Shown here: piece after piece, positions 1 to 52,053 of the stretch
Position numbering within the stretch: position 1 is the first letter of the stretch
Layout: every line of letters begins with the position of its first letter
Assembly (NCBI GenBank): GCA_030158185.1
Contig: JAOATP010000136.1
Location: 1-52,053 of the forward strand
Reading direction: 5' to 3'
DNA length: 52,053 nucleotides
Origin: Propionicimonas sp.
GTDB taxonomy: Bacteria > Actinomycetota > Actinomycetes > Propionibacteriales > Propionibacteriaceae
Translations under genes and position numbers: made by a program
The notes under the pieces: model-generated
Told to the model about the DNA's origin: nothing
Database searches by the model: none
Seen by the model: only the letters and a program-made list of their open reading frames with translations

Positions 1-151
1 CGCCGTCCTCGGTGCGCAGCAGGTTCTCCAGCAGCACCTTCAGGCTGAACGGCAGGGTCGCGGACCCCTCGACAGCGTCGATGCGGAAGATCTGGTAGGT
101 CTGTCCGGCAACGTTCAACTGGTCGGATGCGGAGTAGCTGTCGATGCTCAT
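1..151 (-). CDS. acnA: Aconitate hydratase A, 5' part (runs off window)
   Basis: Manual translation from ATG 151: MSIDSYSASDQLNVAGQTYQIFRIDAVEGSATLPFSLKVLLENLLRTEDG, containing the AcnA N-terminal LPFSLKVLLENLLR motif. Confidence 0.92.
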   Translation of the reverse strand, partial: MSIDSYSASDQLNVAGQTYQIFRIDAVEGSATLPFSLKVLLENLLRTEDG

Positions 152-174
152 GGGGTCTCCCGTGGTCGCCGAGA

Positions 175-192
175 TATCTTGATGTCGAGATA
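175..192. promoter_or_regulatory. 18-bp palindromic operator upstream of acnA (TamR/PecS/UrtR MarR-type)
   Basis: TATCTTGATGTCGAGATA, near-perfect AT-rich inverted repeat 23 bp upstream of the acnA start; resembles UrtR-family sites, and TamR regulates aconitase in Streptomyces. Confidence 0.65.
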
Positions 193-215
193 TTATCCCA
201 CCCGACCCGACGAGG

Positions 216-449
216 CTACCGGCCGACGCGGCGTCGTTCGCCCCATTCCGCGCGGAGGTCCGGATCGGACATGACGAGGTAGACGAGGCCGCAGTCCTGC
301 GGGCCGGTCACGTCGAGCTGGCAGAGGTTGCAGATGTCGCCGGGACGCAGCGGACACTGCGCTTCGGGGCGGCTCCTGCGCGGCCCCACCCCCGACTTGT
401 CAGAGCCACCGGTCGCTATGGCGGCCTCAGGTTCTGACAAGTCGCTCAT
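216..449 (-). CDS. Small Cys-rich protein (DUF6767-like)
   Basis: CPLRPGDICNLCQLDVTGPQDCGLVYLVMSD motif; ATG 449 overlaps the upstream TGA (ATGA coupling). Confidence 0.7.
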   Translation of the reverse strand: MSDLSEPEAAIATGGSDKSGVGPRRSRPEAQCPLRPGDICNLCQLDVTGPQDCGLVYLVMSDPDLRAEWGERRRVGR

Positions 450-1588
450 CTCGGGGCAAGGATAGCGACGCACTCCACGTGGTGGGTCAGCGGGAACAGG
501 TCGTGGGCGGTCACGGACACCGGGACGTAGCCCAGCTCCTCCGCCGTCCGCAGGTCCCTTCCGAGTGCTGCCGGATCGCACGCGACGTAGGCGATGCGTC
601 GTGGCCGCCGCGAAGCGACCGCCGCCAGCACCCCACTGCCGGCCCCCGCGCGCGGCGGGTCGAGCACCACAAGATCGGCGCGGGACGGCAGGCCGCCGAG
701 CCGTCGTGCGACGTCGCCGGCTGCGAAGTTCGCGCCGGGCACGTTTCCTCGGGCGAGCTCCACCGCCCTGCGGTCGCCCTCGATGCCCCAGACCTGCGCA
801 CCGGCGTCGGCGAGCGCGCCGGCGAACAGCCCGACACCGCAGAACAGGTCGAAGGCCACCTCGCCCGGCGTGGGCGCGAGCCCTTCGATCACGGCGTCGG
901 TGAGCACGGTGGGAGCGGCGGCGTGCGCCTGCCAGAAGCCGTCGAGGGCAACCCTGAAGGTGCGCTCCCCCACGGTCTCGACAACGGTCGTGCCGCTCGG
1001 GCCGGGCGCGACGAACAGCGGGGTCTCGCCGGCAACGGCCAGCAGCTCACCGTCGGGACGGCCGGCGTCGGCCGGCGGGACGGCGATACCCGGGTCGGCG
1101 ATCCGGCAGCCACCCACGGGCAGCAGGACCAGGTCCTCCGACCGGTGGCCGCGCAGTCCCGCCCGTCCGGCGTCGTCGAGGTGGTAGCGCATCCGCCGGC
1201 GCCAGCCCAGCGGCGCCGGCTGCACCTCGAGCACATCGCCGGTGAAGTCGTAGCCGGCAAGGTGGCCCAGCAGTTCTGCGACGACCTGGCGCTTCAGCTC
1301 GCGGCTGTGGCCGGCCTCGACGTGCTGGAAGTCACAGCCGCCGCAACGTCCGGCGATCGGGCAGGGCGGCGTGACACGGTGCGGGCTCGCCCGGTGCACG
1401 GCAACGACGTCAGCCCGCGCGAACCGCTTGCTCACCTCGGTGACGCGCACGTCCACCAACTCACCGGTGAGGGCGTGACGCACGAAGATCACCCTGCCCT
1501 CATGACGGGCAACGAAGTGGCCGCCGTGCGCCACAGGGCCGATCTCGAGGCCGCTGACGACCTGTCCTACGGTGATGTCGATGCTCAC
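446..1588 (-). CDS. TRAM-domain class I SAM-dependent RNA (uracil-5) methyltransferase, RlmD/TrmA family
   Basis: TRAM N-terminus, CPIAGRCGGC Fe-S motif, DLFCGVGLF, LDPPRAG, YVAC and DLFPLTHHVE; GTG 1588 overlaps the upstream stop. Confidence 0.9.
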   Translation of the reverse strand: MSIDITVGQVVSGLEIGPVAHGGHFVARHEGRVIFVRHALTGELVDVRVTEVSKRFARADVVAVHRASPHRVTPPCPIAGRCGGCDFQHVEAGHSRELKRQVVAELLGHLAGYDFTGDVLEVQPAPLGWRRRMRYHLDDAGRAGLRGHRSEDLVLLPVGGCRIADPGIAVPPADAGRPDGELLAVAGETPLFVAPGPSGTTVVETVGERTFRVALDGFWQAHAAAPTVLTDAVIEGLAPTPGEVAFDLFCGVGLFAGALADAGAQVWGIEGDRRAVELARGNVPGANFAAGDVARRLGGLPSRADLVVLDPPRAGAGSGVLAAVASRRPRRIAYVACDPAALGRDLRTAEELGYVPVSVTAHDLFPLTHHVECVAILAPR

Positions 1589-3630
1589 TCCGGTTCTGTG
1601 GTGTCTCGGGGACGGTCGCCCATACGCACCTGCCCGGTTCCCGGGCGCCGCCAGGCCGCAGCGACGTTGCGCTGGGCGCGGTCGATGGCGTACTGGGAGG
1701 AGGCCAGCTGGTAGGGCACGGAGGTGACCATGACGCCCTGCATGAAGTTCAGGCGGGTCTTCAGGATCAGGCCGGTCTGGTTGTGCAGCAGCTGCTCCCA
1801 CCAGTGGCCGACGATGTACTCGGGGATGTAGACGCAGACCACGTCGCGGGGGTTGTCCGACCGCAGGCCCTTCACGTAGTTGAGGAACGGGCCGGTGACC
1901 TCCCGGTACGGCGAGGCGATGACCTTCAGCGGCACCTCGAGGTCCTGGGCGTCCCAGCTCGCCACCGTCGCCCGCGTCTCTGCGTCGTCGATGGAGACGG
2001 TGACAGCCTCGATGCTGCTTGCCCGGGTCGCCCGCGCGAAGTTCACGGCCCGCATGGTCGGCTTGTTGACCTCCTGCACCATGATCACCGCACGCACGCG
2101 GCTGGGAAGCAGGCGGGCGTCCATGGGGCCGACGGCGGTCTCGCGTGCCACCTTGGTGTAGTGGTTGCGGATGCCGCGCATCAGCATGAAGATCGCGGCC
2201 ATGGCGATCACGGCGAGGTAGGCGCCGTAGATGAACTTGGCGGCAAGGACGATGACCAGCACGAGTCCCGTGCCGGTGAGGCCGATGGCGTTGATCACGC
2301 GGGACCGCATCATGGTGGCCCTTGCCTTCGGGTCCTTCTCGGTCTTCAGGTGCCGCGTCCAGTGCAGCATCATGCCGAACTGGCTGATGGTGAAGGAGAC
2401 GAAGACGCCGACGACGTAGAGCTGGATCAGCGCGGTCACGCTCGCGTTGTAGATCAGCACGAGCGCGATGGCGGCCATGGCCAGCATCAGGATGCCGTTG
2501 GAGAACGCCAGCCGGTCGCCGCGGGTGTGCAGCGCCCGCGGCAGGAAGCCGTCCTTCGCAAGGATCGAGCCCAGCACAGGGAAGCCGTTGAAAGCGGTGT
2601 TCGCTGCCAGGAACAGGATGATCATGGTCATCGCGATCACGAAGTAGAACCCGAAGGGGAACGTGTCGAAGATCGTGCGGGCGAGCTGCCCCATGGCCGT
2701 CTCGTGCTCCACGTGCACCTCCACCCCGTTCTGGGTGAAGACGGAGTGCCCGTCAGGGTCGATGAGTTTCAGCCCGGTCAGGTTGGCGAGGGCGACGATG
2801 CCGCCGAGCATGGTGATCGCGATCCCGCCGAGCAGGGCGAGGGTGGTTGCGGCGTTCTTGCTCTTCGGCTCCCGGAACGCCGGGACACCGTTCGAGATCG
2901 CCTCGACGCCGGTGAGGGCGGCGCAGCCGGAAGAGAAGGACCGTGCCACCAGCACCATCAGGGCGATCCCGGTGAGGTCGTCGTAGAACGGCGCCCCGAT
3001 AACGCCGTACCCTGCGGTCGGTGCCTGCAGGTGTTCGTTCAGCCCGAAGATCCGGAACAGCCCCCAGACGGTCATGCCGAGCACCCCGATCATGAAGCCG
3101 TACGTCGGGATTGCGAACACCGAGCCGGATTCGCGCACGCCACGAAGGTTCATGGCCATCAGCAACAGGATCAGCCCGGCAGCCCACACGCCCTCGTAGC
3201 CGGCGATGAAGGGGAAGATCGCCTTCGCGTTCTGCACGCCGGAGGAGACCGAGACCGCGACGGTCAGCACGTAGTCGACGAGCAGGGCACTGGCGACCGT
3301 GAGCCCCGCGCTCGGGCCGAGATTCACCGTTGCGACCTCGTAGTCACCACCGCCGGACGGGTACGCGTGCACCGTCTGCCGGTAGGACAGCACGACGATG
3401 AACATCACGACGGCAACGGCGAGGGCGATCTGCCAGGAGAACGCAAACCCGGCGATGCCGGCCAGCGAGAGGGTGAGCAGGATCTCGTCAGGAGCGTAGG
3501 CGACGGAGCTGAGCGCGTCCGAGGCGAAGACCGGCAGCGCGATCCGCTTGGGAAGGAGTGTCTCCCCCAGCTGGGCGCTCGACAGCTTGCGCCCCACCAG
3601 CAGTCGCTTCATGAAGTCGGTGGCGTTCAC
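1585..3630 (-). CDS. APC-family permease, KimA-like putative K+ transporter
   Basis: FASDALSSVAY, YPSGGG and ALTGVEAISNGVP motifs; many TM helices; C-terminal domain with WWEQLLHNQ; divergent from trkA genes. Confidence 0.85.
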   Translation of the reverse strand: MNATDFMKRLLVGRKLSSAQLGETLLPKRIALPVFASDALSSVAYAPDEILLTLSLAGIAGFAFSWQIALAVAVVMFIVVLSYRQTVHAYPSGGGDYEVATVNLGPSAGLTVASALLVDYVLTVAVSVSSGVQNAKAIFPFIAGYEGVWAAGLILLLMAMNLRGVRESGSVFAIPTYGFMIGVLGMTVWGLFRIFGLNEHLQAPTAGYGVIGAPFYDDLTGIALMVLVARSFSSGCAALTGVEAISNGVPAFREPKSKNAATTLALLGGIAITMLGGIVALANLTGLKLIDPDGHSVFTQNGVEVHVEHETAMGQLARTIFDTFPFGFYFVIAMTMIILFLAANTAFNGFPVLGSILAKDGFLPRALHTRGDRLAFSNGILMLAMAAIALVLIYNASVTALIQLYVVGVFVSFTISQFGMMLHWTRHLKTEKDPKARATMMRSRVINAIGLTGTGLVLVIVLAAKFIYGAYLAVIAMAAIFMLMRGIRNHYTKVARETAVGPMDARLLPSRVRAVIMVQEVNKPTMRAVNFARATRASSIEAVTVSIDDAETRATVASWDAQDLEVPLKVIASPYREVTGPFLNYVKGLRSDNPRDVVCVYIPEYIVGHWWEQLLHNQTGLILKTRLNFMQGVMVTSVPYQLASSQYAIDRAQRNVAAAWRRPGTGQVRMGDRPRDTTEPE

Positions 3631-3760
3631 GAATGGTCACCCTATGCCACGATGCACGTGTGTCCGCCGATACTCCGGTGTAGCGTCGGTTTCGTCCTGC
3701 CCGGCATGGCCGGATAAGGTCATCCAGCTGCACCCGGCGAGCAGGAAGTGGAGGCAGGCG

Positions 3761-4423
3761 GTGCATATCGTCATCATGGGGTGTGGGCGCGTTGGCGCGT
3801 CCCTTGCCCGGGCCCTCGAGCACCGTGGCCATTCCGTGGCTGTCATCGACATCGTCCAGGACGCGTTCCGGCGCCTCGGCCCGGAATTCCAGGGCAAGAC
3901 GGTCAAGGGCGTCGGCTTCGACAGGCTGGTCCTGCAGCGCGCAGGCATCGAGCGTGCCGACGGCTTCGCTGCCGTCTCCAGCGGCGACAACTCCAACATC
4001 CTTGCCGCCCGCGTGGTGCGCGAGACGTTCGAGGTGCACAACGTCGTTGCGCGGATCTACGACCAGGGCCGTGCAGAGGTCTACGAGCGCCTGGGCATCC
4101 CCAGCGTCGCCACCGTCCGCTGGGCAGCCGACCAGGTCCTGCGTCGCCTCCTGCCCTCGGGCTCCGAGCCGCAGTGGCGCGACCCGTCCGGCAGCGTCCG
4201 CCTGATCGAGGTGCACGTGAACTCGGGATGGGTGGGCACCACCATCTCCGGCATGGAGACCGCCGCCCGCACCCGCATCCCCTTCGTGATGCGTTTCGGC
4301 ACCGGGATCGTGCCCACGCAGAGCACGGTCTTCCAGGACGGCGACCTGCTCTACGCAGCGGTAACCAACGAGCAGGTGGCCGAGGTGGAGGACATCCTCG
4401 GCAGCCAGCCGGTCGAGCACTGA
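3761..4423 (+). CDS. trkA: TrkA/CeoB-type potassium uptake RCK protein
   Basis: GTG start, HIVIMGCGRVG Rossmann motif, SSGDNSNIL. Confidence 0.9.
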   Translation: MHIVIMGCGRVGASLARALEHRGHSVAVIDIVQDAFRRLGPEFQGKTVKGVGFDRLVLQRAGIERADGFAAVSSGDNSNILAARVVRETFEVHNVVARIYDQGRAEVYERLGIPSVATVRWAADQVLRRLLPSGSEPQWRDPSGSVRLIEVHVNSGWVGTTISGMETAARTRIPFVMRFGTGIVPTQSTVFQDGDLLYAAVTNEQVAEVEDILGSQPVEH

Positions 4424-4436
4424 GACAGGAGCGAAC

Positions 4437-5120
4437 GTGCGTGTAGCCATCGCCGGTGCCGGAAATGTCGGCCGCTCGATCGCGAGGGAGCTGATCGCCA
4501 ACGGCCACCAGATCCTGCTGATCGACCGCGACCCCAATGCGATCAAGCCGGAGAGCGTTCCGGAGGCCGAATGGCTGCTGGCCGACGCCTGCGAGCTGGC
4601 AAGCCTCGAGGAGGCCAGCTTCGAGACCTGCGACGTGGCCATCGCCGCCACCGGCGACGACAAGTCCAACCTCGTCCACGCCCTGCTGGCGAAGACCGAG
4701 TTCGGCGTGCCGCGCACCGTCGGCCGGGTGAACCACCCCAGCAACGAGTGGATGTTCGACGACCTGTGGGGCGTCGACGTCGCCGTCTCCACCCCGCGCC
4801 TGATGTGCGCGCTGGTGGAGGAGGCCGTGACCGTCGGTGACCTGGTGCGGCTGTTCAGCTTCCGCGGCGGCCACGCGAACCTCGTCGAGATGACCCTGCC
4901 GGACGGTTCGCCGCGGGTCGGGACGCGGGTCGCCGACCTGAACCTGCCCGGTGACGCCGTGCTGGTGACGATCATCCGGGACGGCGCTGCGCGCGCTCCC
5001 GAGCGGGACGCGGCCCTGGAGGGCAGCGACGAGCTGCTGTTCGTCGCCGACCCGAGCTACGAGGCCGAACTGGCCCAGTACCTGGTGCCGCGGAGCACGC
5101 GCACCACCGACATCGGCTGA
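4437..5120 (+). CDS. trkA: TrkA/CeoC-type potassium uptake RCK protein
   Basis: MRVAIAGAGNVG, TGDDKSNLV, C-terminal TrkA-C domain. Confidence 0.9.
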   Translation: MRVAIAGAGNVGRSIARELIANGHQILLIDRDPNAIKPESVPEAEWLLADACELASLEEASFETCDVAIAATGDDKSNLVHALLAKTEFGVPRTVGRVNHPSNEWMFDDLWGVDVAVSTPRLMCALVEEAVTVGDLVRLFSFRGGHANLVEMTLPDGSPRVGTRVADLNLPGDAVLVTIIRDGAARAPERDAALEGSDELLFVADPSYEAELAQYLVPRSTRTTDIG

Positions 5121-5136
5121 CAGCGACGGTGTTCGC

Positions 5137-5505
5137 TCAGCCGGCGACCAGCTCGTAGAGCGGGTTGTACAGGCGACGCTGGCCGTCGACGTAGGACACG
5201 CGTCCGCTGACGATGAGTTCCCTGCCCGCTGTGATCCCGGGGATCGAGCGACGCCCCATCCAGATCAGGGTGACCGTGCCGGAGCCGTCGTTGAACTCGG
5301 CCTCCAGCCACGGTGTCCCGCTGCGGGGCTTCATGGTGAGCACGGTGATGGTGCCGCGCAGCTTCGCCGATTGGCGGTCGCTGAGGTCGGCGATCAGGCT
5401 GGCGCCGGTCGACTCCACGACCTTCTGGCGCGCGGCGGACTCCAGTTCGGCGTTCGACGCACCGAAGCGCCGCAGCGCCCGCAGGACAGGATTCGTGTTC
5501 GCCAT
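5137..5505 (-). CDS. OB-fold nucleic-acid-binding protein
   Basis: LEAEFNDGSGTVTLIWMGRRSIPGI...LYNPLYEL; usual position downstream of DUF3710 and dut. Confidence 0.8.
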   Translation of the reverse strand: MANTNPVLRALRRFGASNAELESAARQKVVESTGASLIADLSDRQSAKLRGTITVLTMKPRSGTPWLEAEFNDGSGTVTLIWMGRRSIPGITAGRELIVSGRVSYVDGQRRLYNPLYELVAG

Positions 5506-6281
5506 CAGCCCTCCCCGGCACCCTCCGGCAGCGTCATCGGGATCAGTTCACCCGGAACCCTCGGCTTGTCGCCGCGGTTCACCACAAGATTACGGAACAA
5601 CTCGACGAATGGGGCCACCACCGGGGCATCCGCTTCGCCGACGGCTGCCTCACCCAGCAGGGTGCCGCGCAGGAGCCAGCGCGGGCCCTCTGCGAACCAG
5701 ATGCGGGAGACGTGGAACATCTGCTCCCCGCCGGGGCCCTCCTGGGGGAGCACGCGACGCACCTCGGAGCCGAACGGCCCGTCGGCGAGGGTCGCCGTGC
5801 CACCGGCCTGCTCAGCCTCGTCGACGGCGTCCTCACGGAGCTCCTCTGCAAGACCGCCACTGGCGGGCGCTGCGAACAGGGTGACCTCGAGGCCGGAGTT
5901 CTTCCAGACGGCCGTGACGGCCTGCACCTGGCGGTCGGCCTCGTTCACCTGGAGCTGGAGCCCGAGCCCCTCCCAGGGGGTGACGATGACGGCACCCAGG
6001 TCGATGCGAACCACCCCGTCGTCGGCCAGGTCGACCTCTTCGGAGTCGAAGGGCCCGTCCGCGCGCCAGTCGACGTCGTCGCCGGCGTCATCGGAGACGG
6101 CCTCCTCCGCGGCTTCGAGCGCAGCCTCGTCCTCGACCTCGTCGTACTCGCCGTCGGCCTCCGCATCGACGTCGACGTCAACCTCGTGCTCACCGGCGTC
6201 GTCGCCGACGATCTCGAGCGACTCCTCCTCGGTGTCGATCGGGTCGGTTGTCGCCGACTTGCGCTTGCGCCCAAAGATCAC
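5505..6281 (-). CDS. DUF3710 domain protein
   Basis: GPFDSEE, IDLGA, FAAP, GPFG and GPRWLLR motifs; GTG 6281 overlaps the dut stop. Confidence 0.85.
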
Positions 6282-6781
6282 GTGTCCACCTCTGTCATTG
6301 TCTTGCCGGCCGGTTGTGCGGCCCACTCCGCGACTCCACCTGTGGAGCCGTGGCCTCTGTCGCCCCGGACGCTCCCGGGCAACTCGTCGAGCAGTTCGAA
6401 CTCGGCCCGACCCACTCGCTGGACGACCAGCTGGGCGATCAGGTCCCCGCGCACCAGCCGGACCGCGTCCGTGGTGTCGGTGTTCAACAGGCAGACGCGG
6501 ATCTCGCCGCGGTAGCCGGAGTCAACGGTGCCGGGTGCGTTCACGATCGTCAGCCCCGAGCGTGCAGCCAGCCCGGAACGCGGATGGACGAAACCGGCCC
6601 AGCCTTCGGGGAGTGCGATGGCGACCCCCGTGCCGACGAGCCGGCGCTCCCCCGGCGCCAGTTCGCAGTCCTCTGCGATGGCCAGGTCGGCACCCGCGTC
6701 ACCGGGGTGCGCGTAGCCGGGCGCAGGCATTCCCGGGTCGAGCCTTGTCAGGCCGACCCGAACCCGCTCGGCCGAAGTCAT
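6278..6781 (-). CDS. dut: dUTP diphosphatase
   Basis: [27 protein letters not shown] and [10 protein letters not shown] motifs. Confidence 0.97.
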
Positions 6782-6805
6782 TGCGGCAGTCTAGCCGCGG
6801 TGGGG

Positions 6806-7267
6806 TCAGCCTCCGGACGTCGAGATGGCGCGCCGATCAGCGATCGCCTGTGCCAGTGCCGCAGGGTCGCGGCTGGACACCAGCCAGTACGGATGGGGGT
6901 CGGCAGGGTCGTTCACCGACACCTCGACAGAGCCGGGAACGAATCCCCGGACCAGCAGCCAGGCCGCGTGATCGGCGCCGGCGCCCAGGCGCGACCTGGT
7001 GGCCGCACGGTCATGGACGGTGACGTCACCGGCGTAGGGCCACTCGAGCACGGCGCGCCCGGCGTGCAGGCCGTCGGCGTCCACCTGCACGCGGACGCTG
7101 CCGTACCGGAGCAGGGCCACAGCGACGCCTGCTGCCGTGACAACGCCGGCGACGACGGCCACCATCGGGCCGGCGTAGAAGCCGACGGCCGTCACGAAGG
7201 TCAGGCCGAAGAACATCCCGACCACCCACCACATGCCGGGCACCATGAGCCGCTCGGAGTAGTTCAT
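6806..7267 (-). CDS. DUF3093 membrane protein
   Basis: YSERL..WW, two TM helices, DPADPHPYWLVSSR; usual neighbour of dut. Confidence 0.85.
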   Translation of the reverse strand: MNYSERLMVPGMWWVVGMFFGLTFVTAVGFYAGPMVAVVAGVVTAAGVAVALLRYGSVRVQVDADGLHAGRAVLEWPYAGDVTVHDRAATRSRLGAGADHAAWLLVRGFVPGSVEVSVNDPADPHPYWLVSSRDPAALAQAIADRRAISTSGG

Positions 7268-7294
7268 TGCCCAAAGCTATCCATGGTTGGCAGG

Positions 7295-7597
7295 ATGGAC
7301 ATCGTGAACACATCCCAGAAGTTGCTCTGGAACCTGTACGCCGGTGCGGTCGGCGCTCTCACCACCGTGCTGGCGGCAAAGGCCGTCAACGCTGTCTGGG
7401 AGCTGGCGACTGGCGACACTCCCCCGGAGCCCAACGACCCGGAGGTACCGCTGCGCCGCGCGCTCACCTGGGCGATCGCCAGCGGCATCGGCATCGGGCT
7501 GTCACAGCTCATGGTGAACCGCTTCGCCGCAGATCAGTGGACGCGGGTGATGGGCATGCCCGCGCCGAAGTTCAACAAGACGACACTGCGCATCTGA
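7295..7597 (+). CDS. DUF4235 membrane protein
   Basis: WELATGDTPPEPNDPEVPLRRALTWAIASG motif with two hydrophobic helices. Confidence 0.8.
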   Translation: MDIVNTSQKLLWNLYAGAVGALTTVLAAKAVNAVWELATGDTPPEPNDPEVPLRRALTWAIASGIGIGLSQLMVNRFAADQWTRVMGMPAPKFNKTTLRI

Positions 7598-7703
7598 GAG
7601 GGCAGAAAAGGGGACAGTCCCTTTACTTGCCCCTCACTTGCCCTGATCTCAAGGGCGCTTCGCCAGGGGCAAGAAAGGGGACTGTCCCCTTTCTTGCCCC
7701 TGG
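7598..7703. repeat. Pair of REP-like palindromes (GGGGAC-W-GTCCCC core) between convergent genes
   Basis: 7663-7703 is a perfect palindrome with 20-bp arms (CCAGGGGCAAGAAAGGGGAC-T-GTCCCCTTTCTTGCCCCTGG); 7598-7635 is a degenerate copy in the opposite orientation. Confidence 0.75.
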
Positions 7704-7712
7704 GCGGGTTGC

Positions 7713-8009
7713 TCAGCCGGCGCAGTCCACGCAGTAGGTGAGGCCGTTCTTGACCTCTGCGATCTGGCTGCGGTGCTTCACGAGGAAGCACGAGGCGCAG
7801 GTGAACTCGTCTGCCTGGCGCGGAAGCACCCGGACAGTCAGTTCCTCATGCGACAGGTCCGCCCCGGGCAGCTCGAACGTCTCGGCAGCCTCGACCTCGT
7901 CCTCGTCGACCTTTCCGGAGTTCTTGTCGTTCCGCCGGGTCTTCAGTTCCTCGATCGAGTCTTCGCTCTCCTCGTCAGTCTTGCGAGGGGCGTCGTAGTC
8001 GGTTGCCAT
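7713..8009 (-). CDS. DUF4193 family protein
   Basis: MATDYDAPRK...ELPGADLS...EFTCASCFLVKHRSQ...CVDC. Confidence 0.92.
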   Translation of the reverse strand: MATDYDAPRKTDEESEDSIEELKTRRNDKNSGKVDEDEVEAAETFELPGADLSHEELTVRVLPRQADEFTCASCFLVKHRSQIAEVKNGLTYCVDCAG

Positions 8010-8284
8010 GGGTTAAGTTCCATCTCCGTTCCGCGGTGCCCGTGTTGGCGGGTGGTAGGGCATCTGGTGCGAGGAATCTATATCACATCCCGGGCAACAC
8101 ATCCCTTGCCACCACGTGGGGAGGGCCGAGGAAGCGGCCCCGCTGACGCGGTGTTCGGGCATCGGGTTGGTAGGTTACCTCCAGACACAAACTTGGAAGT
8201 GAGACCATGACTCACCGAGACCACGGCCATGCAGCTACGGGTCCGGTACGCCACCAGCCGCAGACCACCCATCTGGAGATACAA

Positions 8285-9244
8285 ATGGACAGCGCCTTGA
8301 CCCCCCGGGAGATCCAGGCACGCATCCGCGCGGGTGAACCGCTCTCCGACGTCGCGCGCGCAGCAGGCATGGCAGTCGACTGGGTGGAGCCCTTCGCGGG
8401 ACCTGTGTTCGCCGAACGTGAGTTCATCGCAGGGCAGGCACAGTCACACCCGGTGCGTCGCGGAGCAGAGACGATCGCGCACCGCACGCTCGGCCAGGTC
8501 GTCGAGGACCGGCTGGCCTCCCGCCGGGTCGACGCAGAAACGGTCGCCTGGGACGCCTGGAAGATCGAGGCGCGACGCTGGCTCGTCCGGGTCGACTACG
8601 ACTCGGGGAAGTCGCACCGCGAGGCCCGCTTCATCTACGACGCCAGCGGACGGTTTTCCACGGCCGACAACGACGACGCGCGCTGGCTGCTCGGCCTGCA
8701 ATCCGCGTCCCACGGCCCCCAGCCGGGCCGCCGTCGCCGCGACGAGGAAGCGGAACCGACCGTCGAGCTCAACGACGAACTCGCGCTGGTGCGGGTGGTG
8801 CAGCCACGCGCGGACGAGCCCATGGATCCCGATGACACGGTGCCGCTGGAGGAGCTGGACGAGGTCGACGACGCTTACGCGGAGGGCGAACTCGCCGAGG
8901 TCGACGGCGTCTACGACATCGTCCCGACAGCGGATTCCGGCCTCGACGTGCTCTACGACATGCTCTCCAGCTTCGACGAGGATTCGGTGCAGATCTACGC
9001 CGGGCTGATCCGCCCGGCGGACGCACCGGTGGCGCGCCCCGTCCTCGATGAGGCACCGGACGAGGAAGAGGAAGAACCCGAGCCCGAGTTGCTGCCGCTG
9101 GACCAGGATGAACCGGTCGTCGCGGAGCCGGAGCAGCCGGCCCTCGTCGAGGAGCCGGTCGCAAGGCCGAAGCGCAAGCGGGCACATGTCCCGAGCTGGG
9201 ACGAGATCATGTTCGGCTCGCCGAAGAACCCGCAGAAGCGCTGA
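8285..9244 (+). CDS. sepH: Septation protein SepH (DUF3071)
   Basis: LTPREIQARIRAG HTH-like motif and C-terminal RAHVPSWDEIMFG; GGAG upstream of ATG 8285. Confidence 0.85.
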   Translation: MDSALTPREIQARIRAGEPLSDVARAAGMAVDWVEPFAGPVFAEREFIAGQAQSHPVRRGAETIAHRTLGQVVEDRLASRRVDAETVAWDAWKIEARRWLVRVDYDSGKSHREARFIYDASGRFSTADNDDARWLLGLQSASHGPQPGRRRRDEEAEPTVELNDELALVRVVQPRADEPMDPDDTVPLEELDEVDDAYAEGELAEVDGVYDIVPTADSGLDVLYDMLSSFDEDSVQIYAGLIRPADAPVARPVLDEAPDEEEEEPEPELLPLDQDEPVVAEPEQPALVEEPVARPKRKRAHVPSWDEIMFGSPKNPQKR

Positions 9245-9245
9245 A

Positions 9246-9887
9246 TCACTCCGCTTCGAACGGCAGGGGCTCGGGGCTGAGGGTCACAGCTGCCACCTGC
9301 GCGGTCACGTGCCGTCGATGGTGGCGGCGGCACAGCACCTGGTAGGCGACCTCCGCGTCACCGATGTCCCCCACCACCACCTGGCTGCCCTCTGTGACCA
9401 TCACGCCGTTGAGGGTACGGGCGTTGTGCGTGGCCGGCTCGCCGCACCAGCAGCGGGGCCGCACCTGCAGCATCTCCATCCGGTCGCACAACTCAACGAG
9501 GCGCCGGGACGCGGGGAAGAGCTCGGTGCGGAAGTCGGTGAGGATCCCGAAGCAGAAGACGTCGATCTGGAGCTCGTCGACGATCCGGGCGAGCTGGTCG
9601 ACGTGGGCTGGCGTGTAGAACTGCGCCTCGTCGCACACAAGGAAGTCGACCCGCCGGCCGCCGGTGAGCTCCGAGACCACGTACTTCCACAGGTCGAGCT
9701 CGCTCGTGACCTCGATGGCCGGGGACGTCAGGCCGATGCGCGAGGTGATCGTCGCCTCGCCAGAGCGGTCCAGCATGGTGAACAGCCGACCCTGCCGTCC
9801 GGCGGTGGACTCGGTGTACGCCATCTGCAGGGCGAGGGTCGACTTGCCACAGTCCATCGGCCCGGTGAAGTAGGTCAGCTCAGCCAT
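9246..9887 (-). CDS. tdk: Thymidine kinase
   Basis: GPMDCGKST P-loop, CDEAQF, CWCG and YQVLCRRH Zn motif. Confidence 0.95.
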   Translation of the reverse strand: MAELTYFTGPMDCGKSTLALQMAYTESTAGRQGRLFTMLDRSGEATITSRIGLTSPAIEVTSELDLWKYVVSELTGGRRVDFLVCDEAQFYTPAHVDQLARIVDELQIDVFCFGILTDFRTELFPASRRLVELCDRMEMLQVRPRCWCGEPATHNARTLNGVMVTEGSQVVVGDIGDAEVAYQVLCRRHHRRHVTAQVAAVTLSPEPLPFEAE

Positions 9888-9934
9888 GGGCCAAGTCTTC
9901 CCCACCCCGACCGGGCCGGGCGAATCAGGACCGT

Positions 9935-10342
9935 TCAGCCGGGGTAGACGAGGCTGCCGGAGCAGGTCTCGCCGGTCTTGGCGTTGGTCGCCCTTGCGGT
10001 GATGGTGTCACTGCCGACCCGGTTGGCCGTCCGCTTCTCGACCTCGAAGGAGCCGCTGCGGCCATGGGTGGTGCGCCTGCCGCTCCAGAAGGTTGTGCCG
10101 TTGTCTGCCAGCGTCACCGTCCAGACCTGGCCCCTGCGGTTCGCGTCCACCTCGAACTCGACCTCGAGCCTGCCGTCGTCCTTCTTGGTCTTCAGCTTCC
10201 AGTCGGTGGACGCGGTGCACGCCCCCGCGGCACGGACGCGGACGCTGCCGCCCTTGGCTTCCGCGCCGGTCGCAGAGAGCGCGAGGCTGGACAGGGAGAG
10301 TGCTGCGACGGCTGCCGCGCCGACGATGCGGGTGAGGTTCAT
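9935..10342 (-). CDS. Secreted hypothetical protein
   Basis: Sec signal peptide ending AEA; beta-rich mature part with two Cys; GGAG SD upstream. Confidence 0.75.
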   Translation of the reverse strand: MNLTRIVGAAAVAALSLSSLALSATGAEAKGGSVRVRAAGACTASTDWKLKTKKDDGRLEVEFEVDANRRGQVWTVTLADNGTTFWSGRRTTHGRSGSFEVEKRTANRVGSDTITARATNAKTGETCSGSLVYPG

Positions 10343-10515
10343 GGCTGCTCCTTGGCTGGGTGGCCGGGAGTTCCGGCCTGACCCCTCAAGGTTCGGCGCA
10401 CCGATGGGCGGTCCACCATTGGTCGATGGTCGTAGTACCCGGGCCAGTGGATCGGTAACCGCGCCGTGTCCGGCTCGACCCGAGCCGGTAATGCCGCAGC
10501 GCCAGACTGCGTTCC

Positions 10516-10941
10516 GTGAGTGAACTCAAGGTGATCAAGGTCAGTTCCGGCAGTCCGTTCGAGGCCAGGGCCGGGTACTCCCGCGCCGTCGCCGTCGGCG
10601 ATCTTGTCTTCGTCTCGAACACGGCGGGCATCGACTACGCGACCCGCGAACTGCCTCCCGACGCGCGCGGCCAGGCGCTCGCGTGTTTCACGACGATCGA
10701 GGCAGCGCTGGCCGCCGTCGGCACGAGCCTCGCCGACGTGGTGAGCACGCGCGTCTTCGTGCCGGACCCGGACGACTGGGACGCCGTCATCGACGTGCTC
10801 GGCGAGAAGTTCCGGGGCATCGACCCGACCTCGACCTTCACGGCGACGCCCCTGGCCGGTGCCTACAAGGTGGAGATCGAGGTCACCGCCTTTCGCGGTG
10901 CGGGCGCGGCAGCAACGCGGCGGGTGTCGCTGCGCGACTGA
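10516..10941 (+). CDS. RidA/YjgF family protein
   Basis: SSGSPFEARAGYSRAV...KVEIEVTA. Confidence 0.88.
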   Translation: MSELKVIKVSSGSPFEARAGYSRAVAVGDLVFVSNTAGIDYATRELPPDARGQALACFTTIEAALAAVGTSLADVVSTRVFVPDPDDWDAVIDVLGEKFRGIDPTSTFTATPLAGAYKVEIEVTAFRGAGAAATRRVSLRD

Positions 10942-12051
10942 TCAGGCGACCAGCAGGGGGACGGCCAGCTCCGCGGGCGTCAGGGAGCCGTGCATGCCCA
11001 CGAGGTCGAGCTCCCGCGGCAGCGTGCGGCTGAGCACGGCGCCGTCGTCTGCCATGGCAACGAGAACGTCGCCGAAGCGGTCGGCCAGCCGTGGGTTCAC
11101 ATCGCCGAACCAGCCGTCCCCGATCGCCTGCGACCGGGTCAGCACCCAGGCTCTGTGACCGAGGCGGTCCTGCCAGCGCGCAGCGACGGCGTCCGGCACC
11201 GGGGTCATCAGCTGCCGGAGCCTGCCCTCGCCTGCGAAGGCCGTCACGTCTGCCATCAGGCCGGCTTCGTCCTCGACGATGACCCGGCGGTCCTTCGGCA
11301 CGTTGACCATGCCGTGGTCGCCGGTGATCACGAGGCGCACGTCGTCCGGCAGGGCTGCCCGCAGGTTGCCCACCAGCGCATCGGCGGCAGCGAGCTCCGC
11401 CAGCCACTGCGTGCTGCCGAGGCCGTGCACATGCCCGGCGTGGTCGAGCTGACGCTCGTAGAAGTAGGAGAGGGTCCGCTCGCCCGCTGCCGAGGCCTGC
11501 ACGGCAAGCTCGACGCGGCGCCGGCGGTTGCGCTCGTCGATCACCGGCAGGAAGGCCGGCCCGCGCAGGGCCGCCGTCGTGAGCCCGCTGCCGGCGAAGT
11601 GCGCAGGTGCGATCGTCGACGTGCGCACGCCGGCGCCGGCGAGCCGTTCGAAGTAGGTGAGCTGCGGCTGCACGTCCAGCCCGCTGAGGTCGGCCGGCCA
11701 GCGCAGCGTGTTCAGGACGGTGCGGGCCGGCGGGTACCAGAAGGAGTAGCCGGCGATGCCGTGGCCGCCGGGTGGCAGCCCCGTGCCGATGCTGGTGATC
11801 GACGTGGCCGTCGTGCTCGGGACGCCGGACGTGATCCAGCGCTCGGCGAGCGCGGTCAGGTTCGGCGCGTGCGCGGCGTGGTCGTTGAGCTGGTGCCAGC
11901 CGAGACCGTCGATGAGCACCAGCACGTAGCGCCGGGCGTCGGGGAGGCCCAGGACATCGTTCGCTCCGGCAACGCCGAGGTGTGCTCCCAGGCTCGGCAG
12001 CAGGTCGGCGAGCGTGGAGACGCCATAGTTGGGGACTGCCGGGCGGATCAT
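10942..12051 (-). CDS. Alkaline phosphatase superfamily / nucleotide pyrophosphatase protein
   Basis: LIDGLG, PSTTATS, LDHAGH, ITGDHG and GMHGS motifs. Confidence 0.88.
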   Translation of the reverse strand: MIRPAVPNYGVSTLADLLPSLGAHLGVAGANDVLGLPDARRYVLVLIDGLGWHQLNDHAAHAPNLTALAERWITSGVPSTTATSITSIGTGLPPGGHGIAGYSFWYPPARTVLNTLRWPADLSGLDVQPQLTYFERLAGAGVRTSTIAPAHFAGSGLTTAALRGPAFLPVIDERNRRRRVELAVQASAAGERTLSYFYERQLDHAGHVHGLGSTQWLAELAAADALVGNLRAALPDDVRLVITGDHGMVNVPKDRRVIVEDEAGLMADVTAFAGEGRLRQLMTPVPDAVAARWQDRLGHRAWVLTRSQAIGDGWFGDVNPRLADRFGDVLVAMADDGAVLSRTLPRELDLVGMHGSLTPAELAVPLLVA

Positions 12052-12635
12052 CCGAAGCTGCCGGTGGCGAGCTGCAGCGCGGTGCCGAAGGCGACAAGCT
12101 GCTGCACCTTGGCCTCTCCGTCGCCGGCAGCGCTGATCCGCACCGTCAGGTCGTCTCCGGCGATCATGCCGGTGAGGCCGTGGTCGGCCTCGCAGTCGGG
12201 GTCGGCACAGGTGGCCGGCTCCAGGTCAACCCGGCGCATGGTGCCCCAGGTGATGGTCAGCCACGTCTCGGCAACAGAGGCCCGACCGGAGCCGTAACGC
12301 TCGGGGTGCGACACCACCTGGCTGAGGGCGACCGAGTTGATGCGACGCAGCGGCACGGACTCTGTCGTGGTGAGGGCCTGGCCCGGTTCGCCGGGGGTCT
12401 CGTTCTCGTCGGTGTGGGCGACGATCAGCCGCGAACCCGTCAGCACGAGGACGGAGAGGTGTCGCTGGATCTCGTCGCGGTTGAACGTGGCCTCGTGGTG
12501 CACGAGGTGGGCAACCGGTTCCTCGGTGCCGAGGGCGAGCGAGACGGCGTCCGCCACCAATTCCGGGAAATACCCGCAGTCGTGGATCTCGGTGTTCAAG
12601 GCCGGCGGCAGGCGCAGCGCAGGGCGTGACGTCAT
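12048..12635 (-). CDS. DUF5998 family protein
   Basis: GYFPELV, HHEATF, HTDE and DLEPATCADPDCEADHG motifs; coupled to the phosphatase gene. Confidence 0.85.
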   Translation of the reverse strand: MTSRPALRLPPALNTEIHDCGYFPELVADAVSLALGTEEPVAHLVHHEATFNRDEIQRHLSVLVLTGSRLIVAHTDENETPGEPGQALTTTESVPLRRINSVALSQVVSHPERYGSGRASVAETWLTITWGTMRRVDLEPATCADPDCEADHGLTGMIAGDDLTVRISAAGDGEAKVQQLVAFGTALQLATGSFG

Positions 12636-12701
12636 TGACCCATCTTCCCACGCCCGCCGTGGTCGACCCCAATTGGGGTCCTCACCGTTAGGGTGTGGGC
12701 C

Positions 12702-13736
12702 GTGAGCACCCGTCCATTCATCGCCGCCCGCGTCGAGGAGTTCATCGACCGGCGCGTGGAAGGGTTCCTGCGCGCCCTCGGCTGGCGCGAGAAGGTGATC
12801 TGCTACACCGGCTACGGCACCCGCGACAGCATCCGGGTCCTCGGTCGCGTCATCCTCGTGCCCAAGCGCGCCCGCTCCGAGCTGGGCAAGGCTACCGAGG
12901 ACCTGATCAAGCGGCGCGGCTTCCGCAACTTCTTCAGCGCAGCCTGCGTCCGGACCCCGGTCTCGATCAGCGTCGGCGGCGAGGTGGTCACCACCACCAC
13001 CGACCGGGGCGGCTACATCGACCAGCGTGTCCGCAACCACGGCCTGCAGCCCGGCTGGCGGACGGTGGACGTGCGCAGCACCACGTCGCGCACGGCGCAC
13101 GCCGATGTGCACGTGATCGCAGACGACATCGAGTTCGGCCTTGTCTCCGACATCGACGACACCATCATCTCGACCATGCTCCCCCGTCCGATGATCGCCG
13201 CCTGGAACTCCTTCATCAGGGACGAGTCGGCGCGGCAGTCCGTCCCGGGCATGGCGCGGATGTACGCCGACCTGCTGGCCGACCACCCCGGCTCCCCCGT
13301 GATCTACATCTCGACGGGCGCCTGGAACACCCACGGCTTCCTCTCGCGCTTCCTGAAGCGGCACGGCTACCCGGCCGGCCCGATGCTGCTCACCGACTGG
13401 GGCCCGACCAACACCGGGTGGTTCCGCTCCGGGATGGCGCACAAGACCGAGACGCTCCTGCAGCTGACCAGGGACCTCCCGAACATCTCCTGGCTGCTGA
13501 TCGGCGACGACGGCCAGCACGACCCGGTGATCTACGCCGACTTCGCCCATGTCGCGCCGGAGAAGGTGCGGGCGATCGCGATCCGCCAGCTGACGCCGGC
13601 AGAGCAGGTACTCGCGCACGGCACAACGACGGTGCTGCCGGAGGAGCAGGAAGCCGCAGCCGACACCCCGTGGGTCGCCGCCCCCGACGGGCGCGGCCTG
13701 CTGTCCGGACTGCGCAGCCTGCTCGACAACCAGTGA
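12702..13736 (+). CDS. App1-family phosphatase (DUF2183)
   Basis: VSDIDDT, YISTGAWN, LLTDWGP and LIGDDGQHDP motifs. Confidence 0.88.
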   Translation: MSTRPFIAARVEEFIDRRVEGFLRALGWREKVICYTGYGTRDSIRVLGRVILVPKRARSELGKATEDLIKRRGFRNFFSAACVRTPVSISVGGEVVTTTTDRGGYIDQRVRNHGLQPGWRTVDVRSTTSRTAHADVHVIADDIEFGLVSDIDDTIISTMLPRPMIAAWNSFIRDESARQSVPGMARMYADLLADHPGSPVIYISTGAWNTHGFLSRFLKRHGYPAGPMLLTDWGPTNTGWFRSGMAHKTETLLQLTRDLPNISWLLIGDDGQHDPVIYADFAHVAPEKVRAIAIRQLTPAEQVLAHGTTTVLPEEQEAAADTPWVAAPDGRGLLSGLRSLLDNQ

Positions 13737-13758
13737 CGAAAGAGAGAAGCAGGACCTG

Positions 13759-16212
<2,454 letters not shown>

Positions 16213-16248
16213 CCGTGCCGGGAGTGCCTGAGTCGAGGAGGGCGAGCC

Positions 16249-16743
16249 ATGGGTTGGCTACCTGAGGACTTCGAGCATCCGCTGCGTGTGCCGGTGGGTG
16301 CCCATCACCACCTGCGGCCCATCCGGGCCTCGGACGTGGAGCTGGACATGCCGGCCGTGATGGGCTCGCAGCAACGGCTGTGGTCCATCTTCGGGAAGGC
16401 CTGGGGCTGGCCGCCGGCCACCATGACGATCGAGCAGGACCGCGAGGACCTGCTGCACCATGAGCGCGAGATCGCGGCGCACCTGTCCTTCAACTACGCC
16501 CTGTTCGACGAACAAGAGACCGAACTGCTCGGCTGTGTGTACCTCGACCCCCCAGAGAAGGTGGGCGCTGACGCGGAGGTCTCCTGGTGGGTGCGCGACG
16601 AGTACCTTGGCACCGACGTCGAGGCTGCCCTGGACGGTGTGGTCCCGGAATGGCTGGCCTCGTCGTGGCCCTTCACTGCCGTCCGCTACATCGGTCGCGA
16701 CCTGACCTGGGACGAGTGGCTTGCGCTCCCCGGCATCCGCTGA
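16249..16743 (+). CDS. GNAT-fold N-acetyltransferase-like protein
   Basis: LRPIRASDVELD...SFNYA...LLGCVY...VSWWV; GAGGAGG SD. Confidence 0.7.
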   Translation: MGWLPEDFEHPLRVPVGAHHHLRPIRASDVELDMPAVMGSQQRLWSIFGKAWGWPPATMTIEQDREDLLHHEREIAAHLSFNYALFDEQETELLGCVYLDPPEKVGADAEVSWWVRDEYLGTDVEAALDGVVPEWLASSWPFTAVRYIGRDLTWDEWLALPGIR

Positions 16744-16853
16744 GGTCGTCCTGCGGCGAAAGGCACCCACTGGAGCCCGATTCGCCCCGCCTTCCGTGCC
16801 TTTGACCGCGTCTCAGGTCGCACCGGCTTCAGGCCGCTGATTAGGGTTGGGCT

Positions 16854-17348
16854 GTGAACTCCGAATTCGACGACCTGCTGGCGGTCAACCGCCGATATGC
16901 CACCTCAGCACCGAAGAACTTCGACGGCATCGCCCACGCCGGGATCGCCGTTGTCACCTGCATGGACTCCCGGCTGCAACCGCTGGAGATGCTCGGCCTC
17001 TTCGTCGGGGAGGCGAAGATCCTGCGCACCCCTGGTGGCCACGTCACCCCTGACGCCCTTGTCGGCTGCGTGCTGGGGGTCAACCTGCTGCAGGTGAACC
17101 GGATCCTCGTGATCAGCCACAGCCGCTGCGCGATGGCCTCCGGTGACGACGCGGAGATCCGCGTCCGCGTCACCGAGGCCAGCGGGCGCGACGCTTCCGC
17201 CCTCACCCCGGACGCGGATCCCGACCAGGCCGGCCGGCTGCGCGCCGACGTCCAGACGCTGGCCAACCACCCGCTGATCAGCGGCCTTGCCGCGGTCGGC
17301 GGCTTCCACTACGACGTCGACACCGGCCTGCTCGCACAGGTCTGCTGA
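16854..17348 (+). CDS. Beta-class carbonic anhydrase
   Basis: TCMDSRL and HSRC Zn ligands; YDVDTG. Confidence 0.92.
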   Translation: MNSEFDDLLAVNRRYATSAPKNFDGIAHAGIAVVTCMDSRLQPLEMLGLFVGEAKILRTPGGHVTPDALVGCVLGVNLLQVNRILVISHSRCAMASGDDAEIRVRVTEASGRDASALTPDADPDQAGRLRADVQTLANHPLISGLAAVGGFHYDVDTGLLAQVC

Positions 17349-17363
17349 CCGGGCCGGAACCGA

Positions 17364-19448
17364 TCAGGCGTCGATGCGCTGGGAGTCCAGCGCGTAGGCA
17401 CCCTCGATGATGAACTCCTTGCGGGGAGCGACGTCGTTGCCCATCAGCTTCTCGAACGTGCCTTCGGCAGCCAGCGCGTCGTCGACGGTGAGGCGGCGCA
17501 GGGTCCGGTGCTGCAGGCTCATCGTGGTGTCGGCCAGCTCGTGGGCGTCCATCTCGCCGAGGCCCTTGTAGCGCTGCGGCTCCTTGAACGCCTGCCCTCG
17601 CTTGGTGAGTTCGGCCAGCTTCCTGCGGTACTCGGCGTCGTTGTACGTGTAGATGTACTTCTCCTGGCCCTTGCGCGGGCTGATCAGCTCGAACCGGTGC
17701 AGCGGCGGGACGGCGGTGTACACCCGGCCCGCCTCGACGAGCGGTCGCATGTACTTGAAGAACAGCGTCGCGAGCAGCGTGCGGATGTGGGCGCCGTCGG
17801 AGTCGGCGTCCGCCATGAAGATCACCTTCGAGTAGCGGGCGGCCTCGAGGTCGAACGTGCGCCCGGAACCGGCCCCCACCACCTGGATGATGGACGCGCA
17901 CTCTGCGTTCTTCAGCATGTCGCCGACGGACGCCTTCTGCACGTTCAGGATCTTGCCCCGGATCGGCAGCAGTGCCTGGAACTCCGAGTCCCGTGCCAGC
18001 TTCGCCGTGCCAAGGGCGGAGTCACCCTCGACGATGAACAGTTCCGTGCGATCAAGGTCCGTGCTGCGGCAGTCAGCGAGCTTCGCCGGCAGGGTGCTCG
18101 ACTCGAGCGCGTTCTTGCGACGCTGGGCGTCCTTGTGGGCGCGGGCCTGCAGGCGGGTGCGGGACGCGGCCACCACCTTCTCCATCACCGCCCGCGCCTG
18201 GGTGCGGAGGGCAGCCTTCGAAGAGGTCAGGAAGTCGCTGAGCTCTGCCTCGACGATGCGGGTGACCAGCCGGGTCACCGGCGGCGTGCCCAGCACCTCC
18301 TTCGTCTGGCCCTCGAACTGCGGCTCGGCAAGCCGGACGGTGACCACGGCCGTCAGCCCCTCCAGGGCGTCGTCCTTGATGATCTCCTCCCCCGCCTTCA
18401 ACAGCCGCGTGCCGTCGAGGCCGCGCAGGAAGGCACGGGTGAGCCCGCGCTCGAACCCGGTGAGGTGGGTGCCGCCCTTGGGGGTGGCGATGATGTTCAC
18501 GAACGAGTGCACGTGCGTGTCGTAGCCGGTGCCCCAGCGCAGGGCGATGTCCACGTCGAGGGTGCGCTCCACGTCGGTGGCCGTCATCGAGCCGGCGTCG
18601 TCGAGCATCGGCACGGTCTCTGTGAACTTGTCGGTGCCCTGCAGGCGGATCACCTCCGTCACGGGCGGGTCGGCGGCGAGGTAGTCGCAGAACTCGGAGA
18701 TGCCACCGTCGTGCTTGAACACCTCTGTGACCGGCTCGGCCTCCCGCGCATCGGTGACGACGAGTTCCAGGCCGGGAACAAGGAAGCTGGTCTGCCTCGC
18801 GCGGGCCAGCAGCTGGGTGCGCGACAGCTCGGCATGGGCGAGGAAGATCTGACGGTCGGGCCAGTACCGCACCCGCGTCCCTGTCACGCCCTTGTTCACC
18901 CGCCCGGTCTTCCGCAGGCCGCCGCCGGGCGTGAACGGTGCGTCGGGGCCGTCACCGTCGAACACCCCGGGGACGCCACGGCGGAAGCTCATCGACCAGA
19001 CGGCGCCGTTGCGGTCGACGTCGACGTCGAGGCGGACGCTCAGCGCGTTCACCACGGAGGCGCCGACGCCGTGCAGGCCGCCGGTGGCGTTGTAGCTGCC
19101 GGCACCGAACTTGCCGCCGGCGTGCAGCTTGGTGAAGACGACCTCGACGCCGCTGAGCTTGGTGCGCGGCTCGATGTCCACCGGGATGCCACGGGCACGG
19201 TCGACGACGTAGATGCTGCCGTCCGCCTCGAGGCGCACGTCGATCTTCGTGCCGAACCCGGAGAGCGCCTCGTCAACGGAGTTGTCGATGATCTCCCACA
19301 GGCAGTGCATCAGGCCGCGGGTGTCTGTGGAGCCGATGTACATGGCCGGGCGCTTGCGGACGGCTTCGAGGCCCTCCAGCACCAGGAGGTGCCGGGCTTC
19401 GTAGTCGCGGCCTTCTGCGGCGGTCTTGGTCGTGGTCACGCCTGACAT
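17364..19448 (-). CDS. parE: DNA topoisomerase IV subunit B (GyrB/ParE family)
   Basis: EAVRKRPAMYIG, EIIDNSVDE, LHAGGKF, VEGDSA, PIRGK, DADSDG and QRYKGLGEM motifs. Confidence 0.9.
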   Translation of the reverse strand: MSGVTTTKTAAEGRDYEARHLLVLEGLEAVRKRPAMYIGSTDTRGLMHCLWEIIDNSVDEALSGFGTKIDVRLEADGSIYVVDRARGIPVDIEPRTKLSGVEVVFTKLHAGGKFGAGSYNATGGLHGVGASVVNALSVRLDVDVDRNGAVWSMSFRRGVPGVFDGDGPDAPFTPGGGLRKTGRVNKGVTGTRVRYWPDRQIFLAHAELSRTQLLARARQTSFLVPGLELVVTDAREAEPVTEVFKHDGGISEFCDYLAADPPVTEVIRLQGTDKFTETVPMLDDAGSMTATDVERTLDVDIALRWGTGYDTHVHSFVNIIATPKGGTHLTGFERGLTRAFLRGLDGTRLLKAGEEIIKDDALEGLTAVVTVRLAEPQFEGQTKEVLGTPPVTRLVTRIVEAELSDFLTSSKAALRTQARAVMEKVVAASRTRLQARAHKDAQRRKNALESSTLPAKLADCRSTDLDRTELFIVEGDSALGTAKLARDSEFQALLPIRGKILNVQKASVGDMLKNAECASIIQVVGAGSGRTFDLEAARYSKVIFMADADSDGAHIRTLLATLFFKYMRPLVEAGRVYTAVPPLHRFELISPRKGQEKYIYTYNDAEYRRKLAELTKRGQAFKEPQRYKGLGEMDAHELADTTMSLQHRTLRRLTVDDALAAEGTFEKLMGNDVAPRKEFIIEGAYALDSQRIDA

Positions 19449-19543
19449 TATCTCGGCCGCGTAACAGTTCTTTGCATTCGCGTGACGGTGTCGGACCTGG
19501 CGTGGCTTTGTCGGAACCGCTGCATACACTGAACACCACGCCG

Positions 19544-19570
19544 GGAACAACGCAGCAGTCGTTGATGTTG
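19544..19570 (+). promoter_or_regulatory. Putative SigR/SigH-type ECF promoter
   Basis: GGAAC-N18-GTTG about 70 bp upstream of the small Cys/His protein gene. Confidence 0.45.
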
Positions 19571-19642
19571 GAAACGGTACGACCCCAGATCGTGAACGAC
19601 CCGAGGTTGTGAGCGTGGGTGACAAGAGAGCGAGGACCACTG

Positions 19643-19834
19643 ATGAGCGTAACCGTTACCGAGACCTTGACCGCAGCCGATCGTTGCGACCGATGCGGCG
19701 CACAGGCATACCTCCGAGTCACCCTCAACTCCGGTGGAGAGCTCCTGTTCTGCGGCCACCACGGCAAGGCCCACTCCGACAAGCTGAGCCAGGTCGCCCT
19801 CAAGATCCAGGACGAAACCAGCAAACTCGCCTGA
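19643..19834 (+). CDS. Small actinobacterial Zn-finger-like protein (DUF7455-like)
   Basis: LTAADRCDRCGAQAY...LLFCGHH; GAGGA SD; usual neighbour of parE. Confidence 0.85.
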   Translation: MSVTVTETLTAADRCDRCGAQAYLRVTLNSGGELLFCGHHGKAHSDKLSQVALKIQDETSKLA

Positions 19835-19840
19835 AGCTTC

Positions 19841-19880
19841 AGCGAGGGCCCCGGGGTTTGTCCCCGGGGCCCTTCGCTTT
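19841..19880 (+). terminator. Intrinsic terminator hairpin
   Basis: AGCGAGGGCCCCGGGG-TTTGT-CCCCGGGGCCCTTCGCT followed by TT, right after the stop. Confidence 0.75.
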
Positions 19881-19902
19881 CCCCGGCTGGGATACTGCCG
19901 GC

Positions 19903-20427
19903 ATGAGTGTTGACGCGATCCTCGGTGACCTGACCGTCGAGCCCGCGGACGCCCTGGTGAACGCAGCCAACGCCAGCCTGCTCGGCGGCGGCGGGGTGGA
20001 CGGCGCGCTGCACGCGGCCGCCGGTCCGGAGCTCCTCGCCGAGTGCCGCAGGGTGCGTGCCGGCCAGTACCCCGACGGGCTTCCCGTCGGGCACTCCGTC
20101 GCCACCCGCGCGGCCCTCCTGCCCGCTCGCTGGGTGATCCACACCGTCGGACCGAACCGGAACGCCGGCCAGACCGACGAGTCGTTGCTCGCCGCGTGCT
20201 ACACCACCTCCCTCGACGTCGCCTGCGGCCTCGGTGCGAGGACCGTTGCCTTCCCTGCCGTCGGCGCCGGCGTCTACGGCTGGGACGCGGCAACGGCGGC
20301 ACGCGTGGCGGTGGACGCCGTGCTCGCGCATCCACGGACCGGGATCGAGCGGGTGCGCTTCGTGCTCTTCAGCCCTCGCCTGCTGCAGTCCTTCACAGCA
20401 GCACTCGAGGCCGCCCGCCAGCCCTGA
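19903..20427 (+). CDS. Macro-domain O-acetyl-ADP-ribose deacetylase (YmdB-like)
   Basis: GDLT, VNAANASLLGGGGVDGALH, VIHTVGP and AFPAVGAGVYG motifs. Confidence 0.92.
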   Translation: MSVDAILGDLTVEPADALVNAANASLLGGGGVDGALHAAAGPELLAECRRVRAGQYPDGLPVGHSVATRAALLPARWVIHTVGPNRNAGQTDESLLAACYTTSLDVACGLGARTVAFPAVGAGVYGWDAATAARVAVDAVLAHPRTGIERVRFVLFSPRLLQSFTAALEAARQP

Positions 20428-20468
20428 CCGGGTCGGCCGCGGCCCACCCACGGGCCTAGAGTGCAGGA

Positions 20469-22358
20469 ATGCGCATCGCCCCCTACGGCGCCTGGCCCTC
20501 CCCGATCGCCGCCACCGACCTGACCTCGACCGTTGTCGGGCTCGATCGCGGCGTGGTGGACGGCAACCGGGTGCTGTGGACGGAAGCACACCCCGAGCAG
20601 GGTGGCCGGGTGAGCCTGTGGGCCAGCGACGCCGGCGGCGAACCCTTCGAGCTGGCGCCCGACCACAACGTCCGCAACGCCATCAACGAGTACGGCGGCG
20701 GGGCGTGGGCCGCTGCGCAGGGCTGGGTGGTCTACAGCACAGCGCCGTCCGGCGAGCTGTACGTCAGGGGTCCGCGCGGCGGGCGACGCCTGCTGGCACC
20801 CGGCGGTGATCGCCGCTACGGCTGCCTTGTCCTGCTCCCCCGCCGGCGACTCGTCCTCGCTGTGCGCGAGGACCACACCGGCGACGACGTGACGCAGTGC
20901 CTCGTCAGCCTCGACCTGGACACGATGAACCCCGACGGCGGCACCGTGCTGGCCACCGGGGCGGACTTCTACGCCTCGCCCGCGCTGCGCGCCGACGGGA
21001 TGCTCGCCTGGGTCGAGTGGCAGCTCCCCGCCATGCCGTGGGACGCGACCCGCCTGATGGTCGCGCCGCTCGACGGGACCGCTGCGCCCGTCCAGGTGGC
21101 CGGCGGGCCCGGCGAGTCGGCCGTCTTCCCCACCTGGGCGCCCGACGGCTCCCTGGTCTACCTCTCCGATGCTGCGGGCCACGGGAACTTCCACCGCTGG
21201 GACGGCGAGCTGGCCCGACGGCTGCACCGCCACGCCTGGGACTTCTGCGAGCCGATGTGGGCGCCCGATCCCCCGCCGTACACGATCCTCGCCGACGGCA
21301 GGATCGGCTGCTCCTGGCTGGAGGACGGCCTCGCGCGGCTCGGGTTGCTTGTCCCGGGAGGCCCGGCGGGTGACTGGTTGCTGGAGCCCATCGAGACCGG
21401 GGCTGTGAGCTGCACGCTCACCGGCACCGGCGCCCGGGTCGTCGCCCGACTGGGGTACGCCGAACGCCCGGCGGAGCTCCACGTGCTCGACCTTGTCCGT
21501 GGCGACGACCGCATGCTCCGTCGCACGGCTGCCCGTGTGCTCCCCGACTCGCTGGTGTCCCGGGCGCAGCCGCTCAGCTGGGACTCCACGGACGGCCCCG
21601 TCCACGCCTGGTACTACCCGCCGACCAACCGCGACTTCTACGCCCCCGCCGGCGAGCTGCCACCGGTGCAGGTGTGGAGCCACGGCGGACCCACCGGCTT
21701 CTCCGACCCGTCCTTCGACCTGCGCACCCAGTTCTGGACGACCCGCGGCATCGGCATCCTCGACGTCAACTACTCCGGCTCCTCCGGCTACGGGCGGGCC
21801 TACCGGGACCGGCTGCACCACGCCTGGGGCGTCGCCGACGTGCGCGACTGCGTCGACGGCGTCCGTACCCTCGTTGACGCCGGCTTCGCCGACCCGGAAC
21901 GGTTGAGCATCCGCGGCGGCTCCGCCGGTGGCTACACCACACTGGCTGCGCTCACCTCCACCGACGTGTTCGCAGCCGGCATCAGCCTGTACGGCATCGG
22001 CGACCTGGAGGCCCTGACCACCGACACCCACAAGTTCGAGTCCGGCTACAACGAGTGGCTCATCGCCCCGTGGCCCGAGGGCAGCGAGACCTACCGGGAG
22101 CGCTCCCCCATCCACCACCTCGACCGGCTCGCCTGTCCGATGCTGATCCTGCAGGGACGCCTCGACAAGGTCGTACCGCCCAGCCAGGCAGAGGCCATGG
22201 CAGCAGCGGTCCGCGCGAAGGGCCTTCCGGTGGAGCTGGTGTGGTTCGACGACGAGGGCCACGGGTTCCGCAGGGCAGAGAGCATCATCGCCACCGCACG
22301 CGCGGCTCTCGCGTTTCTCGGCCGCGTGCACGGTTTCGTCCCTGCACCGCCTGTCTAG
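20469..22358 (+). CDS. S9 family peptidase (dipeptidyl/acylaminoacyl peptidase-like)
   Basis: APYGAWPSPI, HGGPT, GGSAGG nucleophile, DKVVP and EGHGF. Confidence 0.92.
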   Translation: MRIAPYGAWPSPIAATDLTSTVVGLDRGVVDGNRVLWTEAHPEQGGRVSLWASDAGGEPFELAPDHNVRNAINEYGGGAWAAAQGWVVYSTAPSGELYVRGPRGGRRLLAPGGDRRYGCLVLLPRRRLVLAVREDHTGDDVTQCLVSLDLDTMNPDGGTVLATGADFYASPALRADGMLAWVEWQLPAMPWDATRLMVAPLDGTAAPVQVAGGPGESAVFPTWAPDGSLVYLSDAAGHGNFHRWDGELARRLHRHAWDFCEPMWAPDPPPYTILADGRIGCSWLEDGLARLGLLVPGGPAGDWLLEPIETGAVSCTLTGTGARVVARLGYAERPAELHVLDLVRGDDRMLRRTAARVLPDSLVSRAQPLSWDSTDGPVHAWYYPPTNRDFYAPAGELPPVQVWSHGGPTGFSDPSFDLRTQFWTTRGIGILDVNYSGSSGYGRAYRDRLHHAWGVADVRDCVDGVRTLVDAGFADPERLSIRGGSAGGYTTLAALTSTDVFAAGISLYGIGDLEALTTDTHKFESGYNEWLIAPWPEGSETYRERSPIHHLDRLACPMLILQGRLDKVVPPSQAEAMAAAVRAKGLPVELVWFDDEGHGFRRAESIIATARAALAFLGRVHGFVPAPPV

Positions 22359-22386
22359 CGGCGCCGGAGCGTGGTGACGGGGTCGA

Positions 22387-23190
22387 TCACACGCTCTCGG
22401 CAAGCGCCCGGGACGCCATCCGCTCGCCCGGATGGGCCGGCCACCCGCAGGCGGAGGCGTAGAGGCAGATCTCGGTCTCGGGATCGATCCGCAGCAGGCC
22501 GGCGAGCTCGTCGTCGTAGAACCCGCCGAGGTTGACCGCGCCCAGGCCGAGCGCTACCGCTGCGAGGTTCAGGTTCTGCACCAGGTGACCGGCTTCGAGC
22601 AGCGCGTACCGGTAGCCCCGATCGCCGTACTTCACAAGGCTCCGGCCGGGGACGAAGCTCACGACGAAGACCACGGGTGCACGTGCCACCCAGTGCTGGC
22701 CCATGAACAGGTAGGTGACGAACGCCTCCGGCAGGGACACCTCCCGCACGAGTTCGAGTCCGTGGACGGCGGGCACGAAGTGGTGGACGCCGGGCGCAAG
22801 TCCTTCGACCCGCCGCACCAGCAGGCTGACCTCCAGTGGGTACAACCCTCCGCCGGAGGGCACCGGGCGGTCGTCCATCGTGTACCCGTCCCCCGCGCTG
22901 CGCCCGCCGACCCCGTAGCCGGCCGCCAGCAGGGCGGAGAGCTCGGCGAGGGTCACGGGGAGGTCCGTGAACGCCCGGCAGGACGCCCGGGCAGCGATCG
23001 CATCGGACAGCCCGGCAGGCAGGCGTGCCGGCGCAGGCAGCGGGAGGTACGGGGCGTCCGGGTCCTCGCGACCGGCGGTGAACTGCTGGCCGCCCGAACT
23101 GGAAGCGTTGAACTGCCACCGGGCGGTGGCCCGGTGGAACTCCCAGGCTGCCCGTTCGTGATCCCGCAGCCGGTGCGGCGCGACGTCCAT
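22387..23190 (-). CDS. SagB/ThcOx-family FMN-dependent azoline dehydrogenase
   Basis: RASCRAF, RPVPSGGGLYPLE, KYGDRGYRY (Lys-Tyr motif), LEAGH and GGFYD; ATG 1 nt after the YcaO stop. Confidence 0.9.
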   Translation of the reverse strand: MDVAPHRLRDHERAAWEFHRATARWQFNASSSGGQQFTAGREDPDAPYLPLPAPARLPAGLSDAIAARASCRAFTDLPVTLAELSALLAAGYGVGGRSAGDGYTMDDRPVPSGGGLYPLEVSLLVRRVEGLAPGVHHFVPAVHGLELVREVSLPEAFVTYLFMGQHWVARAPVVFVVSFVPGRSLVKYGDRGYRYALLEAGHLVQNLNLAAVALGLGAVNLGGFYDDELAGLLRIDPETEICLYASACGWPAHPGERMASRALAESV

Positions 23191-23191
23191 C

Positions 23192-25504
23192 TCAGGCCAC
23201 CGGATGGGGGGCGAGGTTGAGCTCGTCGAGCTCCGCCGGACGCGGCCGCAGGCCGAGCCGGTGCGGCATCGTCCGCAGCCGCGGGTGGCCCAGCCGGAAC
23301 TGGTCGGCGCCGAAGTGGATCGGCTGGAAGCCGGCGATGATGCCCCGCGCCACCCGGACGCCGAGCGCAGCGATGTCGTCGGTGGTGACATCGACGTAGA
23401 GCACGTCAGGGCTGACCGCTGCCAGGGAGCCCACGAGGCCGGCCAGGTCGGTCGGCGCGCGGTTACCGACCGCCTCCGACCATGTCAGCAGCTCGCCTTC
23501 GCGCCAGAATGAAAGCCCGCGGGCAGCTGCGGCCGGATCGGCGTAGAGCAGGTCGTGGTCCTCGAGTTCTGTCACCGTCGCAGGGTCGTCGACCAGTTGC
23601 GCCATCCGCTTGCGTACCTCGCCGCGCTGAAGGCGCAGGTGCAGGGCCGGACGGACCTGGGCGACCTCGAGCACAGCCTTGCGGGCGGCGGTGACCGGGT
23701 CGAGGGCGGCGCCGAGCCCGACGACGACGGCCGGCAGGCCCTCACTCCAGCCGAGGGCGATCGCCACGCTGGCTGCGCAGTCGGTGGGCAGCAGGTGCAC
23801 CTCGATCTCGACGCCGCGACGGTGGTAGAGGCCGGCGACCTGCGCTGCGGTGGCATCAGGGACGGTCCGGGCGTCCAGCCGCGGGGTGCTGAGGCGGTGC
23901 GCCCAGGCGATCAGGAACGCGTCGCGCTCGATGACTTCCAGCAGGCCGGCCTCGACAGCGTGGGCCAGCGTGGGGCCGGCGGCGAAGCCGTTGGACGTTG
24001 CCGGGAACAGGTACCCGGCGCGCTGGCTCACCTCGTGCCCGAGGTGGGCCGCCAGCCGCGGAACCCAGACGGTGTCACCGCTCACCAGCGACCGGGCGGT
24101 CACCCATTCGAGCTCGGAGTCCTCCGTGTAGCGGGCGAACGGGAGGGCGTCGTACTGGTGGTCGGCGAAGAGGACGAGTTCGGTGGGGTCGAGGCTCGGG
24201 CCCGGCAGATCAGCCCTTCGCGCCCGCCGCGCGCCGGGTGCGGGCCAGGTCAGCGAGGCGTACCGCTCGACCGCCTCACCAAGGGCGAGGTCGCGAGCGC
24301 GGCGCCGGTCCATCCCCTTGCCGGAGCAGGTGACGAAGGCGTCCGGTCCGGTGGCGAACCGGGCATTGGCCAGTTCTGCCCGCACGATGTGGGGGCGGGC
24401 AGGCTCGGAGGGGTCCTTGGGTACCTCGTCGAGGGCGCGGACCACGCCACAGAGGTCGCTGACCACCGCCCGCTCGATCGCATCGAAGTCGGTCGTCCGC
24501 TCCGGCAGGGCCGCGAGTTCAGCCAGCGTCGGGAGCACCGCGGGCTGCGGGAGGCCTTTTTTTCGGCAGGCCGGGCAGTCGGGCCGCTGCAGGACGGGGT
24601 GGCGGGTCTGGCGGCGTTCGAGCCCCTCGATCTGGAGGACGTGACCGGGCAGGCGGGCCGGCCCCGCAGCAACGAGCAGGGCCAGCGACTCCTGGATGAC
24701 GACCCCGGCCACCAGGGCTTGGAGCCCCGGCAGAACCGGCGGCGCTGTGCCGACGGCCCGTGCGTGGTCGCGCGCTTCCTCCCTCGCCATCGCGACGCCG
24801 AAGTCGTCGGCGCAGGCGAGCGCCCGCATCCGCCAGCAGAGGTAGCAGGGACCCTCGCCCGGCAGCACGAGGGGTCCGACGAACGCGTCCGAACCCTCGA
24901 GCGCCACCTGCAGCGAGGGGGTGTCGTTGTCGAGACTGAACCGGTTGACCCAGAGCCGGACGGCGGCCAGTCCGGGCTCGACCATCGCGACGACAAGGTC
25001 GCTACCGGAAAGCGCAGTGGCAAGGGCGTCGAAATCGAGGCGGGGCAGCGCCTCCGGGTCCACCAGCTCTGCGGCGTCGAGTCCGGCCCCTCGTAGGCCC
25101 GCCATCAGGTCGCCGGCCACCGACCTGTTCCCGACGACACGCACACGGGCGCTGGCGAGCGTCGCCGCAAGGCGCTGCCTGGTTGGCAGGTCGGCGCTGA
25201 GCAGTGTGGTCCACCCCGGGGGTGCCGGTTCCGAGGTGTCGGGGAGTTCCGTGACCAGCCCGGCGGCGACGAGCCGCACCACGAGGCGTTCGAGTTCGGC
25301 GCGCGGCAGGTCGGAGAGCGCGCCGTAGAGGTCGTCGGCTGTCGGTGTCATGGCAAGGGCGGGCAGCAGGCGCCGCCGCACCGCGTCTGCGACGCCACCG
25401 TCCAGCCGCAGCACGCCGGTGGCCGAGGCCATCAACAGCCCGTCAGGGGTGTCGATGACCTCGAGACCGGCGGCTGGGCTGAGCCGGGTGGTCCCGGACG
25501 TCAT
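23192..25504 (-). CDS. Fused RRE/E1-like leader-binding plus YcaO cyclodehydratase
   Basis: VGPLVLPGEGPCYLC and RPDCPAC (E1-like Zn site); SGKG, GEAVERY, TSNGFAAG and LLEVIERDA (YcaO ATP site); C-terminal PHPVA. Confidence 0.92.
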   Translation of the reverse strand: MTSGTTRLSPAAGLEVIDTPDGLLMASATGVLRLDGGVADAVRRRLLPALAMTPTADDLYGALSDLPRAELERLVVRLVAAGLVTELPDTSEPAPPGWTTLLSADLPTRQRLAATLASARVRVVGNRSVAGDLMAGLRGAGLDAAELVDPEALPRLDFDALATALSGSDLVVAMVEPGLAAVRLWVNRFSLDNDTPSLQVALEGSDAFVGPLVLPGEGPCYLCWRMRALACADDFGVAMAREEARDHARAVGTAPPVLPGLQALVAGVVIQESLALLVAAGPARLPGHVLQIEGLERRQTRHPVLQRPDCPACRKKGLPQPAVLPTLAELAALPERTTDFDAIERAVVSDLCGVVRALDEVPKDPSEPARPHIVRAELANARFATGPDAFVTCSGKGMDRRRARDLALGEAVERYASLTWPAPGARRARRADLPGPSLDPTELVLFADHQYDALPFARYTEDSELEWVTARSLVSGDTVWVPRLAAHLGHEVSQRAGYLFPATSNGFAAGPTLAHAVEAGLLEVIERDAFLIAWAHRLSTPRLDARTVPDATAAQVAGLYHRRGVEIEVHLLPTDCAASVAIALGWSEGLPAVVVGLGAALDPVTAARKAVLEVAQVRPALHLRLQRGEVRKRMAQLVDDPATVTELEDHDLLYADPAAAARGLSFWREGELLTWSEAVGNRAPTDLAGLVGSLAAVSPDVLYVDVTTDDIAALGVRVARGIIAGFQPIHFGADQFRLGHPRLRTMPHRLGLRPRPAELDELNLAPHPVA

Positions 25505-25516
25505 GAACGCCGGGAC

Positions 25517-25849
25517 TCAGCCACCGAGGCCACCGAAGCGCTCGATGCCCCCGGTCATCGGACCGATGTTGCAGGGTCCGCAGGTGCACTCGAAGATGCA
25601 CCGCTGGATGCACCGCTGGACGCAGAAGTAGTCGCAGAGCTTGATGCACCGCTGTGGACGGAAGCAGTCGTTGATCCCGCAGAAGTCGCCGTAGTCGGCC
25701 GCGATGACATCGCGCACCTTCTGGTAGGCGGCCATTTCCTCGGGGGTGAAGGCAGCCGTCGCCGACGCGGACGCGCCGGCGGCTGCCAACTTGTTCTCCA
25801 GTTCTTCGATCCGACCCTTCAGTGCGTCGAATTCCTCCTGGCTTGCCAT
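25517..25849 (-). CDS. Putative Cys-rich RiPP (azole) precursor peptide, 110 aa
   Basis: GAGGGAGG SD; helical leader; 10 Cys in CGINDCFRPQRCIKLCDYFCVQRCIQRCIFECTCGPC; Gly-rich tail; directly upstream of YcaO. Confidence 0.85.
   Translation of the reverse strand: MASQEEFDALKGRIEELENKLAAAGASASATAAFTPEEMAAYQKVRDVIAADYGDFCGINDCFRPQRCIKLCDYFCVQRCIQRCIFECTCGPCNIGPMTGGIERFGGLGG
25595..25654. repeat. 12-bp tandem repeat (5 units) encoding CxxxC periodicity
   Basis: GATGCACCGCTG x2, GACGCAGAAGTA, GTCGCAGAGCTT, GATGCACCGCTG on the + strand. Confidence 0.8.
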
Positions 25850-25948
25850 GGGCCTCCCTCTCATACCTGTCTTGCCTGGGTGTCGGGATTGGCACCGTCT
25901 GGCCAGAACCTACGCCTGCGGAATCCGCCCGTACCTACGCAGTTTGAG

Positions 25949-26872
25949 CTAGTGCCGCCGGCGTTCGTGCGGCATCAGGGTCTCGGGGACGTCGGGCTCT
26001 GCGGCCTTCTCGGGCACGAACCCCGCTGTGACCAGCTGCGGCGTGATGCCACGGGTGTCGCTGCGGAGCCGCCGCTCCACAGCCCCGGCCAGCCGGGTGA
26101 GCCCGGAGTTGATGCCGATGTACATCACGGCCAGCACGATCATGGTGGGAATCAGGTTCGCGAACGCCGTGGACAGGTTCGTGCCGGCCCGGAGGAGCTC
26201 GCTGTAGGCGATCATCGAGCCGAGCGCCGAGTCCTTCAGGATCACGACGAGCTGGCTCAGCATCGACGGCAGCATCGCCGTGATGGCCTGGGGCAGCAGG
26301 ATCGTCGTGAGCGTCTGCAGCGGGGTGAGCCCTATCGCGAGACCGGACTCCCGCTGGCCACGCGGCAGCGAGTACACCCCAGAGCGCACCAGCTCCGCCA
26401 GGACGCAGGAGTTGTAGACCGTCAGGCCCACCACCACCCCGAAGAGCGGCAGGACGGAGCCGCCGAGGTGCAGCGTGTAGATGCCGGCGTAGTAGGCGAA
26501 CAGCATCATCGTGAGCACGGGCACCGAACGGAAGAACTCGACGAACGCGCCGCAGGCCCAGCGGATCCAGCGGTGCCGCACCAGCCGTCCGATGCCCAGC
26601 AGCAGCCCGAACACGATCGCCAGCGCCACGGAGATGATCGCGGCAACCAGGGTGCCGAGCAACCCGGGGAGGAGGTAGTTCGTCCAGGCGGACGCGGTGA
26701 AGAACGGCGCCCATTTCGCGGCGGTCAGCTGGTTGTTGGCCGGGTCCGCCAGCCGCACCAGCACGAAGGCCACGACTCCGGCGAGGACGGCCCAGGCGCC
26801 GACGGCCATGGCGCGGTGACGCACGAGCGCGCGCGGCCCCGGGGCGTCGAACAGGACGTAGGGGGCACTCAT
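25949..26872 (-). CDS. gluD: Glutamate ABC transporter permease
   Basis: VLFDAPGPR, VEFFRSVP and EAA-like LAELVRSG...GQRESGLAIG; ATGA overlap with gluC. Confidence 0.85.
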   Translation of the reverse strand: MSAPYVLFDAPGPRALVRHRAMAVGAWAVLAGVVAFVLVRLADPANNQLTAAKWAPFFTASAWTNYLLPGLLGTLVAAIISVALAIVFGLLLGIGRLVRHRWIRWACGAFVEFFRSVPVLTMMLFAYYAGIYTLHLGGSVLPLFGVVVGLTVYNSCVLAELVRSGVYSLPRGQRESGLAIGLTPLQTLTTILLPQAITAMLPSMLSQLVVILKDSALGSMIAYSELLRAGTNLSTAFANLIPTMIVLAVMYIGINSGLTRLAGAVERRLRSDTRGITPQLVTAGFVPEKAAEPDVPETLMPHERRRH

Positions 26873-27558
26873 CGCTGCACCGTCAGCCGGTTGGACAGCC
26901 AGGTGAAGAGCACGCCCATCGGCAGGGTGAGGACCACGAAGCCGGTGGCGATGATCGCGAACACCCAGTACAGCTGCGAAGGGTTGAACTCGATCATGTT
27001 GCGCATCAGGTAGGCGGCCTCCGCCACCCCGACGGTCGCGACGACCGTTGTGTTCTTGGTCAGCGCGATCAGGGTGTTGCCCAGGGGCGCGATCGCCCCG
27101 CGGAACGCCTGTGGGAGCACGACGTGCCGCAAGGTGGGGCCGAAGGCGAGCCCGATCGACCGCGCGGCCTCCGCCTGCCCGATCGGCACCGTGTTGATGC
27201 CGCTGCGCAGCGCCTCGGCGACGAAGGTCGCGTGGTAGATGGCCAGCCCCACCACGCTCCACCGGAAGCCGTTGTCCACGATGAACGTCGGCGAGTCCGC
27301 CGGGGCGAGCGTGATCCGCAGGGTGTTGGAGATGCCCAGCGAACACAGCGCGACGATCAGGGTCAGCGGGGTGTTCCGCAGCGCGGTGACATACCCGGCC
27401 CCGAACCTCTGCAGCACCCCCACCGGGGAGACGCGGCAGACCGCGATGAAGGTGCCGATCACCAGCGCCCCCAAGCCTCCCCACAGGGTGAGCTGGATCG
27501 TGACCCAGAACGCGCCGAGCACGTTGTACTGCGCGAGCAGGGCTGCAAGGTCACTCAC
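26869..27558 (-). CDS. gluC: Glutamate ABC transporter permease
   Basis: RNTPLT, EALRSGINTVPIGQAEAARSIG and LIALTKNT. Confidence 0.85.
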   Translation of the reverse strand: MSDLAALLAQYNVLGAFWVTIQLTLWGGLGALVIGTFIAVCRVSPVGVLQRFGAGYVTALRNTPLTLIVALCSLGISNTLRITLAPADSPTFIVDNGFRWSVVGLAIYHATFVAEALRSGINTVPIGQAEAARSIGLAFGPTLRHVVLPQAFRGAIAPLGNTLIALTKNTTVVATVGVAEAAYLMRNMIEFNPSQLYWVFAIIATGFVVLTLPMGVLFTWLSNRLTVQR

Positions 27559-27600
27559 ATCGGTGCGGTCACGTCGGTGGTGGCGTTCCTGACCGGGTGG

Positions 27601-28434
27601 TCAGGCGCAGGCGTCCGGCTTGGGCGGATTCACGGCGGTGTCGGGCGTGAAACCGGACTTGCCGACCGTCGCGTCCAGCGCCTTCTGCCAGGACCCGTCG
27701 GTGACCATCTTGGCCAGCGAGGTGTTGATCGCGTTGCAGAGCTTGGTGTCGCCCATCTTGATCCCGACGCCGTAGCGCTCGGTGCTGAAGGTCTTGCCGA
27801 CCACCTTCAGCTTCCCGGCGTACTGCGCCTGGGCCGCGAAGCCGGCGAGGATCACGTTGTCGGTGGTCACCGCGTCGATCGATCCGGACGCGAGCGCGTC
27901 CACGCACTTGGAGTAGGTGTCGTACTCCTGCAGCTGCACCTGGTTGGCGAACTGGTCCTGGATCTTCTTCGCAGAGGTCGACCCGGTCACCGAACAGAGC
28001 TTCTTGCCGTTGAGGGTCTCCGGGCCGGTGATGGCGGTGTTGGCCGCAGCGACGAGGAGGTCCTGGCCGGCCTGGAAGTACGGCCCGCCGAAGGAGACCT
28101 TCTTCTTGCGGTCGTCGGTGATCGAGTAGGTGGCGAAGATCATCTTCACCTGGTCACTGGCCAGCAGGGTCTCGCGCTGGGCAGACGGTGTCTCCTTGAA
28201 CTCGACCTCGGTGTAGCCGAGGTCCTTGGCGACGTACTTGGCCACCTCGACGTCGAAGCCGGTGTAGCCGTCGCCCTCCTTCAGCCCGAGGCCCGGCTGG
28301 TCGAACTTGATCCCGACGATCACCTTGCCGCCGGTTCCGGGGTCACCACCGGCGGGGCTGCCCGCGCAGGCTGTCAGGCTCGCGCCAAGGACCACAGCTG
28401 ATGCGGTGGCCGCGAGTGCTTTGAGGAAAGGCAT
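27601..28434 (-). CDS. gluB: Glutamate ABC transporter substrate-binding lipoprotein
   Basis: Lipobox LTAC; GIKFDQPGLG, ATYSITDDR and AVTTDNVIL. Confidence 0.88.
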   Translation of the reverse strand: MPFLKALAATASAVVLGASLTACAGSPAGGDPGTGGKVIVGIKFDQPGLGLKEGDGYTGFDVEVAKYVAKDLGYTEVEFKETPSAQRETLLASDQVKMIFATYSITDDRKKKVSFGGPYFQAGQDLLVAAANTAITGPETLNGKKLCSVTGSTSAKKIQDQFANQVQLQEYDTYSKCVDALASGSIDAVTTDNVILAGFAAQAQYAGKLKVVGKTFSTERYGVGIKMGDTKLCNAINTSLAKMVTDGSWQKALDATVGKSGFTPDTAVNPPKPDACA

Positions 28435-28464
28435 GTCTACTCCTTGGGTTGGCGGGTGCGGGAG

Positions 28465-29238
28465 TCAGTGGGTGAGGATCTTGCTCAGGAAGTCCTTGGC
28501 GCGCGGCGTGCCCGGGTTGGTGAAGAACGCCTCCGGGGTGTTCTCCTCCATGATCAGGCCGTCGGACATGAACACCACGCGGTCGGCCGCCTTGCGTGCG
28601 AAGCCCATCTCGTGGGTCACGACGACCATGGTCATCCCCGCGCGGGCAAGGGTGACCATCACGTCGAGCACCTCGTTGACCATCTCCGGGTCGAGCGCAG
28701 AGGTGGGCTCGTCGAACAGGATGACCTTGGGGTCCATGGCAAGGGCCCGGGCGATGGCCACCCGTTGCTGCTGGCCGCCGGAGAGCTGCGCCGGGTACTT
28801 GCCTGCCTGGTCGGCAACCCCCACCCGCTCGAGCAGTTCGAGGCCGCGCTTCTCTGCGACGTCCTGCTTCACCCCGCGCACCTTGGTGGGGCCGAGGGTG
28901 ACGTTGGCCAGCACGGTCTTGTGGGCGAAGAGGTTGAACGACTGGAACACCATGCCCACGTCTGCGCGCAGCCGTGCGAGCTCCCTGCCCTCCTCTGGCA
29001 GCGGGACGCCGTCGATGCTGATGCTGCCCGAGCCGATGGTCTCCAGGCGGTTGATCGCCCGGCACAGGGTCGACTTCCCCGAGCCGGACGGACCGAGCAC
29101 GACGACAACCTCACCCTTGTGGACGATGAGGTTGATGTCGTTGAGGACGTGCAACTCCCCGAAGTGCTTGTTCACACCCGTGAGCACGACGAGGGGGTCC
29201 CCCACGCTCGCCTCCAGGGCTGCTTCCGGGGCTGTCAT
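28465..29238 (-). CDS. gluA: Glutamate ABC transporter ATP-binding protein
   Basis: [17 protein letters not shown] and FDEPTSALD. Confidence 0.88.
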
Positions 29239-29320
29239 CTACCGAACGTAGCGGCAGCCCCCGCCGATGGCGAGGGCTGCCGCACGTATCAGAATTACGC
29301 CCCGCTGGGCGGGGTTGGGA

Positions 29321-30670
29321 TCAGTCCAGGTAGTCGCGCAATACCTGCGAGCGGGACGGATGACGCAGCTTGCTCATCGTCTTGGACTCGATCTGGCGGA
29401 TCCGCTCACGCGTGACGCCGTAGACCTTGCCGATCTCGTCGAGCGTCTTGGGCTGGCCGTCCGTGAGGCCGAACCGCATGCTGACCACGCCGGCCTCGCG
29501 CTCGCTGAGCGTGTCCAGCACGTCGTGCAACTGCTCCTGCAGGAGCGTGAAGTTCACCGCCTCCGCGGGAACCACCGCCTCGGAGTCCTCGATCAGGTCG
29601 CCGAACTCGCTGTCGCCGTCCTCGCCGAGCGGGGTGTGCAGCGAGATGGGCTCGCGGCCGTACTTCTGGACCTCCACGACCTTCTCGGGGGTCATGTCGA
29701 GCTCCTTGGCGAGCTCCTCCGGCGTGGGCTCGCGGCCCAGGTCCTGGAGCATCTGCCGCTGGACGCGGGCCAGCTTGTTGATGACCTCGACCATGTGCAC
29801 CGGGATGCGGATCGTGCGGGCCTGGTCGGCCATCGCACGGGTGATGGCCTGCTTGATCCACCACGTCGCGTACGTGGAGAACTTGTAGCCCTTGGTGTAG
29901 TCGAACTTCTCGACCGCGCGGATCAGGCCGAGGTTGCCCTCCTGGATCAGGTCGAGGAAGAGCATCCCGCGACCCGTGTACCGCTTGGCGAGGGAAACGA
30001 CGAGGCGCAGGTTGGCTTCGAGCAGGTGGTTCTTCGCGCGGCGTCCGTCCTCGGAGATCCACTCCAGGTCGACCGCGGCTTCTGCGGTGGACTTGCCCTC
30101 GTTGACGGTCTCCTCTGCGAACAGGCCGGCTTCGATCCGCTTCGCGAGCTGGACCTCCATCTCGGCGTTCAGCAGGGCGACCTTGCCGATCTGCTTGAGG
30201 TAGTCCTTCACCGGGTCCGCGGTCGCACCGGCGACCATGACCTGCTGCTCGGGCTCATCGGCGTCGTCGGCGTCGGAGAGGCTGAAGCCGCCGTCCTCGA
30301 CGAGTTCCTGCTCGGTCTTGACCGCCTCCGCCGGCTCGAAGCCGGAGTCGTCGACATCGTCGAGGGTGCGCTTCTTGCCGCCGACGGTGAGCACGACCTC
30401 ATCGCCCTCGCGCTGGAACTTCACGTTCTCGACGTTGTTGCCGGGAACGATCACTTCCTCGAGCGTGACTTCCTCGAGCACGATCTCTTCCTCGACAAGG
30501 ATGTCGGGTGTGGGCTCGACGTCCTCGTCGGGGGTGACCGGCGAGGTGGGGTCGACGGCCGGAACCGCCTTCACCGGTGACGCGGCCGCCTTCTTCGTCC
30601 GTCCGCGGGGCGCAACTACGGCGGCCTCTTCGGACTGGGAAACGGCGGCGGCGTTGGAGCGTGGGGACAC
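29321..30670 (-). CDS. rpoD: Principal RNA polymerase sigma factor (HrdB/SigA)
   Basis: [34 protein letters not shown] and [30 protein letters not shown]; start uncertain (GTG 30670, ORF open to 30706). Confidence 0.93.
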
Positions 30671-30808
30671 AGGCAAACCTCTCAACGAAAGCGTTTCAGG
30701 GCGCACAACACACGGGTGCTGTCAATACATCGCAGGTCCATTGTGCCACGGTAAGGGCGAACACCCAAGCCGGGCCCGGCTCCCGGCTCCGGCTCTAGGC
30801 TGTGCAGC

Positions 30809-32938
30809 ATGCCTGCAGCCGACCGACCACCGGTGGCCCCCCGCCGTCCCTCCACGCGTACCCACCACGGCGATACCTTCACCGATCCCTACGCCTGGAT
30901 GCGGGACAAGACTGATCCGGAGTTCGTCGCCTACCTGAACGCGGAGAACGCCTACACCGACGCGGTCACCGCACCACTGGCAGAACTGCGGCAGGAGATC
31001 TACGGCGACATCTCGGCGCGCACCAAGCAGACCGACCTCAGCGTCCCGGAATTCGTCCGCCATCCCGGCCTCGGGGAGTTCTGGTACTACGCCCGCTCGA
31101 CGGAGGGGCTCGACTACCCCAGCTACCACCGCTGCCCTGCGCAGGGGCGCGACTCCCTGCCCGATCCCGGCAAGGGTGCCCCCGAGGGCGAGCAGTTGCT
31201 GCTGGACGCCCAGGCGCTCGCGGCGGGCACGGACTTCTTTTCCATGGGCTGCTTCGACGTCTCCCCCAACGGCCGGCTCGCCGCCTACTCCGTGGACACC
31301 AGCGGCGACGAGCGCTACCACCTCCGCTTCTTCGACCTGATCACCGGGCAGGCACTGCCGGACGAGGTGGCAGAAGTGGCATCCGGCGGCTGCTGGGCCG
31401 GCGACGGGGCGTTCTGCTACCTGACCGTCGACGACGCCTGGCGACCCGACCGCCTGTGGCGCCACCGTCTCGGCGACACCGGTGAGGACGAGCTGCTCCA
31501 CACCGAGGACGACGAACGGTTCTGGCTCGGCGTCGACTGCTCGCGCGACAACCGCTGGGTGCAGCTCGGCGCTGCCAGCAAGACCAGCACGGAGACCTGG
31601 CTGCTGGACGCCACCGACCCCGCGTCCACCCTGCGCTCGGTCGCTCCCCGGCGCGACGACATCGAGTACGACGTGGAGGTGGCAGGCGACCGGCTGTTCA
31701 TCGTCCACAACGACGGCGCCCCCGACTTCGCGCTGGCACAGGCGCCGCTGACCTCCACCGACGCGACCGACTGGACGCCGATCTGGCCGGGCGAGCCCGG
31801 CGTCCGGCTGCTCGGCGTCGTCTCCTACGACCGCGTGCTGGTGCAGAGCCTGCGCCGCGACGGCCTGCAGGTCGTCACCCTGCGCCACCGGGACGCTGCC
31901 GGCGATGTCGGCGAGGAGGTCGGCATCGCGTTCGACGAGCCGATCTACACCGTCGACGTCGACGGTGGCGACGAGGCCGACACCGACCGCATCCGGTTGC
32001 ACTACCAGTCGATGGTCACCCCGGACGAGGTGATCGACTACCGCATCGCGGACGGCACCCGCACCGTCCTGCGCCGCCGGCCGGTGCTCGACCACCCGGT
32101 CCACGGCCCCTACCGGCCCACCGACTACCGGCAGCAGAGGGTGTGGGCAGAGGCCGGGGACGGCACCCGCATCCCGATCTCGCTGGTGTACCGGGCCGAC
32201 ACCCCGCTGGACGGGAGCGCCGGCTGCCTGCTGTACGGGTACGGCGCCTACGAGATCAGCGTGTCCCCGTCCTTCTCCATCGCACGCCTCAGCCTGCTCG
32301 ACCGCGGTTACCTCTACGCGGTCGCCCACGTGCGCGGCGGCGGCGAGCTCGGCAGGGCCTGGTACACCGGCGGCCGCCTCGAGGCGAAGGAGAACACCTT
32401 CACCGACTTCATCACCTGCGCGCGCTACCTGGTCTCGGCCGGCTACACCACCACCGGACGGCTGGCAGCCGAGGGTGGCAGTGCCGGCGGCCTGCTGATC
32501 GGCGCAGCCCTCAACCTCGCGCCGGACGCGTTCGCAGCCGTCCACGCCGCCGTCCCGTTCGTCGACGCCCTCACCACGATCCTCGACCCGGAGCTCCCGC
32601 TGACGGTGATGGAGTGGGAGGAGTGGGGCGACCCGCTGCACGACCCGGAGGCGTACGCAAGGATGCGGCGCTACTCCCCCTACGAGAACGTCAGGGCAGC
32701 GCAGTACCCGGCCGTCCTCGTCACGACAAGCCTCAACGACACAAGGGTCGAGATCACCGAGCCGGCCAAGTGGGTGGCTGCCCTGCGGCACGACTCCGGT
32801 TCCAGCAGTCCGATCCTGCTCAAGACCGAGATGGTCGCCGGCCACGGCGGCAGTTCCGGGCGCTACCAGGCCTGGCGGGACGCTGCGTTCGAGCTCGCCT
32901 GGCTGATCGCTGCGACCCCGCCTCCTCCGAAGGACTGA
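30809..32938 (+). CDS. ptrB: Oligopeptidase B (S9A)
   Basis: DPYAWMRD, YGYGAYE, HVRGGGELG, GGSAGG, EEWGDP and AGHGG. Confidence 0.92.
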   Translation: MPAADRPPVAPRRPSTRTHHGDTFTDPYAWMRDKTDPEFVAYLNAENAYTDAVTAPLAELRQEIYGDISARTKQTDLSVPEFVRHPGLGEFWYYARSTEGLDYPSYHRCPAQGRDSLPDPGKGAPEGEQLLLDAQALAAGTDFFSMGCFDVSPNGRLAAYSVDTSGDERYHLRFFDLITGQALPDEVAEVASGGCWAGDGAFCYLTVDDAWRPDRLWRHRLGDTGEDELLHTEDDERFWLGVDCSRDNRWVQLGAASKTSTETWLLDATDPASTLRSVAPRRDDIEYDVEVAGDRLFIVHNDGAPDFALAQAPLTSTDATDWTPIWPGEPGVRLLGVVSYDRVLVQSLRRDGLQVVTLRHRDAAGDVGEEVGIAFDEPIYTVDVDGGDEADTDRIRLHYQSMVTPDEVIDYRIADGTRTVLRRRPVLDHPVHGPYRPTDYRQQRVWAEAGDGTRIPISLVYRADTPLDGSAGCLLYGYGAYEISVSPSFSIARLSLLDRGYLYAVAHVRGGGELGRAWYTGGRLEAKENTFTDFITCARYLVSAGYTTTGRLAAEGGSAGGLLIGAALNLAPDAFAAVHAAVPFVDALTTILDPELPLTVMEWEEWGDPLHDPEAYARMRRYSPYENVRAAQYPAVLVTTSLNDTRVEITEPAKWVAALRHDSGSSSPILLKTEMVAGHGGSSGRYQAWRDAAFELAWLIAATPPPPKD

Positions 32939-32951
32939 CCCCGGGGGCCAC

Positions 32952-32980
32952 CCGTGGTCGTGGGTTGCGTACGACCACGG
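32952..32980 (+). terminator. Hairpin after ptrB (possible terminator)
   Basis: CCGTGGTCGT-N9-ACGACCACGG perfect 10-bp stem followed by TCTT. Confidence 0.55.
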
Positions 32981-33086
32981 TCTTGATCTGCGTGATTCCC
33001 TGCCCTCGGGGTAATCCACACGGTGTCGGGGGCAGAAATCGGGCCCCCTCGCGCGTTGTACTGATGACGAGCGAAAGGGACTCACA

Positions 33087-34037
33087 GTGATCGCCACGGC
33101 ACATCGGATTCGCAGTACAGACGGCATCGACGGCAAGGATGCGGTCGGCCTCTACCTGGACGGGATCGCAAAGACCCCGCTGCTGACAGCAGAGGAAGAG
33201 GTCCAGCTCGCCAAGTTGATCGAGGCCGGTCGGTTCGCCCACGCGATCATCGACGGCACCCTTGCCCCCGAGGAATCAGCGCTCCACAAGGTGAAGGCCA
33301 CCAAGGCCGAGCTGCAGGAGATCGCCGACCAGGGTGACGCTGCCATGCAGCGCTTCATCACGGCCAACCTGCGGCTCGTCGTCTCTGTCGCCCGCAAGTA
33401 CGGCCGGGCCCAGATGCCGCTGCTCGACCTGGTGCAGGAGGGCAACACAGGCCTCATCCGCGCCGTCGAGAAGTTCGACTACACCAAGGGCTTCAAGTTC
33501 TCCACCTACGCCACCTGGTGGGTCCGCCAGTCGATCTCCCGCGGCATCGCCCAGCAGGGACGCATCGTGCGCCTCCCCGTGCACGTCGCGGAGCAGGTCA
33601 ACCAGGTCTCCGCCGTCCGCCGCACCCTCGAGCGCCGTTTCGGCCGCGAGCCGGAGCTGTTCGAGATCGCTGAGGAGCTCGGCGTGAAGGAGGAGACGAT
33701 CGTCGACCTGTTGCGCCTCTCGCGTGACCACGTCAGCCTCGACGCTCCCGTCGAGGAGGACGGCGACACGGCCCTCGGCGACCTGCTGGCAAGGGAGATG
33801 TCTCCAGGTCCGGACGAGGTCGTGCTGGACGCCGAGGATCGCGCCCGGCTCGACGCCATGCTGGCAAGCCTCGACGAGCGTTCCCAGGACGTGGTTCGTC
33901 GCCGCTACGGGCTGGTCGACGGTCGCCAGGCCAAGCTCGCCGACATCGCCGCCATCTGGGGCATCACCGCCGAGCGGGTTCGCCAGATCGAACGGCACGC
34001 CATCACCAAGCTGCGAGGGGACTCCGAGGCCGCCTGA
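33087..34037 (+). CDS. Group 2 sigma-70 factor (HrdD/SigB-like)
   Basis: [32 protein letters not shown] and AERVRQIE; lacks region 1.1; AAGGGA SD. Confidence 0.9.
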   Translation: MIATAHRIRSTDGIDGKDAVGLYLDGIAKTPLLTAEEEVQLAKLIEAGRFAHAIIDGTLAPEESALHKVKATKAELQEIADQGDAAMQRFITANLRLVVSVARKYGRAQMPLLDLVQEGNTGLIRAVEKFDYTKGFKFSTYATWWVRQSISRGIAQQGRIVRLPVHVAEQVNQVSAVRRTLERRFGREPELFEIAEELGVKEETIVDLLRLSRDHVSLDAPVEEDGDTALGDLLAREMSPGPDEVVLDAEDRARLDAMLASLDERSQDVVRRRYGLVDGRQAKLADIAAIWGITAERVRQIERHAITKLRGDSEAA

Positions 34038-34069
34038 CGGTCTCGTCCAACATCACCCTTGAGGCCGGG

Positions 34070-34104
34070 AGATCCCAGGTTTGCGATGTGACCTGGGGTC
34101 TTTT
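34070..34104 (+). terminator. Intrinsic terminator
   Basis: AGATCCCAGGT...ACCTGGGGTCT stem ending in a TTTT run, after the sigma gene. Confidence 0.7.
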
Positions 34105-34130
34105 GGCGTCCGGACGCGTTCGGGTGGACG

Positions 34131-34991
34131 TCAGGCCGGGTCGATCAGGCGGATCAGGCCCTCCTGGGCGCAGGAAGCAGCCAGACGCCCGTCCGCGAAC
34201 AGCCGGCCGAAGCTGAAGCCCAGCCCGGCGGACGCCGACGGCGAGACCTGGTCGTACAGCAGCCACTCGTCGGCACGGGCCGGACGGTGGAACCACATCG
34301 AATGGTCGATCGAGGCCACCTGCATACCGGGGCCGCCGAACTCCACCGGGTGCGGCACCGTGCTGACGGCGAGCAGGGTCAGGTCGCTGGCGTAGGCAAG
34401 GACGGCCTGGTGCAGCTTCGGGTCGTCGGGAAGGGAGTTCTCCGCCCGCACCCACAGCTTCATCGCAGCGTCCGGCCGGCCGTCGGCGTCGACTCCGGAG
34501 GTGTCGCTGGCGAACCGGGTCTCGAGTGCCCCGAACTCCTGCCGCCACGCCTCTGCCGCCCGGCGGGAGCGGGCCCCCAGCACCTCCGACAACGGCGGGC
34601 AGTCCTCGGGCGGCAGCACGCCGACCGGGATCGCGTCGGCATGGTCGAGGCCCGACTCGAGCTCGTGGAACGAACACACCATGCTGAAGATCACCCGGCC
34701 ACCCTGGTCGGCGACCACCCGCCGCGCGGAGAAGCTCCCACCGTCTCGGGTCTTCTCGACCGTGTAGCTGATCGGGATGCCCGGGGCCCCTGCGCGCAGG
34801 AAGTACGCCCCGAGCGAGTGCGCGACCCGGGCGTCCGGCACGGTCCGGCATGCGGCCGTCAGCGCCTGGGCCAGCACCTGTCCCCCAAAGACGCGCTGGC
34901 GTGCCGACCCGGCGTCCTGCCCGACGAAGACATTCTCATCGGACTGGCGAAGGTCGAGGATTCCGATCAGTTCGTCGACGGTCTCCGGCAC
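34131..34991 (-). CDS. tesB: Acyl-CoA thioesterase II
   Basis: RVFGGQVLAQAL, RDGGSFS, LAYASD, SIDHSMWFHRP and QEGLIR; GTG start at 34991. Confidence 0.92.
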   Translation of the reverse strand: MPETVDELIGILDLRQSDENVFVGQDAGSARQRVFGGQVLAQALTAACRTVPDARVAHSLGAYFLRAGAPGIPISYTVEKTRDGGSFSARRVVADQGGRVIFSMVCSFHELESGLDHADAIPVGVLPPEDCPPLSEVLGARSRRAAEAWRQEFGALETRFASDTSGVDADGRPDAAMKLWVRAENSLPDDPKLHQAVLAYASDLTLLAVSTVPHPVEFGGPGMQVASIDHSMWFHRPARADEWLLYDQVSPSASAGLGFSFGRLFADGRLAASCAQEGLIRLIDPA

Positions 34992-34995
34992 AGCG

Positions 34996-35895
34996 CTACC
35001 GCCGGAAGTCCGACGGCGGGTCCTGCTCGGCAAGGAACTGCTCGACGGCAGCGCCGAGTTCCTCTGCGCTGGGCACCGAGGCCGCCCCGCTGCTGCTGAG
35101 CCGGTCGTACTGCTCCTCCAGCGCCTCGACAACGGCGGGGAAGTCGGCATCCTCAGCGGTCTCCGACTCGATCGATGCGAGATTGGCCGCTGCCCGCTCG
35201 GACAGCTCGCCCATCGGGATCACCAGCCCGGCGGCCTTCGCGAGGCGGCCGATGACCGCCTGGGTCGCCTGCGGGAACCCGGCCTGGGCCAGGTAGTGCG
35301 GGACGTGCGCGACGAAGCCCTGTCCGAGCCGTCCGGCAAGGCCGGCACGGTACTCAAGGACGTGGGAGAAGCTGCCGGGGATCTGCACCCTGTCGATCCA
35401 CATCGGGTTGCCGCTGACCGTCTCCGGCTCGGTGGCATGCGCCGTCACAAGGGTCGGACGCGTGTGCGGGACGGCCATCGGGACACCCGAGACGGTGATC
35501 AGGCTGGAGACGTCCAGCTCCTCTGCGATCCCGAGGACGGCGGCGGCCGTCCGGTTCCACTGGGTGTCCGGCTCCGGCCCGGTGAAGAGGAGGAACGGCT
35601 TGCCGGTGGCGTCGAGGAGACGATGGATGACCAGCGCGTAGTCGGTCATGCCCACCCACTGGTTGGTGTCGAACACCATCTGGGGACGGCGCGAGCGGTA
35701 GTCGTGCAGCTGGTCGTGGTCGAACTCCGCCAGCACCTCGTGCTCACACGCCTCCAGCAGGTAGCGCCCTGCGGAGTGGGTCACGGAGCCGGCGTCGATG
35801 TAGCCGTCGAGCAGGTGGATCAGGGCAGGCCTGGTCCCCCGAACCGACTCCCAAAGGTCCGGGTCGAAGGTATAGAGCAGCCTCGGGTCCAGCAC
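34996..35895 (-). CDS. PAC2 (proteasome assembly chaperone) family protein
   Basis: GYIDAG, DYRSRRP, GPEPD, PMAVPHTRP, HVPHYL and LEEQYD. Confidence 0.9.
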   Translation of the reverse strand: MLDPRLLYTFDPDLWESVRGTRPALIHLLDGYIDAGSVTHSAGRYLLEACEHEVLAEFDHDQLHDYRSRRPQMVFDTNQWVGMTDYALVIHRLLDATGKPFLLFTGPEPDTQWNRTAAAVLGIAEELDVSSLITVSGVPMAVPHTRPTLVTAHATEPETVSGNPMWIDRVQIPGSFSHVLEYRAGLAGRLGQGFVAHVPHYLAQAGFPQATQAVIGRLAKAAGLVIPMGELSERAAANLASIESETAEDADFPAVVEALEEQYDRLSSSGAASVPSAEELGAAVEQFLAEQDPPSDFRR

Positions 35896-35974
35896 GCGGC
35901 CACTGTACCCCGCCACTACTGGCCGACCCCGCGCATTGCGCTCAGGGCTGACGGCGTCCCGGGGCGGGCTGCGC

Positions 35975-36916
35975 TCACGGCTGGGCGATACGACCCATGT
36001 GCCCTGGCGGGAGCACCTCGCCCAGGTGCCCGCCGAGCTCCTGGAGGAGCTGGATCGTCCGTTCGGTCGCGGGGTTCGTCCGTGCGCTGTCGCGCACTAG
36101 GGCGACGATCCGGCGGTTCGGGCTGGGGTTGGTGGGATGGACGTAGGCCACCTCGAACCCCGACCAGCCCAGCGCGAGCTGCGGCACGAGGGCGATCCCG
36201 ACCCCTGCCGCAACGAAGGCGAGGCCGGTGACGTGGTCCTGCGCGCGCGCCACGTACCGGGGGGTGAACCCTGCCCCGGCACAGGCGTGCGCTGCCAGAC
36301 GGGTGGCGATCTCGTCGCGGAAGTCGTACTGCACCCAGTCGTCCTCTGCGAACTCGTTGAGGTCCATCGTGCCGGCCTCTGCGAGGGGGTGGTCGTGCGG
36401 CAGGGCGACAAGGAAGTCGTCCGTGCCCAGTTCGAAGCGCCGGTAGGCCGGGGGTACCCGTGGATCGTCGTAGGGCAGCTCAGTGTGCACCTCGATGTCG
36501 GCCTGACCGGCCGTCTCCGCGCTGTCGGACTCGTTGATCGACAGCTCGAGGGTGAGGCCTGGGAACTCCTGCCGCAGTGCGCGGGCGACGGTCGGCATCC
36601 AGGTGTAGGCGGCCGAGGCGAAGGTCCGCATGGTGAGCCGCTCCGTTGCGCCCTCCCTGAGGTCTCGGGCGAGCACGTCGAGGTCGGCCATCGCGTGCAG
36701 TGCCTCAGCGCTCGCCCGTGCCAGCTCGATGGCAGCGGGCGTGGGGCGGATGCCACGTCCCACTCGTTCCACAAGGAGGAAGCCGACCTCGCGTTCGAGG
36801 GTGTGCACATGCTGGCTGACCGTCGAGGGAGTGAGCCCAAGACGGTGGGCGGTGTCGTTCACGGAACCGCTGGCGACGACGGCGCGAAGGATGCGGAGAC
36901 GGTTGAGATCGAGCAT
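35975..36916 (-). CDS. LysR family transcriptional regulator
   Basis: LDLNRLRIL...GS...TPSTVSQHVHTLEREVG HTH plus substrate-binding domain. Confidence 0.93.
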   Translation of the reverse strand: MLDLNRLRILRAVVASGSVNDTAHRLGLTPSTVSQHVHTLEREVGFLLVERVGRGIRPTPAAIELARASAEALHAMADLDVLARDLREGATERLTMRTFASAAYTWMPTVARALRQEFPGLTLELSINESDSAETAGQADIEVHTELPYDDPRVPPAYRRFELGTDDFLVALPHDHPLAEAGTMDLNEFAEDDWVQYDFRDEIATRLAAHACAGAGFTPRYVARAQDHVTGLAFVAAGVGIALVPQLALGWSGFEVAYVHPTNPSPNRRIVALVRDSARTNPATERTIQLLQELGGHLGEVLPPGHMGRIAQP

Positions 36917-36936
36917 GAAGCAATCATACGGTCACA

Positions 36937-36952
36937 CCGAACGATTGTTCGG
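36937..36952. promoter_or_regulatory. Inverted repeat in the LysR divergent promoter (candidate operator)
   Basis: CCGAAC-GATT-GTTCGG between two divergent -10-like boxes (TATGAT on -, CAGAAT on +). Confidence 0.45.
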
Positions 36953-36997
36953 CATTGTGAGCTTGTGGCGAACATACACAAGCGTCAGAATTGACTC

Positions 36998-37171
36998 ATG
37001 ATGAGCTACGCAGTAATCGACCGGGATCGCGCCCGCGTCGTTGAAGAACTCGACCTGGCCCGCCAGATCGAGCCCACCCCTGTCTATCGTCGCAAGGTCG
37101 ATACCCGCCACTGGTTCCTCAGTTCGCTGGTCGGCCGCGAGGCCATTCGCACGCACCTGTCCAGCTTCTGA
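36998..37171 (+). CDS. Small hypothetical protein, 57 aa (absent from the supplied ORF track)
   Basis: MMSYAVIDRDRARVVEELDLARQIEPTPVYRRKVDTRHWFLSSLVGREAIRTHLSSF; mostly G/C third positions; CAGAAT-N6-ATG; divergent from LysR. Confidence 0.6.
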   Translation: MMSYAVIDRDRARVVEELDLARQIEPTPVYRRKVDTRHWFLSSLVGREAIRTHLSSF

Positions 37172-37184
37172 CCCGGGGGGCGCA

Positions 37185-38147
37185 ACGGCACAGACCGACG
37201 GGACGCGGGCGCAGGTCGTCCGCACCGTACTGGCCCTGGGAGCGACGGGCGTGGGCATCGGCGCCGTACGCCTCGCCGGCCGGTTGCGCGCCTTCTACGA
37301 GGTCAACGCCGAGCTCCGGGTAGCCGGCGTTCGGCGCAGCTACCTCCTTCGAGTACCCGAGGGACACGGCCGGGACCACCCCGCTCCCCTGGTCGTCGTG
37401 ATCCACGGCTTCATGAAATCACCGTCACACCAGCGCACGATGAGTCGCTGGGACGAGCTCGCTGCCACCCGCGGCTTCCTCACCGTCTACCCCCTGGGCA
37501 CAGGCGTCCCGCCCCACTGGGAGCCCCACGGTGCACCGCAACGACGCGGCCCCGACCAGGTGGACTTCATCGCGGGACTCGTCCGCGAGGTCAGCACCCG
37601 CTACCCGATCGATCCCGACCGCGTGTATGCCTCAGGCATGTCCAACGGCGGCGGCCTCGCGAGCATGCTCGCCCTCGCACTGCCCGAGACGTTCGCTGCC
37701 GTCGGCTCCGTCGCCGGGCTGTACTCACAATCCCCCGGTGAGCCGACCGCGCGCGCCGTGCCGCTGATCGCCTTCCACGGCGGCCTCGACCAGATCGTGC
37801 CCATCGAAGGCGGCGTCCGACGCCTGGGATCACCCCTCCCCGCCGTGGCCGAGTGGATGGCGTCCTACGCCCGGTCCTGCGGCTGCACCACACGCACAGA
37901 CGTCGACCTCTCCGGGGAGATCACACGGGTGCGGTACACCGGTGGGCGCAACGGCTCGGAAGTGGTCTGGTACCGGATCGCCGACGCCGGCCACACCTGG
38001 CCCGGTGGCGTGCCGCTGCCCGAGGTCGTCACAGGCCCCACCTCGGGCGACCTCGACGCCACGACACTGACCTGGGAGTTCTTCTGCGACCACCCCCGGT
38101 CCGCACCAGCTCCCCTCAGCCAAGGCTCATCAGCTCGCCGAGGGTGA
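37185..38147 (+). CDS. PHB-depolymerase/LpqP-like alpha/beta hydrolase (esterase); start uncertain
   Basis: LVVVIHG, GMSNGG nucleophile, FHGGLDQIVP and AGHTWPG; candidate starts ACG 37185, GTG 37251, TTG 37041. Confidence 0.82.
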   Translation, partial: TAQTDGTRAQVVRTVLALGATGVGIGAVRLAGRLRAFYEVNAELRVAGVRRSYLLRVPEGHGRDHPAPLVVVIHGFMKSPSHQRTMSRWDELAATRGFLTVYPLGTGVPPHWEPHGAPQRRGPDQVDFIAGLVREVSTRYPIDPDRVYASGMSNGGGLASMLALALPETFAAVGSVAGLYSQSPGEPTARAVPLIAFHGGLDQIVPIEGGVRRLGSPLPAVAEWMASYARSCGCTTRTDVDLSGEITRVRYTGGRNGSEVVWYRIADAGHTWPGGVPLPEVVTGPTSGDLDATTLTWEFFCDHPRSAPAPLSQGSSARRG

Positions 38148-39492
38148 TCGACGGGTCAGCCACACCGGCCCGCAACACCTTCAGCATGTACTCGTGGCAG
38201 TCCTTGATCACGGCCACCGGCAGATGGTGCACCTGCCGCTCCCAATAGCAGCGCAGGCCGCCGGAGCAGTCGTCGTCCATGATGGTGAGGTAGCTGAGCA
38301 GGCTGAACGCACCGTTGCAGTGCCAATCGGTGGTGCAGGTCAGGCCGTGACCGACAGCCATGGGCACCGGCTGGAAGGTCAGCAGGGTGTCGGAGTACCC
38401 CGTGCCGGGGCGGGACCCCTGATCGGCGAAGAGCCGGTGCGGCAGGAACTGGAGCTCCATGCTGGAGTAGTCGGCGTGGCGGAAGAGCTGGTTCTGCCGC
38501 TCCAGCAGCAACTCGAGCGCCTCGATGAAGGTCAGGTCCTCCGCCATCGATAGCCGGAGCGTGAGGTTCTGCACCCGGCATCCGCCGGAGTTCTTCTCCG
38601 CGAGCGTCGCGCGTCGTGCAACGTTCACGCTGAAGGTCACGTCCTCGGCCCGCCCGTTGACCTTCGCGAGGTACAGGCGGAGTGCCAGCGCGAACAGCGC
38701 CTGCATGGACGAGATCTGCCTGGCGGCCAGGAACGCCTGGAACAGTGCGACATCCTCGGGGCTCACCTTGAGGACGACGTGGTCGGCCTTCGTCAGCAGG
38801 TGCTGGGTCCAGCACTGGCGCGCGTCGGGGTCGCGGATGAAGCGGCGGTAGGACTCGAGGACACCGGAGCCCTTGAGGCTGGTGAACAGCGGCTGCGACG
38901 GGCCGATCGCCTTCTCCCAGAACTGCCGGTCGGCATCGCTGCGCGCGGACCGGTTGTACTCGAGCTCCTTCACGAGGACCGGCTCGTAGTCCGAGGGCGG
39001 CTTGGGGAGGACATCGTTCTGCGCAAGGGCCCAGTAGATGTCGATCACGTCGCGGTAGAACATCGAGATCGCCCACGAGTCCATGATCAGATGGCAGATG
39101 ACGCTGAAGAGCCCGGTGGAACCGTCAGGGGTCGTGAAGACGACAAAGCCGGCCTGGGGCGATTCCAGGAGCGGAATCCGCCGGGATGCCCGTCGGGCGA
39201 AGAAGCGTTGCATCTCGTCGGCATCCGTGAACTCCCGCTGTTCCACGTAGAGGCAGTCCCGCTCGCCGAAGTACTGCCGGTACTCCTTTCCCTCCTTCAC
39301 GAGGCGGATGCCGAAGGAATCCCAGCGGAGGACGGCGAGGCGGACGGCCGCGGCGAGCAGCATCGGGTCGAGGCGCTCATGCACCGTGATCGAGGTGGCG
39401 ATGTTCACGATCGCCTTGTGCAGCGTCCAGTGGCGGTTGAGGAACGACAGCTGCTGGGACGGGGAGAGTTCGTAAAGGGTGTGCTCGGGCAC
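38116..39492 (-). CDS. Stand-alone condensation-domain protein
   Basis: YELSPSQQ (C1-like), CHLIMDSW (HxxxD active-site variant), LYLAKVNG and NVARRAT; last gene of the ligase-ACP-PPTase operon. Confidence 0.85.
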   Translation of the reverse strand: MPEHTLYELSPSQQLSFLNRHWTLHKAIVNIATSITVHERLDPMLLAAAVRLAVLRWDSFGIRLVKEGKEYRQYFGERDCLYVEQREFTDADEMQRFFARRASRRIPLLESPQAGFVVFTTPDGSTGLFSVICHLIMDSWAISMFYRDVIDIYWALAQNDVLPKPPSDYEPVLVKELEYNRSARSDADRQFWEKAIGPSQPLFTSLKGSGVLESYRRFIRDPDARQCWTQHLLTKADHVVLKVSPEDVALFQAFLAARQISSMQALFALALRLYLAKVNGRAEDVTFSVNVARRATLAEKNSGGCRVQNLTLRLSMAEDLTFIEALELLLERQNQLFRHADYSSMELQFLPHRLFADQGSRPGTGYSDTLLTFQPVPMAVGHGLTCTTDWHCNGAFSLLSYLTIMDDDCSGGLRCYWERQVHHLPVAVIKDCHEYMLKVLRAGVADPSITLGELMSLG

Positions 39493-39499
39493 GGTTCTC

Positions 39500-42400
39500 C
39501 TATTCCACCGACTTGAGCGACTCGACCATCTGCACGACGGTCAGCTTCCGGTACGTGAAGGCGCTCACCACGAGGCCGAAGACAACGGTGAGGCCGAAGG
39601 CGATGGCGAAGCTCCATCCCGAAAGGTAGTTGCCGAACATCACGTTCTCCTGCTCGATCGAGGCCATGATCGCCCGGTGCAGGCCGACGCCGACCCCCAG
39701 GCCCACCAGCGCCCCGATGGCTGTCAGGAGCATGACCTCCCGGTAGATGTAGGTCGACACCTCACGGTTGAAGAAGCCCAGCACCTTGATGGTGGCGATC
39801 TCCCTGCTGCGTTCGCTGAGGTTGATGATCGTCAGGTTGTACAGGACGACGAAGGCCAGCAGTCCGGCGGAGACGATCATCGCCCACACGATCGTGTCGA
39901 GGCTCTTGATGGTGTCGGCGAACTTGGCGACGGCGTCGGAGTAGTAGGTCACGGAAGCGACCTGGCCGAAGGTCATCAGCCGGGTACCGAGCGCGGCCTC
40001 TGCCGCCCGGTCGTCCGTGGCGAGCTTGAGGAGGACCCCGTTGCACTCCGGACTGAACCCGAACACCTCACGGAAGGCGTCCGGACCCAGGTAGACGTAG
40101 TGGAAGATGTAGTTCTCCGCGATCCCGGAGACGACAGCCTGGCGGTACACGCCGGTGCCGCGGTCGATCGAGATCATGTCGCCCACCCGGACGCCGAGCT
40201 CGCCGGCCAGCTTCTCCGTGATCACGGCCCCGGATTCCGGCAGTGCGAGCCGGACCTGACCCTCGCGGGTGCGCAGCGAGACGAACTCGGTGAAGTGGCT
40301 CGCGTCCAGCGGTGACACAAGGCTCACCGGGATGTCGTCCTTCGGCCCCTTGACGGTGGAGTTGGCGTCGCTGACCTGCAGCGTCGCCTGTACGTCGGCC
40401 TGCCCGGCGAGGTCGGCCATGACCGCCGCGCGACCGTCGACCGTGGACGCCGGCGTGAACCGCACGGCGATGTCCTGCGCCTGGATGTCGCCGTACTGGC
40501 GGTGCACGATGCTCCCGATCGAGTCCGTCAGCCCGAGGCCGGCAAGGAGAAGCGCAGCACACCCGGCCACGCCGATGACCGTCATGAAGAACCGCTTCTT
40601 GTAGCGGAAGAGGTTCCGCATCGTCACCTTCTGGCTGAAGGAGAGCCGGCTCCACAACCCGGGGAGGCGTTCCAGCAGGATCACCTTGCCCGCGGTCGGT
40701 GCCTTGGGCCGCATCAGCGTCGCGGGCACGGCTGCGAGCTCCTTGCGCACGGAGAGGTACGCGGTGGCGCTGGTCAGCAGCACGCTGACGACGACCGTCC
40801 CCAGCAGCAGCGGCAGCTGCTCCACCTGCTCCATCGGCGGCAGCTCGTACATCATCGCCCAGGAGTCGAAGATCACCTTCGGGAAGACGTTGATGCCGGC
40901 CACAACGCCGATCGCGCCGCCGGCGAGGCTCGCGATCGCGGCGTAGGTGACGTACTTGAACGCGATGGCCCGCTCGCCGTAGCCCAGTGCCTTGTACGCG
41001 CCGAGCGATGTCCGCTGCTCGTCGATCATCCGGGTCATGGTGGTGAGGCAGACCAGGGCTGCGACGGCGAAGAAGAAGACAGGGAAGAGCAGCGCTATCG
41101 CGTCCATGCGGTCGGCTGTGGCTGCGTACTCGGCGTAGCTCGCCAGCTTCGACCGGTCCAGGACGTACCAGACGGGCGCGCTCAGTCGGTCGATCTCGTC
41201 CTGCGCAGCGGCGATCCGTGCCTCTCCGTCCGCGAGAGCCTTCGCACCCGCTGCCCTCCTTGCGTCCAGTTCCGCCTTGCCGAGGTCGAAGGCGGCCTGG
41301 GCTGTGTCGAGACGGGCCTCGGCTGCCGCGAACTCCCGCTGCGCCCTGGCCTTTGCCGCTGCCAGCTTGCTCCGTGCGCTGTTGAGCTGGGCGCGGGCGC
41401 CCGCGAGTTGCGCCTGAGCGGCGTTGAGTTGGGCCTTCGCCTTGTTCAGCTGCTTGCTGGCGGCACCGACGACGGTCGAACTGGCGTCGATCGCCTGTCG
41501 CGCGTTCTTCTGGATGACCTGCTGCTGGTCAAGGATCCCGCGCAGGGCTGCGCGCTGGTCGTCTGTGAGGTTGTCGGCCTGCAGCATGTCCTCGACGGTC
41601 GACATCGTGGCAAGCGCACTGTCGAGTGCCTCCTGTGCCTCCTTCTTGATCTGCTTCGCCTCGGAGATGATCGTCGATGCCTGCGACAGCAGCCTGCGGT
41701 AGCTGGCCGTGCTGGTGCTGTACACGGCCTGAGCGCGCCGGAGCTGGGCGTCGAACTGACCGATCATCGACTCCGAAGCGCTGACCTGCGTGACGAAGGC
41801 CTTCCGCTGGGCGGCCAGCGAGGCACGCCCGGAGACGATCCGGTCCCCCGCCTCCGCCAGCTTCTGCTCTGCTGCGGCGATCTCCCGGTCGTAGCGGGCC
41901 CGCTCCGCCGCGAGGTCGGCCTTGGCCTGGTCGAGCTTCGCCTGGGCCTCGCGCCTGATCGCGACGAGCCGCAGGGGCGCGCGCTCCTCGCCGAGGTTGG
42001 CGAGGCGACCGCCGACCCGACCGACGAGGGAGCGGTACTCGGAGCTGTAGGAGTCGAGCTGCCTCGCACCCTGCACGGTGACGAGGGCCTCGGTGTAGAC
42101 CGGGTAGCGGAACTCGTTCGAGCCGACGAGCATGAACAGGTTGATGCGGCCGCCGCCGATGCTCGACTCGCCGTGGTCGAAGGTGAGGTAGAGGGGCGAG
42201 ACGACCTTCCCGACGATCTGGTAGCGGCTGTGCGCAAGGGTGGCAGAGATGTCCGTTGCCGTTCCGGAGGTCACGGGGATGGTGTCGCCGATGGAGAGCG
42301 GGAAGGGCATGTTGCGGTTGGCCTCGATCACGCACTCGTCCGGGTTGCCGGGCAGCCTGCCCTCGACCAGCCTGGGCTGGTTGAGCGCCGTCAGGTTGCC

Positions 42401-42751
42401 GTCGCCACCGACAGAAGTGGGCAGCGAGTGGGTGCGCAGGACGTACTCGACGCCGTTGATGCTGGTGGTGACGTCGACGAAGTAGGCGGCCTGGACCGAC
42501 TGCACACCCTCGGTCGCAGCGATGGCGCTGATGTCGTCCCCGTCGAGCCCGAGGGTGGAGAGGATGCGGATGTCCATCATGTTCTGCTGGTCGTAGTAGC
42601 GATCGGCGGTGTACTTCATGTCGGGCGCAGCGGCCTTGATGCCGACGAAGAGGCCGGCACCGATCGCGACGATGGCGAGGATGGAGAAGAACCGCGCCGG
42701 CGACCGGCGGACCTCCCTGAGCGCGTCCGTGAGCAGCGCACGGCTGAGCAT
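39500..42751 (-). CDS. FtsX/MacB-like ABC exporter permease with long coiled coil
   Basis: RFFSILAIVAIG, Ala/Gln-rich coiled coil, FPVFFFAVAALVCLTTMTRM and LYNLTIINLSERSREIATIKVLGF. Confidence 0.9.
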   Translation of the reverse strand: MLSRALLTDALREVRRSPARFFSILAIVAIGAGLFVGIKAAAPDMKYTADRYYDQQNMMDIRILSTLGLDGDDISAIAATEGVQSVQAAYFVDVTTSINGVEYVLRTHSLPTSVGGDGNLTALNQPRLVEGRLPGNPDECVIEANRNMPFPLSIGDTIPVTSGTATDISATLAHSRYQIVGKVVSPLYLTFDHGESSIGGGRINLFMLVGSNEFRYPVYTEALVTVQGARQLDSYSSEYRSLVGRVGGRLANLGEERAPLRLVAIRREAQAKLDQAKADLAAERARYDREIAAAEQKLAEAGDRIVSGRASLAAQRKAFVTQVSASESMIGQFDAQLRRAQAVYSTSTASYRRLLSQASTIISEAKQIKKEAQEALDSALATMSTVEDMLQADNLTDDQRAALRGILDQQQVIQKNARQAIDASSTVVGAASKQLNKAKAQLNAAQAQLAGARAQLNSARSKLAAAKARAQREFAAAEARLDTAQAAFDLGKAELDARRAAGAKALADGEARIAAAQDEIDRLSAPVWYVLDRSKLASYAEYAATADRMDAIALLFPVFFFAVAALVCLTTMTRMIDEQRTSLGAYKALGYGERAIAFKYVTYAAIASLAGGAIGVVAGINVFPKVIFDSWAMMYELPPMEQVEQLPLLLGTVVVSVLLTSATAYLSVRKELAAVPATLMRPKAPTAGKVILLERLPGLWSRLSFSQKVTMRNLFRYKKRFFMTVIGVAGCAALLLAGLGLTDSIGSIVHRQYGDIQAQDIAVRFTPASTVDGRAAVMADLAGQADVQATLQVSDANSTVKGPKDDIPVSLVSPLDASHFTEFVSLRTREGQVRLALPESGAVITEKLAGELGVRVGDMISIDRGTGVYRQAVVSGIAENYIFHYVYLGPDAFREVFGFSPECNGVLLKLATDDRAAEAALGTRLMTFGQVASVTYYSDAVAKFADTIKSLDTIVWAMIVSAGLLAFVVLYNLTIINLSERSREIATIKVLGFFNREVSTYIYREVMLLTAIGALVGLGVGVGLHRAIMASIEQENVMFGNYLSGWSFAIAFGLTVVFGLVVSAFTYRKLTVVQMVESLKSVE

Positions 42752-43455
42752 CACCACTCCAAACTGTCGACGCTGACCGTCTCCGGATTGTCGATGACCT
42801 CGCCGATGAGCCCGCTCTTCACCTTGATCACCCGGTCCCCCATCGGCATCAGCGCCGGATTGTGGGTGATCACGACGACGGTGATCCTGCGGTTGCGGCA
42901 GGTCTCCTGCAGCAGGCGCAGGATCGAGCGGCCCGTGTCGTAGTCGAGGGCTCCAGTCGGTTCATCGCAGAGGAGGAGCTTCGGGTTCTTTGCGACGGCG
43001 CGCGCGATCGCCACCCGTTGCTGCTCGCCACCCGAGAGCTGGGAGGGGAAGTTCGGCATCCGGTCGGCGAGCCCGACGCTCGCCATCACCTCGTCGATGT
43101 CGAGCGGATCCTTGCTGACCTGCGAGGCGAGTTCGACGTTCTCCCGCGCCGTGAGGTTCGGGATCAGGTTGTAGAACTGGAAGACGAAGCCGACGTCGTA
43201 GCGCCGGTACTCGACCATCTGCTTCTGCGAGTACGCACTCACCTCGGCGCCGTCGAAGAAGGTCTTGCCCGATGTGGGCAGGTCCATACCGCCGAGGATG
43301 TTCAGGATCGTGCTCTTGCCGGCACCCGAGGCGCCGGCGATGATGACGAACTGGCCCTCGTCGATGCCGAAGCTGACGCCGGCGAGCGCCTCGATGTCGT
43401 AGTCCCCCATGCGGTAGGTCTTCTTCACCCCGTCGAACTCGACGTAGCTCCCCAT
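42751..43455 (-). CDS. ABC exporter ATP-binding protein (LolD/MacB-type)
   Basis: [25 protein letters not shown] and CDEPTGALD. Confidence 0.95.
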
Positions 43456-43465
43456 GTCAGCTCCC

Positions 43466-44053
43466 TCACAGCCTCGTCAGTTCCCTGCGCTCGAGCGCGA
43501 CGTCGGTGTCCCCCGGGCCGCTGTCAAGGCTGCAGAAAGCCAGCACGTATCCCTCGAACCGCTCGTCAAGACCCACCCATGCCTGCCGGCTTCTGACGCT
43601 CGCCGTCCCGTCCGGTGCGACGTCGACGTCCAGGTCCTTCACCGCGTAGCCAAGGCCCGTCCCGACCGCCTTCAGGTAGCTCTCCTTGAGCGTCCAGTAC
43701 CGGAAGAACTCCCTGTCGGGATCGGGTGACCGGAGCACCCGGTCGATCTCTGCCGGGTTCAGCATCCGGGCGAGCGCGAACCGGTCGAGCGGACGCAGCC
43801 ACTCGACGTCCACCCCGATCCGGGCCGACGATGCCGCCACCAGCACCGCGCCTTCACAGTGGGAGACGCTCACGTGGACCTCGGGGTGGGCGGCAACGGC
43901 CGGCCGCCCGCAGCTGTCGTGGACCAGGTCGGTTCCGGCGGCGGGCAGGCCGAAGCCGTTACCGAGGGCGTGCTGCAGCAGGACCTCGGCTGCGGCGTGC
44001 TGCCCCTGGTGCGTACGCAGCCGGGCGTCCAGGCACACGGCCGCACGGATCAT
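43466..44053 (-). CDS. Sfp-type 4'-phosphopantetheinyl transferase
   Basis: VSVSH, IGVDVE and FFRYWTLKESYLKAVGTGL; ATG overlaps the ACP stop. Confidence 0.9.
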   Translation of the reverse strand: MIRAAVCLDARLRTHQGQHAAAEVLLQHALGNGFGLPAAGTDLVHDSCGRPAVAAHPEVHVSVSHCEGAVLVAASSARIGVDVEWLRPLDRFALARMLNPAEIDRVLRSPDPDREFFRYWTLKESYLKAVGTGLGYAVKDLDVDVAPDGTASVRSRQAWVGLDERFEGYVLAFCSLDSGPGDTDVALERRELTRL

Positions 44054-44286
44054 GTCTGCAGCTTCGCCTTGATGTAGTCGTCGAGGTCGCCGAGCGTGAC
44101 GAGCCGGCGGACATCGCGCTCGGCGATCTCGACCCCGAGGTCGGACTCCAGTCGCCCGATGATGCTCATCATGTCGTAGGAGTTCAGGTGCAGGTCGCGC
44201 ACCGGGTCGGTGGCCCTGGTCAACTGGTCGTCCTCGACCTCCGCGTAGTCCTTGACGAGGTTGGTGATGGCACCGAGCAGATTCAT
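44050..44286 (-). CDS. Acyl carrier protein
   Basis: 78 aa, acidic; DLHLNSYD Ppant-Ser motif; TLGDLDDYI. Confidence 0.88.
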   Translation of the reverse strand: MNLLGAITNLVKDYAEVEDDQLTRATDPVRDLHLNSYDMMSIIGRLESDLGVEIAERDVRRLVTLGDLDDYIKAKLQT

Positions 44287-45984
44287 ACGAGTACCCCCTC
44301 AATCCGATGGCGCATGATCTTGCGTGTGGCTGTCTTCTCGAACTCCTGCTCCCTCAGCCGGGTGAGGCAGATGCGCTTGTAGCTCGCGAGGCGCTGGTTG
44401 ACGGTCGCGACGTCGGCGTCGAAGCGCACCCGTGCCCCGTCCGCGCCCAGCGCACTCACCCACTCCGGGTCGAGGTAGGCGGACGCGGCGATCCGCGGTG
44501 AGCCTGTGGGGTCGAGAAGTTCGTGCACGACGACCTCCTTCAGGTAGCCGATGCCGCACAGGAGCGCCTCCTCGATCTCCTCCGGCTGCACGTTCTTGCC
44601 GTTCGGCAGGATGATCAGGTTCTTCTCCCTGCCGGTGATGAACAGCGCCCCGCCGCGCCCCAGCCGTCCGAGGTCGCCGGTCCTGAACCAGCCGTCCTCC
44701 GTGAACGCGGCGGCCGTGGCTTTCGGATCATTGAAGTAGCCCAGCATCACGTGGGTCCCACGCACCTGGATTTCTCCATTGCCGTCAGCATCCTTGTCTG
44801 CGATCCGCACCTCGATCTCCGGGCACGGGACCCCGACCGAGCCGCGCACTCGGCGCAGGGTGCAGTTGGAGGAGATCAGCGGGGAGCACTCGGTGATCCC
44901 GTAGCCGTTGTACACGTCGATGCCCAGCGAGGTGAGTCCTGCTGCCGTCTCCGCCGCAAGGGGCGCGCCACCGCACACGATCACCCGCAGACGGCCGCCG
45001 AAATGCTCGTGAATAGGACGGAAGAAGGCGCGCCGCAGGTCTATTCCGACGTGACCCAGCGCATTCGAGAGACCGATCGCGTAGCGCAGGTAGCCGGTCA
45101 TGTGATTCTTTTCTGCTTCTTTCCAGATGCCCTTGTAGAGCGCATCAACGATCATCGGGACCATCAGCGACATTTCCGGCCGGAATCGTTCGAGATTCTC
45201 ACGCACATGCATGATGCTGTCGTTGAAATTGATCGTGATGCCGTCGAAGAGGCAGCCGAGGATGTTGAGGTTGAACTCGTAGGCGTGGTTGATCGGCAGC
45301 ACCGACATGCCGCTGCGCGGGAAGCGGAACATCGTGAAGGCCGAGTGGATGACGGCGACGATGTTCCGCTGGGACAGCATGACGCCCTTGCTCGGGCCCG
45401 TGGTGCCGGACGTGAACAGGATCGCGGCGAGAGCCTCGGGATCTGCGATGACGCCCTGGTAGCGGTCGTCGCCCCTGTCGAGGAGGGCGCGGCCGGCCTC
45501 CCGGAATTCATCGAATCCAGGATTCTCGGATTCGGTAGGGAAACGGGTGATGTTGAGCGTGAATCCGACCGCAGGGCAGGTGGCGAGGATGGCGGGAAGC
45601 TCTGCGGCGAAAGTGTCGCCGTACAGCAGGGCTCTCGCCCCGCTGCGCACGATGAGGTCGGCCAGTTCGCCGTTGGTCAGTTCCTTGTCCAGCGGGACGA
45701 TCACTCCACCGCTGCCCACCACGGCCAGGTAACAGATCACGTAGCTGTAGCTGTTGTCCCCGACGATGGCGACGTGGGCCCCGGCCAACCCAGCATCGAT
45801 CAGGGCCGTCCCGACGTCCGCGACCTCGTCGCGGACCTGTGTGTAGGTGTACTCGTGCACACCCTTGCTGCCGTCCAGCTCCCGAAAGGCTATTCGGTCG
45901 CCGAAGGTGAGTGCGCTCCTGCTGACAAGTTCCGCCAGGTCCCTCAGATAGGGAACCTCATAGAAACCGGACCATCACTGCCAT
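44283..45984 (-). CDS. Long-chain fatty acyl-AMP/CoA ligase (AMP-binding); 5' end frameshifted or start uncertain
   Basis: ILFTSGTTGPSKGV, NGYGITE, FRTGDLG, GREKNLI and KTATRKI; frame open to 45974, first in-frame ATG/GTG/TTG is GTG 45860, and ATGs at 45984/45975 are out of frame. Confidence 0.85.
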
Positions 45985-46092
45985 CCCCCGAGACATTGAG
46001 GCGAACAGCTTTCAGCGTAGCCCCGCGTCGCGGCGCGCGTGCGAAGTCATGGAATTAGCAATGGAATTCGGCGCACGCCGGGAAAGGACCTG

Positions 46093-49000
46093 CTAGCTCT
46101 TTGCAGGGACCGCAGCCATCGCCGTCCGCACACGCTTCGCGGACACCGGCACCGCCGTGCCAAGGGCCTGGGCGAACAGGCTGACGCGCAACTCCTCCAG
46201 CAGCCACCCGACCTCAGAAACGGGGGCGGGCAGCGGACCGCTCGGGTAACGCCGGCACAGCGCCGCGTACTCGTCCTCCAGGTCACCGATCAGTTCCAGG
46301 CCCTCGGCCTCACGCCGCGGATTGGTGTGCGCGGCGTCCAGCCGTCGCGCGATGGCCCGCAGGTACGTGGGCAGCCGACGCCAGGCCGACGGCGGCGTCG
46401 CTGCGATGAAGCCCGGGTAGACCAGACCGCCGAGCTGTTCGGTCACGTCCGTCCTCGTCCCCGGCGGGGCGGACGGCAGCGACCGCTTCACCTCCCCGGC
46501 GAGCTGGACGATCTCCCCCGCCGTGGTGACGGCCTGCTGCAGCGCAGCGGCTGCATCCGTGCGCACGGTGTCGGCGAGCGCTGTGAACGCGGCGGCGTCG
46601 CGTACCTCCCACAGCCCGCCGCGGGCGTCCGCGAGTTCACCGGTGACCTTCAGCCGTGCGTCGGCGAGCAGCGCAGGGACGCTCGCGTACGGCGAGGTGG
46701 CGAGGGCCAGCTTGGTGGAATTGGACATCCGGCTGACAGCCCAGCGGGTGGGGTCAACCGTCGTGAGGGTGATGAGGCGCCGCAGGCCGTTGCGGTGCGC
46801 CCGCACAGCGGCGTCAGGCTCGGCGAACACCTGGACCCCCACCTTCCTGACGCGATCCACCAGTGCGGGATAGCCGGGCATCGGCTCGCTCAGCTCGGTC
46901 GGTATCGTGCCGAACTCCCAGCTGGTCGCGCCCTCGTGGGTCAGGTGCGCCGCTGCGGCGTTGAGCGTCCGGCTGACCTTCGGTGCCAGCTGCTGGGACA
47001 GTTCGGCGAGGTCACGCCCGACGACCGGCTCTGCGCCGTCGGCCTGCACCCGGAACCGTACCCGCAGGTGGTCGGGGACGGCTGCCGGCTGCCAGGCGTC
47101 CGGCGGCACCTGGACGCCGGTGAGCGCGAGGATGCCGCGGCCCAGCGCTGTCCACAGCGGCTCGGACGCAGGGCCGGGATGGTCGTCCAGCCAGGCGAGT
47201 GCCCGGCGTGCGGTGTCGGGCGCGGGCACCAGCTGGGTGCGCAGCGCCTTCGGCAGGCCGCGCACCAGTTCTGCAGCCACCTCGCCTCGGAGGCCGGGAA
47301 CCTGCCAGGTGAACGCCGCCGGGTCGAGCCGGGTGAGGGCCGCAAGGGGGATCGTGACAGTGACGCCGTCATGACCGCTGCCGGGGTCGAACGCGTAGTC
47401 GACGTCGAGTCGCTCACCGGAGGACACCCAGTGGTCGGGGTAGGAGTCGTTGTCCAGGTCGGCGTCGGGCTGCACGAGGTCGGCAAGGGTCAGGTCGAGC
47501 AGGTGCTCGTCCGTGCGTCGCGCGTCCCGCCACCAGCGATCGAAGTGGGCGACGCTGACGATGTCGGCAGGGATGCGCCGCTCGTAGAACGCGGCGATGC
47601 TGACGTCGTCGACCAGCAGGTCACGGCGCCGGTTCCTGTCTGCCAGCTGCTCAGCCTCCGCACGGGTGGCCTGGTTGCGCGGCCAGAAGTGGTGCCGTGT
47701 GCGCCACTGGCCCTCGACGAGCGCGGACTGGATGAACACCTCGCGGGCGACGACCGGGTCGATACGGGCGTAGCTGACCAGCCGCTGGGCGATGATGGGG
47801 ACGCCGAGCAGCGTGACCCGTTCGTAGGCGACGCACTGCCCACCGGAGGCGGACCAGTGCGGCTCGGAGTAGTTGCGCTTGAGCAGGTGCCCGCCGACGG
47901 CCTCCACCCACTCGGCCTCGATCGGCGCCACCATGCGCGCCCAGAGCCGCGACGTCTCCACCAGCTCCACGGCCATGACCAGCGGCGGGTTCGTGCGGGC
48001 AGAACTCGAACCGGGGTTGATCGCGAAGCGCGCTCCCCGCGCACCGAGGTACTCGGCCGGCCCGCGCCGCTTGCCGCGCTCCGGCTTGGCCTGGGAGGTC
48101 ACGTCCAGCAGGCCGACGTGCGAGAGCAGGCCGGCGAGGACGGCCGTGTGCACCCGGTCGAGACCGGCAGGGACGTCATTGCGCCGCAGCCCCATCTCCG
48201 TGCAGGCCTCACGCAGCTGGGAATGGAGGTCCTGCCACTCACGGACGCGGAGGAAGTTCAGGTACTCGCTGCGGCACAGGCGGCGGAAGGCGTTGCCGGA
48301 CAGCTCGCGCCTGCGTTCCCGCAGGTAGGCCCACAGCCGCAGCAAGGCCGCGATGTCGGACCCGTCCGGCGTCGGCTCCGCAGCGCCGTCGAGCGGCGCC
48401 CAGAACCGCTTGTGCGCGGCGTCGGCGGCAGCGGTGTCGTCCGCCGGCCGCTCCCGCACGTCGGGAATGGCGATGCCGGCGACGATCGGGAGGACCTCCC
48501 GCAGGCATCCCTGCTGGTTCGCCTCGACGATCATGCGTCCCAGCCGTGGGTCGACCGGGAGGCGGGCGAGCTGCCGTCCCACCGGGGTCAGCCGGACGGT
48601 GCCGCGGTCGTGCCCACCGGTCTCGACGGCCCCGAGCTCGCTCAACAGGCGGAGGCCGTCACGCACCTGGCTGGCGTCGGGGGCCTCGACGAACGGGAAG
48701 CGGGTGATGTCGCCCAGCCCGGCGTCGGCCATCTGCAAGATGACGGCTGCAAGGTTGGTGCGCAGGATCTCCGGCTGGGTGAACTCCGGACGGGAGGCGA
48801 AGTCCTCCTCGTCGTAGAGGCGGATGCAGATGCCCGGTCCGAGCCGGCCACAGCGTCCGGCACGCTGGTTGGCAGAGGCCTGCGAGATGGGCTCGATCGG
48901 CAGTCGCTGCACCTTCGTGCGAGCCGAGTAGCGGGAGATCCGCGCCATTCCCGGGTCGACGACGAAGCGGATGCCCGGCACGGTCAGCGACGTCTCCGCA

Positions 49001-49851
49001 ACGTTCGTTGCCAGCACGATGCGCCGGCCGGTGTGCGAGCTGAACACGCGGTGCTGCTCCTCGGCCGAGAGCCGGGCATACAGGGGTACCACCTCCGTGA
49101 AGCGCAGTTGCAGTCCGGCGATCGCCTCGGCGGCGTCCCGGATCTCGCGCTCGCCGGAGAGGAAGACGAGGATGTCGCCGTCCAGCCGGGCGGACAGCTC
49201 CTTGACGGCGTCGCAGATCGCGTCCAGCTGGTCACGGTCGCGGTCGTCTGCGGTGCCGGCGATCGGGCGGTAGCGGATCTCCACCGGGTAGGTGCGGCCC
49301 GACACCTCGATCACCGGGGCGTCGTTGAAGTGTTCGCTGAAGCGGGCCGTGTCGATGGTGGCCGACGTGATCACCAGCCGCAGGTCGGGCCGTTTCGGCA
49401 GCAGCTGCTTCAGGTAGCCGAGCAGGAAGTCGATGTTGAGGGAGCGTTCGTGCGCCTCATCGATGATGATCGTGTCGTAGCGGCGAAGCTCGCGGTCGTG
49501 CGCGATCTCCGCGAGCAGGATGCCGTCGGTCATCACCTTGACCCGGGTCTCGCGGCTGCGCTTGCTGGAGAAGCGCACCTGGAAGCCGACCGTGCGGCCG
49601 AGTTCCTCGCCGAGTTCCTCCGCCATCCGGGCGGCGACGCTACGGGCTGCGATGCGGCGGGGCTGGGTGTGGCCGATGTTCCTGCGGCCGGCGAGCAGGC
49701 AGATCTTGGGCAACTGGGTGGTCTTGCCCGAGCCGGTCTCCCCCGCCACGACGATCACCTGGTTGGCGATCAGCGCCGCACGGATCTCCTCGACGTGGGC
49801 GCTGATGGGCAGCGCATCGTCGAAGGTGAGCGCGGGCGGGTCGGCGGTCAT
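46093..49851 (-). CDS. hrpA: ATP-dependent RNA helicase HrpA
   Basis: GETGSGKTTQLPK, DEAHERS, SAT, QRAGRCGR and C-terminal EELRVSLFAQ. Confidence 0.96.
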   Translation of the reverse strand: MTADPPALTFDDALPISAHVEEIRAALIANQVIVVAGETGSGKTTQLPKICLLAGRRNIGHTQPRRIAARSVAARMAEELGEELGRTVGFQVRFSSKRSRETRVKVMTDGILLAEIAHDRELRRYDTIIIDEAHERSLNIDFLLGYLKQLLPKRPDLRLVITSATIDTARFSEHFNDAPVIEVSGRTYPVEIRYRPIAGTADDRDRDQLDAICDAVKELSARLDGDILVFLSGEREIRDAAEAIAGLQLRFTEVVPLYARLSAEEQHRVFSSHTGRRIVLATNVAETSLTVPGIRFVVDPGMARISRYSARTKVQRLPIEPISQASANQRAGRCGRLGPGICIRLYDEEDFASRPEFTQPEILRTNLAAVILQMADAGLGDITRFPFVEAPDASQVRDGLRLLSELGAVETGGHDRGTVRLTPVGRQLARLPVDPRLGRMIVEANQQGCLREVLPIVAGIAIPDVRERPADDTAAADAAHKRFWAPLDGAAEPTPDGSDIAALLRLWAYLRERRRELSGNAFRRLCRSEYLNFLRVREWQDLHSQLREACTEMGLRRNDVPAGLDRVHTAVLAGLLSHVGLLDVTSQAKPERGKRRGPAEYLGARGARFAINPGSSSARTNPPLVMAVELVETSRLWARMVAPIEAEWVEAVGGHLLKRNYSEPHWSASGGQCVAYERVTLLGVPIIAQRLVSYARIDPVVAREVFIQSALVEGQWRTRHHFWPRNQATRAEAEQLADRNRRRDLLVDDVSIAAFYERRIPADIVSVAHFDRWWRDARRTDEHLLDLTLADLVQPDADLDNDSYPDHWVSSGERLDVDYAFDPGSGHDGVTVTIPLAALTRLDPAAFTWQVPGLRGEVAAELVRGLPKALRTQLVPAPDTARRALAWLDDHPGPASEPLWTALGRGILALTGVQVPPDAWQPAAVPDHLRVRFRVQADGAEPVVGRDLAELSQQLAPKVSRTLNAAAAHLTHEGATSWEFGTIPTELSEPMPGYPALVDRVRKVGVQVFAEPDAAVRAHRNGLRRLITLTTVDPTRWAVSRMSNSTKLALATSPYASVPALLADARLKVTGELADARGGLWEVRDAAAFTALADTVRTDAAAALQQAVTTAGEIVQLAGEVKRSLPSAPPGTRTDVTEQLGGLVYPGFIAATPPSAWRRLPTYLRAIARRLDAAHTNPRREAEGLELIGDLEDEYAALCRRYPSGPLPAPVSEVGWLLEELRVSLFAQALGTAVPVSAKRVRTAMAAVPAKS

Positions 49852-49872
49852 AGCCGGCCCACATTACCCGAG

Positions 49873-50772
49873 TCAGGAACCGTGACTGTCCTTCGCACGG
49901 ATCACGCCGATCGGGCAGCGCCCATGGCTGAGCAGGCCGCGGATCGTGCCACCGACCGAATAGGTCGGGAAGGAGGCGTGTACCTCGAGTACCAACATGT
50001 CGAGGTCCTCGGTGCGCGCAGTGAGCAGGTCGAGTGGGCTGCCGTAGGGCACCTCGAGGCTGACGTCCACACCGGTGAAGTCCTCGGTGATCTCCGAGAT
50101 CATCTCCGTCATCCGGGCGCGGGTCACCTCGACCGCTGCGTCCCGCTGTTCCTGGGTGGGCTGGCCGCCGCTGAACCACCGTCCCTGCGGTGCGCGGCAG
50201 ACGCTGATCACGACGACCTTGCCACCGTGGTCCTGGCATTCGCTCAAGGCCCACTCCAGTGCGACGGCGCCACGGGCAGACGTGTCGACCGCCACCCCGA
50301 TCAGCCCGGTGCGCTGCTCGCGGACGATGTCGTTGTCCGAGACGACGATCACGGGGCAGTGGGCCGTGCCCACCACACCGACGGAGGTCGAGCCGACGTA
50401 CTGGCGCTCGCCGCCGGCGTTCGAGCGGCGTCCCACGACGATGAGCGATGCCTGGGCGCTGAGCCGGGTGAGCGCCGCCGCCGGGTTGCCGAGCACGATC
50501 TCGGTGCGGACGCGGTTGCGGGCCATGCCGGCCTCGACGGCCTCGTCGACGCCGGCTGCCAGCATCGAGGCGGCACCCTGCTTGATCTCCTCGGGGTCGA
50601 ACACGACGCCCCAGGCACTGTTGAGCACTGTGTCGTCGACCGCGTGGACGAGGACGAGTTCGGCCTCGCGCTCCATCGCCTCGGCGATCCCGTGCTGGAG
50701 CGCGCGATGCGCGTCCTCGGAACCGTCGAAGCCGACCACGACCCGTGCCGGACCCTCATAGTGCTTGAGCAT
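49873..50772 (-). CDS. Universal stress protein (tandem Usp domains)
   Basis: VVVGFDGS...IVVGRR...VGSTS...AHCPVIVV; second domain GVAVD...CPIGVI. Confidence 0.9.
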   Translation of the reverse strand: MLKHYEGPARVVVGFDGSEDAHRALQHGIAEAMEREAELVLVHAVDDTVLNSAWGVVFDPEEIKQGAASMLAAGVDEAVEAGMARNRVRTEIVLGNPAAALTRLSAQASLIVVGRRSNAGGERQYVGSTSVGVVGTAHCPVIVVSDNDIVREQRTGLIGVAVDTSARGAVALEWALSECQDHGGKVVVISVCRAPQGRWFSGGQPTQEQRDAAVEVTRARMTEMISEITEDFTGVDVSLEVPYGSPLDLLTARTEDLDMLVLEVHASFPTYSVGGTIRGLLSHGRCPIGVIRAKDSHGS

Positions 50773-50775
50773 CGT

Positions 50776-51180
50776 TCAACTCCTCGGGAGGGCGGCGGAG
50801 ACGGCGCGCCCAGAGCATGCGGATGGGGTGATGACGACGGTCAGCGTGCGCTCACCGGGCGCCCAGGCGTCGGGGATGCGCAGGTCGCTGGTGGAATCGT
50901 CGTGGGCCCGCGCCTCACCCTGGACGAGGACGCTCCAGCCGGTGGCGGTGCTCACGTCGATGTCATCCACCTCGAAGGCGACATCGATCGGACCGGCCAA
51001 CTCCCCCATCACCGAGTCGGGGTTGGTGCGGAAGTAGAGCAACCCGCCGCTGGACACGTAACTGACCGGCAGGACCTGGAGGCCCTTGCTGGAGGCCCAA
51101 CTGACCCTGCCGACGCTGTGACCACGGAGCAGATGACCGCATTCGTCACCTGAGAGGCGGGTGAAGTGGCCGGTGTCCAT
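50776..51180 (-). CDS. Pyridoxamine 5'-phosphate oxidase-like FMN-binding protein
   Basis: EC..LL....VGRV, LPVSY, VAFEVD and GWSVLVQG. Confidence 0.85.
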   Translation of the reverse strand: MDTGHFTRLSGDECGHLLRGHSVGRVSWASSKGLQVLPVSYVSSGGLLYFRTNPDSVMGELAGPIDVAFEVDDIDVSTATGWSVLVQGEARAHDDSTSDLRIPDAWAPGERTLTVVITPSACSGRAVSAALPRS

Positions 51181-51257
51181 CGCGCGAATGCTAGTCCTTC
51201 CACCGGGCCGGGACGGCGAGAACCGCCGAAGTCAGCGGCTCTTCTTAACCCGCGGGC

Positions 51258-52053
51258 TCAGCGCAGCCAGGTGGAGGCAGCGACGATCACGGGGATCGAA
51301 GCGATCGTGGAGATGAAGATCGCGTCGCGGGCCAGCAGGGTGCGAACGTGGTAGCGGCCGGCGATCAGGTAGATGTTCTGCGCCGTCGGGAGCGCAGCGA
51401 TGACGGTGACGGCAAGGACCTGCGGCAGCGGGAGCCCGAAGACCCAGGTGGCAAGGCCGTACGCCACCAGGGGATGCAGGAGGACCTTGATCGGGGTCAC
51501 CAGCGCGAGCTCCCTTGCGTGCGGGCCGACTCCGGGCAGCGGGTCGAGCCGCAGCGAGATGCCGAAGGCCAGCAGCATGGCAGGGACGGCGACCTGGCCG
51601 ACCATCTCGATCGGCGGCCACAGCACCTCGGGCACGGGCACGTGGAGTGCGTTGACCAGCAGCCCTGCGATCGAGCCCAGCGTGAGGGGATTGCGCAGCG
51701 GGAGGGTCAGGTAGCGCAGGGGGCTGAGTCGCGTCCCCTGCCCTCGCGCGGCGGCGAGGTCGAGCAGCGCGAGCGCCGTCGGCTGGAGTACGCCCACCTG
51801 GATCAGCAGGATCGGCGCCATCCAGGTCATGTCGCCGAGCACGTAGGCCGCGACCGGCAGCCCGAGGTTCCCGGCGTTGGTGTAGATCGAGCACAACGTG
51901 CCGACCACCCGGCCGGCGAGGTCACCGGGACCGAAGAAGATGCGGGCGGCAACGAGGTAGACCAGCCCGCCGATGACGATGGCGAGCGCGGACACCACGA
52001 TGGTCGTGCTGAAGACGTGACCGAGGTCGGCGCGGGACAGCAGGGAGAACAGC
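51258..52053 (-). CDS. AEC (auxin efflux carrier) family transporter, 3' part (start outside window)
   Basis: NAGNLGLP, NP, AVPAMLLAFG and ALPTAQN motifs; frame continues toward the window end. Confidence 0.85.
   Translation of the reverse strand, partial: LFSLLSRADLGHVFSTTIVVSALAIVIGGLVYLVAARIFFGPGDLAGRVVGTLCSIYTNAGNLGLPVAAYVLGDMTWMAPILLIQVGVLQPTALALLDLAAARGQGTRLSPLRYLTLPLRNPLTLGSIAGLLVNALHVPVPEVLWPPIEMVGQVAVPAMLLAFGISLRLDPLPGVGPHARELALVTPIKVLLHPLVAYGLATWVFGLPLPQVLAVTVIAALPTAQNIYLIAGRYHVRTLLARDAIFISTIASIPVIVAASTWLR

Follow-up and report, generated by a model that had tools for sequence, protein, structure and literature searches.

A slippery A run at the domain junction of a fused cyclodehydratase suggests programmed frameshifting in an uncharacterised family of Cys-rich RiPPs

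The microcin B17 synthetase McbBCD joins an RRE-E1 scaffold, a YcaO enzyme and an FMN dehydrogenase that act on a leader-bearing precursor. McbB and McbD are encoded by separate genes, and the synthetase has the composition McbB4C2D2, with two McbB per YcaO (PMC6395948). The cyanobactin enzymes TruD and LynD are described as homodimers of full fusions, and the scaffold:YcaO ratio in their structures is 1:1 versus 2:1 for McbBCD. Among YcaO clusters, the scaffold and YcaO genes are fused in about half of the cases and separate in the other half (PMC6395948). Heterocycloanthracin and sonorensin (TIGR03601) have Cys-Xaa-Xaa repeats of varying length (PMC2674419), and in the 27-aa product phazolicin the azoles are regularly spaced, at every third residue (PMC7136475). 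The heterocycloanthracin precursor is usually located far from its enzymes, with a separate F protein beside the C-D fusion. Phazolicin, which we set beside the present family by description, derives from the cluster phzEACBD, which includes an exporter that we take to be phzE.

Outside peptide modification, an A-rich site in dnaX (tau/gamma) and in chlD allows one gene to specify two subunits of the same complex, one long and one short, with ribosomal and polymerase slippage as alternatives; for dnaX, slippage by either the ribosome or the polymerase has been reported (PMC1088944). Chelatase cassettes with A7, A9 and A11 gave 10, 40 and 63% shifting, so that an unaided A7 reached only ∼10% in the published E. 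coli test (PMC3711429). A strict 2:1 ratio needs 50%. We found no report of recoding of this kind in a RiPP cyclodehydratase in the literature.

The window analysed here is a stretch of 52,053 nucleotides from Propionicimonas sp., in which a preliminary description had pointed to a tightly spaced operon of a 10-Cys precursor, a fused YcaO-type cyclodehydratase and a SagB dehydrogenase. The genes were found as described: all three lie on the minus strand with gaps of 12 and 1 nt, between the permease gene that closes an amino-acid ABC operon (gluD in that description) and a convergent S9 peptidase gene (PF00326). Both enzymes pass their NCBIfam cut-offs, the cyclodehydratase with 266 bits for TIGR03604 (cut-off 219) and 65 bits for TIGR03882 (37), and the dehydrogenase with 136 bits for TIGR03605 (78). 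The fusion needs a qualification, since the C (RRE-E1) and D (YcaO) parts are indeed joined in frame 0 but are very likely joined conditionally, across a recoding site that the preliminary description had overlooked, rather than as a plain permanent fusion.

Table 1. Features of the cassette and of the putative recoding site (positions in the window).
Feature	Position	Strand	Description
Precursor gene	25517-25849	-	110 aa; helical leader, Cys-rich core, Gly-rich follower
Predicted core, Cys57-Cys93	25571..25681	-	conserved CGINDC and ECxCGPC ends, hypervariable Cys/Arg/Val/Ile-rich middle; predicted boundaries
Gly-rich follower	25520..25570	-	ends in F-x-x-L-G motif, present in 196/203 relatives
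Cyclodehydratase gene	23192-25504	-	770 aa in frame 0; RRE-E1 (C) fused to YcaO (D)
C part, residues 1-313	24566..25504	-	RRE and non-catalytic E1-like scaffold, two Zn-type CxxC
Candidate A7 slippery run	24557..24563	-	phase A_AAA_AAA, straight after last CxxC of C part
-1 frame TGA	24519..24521	-	predicted end of the free C protein (328 aa) after a slip
YcaO (D) domain	23195..24325	-	ATP/Mg-binding motifs, PHPxA tail
SagB-type FMN dehydrogenase (B) gene	22387-23190	-	267 aa; RxSxR and KYGxRGYRY motifs

The C part alone was modelled as a self-contained fold (pLDDT 95, pTM 0.90) resembling TruD/LynD (TM 0.67) and McbB (E 8e-11), and TruD/LynD is also the best sequence match of the fused enzyme (E 5e-31). 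The P-loop and SNLxRQ, which we took as the nucleotide motifs to look for in the C part, are degenerate. This, together with a GG end in only 99 of 180 precursors, led us to reject adenylation of the precursor C-terminal GG by a ThiF/MoeB-like E1 domain. The YcaO ATP/Mg motifs are present in 43–51 of 52 enzymes and the PHPx[AS] tail in 50 of 52, the last residue being Ala or Ser and not Pro. The SagB motifs RxSxR and KYGxRGxR[YF] occur in 51 and 41 of 54 proteins, respectively. A model of the precursor with a C dimer hints weakly that the two may bind: it scored 0.47 against 0.00 for the best control, with 0% agreement between runs and a partner pLDDT of at least 35, and like complexes have already been solved. 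Of the solved pairs, 116 of 157 attained the mark for this score, as did 2 of 215 mismatched ones (18 and 2 at ≤0.60).

The Cys residues of the precursor are found at positions 57, 62, 68, 72, 76, 80, 84, 88, 90, and 93, including five consecutive i+4 steps. Its structure model has helices at residues 4–25 and 36–51 and low confidence elsewhere (mean pLDDT 61, core <50), and was for that reason kept out of the fold search. A phmmer search gave 80 relatives and a profile search 471, the latter spanning at least eight phyla. YcaO lies directly downstream of the precursor in 55 of 59 genome loci; contig ends cut the remaining four. It is also linked in 44 of the 45 metagenome loci with at least 2 kb downstream; in the remaining one a radical SAM gene comes first before the locus is cut. 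Given these relatives and the linkage in genome loci, the precursor ORF is not a chance ORF. The preliminary description had suspected an uncharacterised family and called for this check of homologs and neighborhoods. The precursor has no NCBIfam match and no Pfam match at cut-off, it is not in the precursor table of Cox 2015, and a search of the published literature gave no match to its motifs. Sequence comparison thus supports an uncharacterised, as yet unnamed family of Cys-rich, YcaO/SagB-linked precursors.

Two features highlighted earlier did not carry over to the relatives. The CxxxC spacing is no family mark because CxxC is equally common: 100 of 180 precursors are CxxxC-dominant, 63 CxxC-dominant and 17 tied, with 450 i+3 and 467 i+4 steps in all. 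The Ala linker is not conserved across the alignment either. CGINDC, ECxCGPC and the F-x-x-L-G tail stay constant and are all far more conserved than the middle of the core. The precursor profile found nothing under E 0.04 in a PDB sequence search, and the ESM Atlas gave two unnamed clusters, both under 0.9. No NHLP or Nif11 leader family matched the window precursor, and NF038399 appeared only at E 0.047 in 2 of 59 relatives.

The window precursor is unrelated to that of microcin B17, having 110 aa, spaced Cys, few Ser/Thr and a conserved follower, and its operon has no linked export or immunity genes. It shares the leader-core-follower layout with cyanobactin precursors, but PatA/PatG-like proteases were not found in the cluster, where the conserved genes are the three only. 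The CxxC-dominant relatives are reminiscent of heterocycloanthracin, yet the TIGR03601 cut-off of 35 bits was not reached (no match for the window protein, 27.1 bits for 1 of 59 relatives), the leader and the conserved motifs differ, and the precursor is adjacent to its enzymes in a cassette of three genes. Among the nearest genes on each side in a subset of the loci (80 genes, the 76 second-nearest left out) there was no fourth conserved gene and no conserved protease, transporter or immunity gene, apart from one isolated S8 match. A promoter scan gave no hit.

The junction in the window reads CGA AAA AAA G, just past the scaffold domain, and its run is one of only two A/T runs of at least 7 in the genome of 2,837,103 bases. 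AAA makes up 1 of 108 Lys codons in six neighboring genes; within the operon, the only two AAA codons are those of this run. The RNA downstream folds no better than shuffles (z +0.56), the hairpin test score is 0 for the closest relative of the window copy, and inspection by eye of the 25 nt preceding the run showed no Shine-Dalgarno-like stimulator. Four RNA libraries gave contigs over the precursor, three of which reach into the enzyme gene, but none spans the run, and DNA carry-over is possible.

We compared 86 distinct homologous C-D junctions. In 65 of them a run of at least 7 is found no more than 24 nt away from the CxxC, compared with 11 such runs in 150,816 nt of these genes. About 17 other actinobacterial YcaO junctions, used as a control set, have A2 at most. 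The 65 runs comprise 25 A7 and 40 A9–11. Every one of the 25 A7 runs has the phase A_AAA_AAA, although these counts are not independent because most A7 loci fall in one actinobacterial clade; the preceding codon varies (CGA 22, TCA 2, GCA 1) with its final A kept. In 49 of the run-bearing loci the YcaO part is in frame with a -1 stop beyond the run, and this stop is at most 15 codons away in 44 of 49 against 14.1 expected (22 against 15.8 for the +1 frame). In 16 distinct loci D lies in the -1 frame and a slip is required, whereas D in the +1 frame with a run was seen in 0 of 65. The -1-frame D is preceded by a Shine-Dalgarno-led start in only 1 of 16, and two have no start codon at all before the homologous part. 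D of the -1-layout lineages is under purifying selection (dN/dS 0.11–0.42, seven pairs). These loci are not one clade (AU p 0.0002), and the in-frame and -1 layouts alternate on the tree with 8 changes, at least 5 of them forced. Fifteen of the loci have separately started C and D genes and the run is absent in all of them; the tail of the free C is alike in the in-frame, -1 and split layouts. Finally, 6 of the 86 loci join C and D in frame with no long run between them, two of these lacking any A run; L179 and L185, two close relatives by enzyme, are likewise in-frame fusions that lack a long run. The free C is therefore dispensable in some lineages.

In A7 loci hairpins peak 6 nt downstream, reach ≤-10 kcal in 15 of 25 (20% of control windows) and are in the top decile in 14 of 25, with no such peak in A9+ loci (2 of 40). 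No shared covarying fold was present in ten A7 flanks. A very strong hairpin (z -4.7) follows the run of L058, an A7 locus with -1 layout from a cultured strain.

The conserved run, its phase, the near -1 stop, the -1 loci and the loss of the run in split loci together point to recoding as in dnaX and chlD, giving free C plus a C-D fusion. We consider the operon to be probably thiazole-forming, with a cyclodehydratase that probably uses a programmed -1 frameshift at A_AAA_AAA to make a 328-aa RRE-E1 protein besides the 770-aa fusion. By analogy with known families, the RRE would clamp the precursor leader, YcaO would use ATP to form thiazolines from Cys and SagB would oxidise these to thiazoles. 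Comparison of the loci suggests that A7 copies, most of them with a hairpin ∼6 nt downstream, slip on the ribosome and that A9–11 copies without a hairpin slip in the RNA polymerase, either route yielding the same two proteins. Both putative products look meaningful, considering the excess of -1 stops, the C part that folds alone and the selection on D in the -1 loci. More speculatively, free C might pair with the C part of the fusion to give a scaffold excess like the 2:1 McbB:McbD. We also lean towards a wider reading, in which recoding is how a RiPP family of many phyla determines the subunit composition of its heterocyclase. In-frame, -1 and split layouts, like the ribosomal and polymerase routes, would then be freely exchanged in evolution with both proteins always kept.

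A real slip might also serve only as tuning, lowering the output of YcaO and the coupled SagB or pausing the ribosome between the domains, with free C as a by-product. The weak shifting of A7 without a strong hairpin in published tests would suit this, as would the window fold, the plain fusions in the family and the fact that TruD/LynD work as full fusions. We hold it to be improbable, because -1-frame loci would make mostly free C, split loci encode free C separately with a similar tail, and the run is missing from precisely those loci that have another supply of free C (15/15). It is more doubtful still that the window copy makes the same two products by polymerase slippage: the A9–11 runs have a length with reported polymerase slippage and the window has no clear stimulator, but a polymerase is blind to frame while every A7 run is in the phase for tRNA re-pairing, and the hairpins of that class keep a 6-nt spacer.

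The run is very unlikely to be a phase-variation switch at the DNA level or an assembly error, with the -1 loci as OFF or miscalled copies. A9–10 runs are mutable, the two layouts are one base apart and alternate on the tree, and 4 of the 16 -1 loci (L039, L040, L049, and L057) have contig names of long-read type, as judged from the names. Against this, +1 loci with a run do not occur, purifying selection acts on D in whole supported clades that keep to the -1 layout, A7 loci with -1 layout exist, including L058, and the window A7 has the same length in independent short-read contigs from three studies, although contigs drop rare variants. We give hardly any credence to hairpin and run acting as an intrinsic terminator of transcription from the opposite strand, or to the two Lys being needed as residues. 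A consensus scan did flag a single terminator-like site on the plus strand (24542-24557; 0.8 expected by chance), and in 7 of 25 A7 loci the antisense fold at offset 0 is at least as stable as -10 kcal. Yet the folds peak at 6 nt and not at 0–2 nt, and the phase, the -1 stop and the -1 loci would be left unexplained; Lys-Lys could be encoded by AAG and is absent in split loci.

By analogy, the precursor Cys may be converted to a series of thiazoles. We expect a poly-thiazole peptide of cationic, hydrophobic character as the likely product, which either relies on unlinked proteases and transporters or stays in the cell. A less probable alternative is a partly heterocyclised product, whose free thiols in CGINDC and ECxCGPC bind metal in the cell, and which is not a released antimicrobial. 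The strong conservation of these two motifs and the tail relative to the core middle fits with this, as do the lack of a linked protease, exporter or immunity gene and of any TldD/PmbA match in the host genome (80% complete). On the other hand, metal-handling genes are not enriched among the 80 flanking genes, and the variable Arg/Val/Ile-rich core, the tandem precursors that occur in the family and its patchy spread (cassette in 1 of 40 genus relatives) suit competition peptides. The choice between these products leaves the frameshift claim untouched.

If correct, the proposed frameshift would give RiPP biosynthesis its first described recoding event. It would also be a living intermediate linking the discrete and the fused forms of cyclodehydratase, and would add a case with two apparent mechanisms to non-mobile bacterial recoding. 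It differs from dnaX and chlD in that the putative site lies in a peptide-modifying enzyme and that in-frame, -1 and split layouts coexist, and from McbBCD in that one gene would give both forms. As fused, frameshift-joined and split forms occur side by side, the scaffold-excess role is directly testable by a synonymous two-codon change. To annotators the -1 loci will resemble broken genes, and codon optimisation of the cyclodehydratase gene would erase the slip signal.

The peptide family is widespread, unnamed and minimal with its three genes. Its carriers in culture include Micropruina glycogenica, Georgenia spp., Roseovarius albus and Pyxidicoccus fallax, and the Pyxidicoccus copy has the -1 layout. 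No match was found in plasmid sequences and a single 19-residue match in viral contigs; in a phylum sample, 1 of 400 other genomes matched, without a matching precursor ORF. The convergent S9 peptidase was rejected as maturation protease and is a mere neighbor, as it has zero matches across 139 related loci, is found in 36 of the 40 genus relatives and adjoins the permease gene without the cassette in 11 of 19 relatives.

The open reading frames for the precursor, the fused cyclodehydratase and the SagB dehydrogenase were confirmed from coordinates and translations: as in the preliminary description, all three lie on the minus strand with gaps of 12 and 1 nt, and the precursor has 10 Cys residues. 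The large gene exceeds the curated cut-offs of both TIGR03604 (SagD-type YcaO, the D domain) and TIGR03882 (leader-binding C domain), and the third gene that of TIGR03605 (SagB dehydrogenase). TruD and LynD are the nearest solved enzymes to the large protein. Its residues 1–313 (the C part) are predicted to fold alone (pLDDT 95), and the model has the RRE-E1 fold of TruD, LynD and McbB. Judged from sequence, the cassette is predicted to work like a linear azole-peptide operon, all testable features of which are present. Tests for heterocycloanthracin, cyanobactin and NHLP systems placed it in none of the three.

For the precursor there is no match to any NCBIfam family or, at cut-off, to any Pfam family. 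Relatives were found with phmmer (80), with a profile (471) and in a 50%-cluster library (77), and every one bearing a name is a 'hypothetical protein'. As had been proposed, the family is uncharacterised. Its layout is fixed: a predicted helix and a second helix closing on a YxKV-like motif come first, then the CGINDC and ECxCGPC motifs on either side of a variable middle, and last a Gly-rich tail. A CGINDC-like start is seen in 180 of the 203 fetched relatives that have ECxCGP. The core middle contains 22% Cys, 14% Arg, 13% Val and 11% Ile; Ser and Thr are scarce and Glu is nearly absent. The CxxxC repeat, put forward in the preliminary description as the mark of the family, fits the window member and not the family, because i+3 steps (450) are about as common as i+4 steps (467) in 180 precursors, of which 100 are dominated by CxxxC, 63 by CxxC and 17 are tied. 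Two precursors (L056, 7998–8348, with about ten VCQ units, and L040, 8007–8390) have long pure three-residue Cys repeats with heterocycloanthracin-like spacing. Two Bacteroidota loci (L046, 869–1666, and L059, 4515–5217) carry tandem precursors with similar leaders and different cores; the second precursor of L059 appears frameshifted. In a viral contig (L209, 1492–1548), 19 residues match the precursor's ECxCGP end.

The link of precursor homologues to YcaO genes, a check raised earlier, is borne out. In a scan of genomes, 59 loci turned up, spread over Actinomycetota, Pseudomonadota, Myxococcota, Acidobacteriota, Bacteroidota, Planctomycetota, Gemmatimonadota, Fibrobacterota and other phyla. 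YcaO follows the precursor in 55 of these and SagB in 54, the exceptions stopping at contig edges, and among 80 metagenome loci the enzyme was seen in 44 of the 45 with at least 2 kb downstream.

Alignment of the C domains revealed Lys-Lys(-Lys) immediately past the last Zn-type CxxC, encoded in the window by an A7 run. The 2.84-Mb genome has just one other A/T run of at least 7 nt. The operon has two AAA codons in all, both at the run, and AAA makes up 1 of 108 Lys codons in six neighbouring genes. Contigs from three DNA studies, one possibly the window's own source, span the run without gaps, rare variants being dropped from contigs. We scored 101 C-to-D junctions, 86 of them distinct, after excluding 12 loci with C and too little D. 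The run is present in 65 of the 86; for comparison, the remaining 150,816 nt of the same genes hold 11 such runs. Its length is 7 (n = 25) or 9–11 (n = 40), with 6 and 8 absent. Every one of the 25 A7 runs has the phase A_AAA_AAA; the preceding codon varies in amino acid and keeps its final A. Kinship inflates the junction counts in general, most A7 loci coming from one actinobacterial clade. In other actinobacterial clusters, about 17 distinct YcaO junctions, some with rough CxxC calls, have A2 at most. They include two close relatives (L179, 816–3293, and L185) with YcaO 51% identical and within the family tree; both are plain fusions without a run, and their fetched DNA shows no recognisable precursor.

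Features of the cassette and its A-run in the window
Feature	Position	Strand	Remark
SagB dehydrogenase gene	22387–23190	-	
C-D fusion gene	23192–25504	-	770 aa
Predicted -1 stop	24519–24521	-	ends a 328-aa free C after a -1 slip
A7 run	24557–24563	-	CGA AAA AAA GGC, window DNA
Precursor gene	25517–25849	-	110 aa

Three layouts were found. In the first (49 loci, including the window) D is in frame after the run, and a -1 stop follows within 15 codons in 44 of 49, where the genes themselves would predict 14.1 (in GC-rich loci, 30 of 35 where 5.4 are expected); in the +1 frame a near stop occurs in 22 against 15.8. The second (16 loci) places D in the -1 frame, with frame 0 closed by a stop after 5–39 codons. 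A Shine-Dalgarno-led start is seen in only one of these 16, and two lack any start codon in the stretch preceding the homologous part. In the third (15 loci) translation of D begins at a separate start codon, which overlaps the stop of C in 11, and none has the run. No locus combines the run with D in +1, and the free-C tail beyond CxxC is of similar length in all three layouts. The remaining six loci are in-frame fusions without a long run. Four of these six (L011, L016, L034 and L055) have A4–5 before a rare Arg codon, CGA or AGA, and may be single-tRNA slip sites; the near -1 stop is kept in three of the four. Two split loci (L050 and L133) have A5 14 nt past the last CxxC, and their -1 frame runs on into D without a stop, which may be a remnant of a slip site.

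In a quick YcaO tree of 86 rows, 6 short rows being excluded, the layouts are interleaved. A reduced tree of 41 rows was made by removing 19 loci with long-read-type names and 11 near-duplicates; L059, which also has such a name, was retained. Here the 11 -1 loci require 8 changes, 5 of them forced by supported branches, and a single -1 clade is rejected (AU p 0.0002). Some supported clades are -1 throughout, with D dN/dS of 0.11–0.42 (7 pairs), and their -1 loci are therefore neither errors nor decaying genes. We are highly confident that recoding is real at the family level, and it is likely to be active in the window copy. A hairpin 4–8 nt past the run, in the top decile of its own gene, is found in 14 of 25 A7 loci against 2 of 40 with A9 or longer. 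The A7 signal peaks at 6 nt, a spacing that matches -1 ribosomal frameshifting (5–8 nt; PMC4066793) and not a terminator. Polymerase slippage is reported at A9 and longer, and dnaX uses either route (PMC1088944). On the other side, the window RNA past the run folds no better than shuffles (z +0.56), while that of locus L058 folds far better (z -4.7), and ten aligned flanks share no common fold. Chelatase cassettes in E. coli are described as shifting by 10% at A7, 40% at A9 and 63% at A11 (PMC3711429), and the window copy may therefore yield only modest free C.

Microcin B17 synthetase is described as McbB4C2D2, with two scaffolds per YcaO that clamp the leader between them (PMC6395948). Speculatively, free C together with the fusion could rebuild a similar make-up, and by this analogy we lean slightly towards subunit ratio as what the slip would set. 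Modelled in complex with two copies of C, the precursor scored 0.47 (best control 0.00), which lends weak support; 116 of 157 solved pairs attained the mark, as did 2 of 215 mismatched ones (18 and 2 at 0.60 or below). The precursor-C prediction had 0% run agreement and a partner pLDDT of at least 35; like complexes have already been solved.

The probable recoding is of the same kind as in dnaX and chlD, in a peptide-modifying setting for which the open-access literature yielded no report. Searches of that literature brought up nothing on the precursor family and no frameshift in a YcaO or RiPP gene. The family's precursors are absent from the accessible parts of Cox 2015 (PMC4603692), two supplementary files included, and two supplementary files of Antonov 2013 contain no YcaO term.

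Conversion of Cys to thiazole is very likely, based on the enzyme families and conserved motifs. The YcaO C-terminus is PHPx[AS] and not Pro; TruD and LynD likewise do not end in Pro. As the product, a partly modified peptide that binds metal inside the cell is a real rival. No conserved linked protease, exporter or immunity gene was found among the 80 nearest flanking genes. RNA-library contigs of two studies cover the precursor, a weak hint that it is expressed.

The cassette is patchy, being present in 1 of 40 genus and 5 of 150 family relatives with no real match among 400 phylum genomes; six unpublished genomes enter these 401-genome tallies in the denominators only, and no analysed locus comes from them. 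The neighbouring S9 peptidase was rejected as a cassette part. In 11 of 19 genus relatives it adjoins the permease gene with nothing between; the cassette therefore entered by insertion at this site. No kinship to one another is seen among the 80 nearest flanking genes scanned, and the loci share only the precursor, C-D and SagB, except for a gene in an acidobacterial branch (L042, 8321–10237; also L043, L048, L050, L052 and L134). This encodes a B12 radical SAM methyltransferase (TIGR03975, 683 bits) between precursor and C; C and D are split there, and the precursors lack CGINDC, with Cys often five apart. In Actinoplanes (L018, 6423–7769) the cassette has a divergent LanC-like gene beside it, and in an acidobacterium (L042, 13579–14655) a convergent radical SAM-SPASM gene; both are single cases. 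The window surroundings (13759–19640 and 27601–34037) are housekeeping genes, named by eye save for a scanned binding protein: topoisomerase subunits, an amino-acid ABC operon, two sigma factors and a second S9-type peptidase.

What the first reader, a model, noticed from the sequence alone, without database searches (positions are those of the whole stretch)
24519..24565. Candidate programmed -1 frameshift at the E1/YcaO junction: one gene, two RiPP maturation proteins
Seen: right after the last Zn motif of the leader-binding/E1-like half (RPDCPAC), the minus strand reads CGA AAA AAA GGC (T7 on + at 24557-24563). Lys here is almost always AAG, and I saw no other A/T homopolymer this long in the window. 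A_AAA_AAA fits the X_XXY_YYZ slippery pattern in the correct frame. A -1 slip gives KK-RPPAARGAPDAG-stop (TGA at 24521-24519), a ~328-aa protein ending at the domain boundary, versus the 770-aa fusion. A possible stimulatory stem (CAGCC-C-GCG...CGC-T-GGCTG) starts 9 nt downstream. Established: frameshifting yields a shorter functional product in E. coli dnaX and copA and in some chlD genes; azole cyclodehydratases occur either as separate C + D proteins or as fusions. Inference: this locus may make both a free RRE-E1 subunit and the fused enzyme in a set ratio. I do not know of this being described for RiPP cyclodehydratases.
Basis: partly seen in the sequence, partly recalled or inferred. Interest (0 to 1): 0.88.

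Follow-up and report, generated by a model that had tools for sequence, protein, structure and literature searches.

The report
Conserved frameshift in peptide-modifying enzyme gene
A run of A bases at the domain boundary of a peptide-modifying enzyme gene is kept across several bacterial phyla, and it likely lets one gene make both the full enzyme and a free helper subunit, a trick known from DNA polymerase but not found described for this enzyme class.

Summary
The A7 (24557-24563, minus strand) is the window's only A/T run of 5 or more. It is in phase as A_AAA_AAA right after the CxxC that ends the RRE-E1 half of a fused azole cyclodehydratase. In the gene's clade, 59 of 80 deduplicated homologs carry A7-A11 there; 0 of 58 loci outside the clade do. 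In GC-rich members the Lys pair is AAA-AAA in 41 of 42. A -1 stop follows within 13 codons in 29 of 33 (4.2 expected), with no +1 excess. Several lineages show the reverse layout: YcaO lies in the -1 frame with no evident start of its own, and is intact and under purifying selection. This mirrors dnaX. Best reading: -1 ribosomal frameshifting here (slippage likely at the longer runs) yields a free 328-aa RRE-E1 subunit beside the 770-aa fusion. That would give two E1 domains per YcaO, as in McbB2D and HcaF-HcaD. No separate E1 gene was found in these clusters. Nothing is shown experimentally. 18 in-frame relatives lack the run, and this window's hairpin alone is not significant. My literature searches found no prior description.

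The parts
25517..25849 (-). Precursor peptide gene (110 aa from the ATG at 25849, SD-like GAGGGAGG at 25860-25853). Helical leader, then a core with 10 Cys in CxxC-like repeats ending ECTCGPC...RFGGLGG
   Evidence: Sequence. Same family directly upstream of most homologs. No Pfam or NCBIfam match at cut-off.
23192..25504 (-). Fused azole cyclodehydratase, 770 aa: RRE + E1-like (ThiF) half, linker, YcaO
   Evidence: PF00899 161-311, PF02624 394-726. TIGR03882 and TIGR03604 above cut-off. Full-length match to TruD and LynD.
24566..24577 (-). Last CxxC (CPAC, residues 310-313) closing the E1-like domain
   Evidence: conserved in homologs.
24557..24563 (-). Slippery heptamer A_AAA_AAA (CGA AAA AAA G), predicted -1 shift site
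   Evidence: conservation.
24520..24547 (-). Candidate 3' stimulatory hairpin, 9 nt after the run; its 3' arm ends in the -1 stop
   Evidence: MFE fold but z -0.02 alone. Group-level stability peak 0-6 nt after A7 in 25 homologs. No consensus pairing.
24519..24521 (-). -1 frame TGA, formed by GCT GAA in the 0 frame; ends the predicted 328-aa RRE-E1 product
   Evidence: -1 stop within 13 codons in 29 of 33 GC-rich in-frame run-bearing homologs.
22387..23190 (-). SagB-type FMN dehydrogenase (azoline to azole), ATG one base after the cyclodehydratase stop
   Evidence: TIGR03605 above cut-off; start from sequence; same gene follows in 7 of the 13 homolog loci whose neighbours were scanned.

Best explanation
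This three-gene cassette (precursor, fused cyclodehydratase, dehydrogenase) carries a conserved in-phase A_AAA_AAA at the E1/YcaO boundary, where a fraction of ribosomes likely slip back one base and stop 12 codons later, which would give a free 328-aa RRE-E1 subunit beside the 770-aa enzyme. Shown: the motif, its conservation, the -1 stop bias and the reverse layouts. Inferred: two tRNA-Lys slip -1 at the A7, helped by a GC-rich hairpin just downstream. Also inferred: in lineages with 9-11 As, RNA polymerase slippage does the same job. Predicted: the free subunit pairs with the E1 domain of the fusion, so its RRE forms the leader clamp and the complex holds two E1 domains per YcaO, as in McbB2D and HcaF-HcaD. 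That complex would turn the many Cys of the precursor into thiazol(in)es together with the dehydrogenase.
For: (1) Clade of 80 deduplicated homologs: 59 have A>=7 within 24 nt of the CxxC (28 A7, 10 A9, 20 A10, 1 A11). 0 of 58 loci outside the clade do. (2) Among 58 members with gene GC >=0.62, 42 have Lys-Lys at the site and 41 of these are AAA-AAA, against AAA 49 of 309 Lys elsewhere in the same genes. In the 30 whose pair is not followed by another Lys or Asn codon, the preceding codon ends in A in 29 (CGA, GCA, TCA, GGA), against about 7-9% A-ending background for R, A, G and 4% for S. (3) -1 stop within 13 codons in 29 of 33 GC-rich in-frame run-bearing genes (4.2 expected); +1 stop in 6 of 33 (7.5 expected). 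The stop is built from T-ending codons of many amino acids, which precede GAN codons in only 240 of 3,671 cases elsewhere. (4) Reverse layout, YcaO in the -1 frame: 8 run-bearing representatives plus L134 (A6), at 7 separate places on the tree. L059/L091/L092 (3 assemblies) read in -1 as the linker of their in-frame sister L056, with the same A10 length. L033/L166/L134/L135 share the layout across dS about 0.4, with YcaO dN/dS 0.27-0.29 and an intact PHP-type C-terminus. Truly split relatives lack the run and mostly show SD plus start codon. (5) In 25 A7 genes the 40-nt window starting 0-6 nt after the run is the most stable within +/-150 nt (mean about -17 kcal/mol, mean z -1.1 to -1.2). The same window gives z about 0 in 15 run-less genes and about -0.1 to -0.6 in 17 A9+ genes. 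(6) No second E1-like gene in 87 clade loci within the flanks held, none among 60 neighbour proteins, and only two weak extra matches in the own, 80% complete genome. (7) Complex model, residues 1-318 with 95-770: score 0.86, best of 3 controls 0.00. The mark was reached by 51 of 78 solved and 2 of 108 mismatched pairs; runs agree in at least 98% of contacts; partner pLDDT at least 86. It may be memory of LynD/TruD. (8) Precedents read as passages: B4C2D2 (PMC6395948), HcaF:HcaD 1:1 (PMC10634744), dnaX in both layouts and by both mechanisms (PMC3711429; PMC5009743).
Against: No experimental evidence. 18 of 68 in-frame clade members lack the run, including three with Cys-rich precursors (L032, L039, L096), and one AAG-AAG case (L030). 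L032 and L039 stay under purifying selection against their run-bearing relatives, so the site is dispensable in some lineages. Both loci from a blind draw of 400 Actinomycetota genomes (L175, L176) lack the run; they match the run-less subclade. 9 of 16 run-less GC-rich genes also have a near -1 stop; these may be relics, or partly a linker feature. The window's own hairpin is not significant and no consensus structure exists. A_AAA_AAA is much less shift-prone than A_AAA_AAG in E. coli (PMC5009743). The predicted interface is the same one a fusion homodimer would use, so it does not favour the heterodimer. Homologs are related, so counts overstate independence, and in AT-rich Bacteroidota A-runs are common anyway. 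L042, L066, L104 and L130 are single assemblies, so a one-base homopolymer error is possible. L137 has a TGATG overlap that allows re-initiation.
Confidence: 0.68

Rival explanations
1. Same two products, but made in this gene by RNA polymerase slippage on the T7 template (an extra A in some transcripts) rather than by the ribosome.
For: 31 of 80 clade members have A9-A11, the length range tied to transcriptional slippage (PMC3711429; PMC5009743). L138/L140-143 have A9 with YcaO in the +1 frame, which suits slippage in both directions.
Against: This gene has only 7 As, below the n>7 range quoted there. All 28 A7 cases are exactly the in-phase heptamer. The 3' hairpin signal is seen in A7 genes and only weakly in A9+ genes. 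Stops are enriched only in the -1 frame.
Confidence: 0.14
2. The shift is real, but the short product is a by-product or a dosage device (lowering YcaO, or freeing an RRE-E1 that serves the dehydrogenase) and not a partner of the fusion's E1 domain.
For: LynD and TruD fusions work as homodimers without a free E1 (PMC6395948). TclI binds the dehydrogenase separately (PMC10634744). The run is lost in some intact clusters.
Against: The site sits exactly at the domain end in every case, the -1 tail is kept short, and reverse layouts make the free E1 the default product. The complex model is compatible with pairing.
Confidence: 0.1
3. No recoding. The A-run is a rare-codon pause for folding at the domain boundary, a U-tract of an antisense terminator on the plus strand, or a DNA-level phase-variation tract.
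For: CGA and AAA are rare codons. A weak terminator-like site is called at + 24542-24557. L137 (A10, -1) and L138 (A9, +1) differ in run length and frame.
Against: The terminator call is 1 found vs 0.8 expected, with a 5-pair stem. None of these explains the -1-specific stop bias or the out-of-frame YcaO genes kept under purifying selection. L056 and L059 differ in frame with the same A10. A7 length is invariant in 28 genes and in the DNA contigs laid.
Confidence: 0.08

Closest known systems
dnaX tau/gamma recoding (E. coli -1 PRF at A_AAA_AAG; T. thermophilus A9 slippage; reversed two-ORF dnaX; PMC3711429, PMC5009743)
   Same: One gene, a long and a short N-coterminal subunit, poly-A site at a domain boundary, both layouts, and A7 and A9-10 variants in one family.
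   Different: Different gene family; A_AAA_AAA rather than A_AAA_AAG; no upstream SD-like stimulator noticed by eye (not tested); untested experimentally.
chlD/cobalt chelatase frameshift (PMC9227772; A_AAA_AAR per PMC5009743)
   Same: [quoted passage not shown]
   Different: In chlD the described genes are overlapping ORFs; here 50 of 59 run-bearing genes are a single intact ORF, so frameshift finders would miss them.
Heterocycloanthracin HcaF-HcaD and thiopeptide TclI-TclJ (F-protein-dependent TOMMs; PMC4603692, PMC10634744)
   Same: A free RRE-E1-like protein works 1:1 with a fused E1-YcaO; HCA precursors also have Cys-Xaa-Xaa repeats (title of PMC2674419 in the listing).
   Different: There the F protein is a separate, divergent gene and the fusion lacks about 100 N-terminal residues. 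Here the fusion keeps its RRE and no F gene was found.
Microcin B17 synthetase McbB4C2D2 (PMC6395948)
   Same: Two E1-like subunits per YcaO, with a dehydrogenase in a three-component system.
   Different: McbB and McbD are separate genes; no recoding is mentioned (0 hits for 'frameshift' in the text).
LynD / TruD fused heterocyclases (PDB 4v1t, 4bs9)
   Same: Same RRE-E1-YcaO architecture over the full length and the same E1-E1 dimer surface.
   Different: Homodimers of the fusion; a cyanobactin-like relative (P0113) lacks the Lys pair after CxxC.

Membership tests
TOMM/LAP cluster | E1-like C domain plus YcaO D domain | tested here: met
TOMM/LAP cluster | Cys/Ser/Thr-rich precursor and FMN dehydrogenase nearby | tested here: met
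TOMM/LAP cluster | Azole-containing product made | not testable with these tools
   No chemistry; no protease or exporter was shown to belong to the cassette.
Programmed -1 ribosomal frameshift (dnaX type) | In-phase X_XXY_YYZ heptamer | tested here: met
   A_AAA_AAA.
Programmed -1 ribosomal frameshift (dnaX type) | Purifying selection on the site at synonymous positions | tested here: met
   AAA-AAA in 41 of 42; A-ending preceding codon in 29 of 30.
Programmed -1 ribosomal frameshift (dnaX type) | Defined product in one alternative frame | tested here: met
   -1 stop 29 of 33 vs +1 stop 6 of 33; reverse layouts.
Programmed -1 ribosomal frameshift (dnaX type) | 3' stimulatory structure | tested here: inconclusive
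   Group-level peak; not significant in this gene; no covarying consensus.
Programmed -1 ribosomal frameshift (dnaX type) | Shifted protein detected; mRNA unaltered | not testable with these tools
   RNA contigs of 4 runs do not cover the site.
Programmed transcriptional slippage (T. thermophilus dnaX type) | Homopolymer of about 8-9 or more A/T | tested here: not met
   7 As in this gene; met by 31 of 80 relatives.
F-protein-dependent TOMM (HCA/thiopeptide) | Separate ocin-ThiF gene and RRE-less fusion | tested here: not met
   No second E1-like gene; the fusion has the N-terminal RRE region. It may work like one without being one.

The most novel reading that the evidence does not exclude
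A multi-phylum, so far undescribed family of Cys-rich azole-peptide cassettes builds its synthetase from one gene by recoding. The gene encodes its own scaffold (F/McbB-like) subunit through an A-run at the E1/YcaO boundary. Lineages switch between ribosomal frameshifting (A7 plus hairpin) and polymerase slippage (A9-11), and between fusion-by-default and fusion-by-shift. This would be the first recoding event in RiPP maturation enzymes, and an evolutionary intermediate between split C+D and fused CD cyclodehydratases.
Probability: 0.62. Interest if true: 0.88.

Novelty: new variant of a known kind. Interest (0 to 1): 0.82.

Why it matters
Few chromosomal bacterial gene families are known to make two subunits by recoding (dnaX, copA, chlD). 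This would add one that spans several phyla and is mostly hidden inside intact ORFs. It gives a simple route between fused and split cyclodehydratases and explains how a three-gene cassette could reach two E1 domains per YcaO. Practical consequence: codon-optimised or purified full-length enzyme would lose the short subunit, so reconstitution of these clusters could fail for an invisible reason. Relatives annotated as split or broken (P0117, P0118) would be working genes. It can be tested with one synonymous mutation.

Tried and rejected
RNA evidence: 4 metatranscriptome runs, contigs only, touch the precursor and parts of the gene but not 24432-25151, so nothing can be said on A8 transcripts. 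tRNA-Lys set: ARAGORN found no Lys tRNA in the 80% complete assembly, so the idea that A_AAA_AAA is preferred because the host has both Lys tRNAs is recalled and untested. A consensus hairpin across 19 actinobacterial sequences was not found. Single-sequence AlphaFold of residues 1-313 was poor (pLDDT 43) and was not used for fold searches. The ML tree did not finish; FastTree was used, and midpoint rooting makes the support label on the clade's stem unreliable. Sequencing error in the window was rejected (and homolog conservation). Chance was rejected. A sigma-70 promoter scan found none. Earlier-scan look-ups by words and by sequence returned nothing. One search returned 8 notes, 7 holding both words, none about this junction. 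Sharrar 2020 (PMC7298704, passages) describes CPR LAP clusters and was not shown to be this family. Loci left out of counts because the CxxC or YcaO start was not located or the locus was distant or partial: L003-L011, L053, L058, L063, L082, L083, L139, L156. L002 duplicates L012 at the junction.

Full report
Observation. The minus strand at 24577-24548 reads TGC CCG GCC TGC CGA AAA AAA GGC CTC CCG. The T7 at 24557-24563 is the only A or T run of five or more in the window and one of two runs of seven in the 2.84-Mb assembly. In 1,443 heuristically chosen long ORFs, Lys is AAA 467 times and AAG 13,160 times; AAA-AAA is 3 of 429 Lys-Lys pairs. The -1 reading gives KKRPPAARGAPDAG-stop, so 328 aa against 770 aa. 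DNA contigs from three of four runs laid cross the site with no indel.

Anatomy. The cassette has three genes on the minus strand. First is a 110-aa precursor (25849-25517; 10 Cys in the core). Second is the fused cyclodehydratase (ThiF 161-311, YcaO 394-726, TIGR03882 and TIGR03604), with full-length similarity to TruD and LynD. Third is a SagB-type dehydrogenase (23190-22387). The A7 lies one codon after the last CxxC of the E1 half. The closest named homolog is from a Propionicimonas MAG at 86% identity.

Conservation. Lys-Lys follows the CxxC in most of 112 protein homologs. DNA was obtained for 79 genome loci and 80 metagenome loci, each set the best-scoring part of a capped scan. The junction was located in 153 loci including the window's, or 131 after merging at 95% identity. 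One clade on a long stem holds 80 representatives; 59 have A7-A11 at the site, against 0 of 58 loci outside it. By record title the run occurs in Actinomycetota, Bacteroidota, Gemmatimonadaceae, Thiodiazotropha, Vicinamibacteria and a MAG labelled Cyanobacteriota. In GC-rich loci it is usually the only A7/T7 in 5-12 kb; in AT-rich Bacteroidota such runs are common, so those cases weigh little alone.

Synonymous signals. Among 58 members with GC of at least 0.62, the Lys pair is AAA-AAA in 41 of 42, against AAA 49 of 309 elsewhere. The codon before it ends in A in 29 of 30 across Arg, Ala, Ser and Gly. A -1 stop follows within 13 codons in 29 of 33 GC-rich in-frame run-bearing genes (4.2 expected from the same genes), and a +1 stop in 6 of 33 (7.5 expected). 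The -1 stop is built from rare T-ending codons of many different amino acids, and the tail peptide is not conserved. These genes are kin, so the counts are descriptive and not independent trials.

Reverse layout. Nine representatives have YcaO in the -1 frame with a run of 6-10 As, at seven places on the tree, and one has it in the +1 frame. In L059/L091/L092 the 0 frame stops within two codons of the run, and the -1 frame continues with a linker matching the in-frame sister L056, with the same A10. In L033/L166/L134/L135 the frame break lies downstream of the run, is shared across dS about 0.4, and YcaO stays intact with dN/dS 0.27-0.29 (0.59 for the close pair L033/L166). Their 0-frame products are in the databases as stand-alone E1 proteins (P0117, P0118). 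No SD-plus-start is evident for these YcaO frames, whereas truly split relatives lack the run and mostly show one. Caveats: four cases are single assemblies; L137 has a TGATG overlap; the L138 group (five near-identical assemblies, +1, 0 frame open 200 codons) fits slippage or a broken allele better than a -1 shift.

Stimulator. Across 25 A7 genes, however, the window starting 0-6 nt after the run is the most stable within 150 nt on either side (mean z -1.1 to -1.2). This is absent in 15 run-less genes and weak in 17 A9+ genes. That pattern fits ribosomal shifting at A7 plus a hairpin, and polymerase slippage at longer runs (inference).

Results against. 18 of 68 in-frame members lack the run. 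Both hits in a blind draw of 400 Actinomycetota genomes lack it and belong to the run-less subclade. 9 of 16 GC-rich run-less genes keep a near -1 stop. Loss tracks precursor type loosely: of 53 loci with five or more core Cys, 48 have the run, three in-frame genes do not, and two are truly split; of 17 with fewer Cys, 7 have it. Eleven of the 81 loci examined had no precursor located. This is confounded by relatedness.

Role of the short product. No second E1-like gene was found in 87 clade loci within the flanks held, among 60 neighbour proteins chosen from 88 called in 13 loci, or convincingly in the own genome. A model of residues 1-318 with 95-770 scored 0.86, best of 3 controls 0.00 (mark reached by 51 of 78 solved and 2 of 108 mismatched pairs; contacts agree at least 98%; partner pLDDT at least 86). 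The interface is E1 to E1, with the free RRE touching the fusion's E1 domain and no confident YcaO contact. This resembles LynD/TruD, may come from memory, and does not separate heterodimer from homodimer.

Comparison with what is known. Two E1 domains per YcaO is established for McbB4C2D2 (PMC6395948, passages) and for HcaF:HcaD 1:1 and TclI-TclJ (PMC10634744, passages; PMC4603692, passages). dnaX shows both layouts and both mechanisms (PMC3711429, passages; PMC5009743, passages, which also cover copA and chelatase). chlD yields two subunits from one gene (PMC9227772, part 1 of 4 read). Searches for a prior report: frameshift+YcaO+cyclodehydratase gave 2 papers; PRF+RiPP 13; slippery/BGC/frameshifting/YcaO 4; transcriptional slippage+YcaO 0; frameshifting+TOMM+thiazole 0; frameshift/RRE/fused cyclodehydratase 8, of which 5 were listed; precursor motifs 0. 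Of these, PMC5009743 and PMC10634744 were read in passages; the rest were judged from listings and abstract starts, and none concerned this. PMC3711429 has no YcaO or bacteriocin term in its text or in two supplements; one supplement was not searched. Most subscription papers are outside the library.

Verdict. The feature is real and under selection as a frame-transition signal (about 0.9). -1 ribosomal shifting in this gene that gives a free scaffold subunit is the best reading (0.68). It is a new variant of a known kind of recoding in a family where I found none described. Interest 0.82.

Noticed in passing
window 25517-25849 and homolog loci: A widespread precursor family with a helical leader, a CGINDC/CGINEC ... 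ECxCGPC core and an RFGGLG-like tail has no Pfam or NCBIfam model at cut-off and no literature hit for its motifs. Cores range from 6 to 24 Cys, which suggests a metal-binding or heavily heterocyclised product.
   Followed up: partly
L108 and L095, upstream of the cyclodehydratase: Precursors with tandem repeats such as TCACANRPGA or SCANRAAMA, typical of multi-core cassettes.
   Followed up: no
L138, L140-L143 junction: A9 with YcaO in the +1 frame, the 0 frame open for 200 codons, and the -1 stop overlapping an ATG (TGATG). Its relative L137 has A10 and the -1 layout. Unexplained.
   Followed up: partly
L072, L073, L080, L087 (Thermomicrobiales/Chloroflexia) linker: Fused relatives outside the clade carry a strong C-rich/G-rich hairpin in the same linker (z -1.3 to -3.7). 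It may be a repeat-element insertion or a different signal.
   Followed up: no
L027, L028, L029, L031, L051, L119, L123, L133, L148: Fusions that have lost the N-terminal RRE region, beside precursors with one or two Cys; most have also lost the A-run.
   Followed up: partly
window 20469-22358 (+) and 30809-32938 (+): Two S9 prolyl oligopeptidase-family genes flank the region. The cassette sits between the first and an amino-acid ABC transporter operon. No evidence that they belong to it.
   Followed up: no
L043, L162: Members inside the clade with separate C and D genes and no run; L043 has a clear SD and ATG. They are natural controls for the two-subunit idea.
   Followed up: partly
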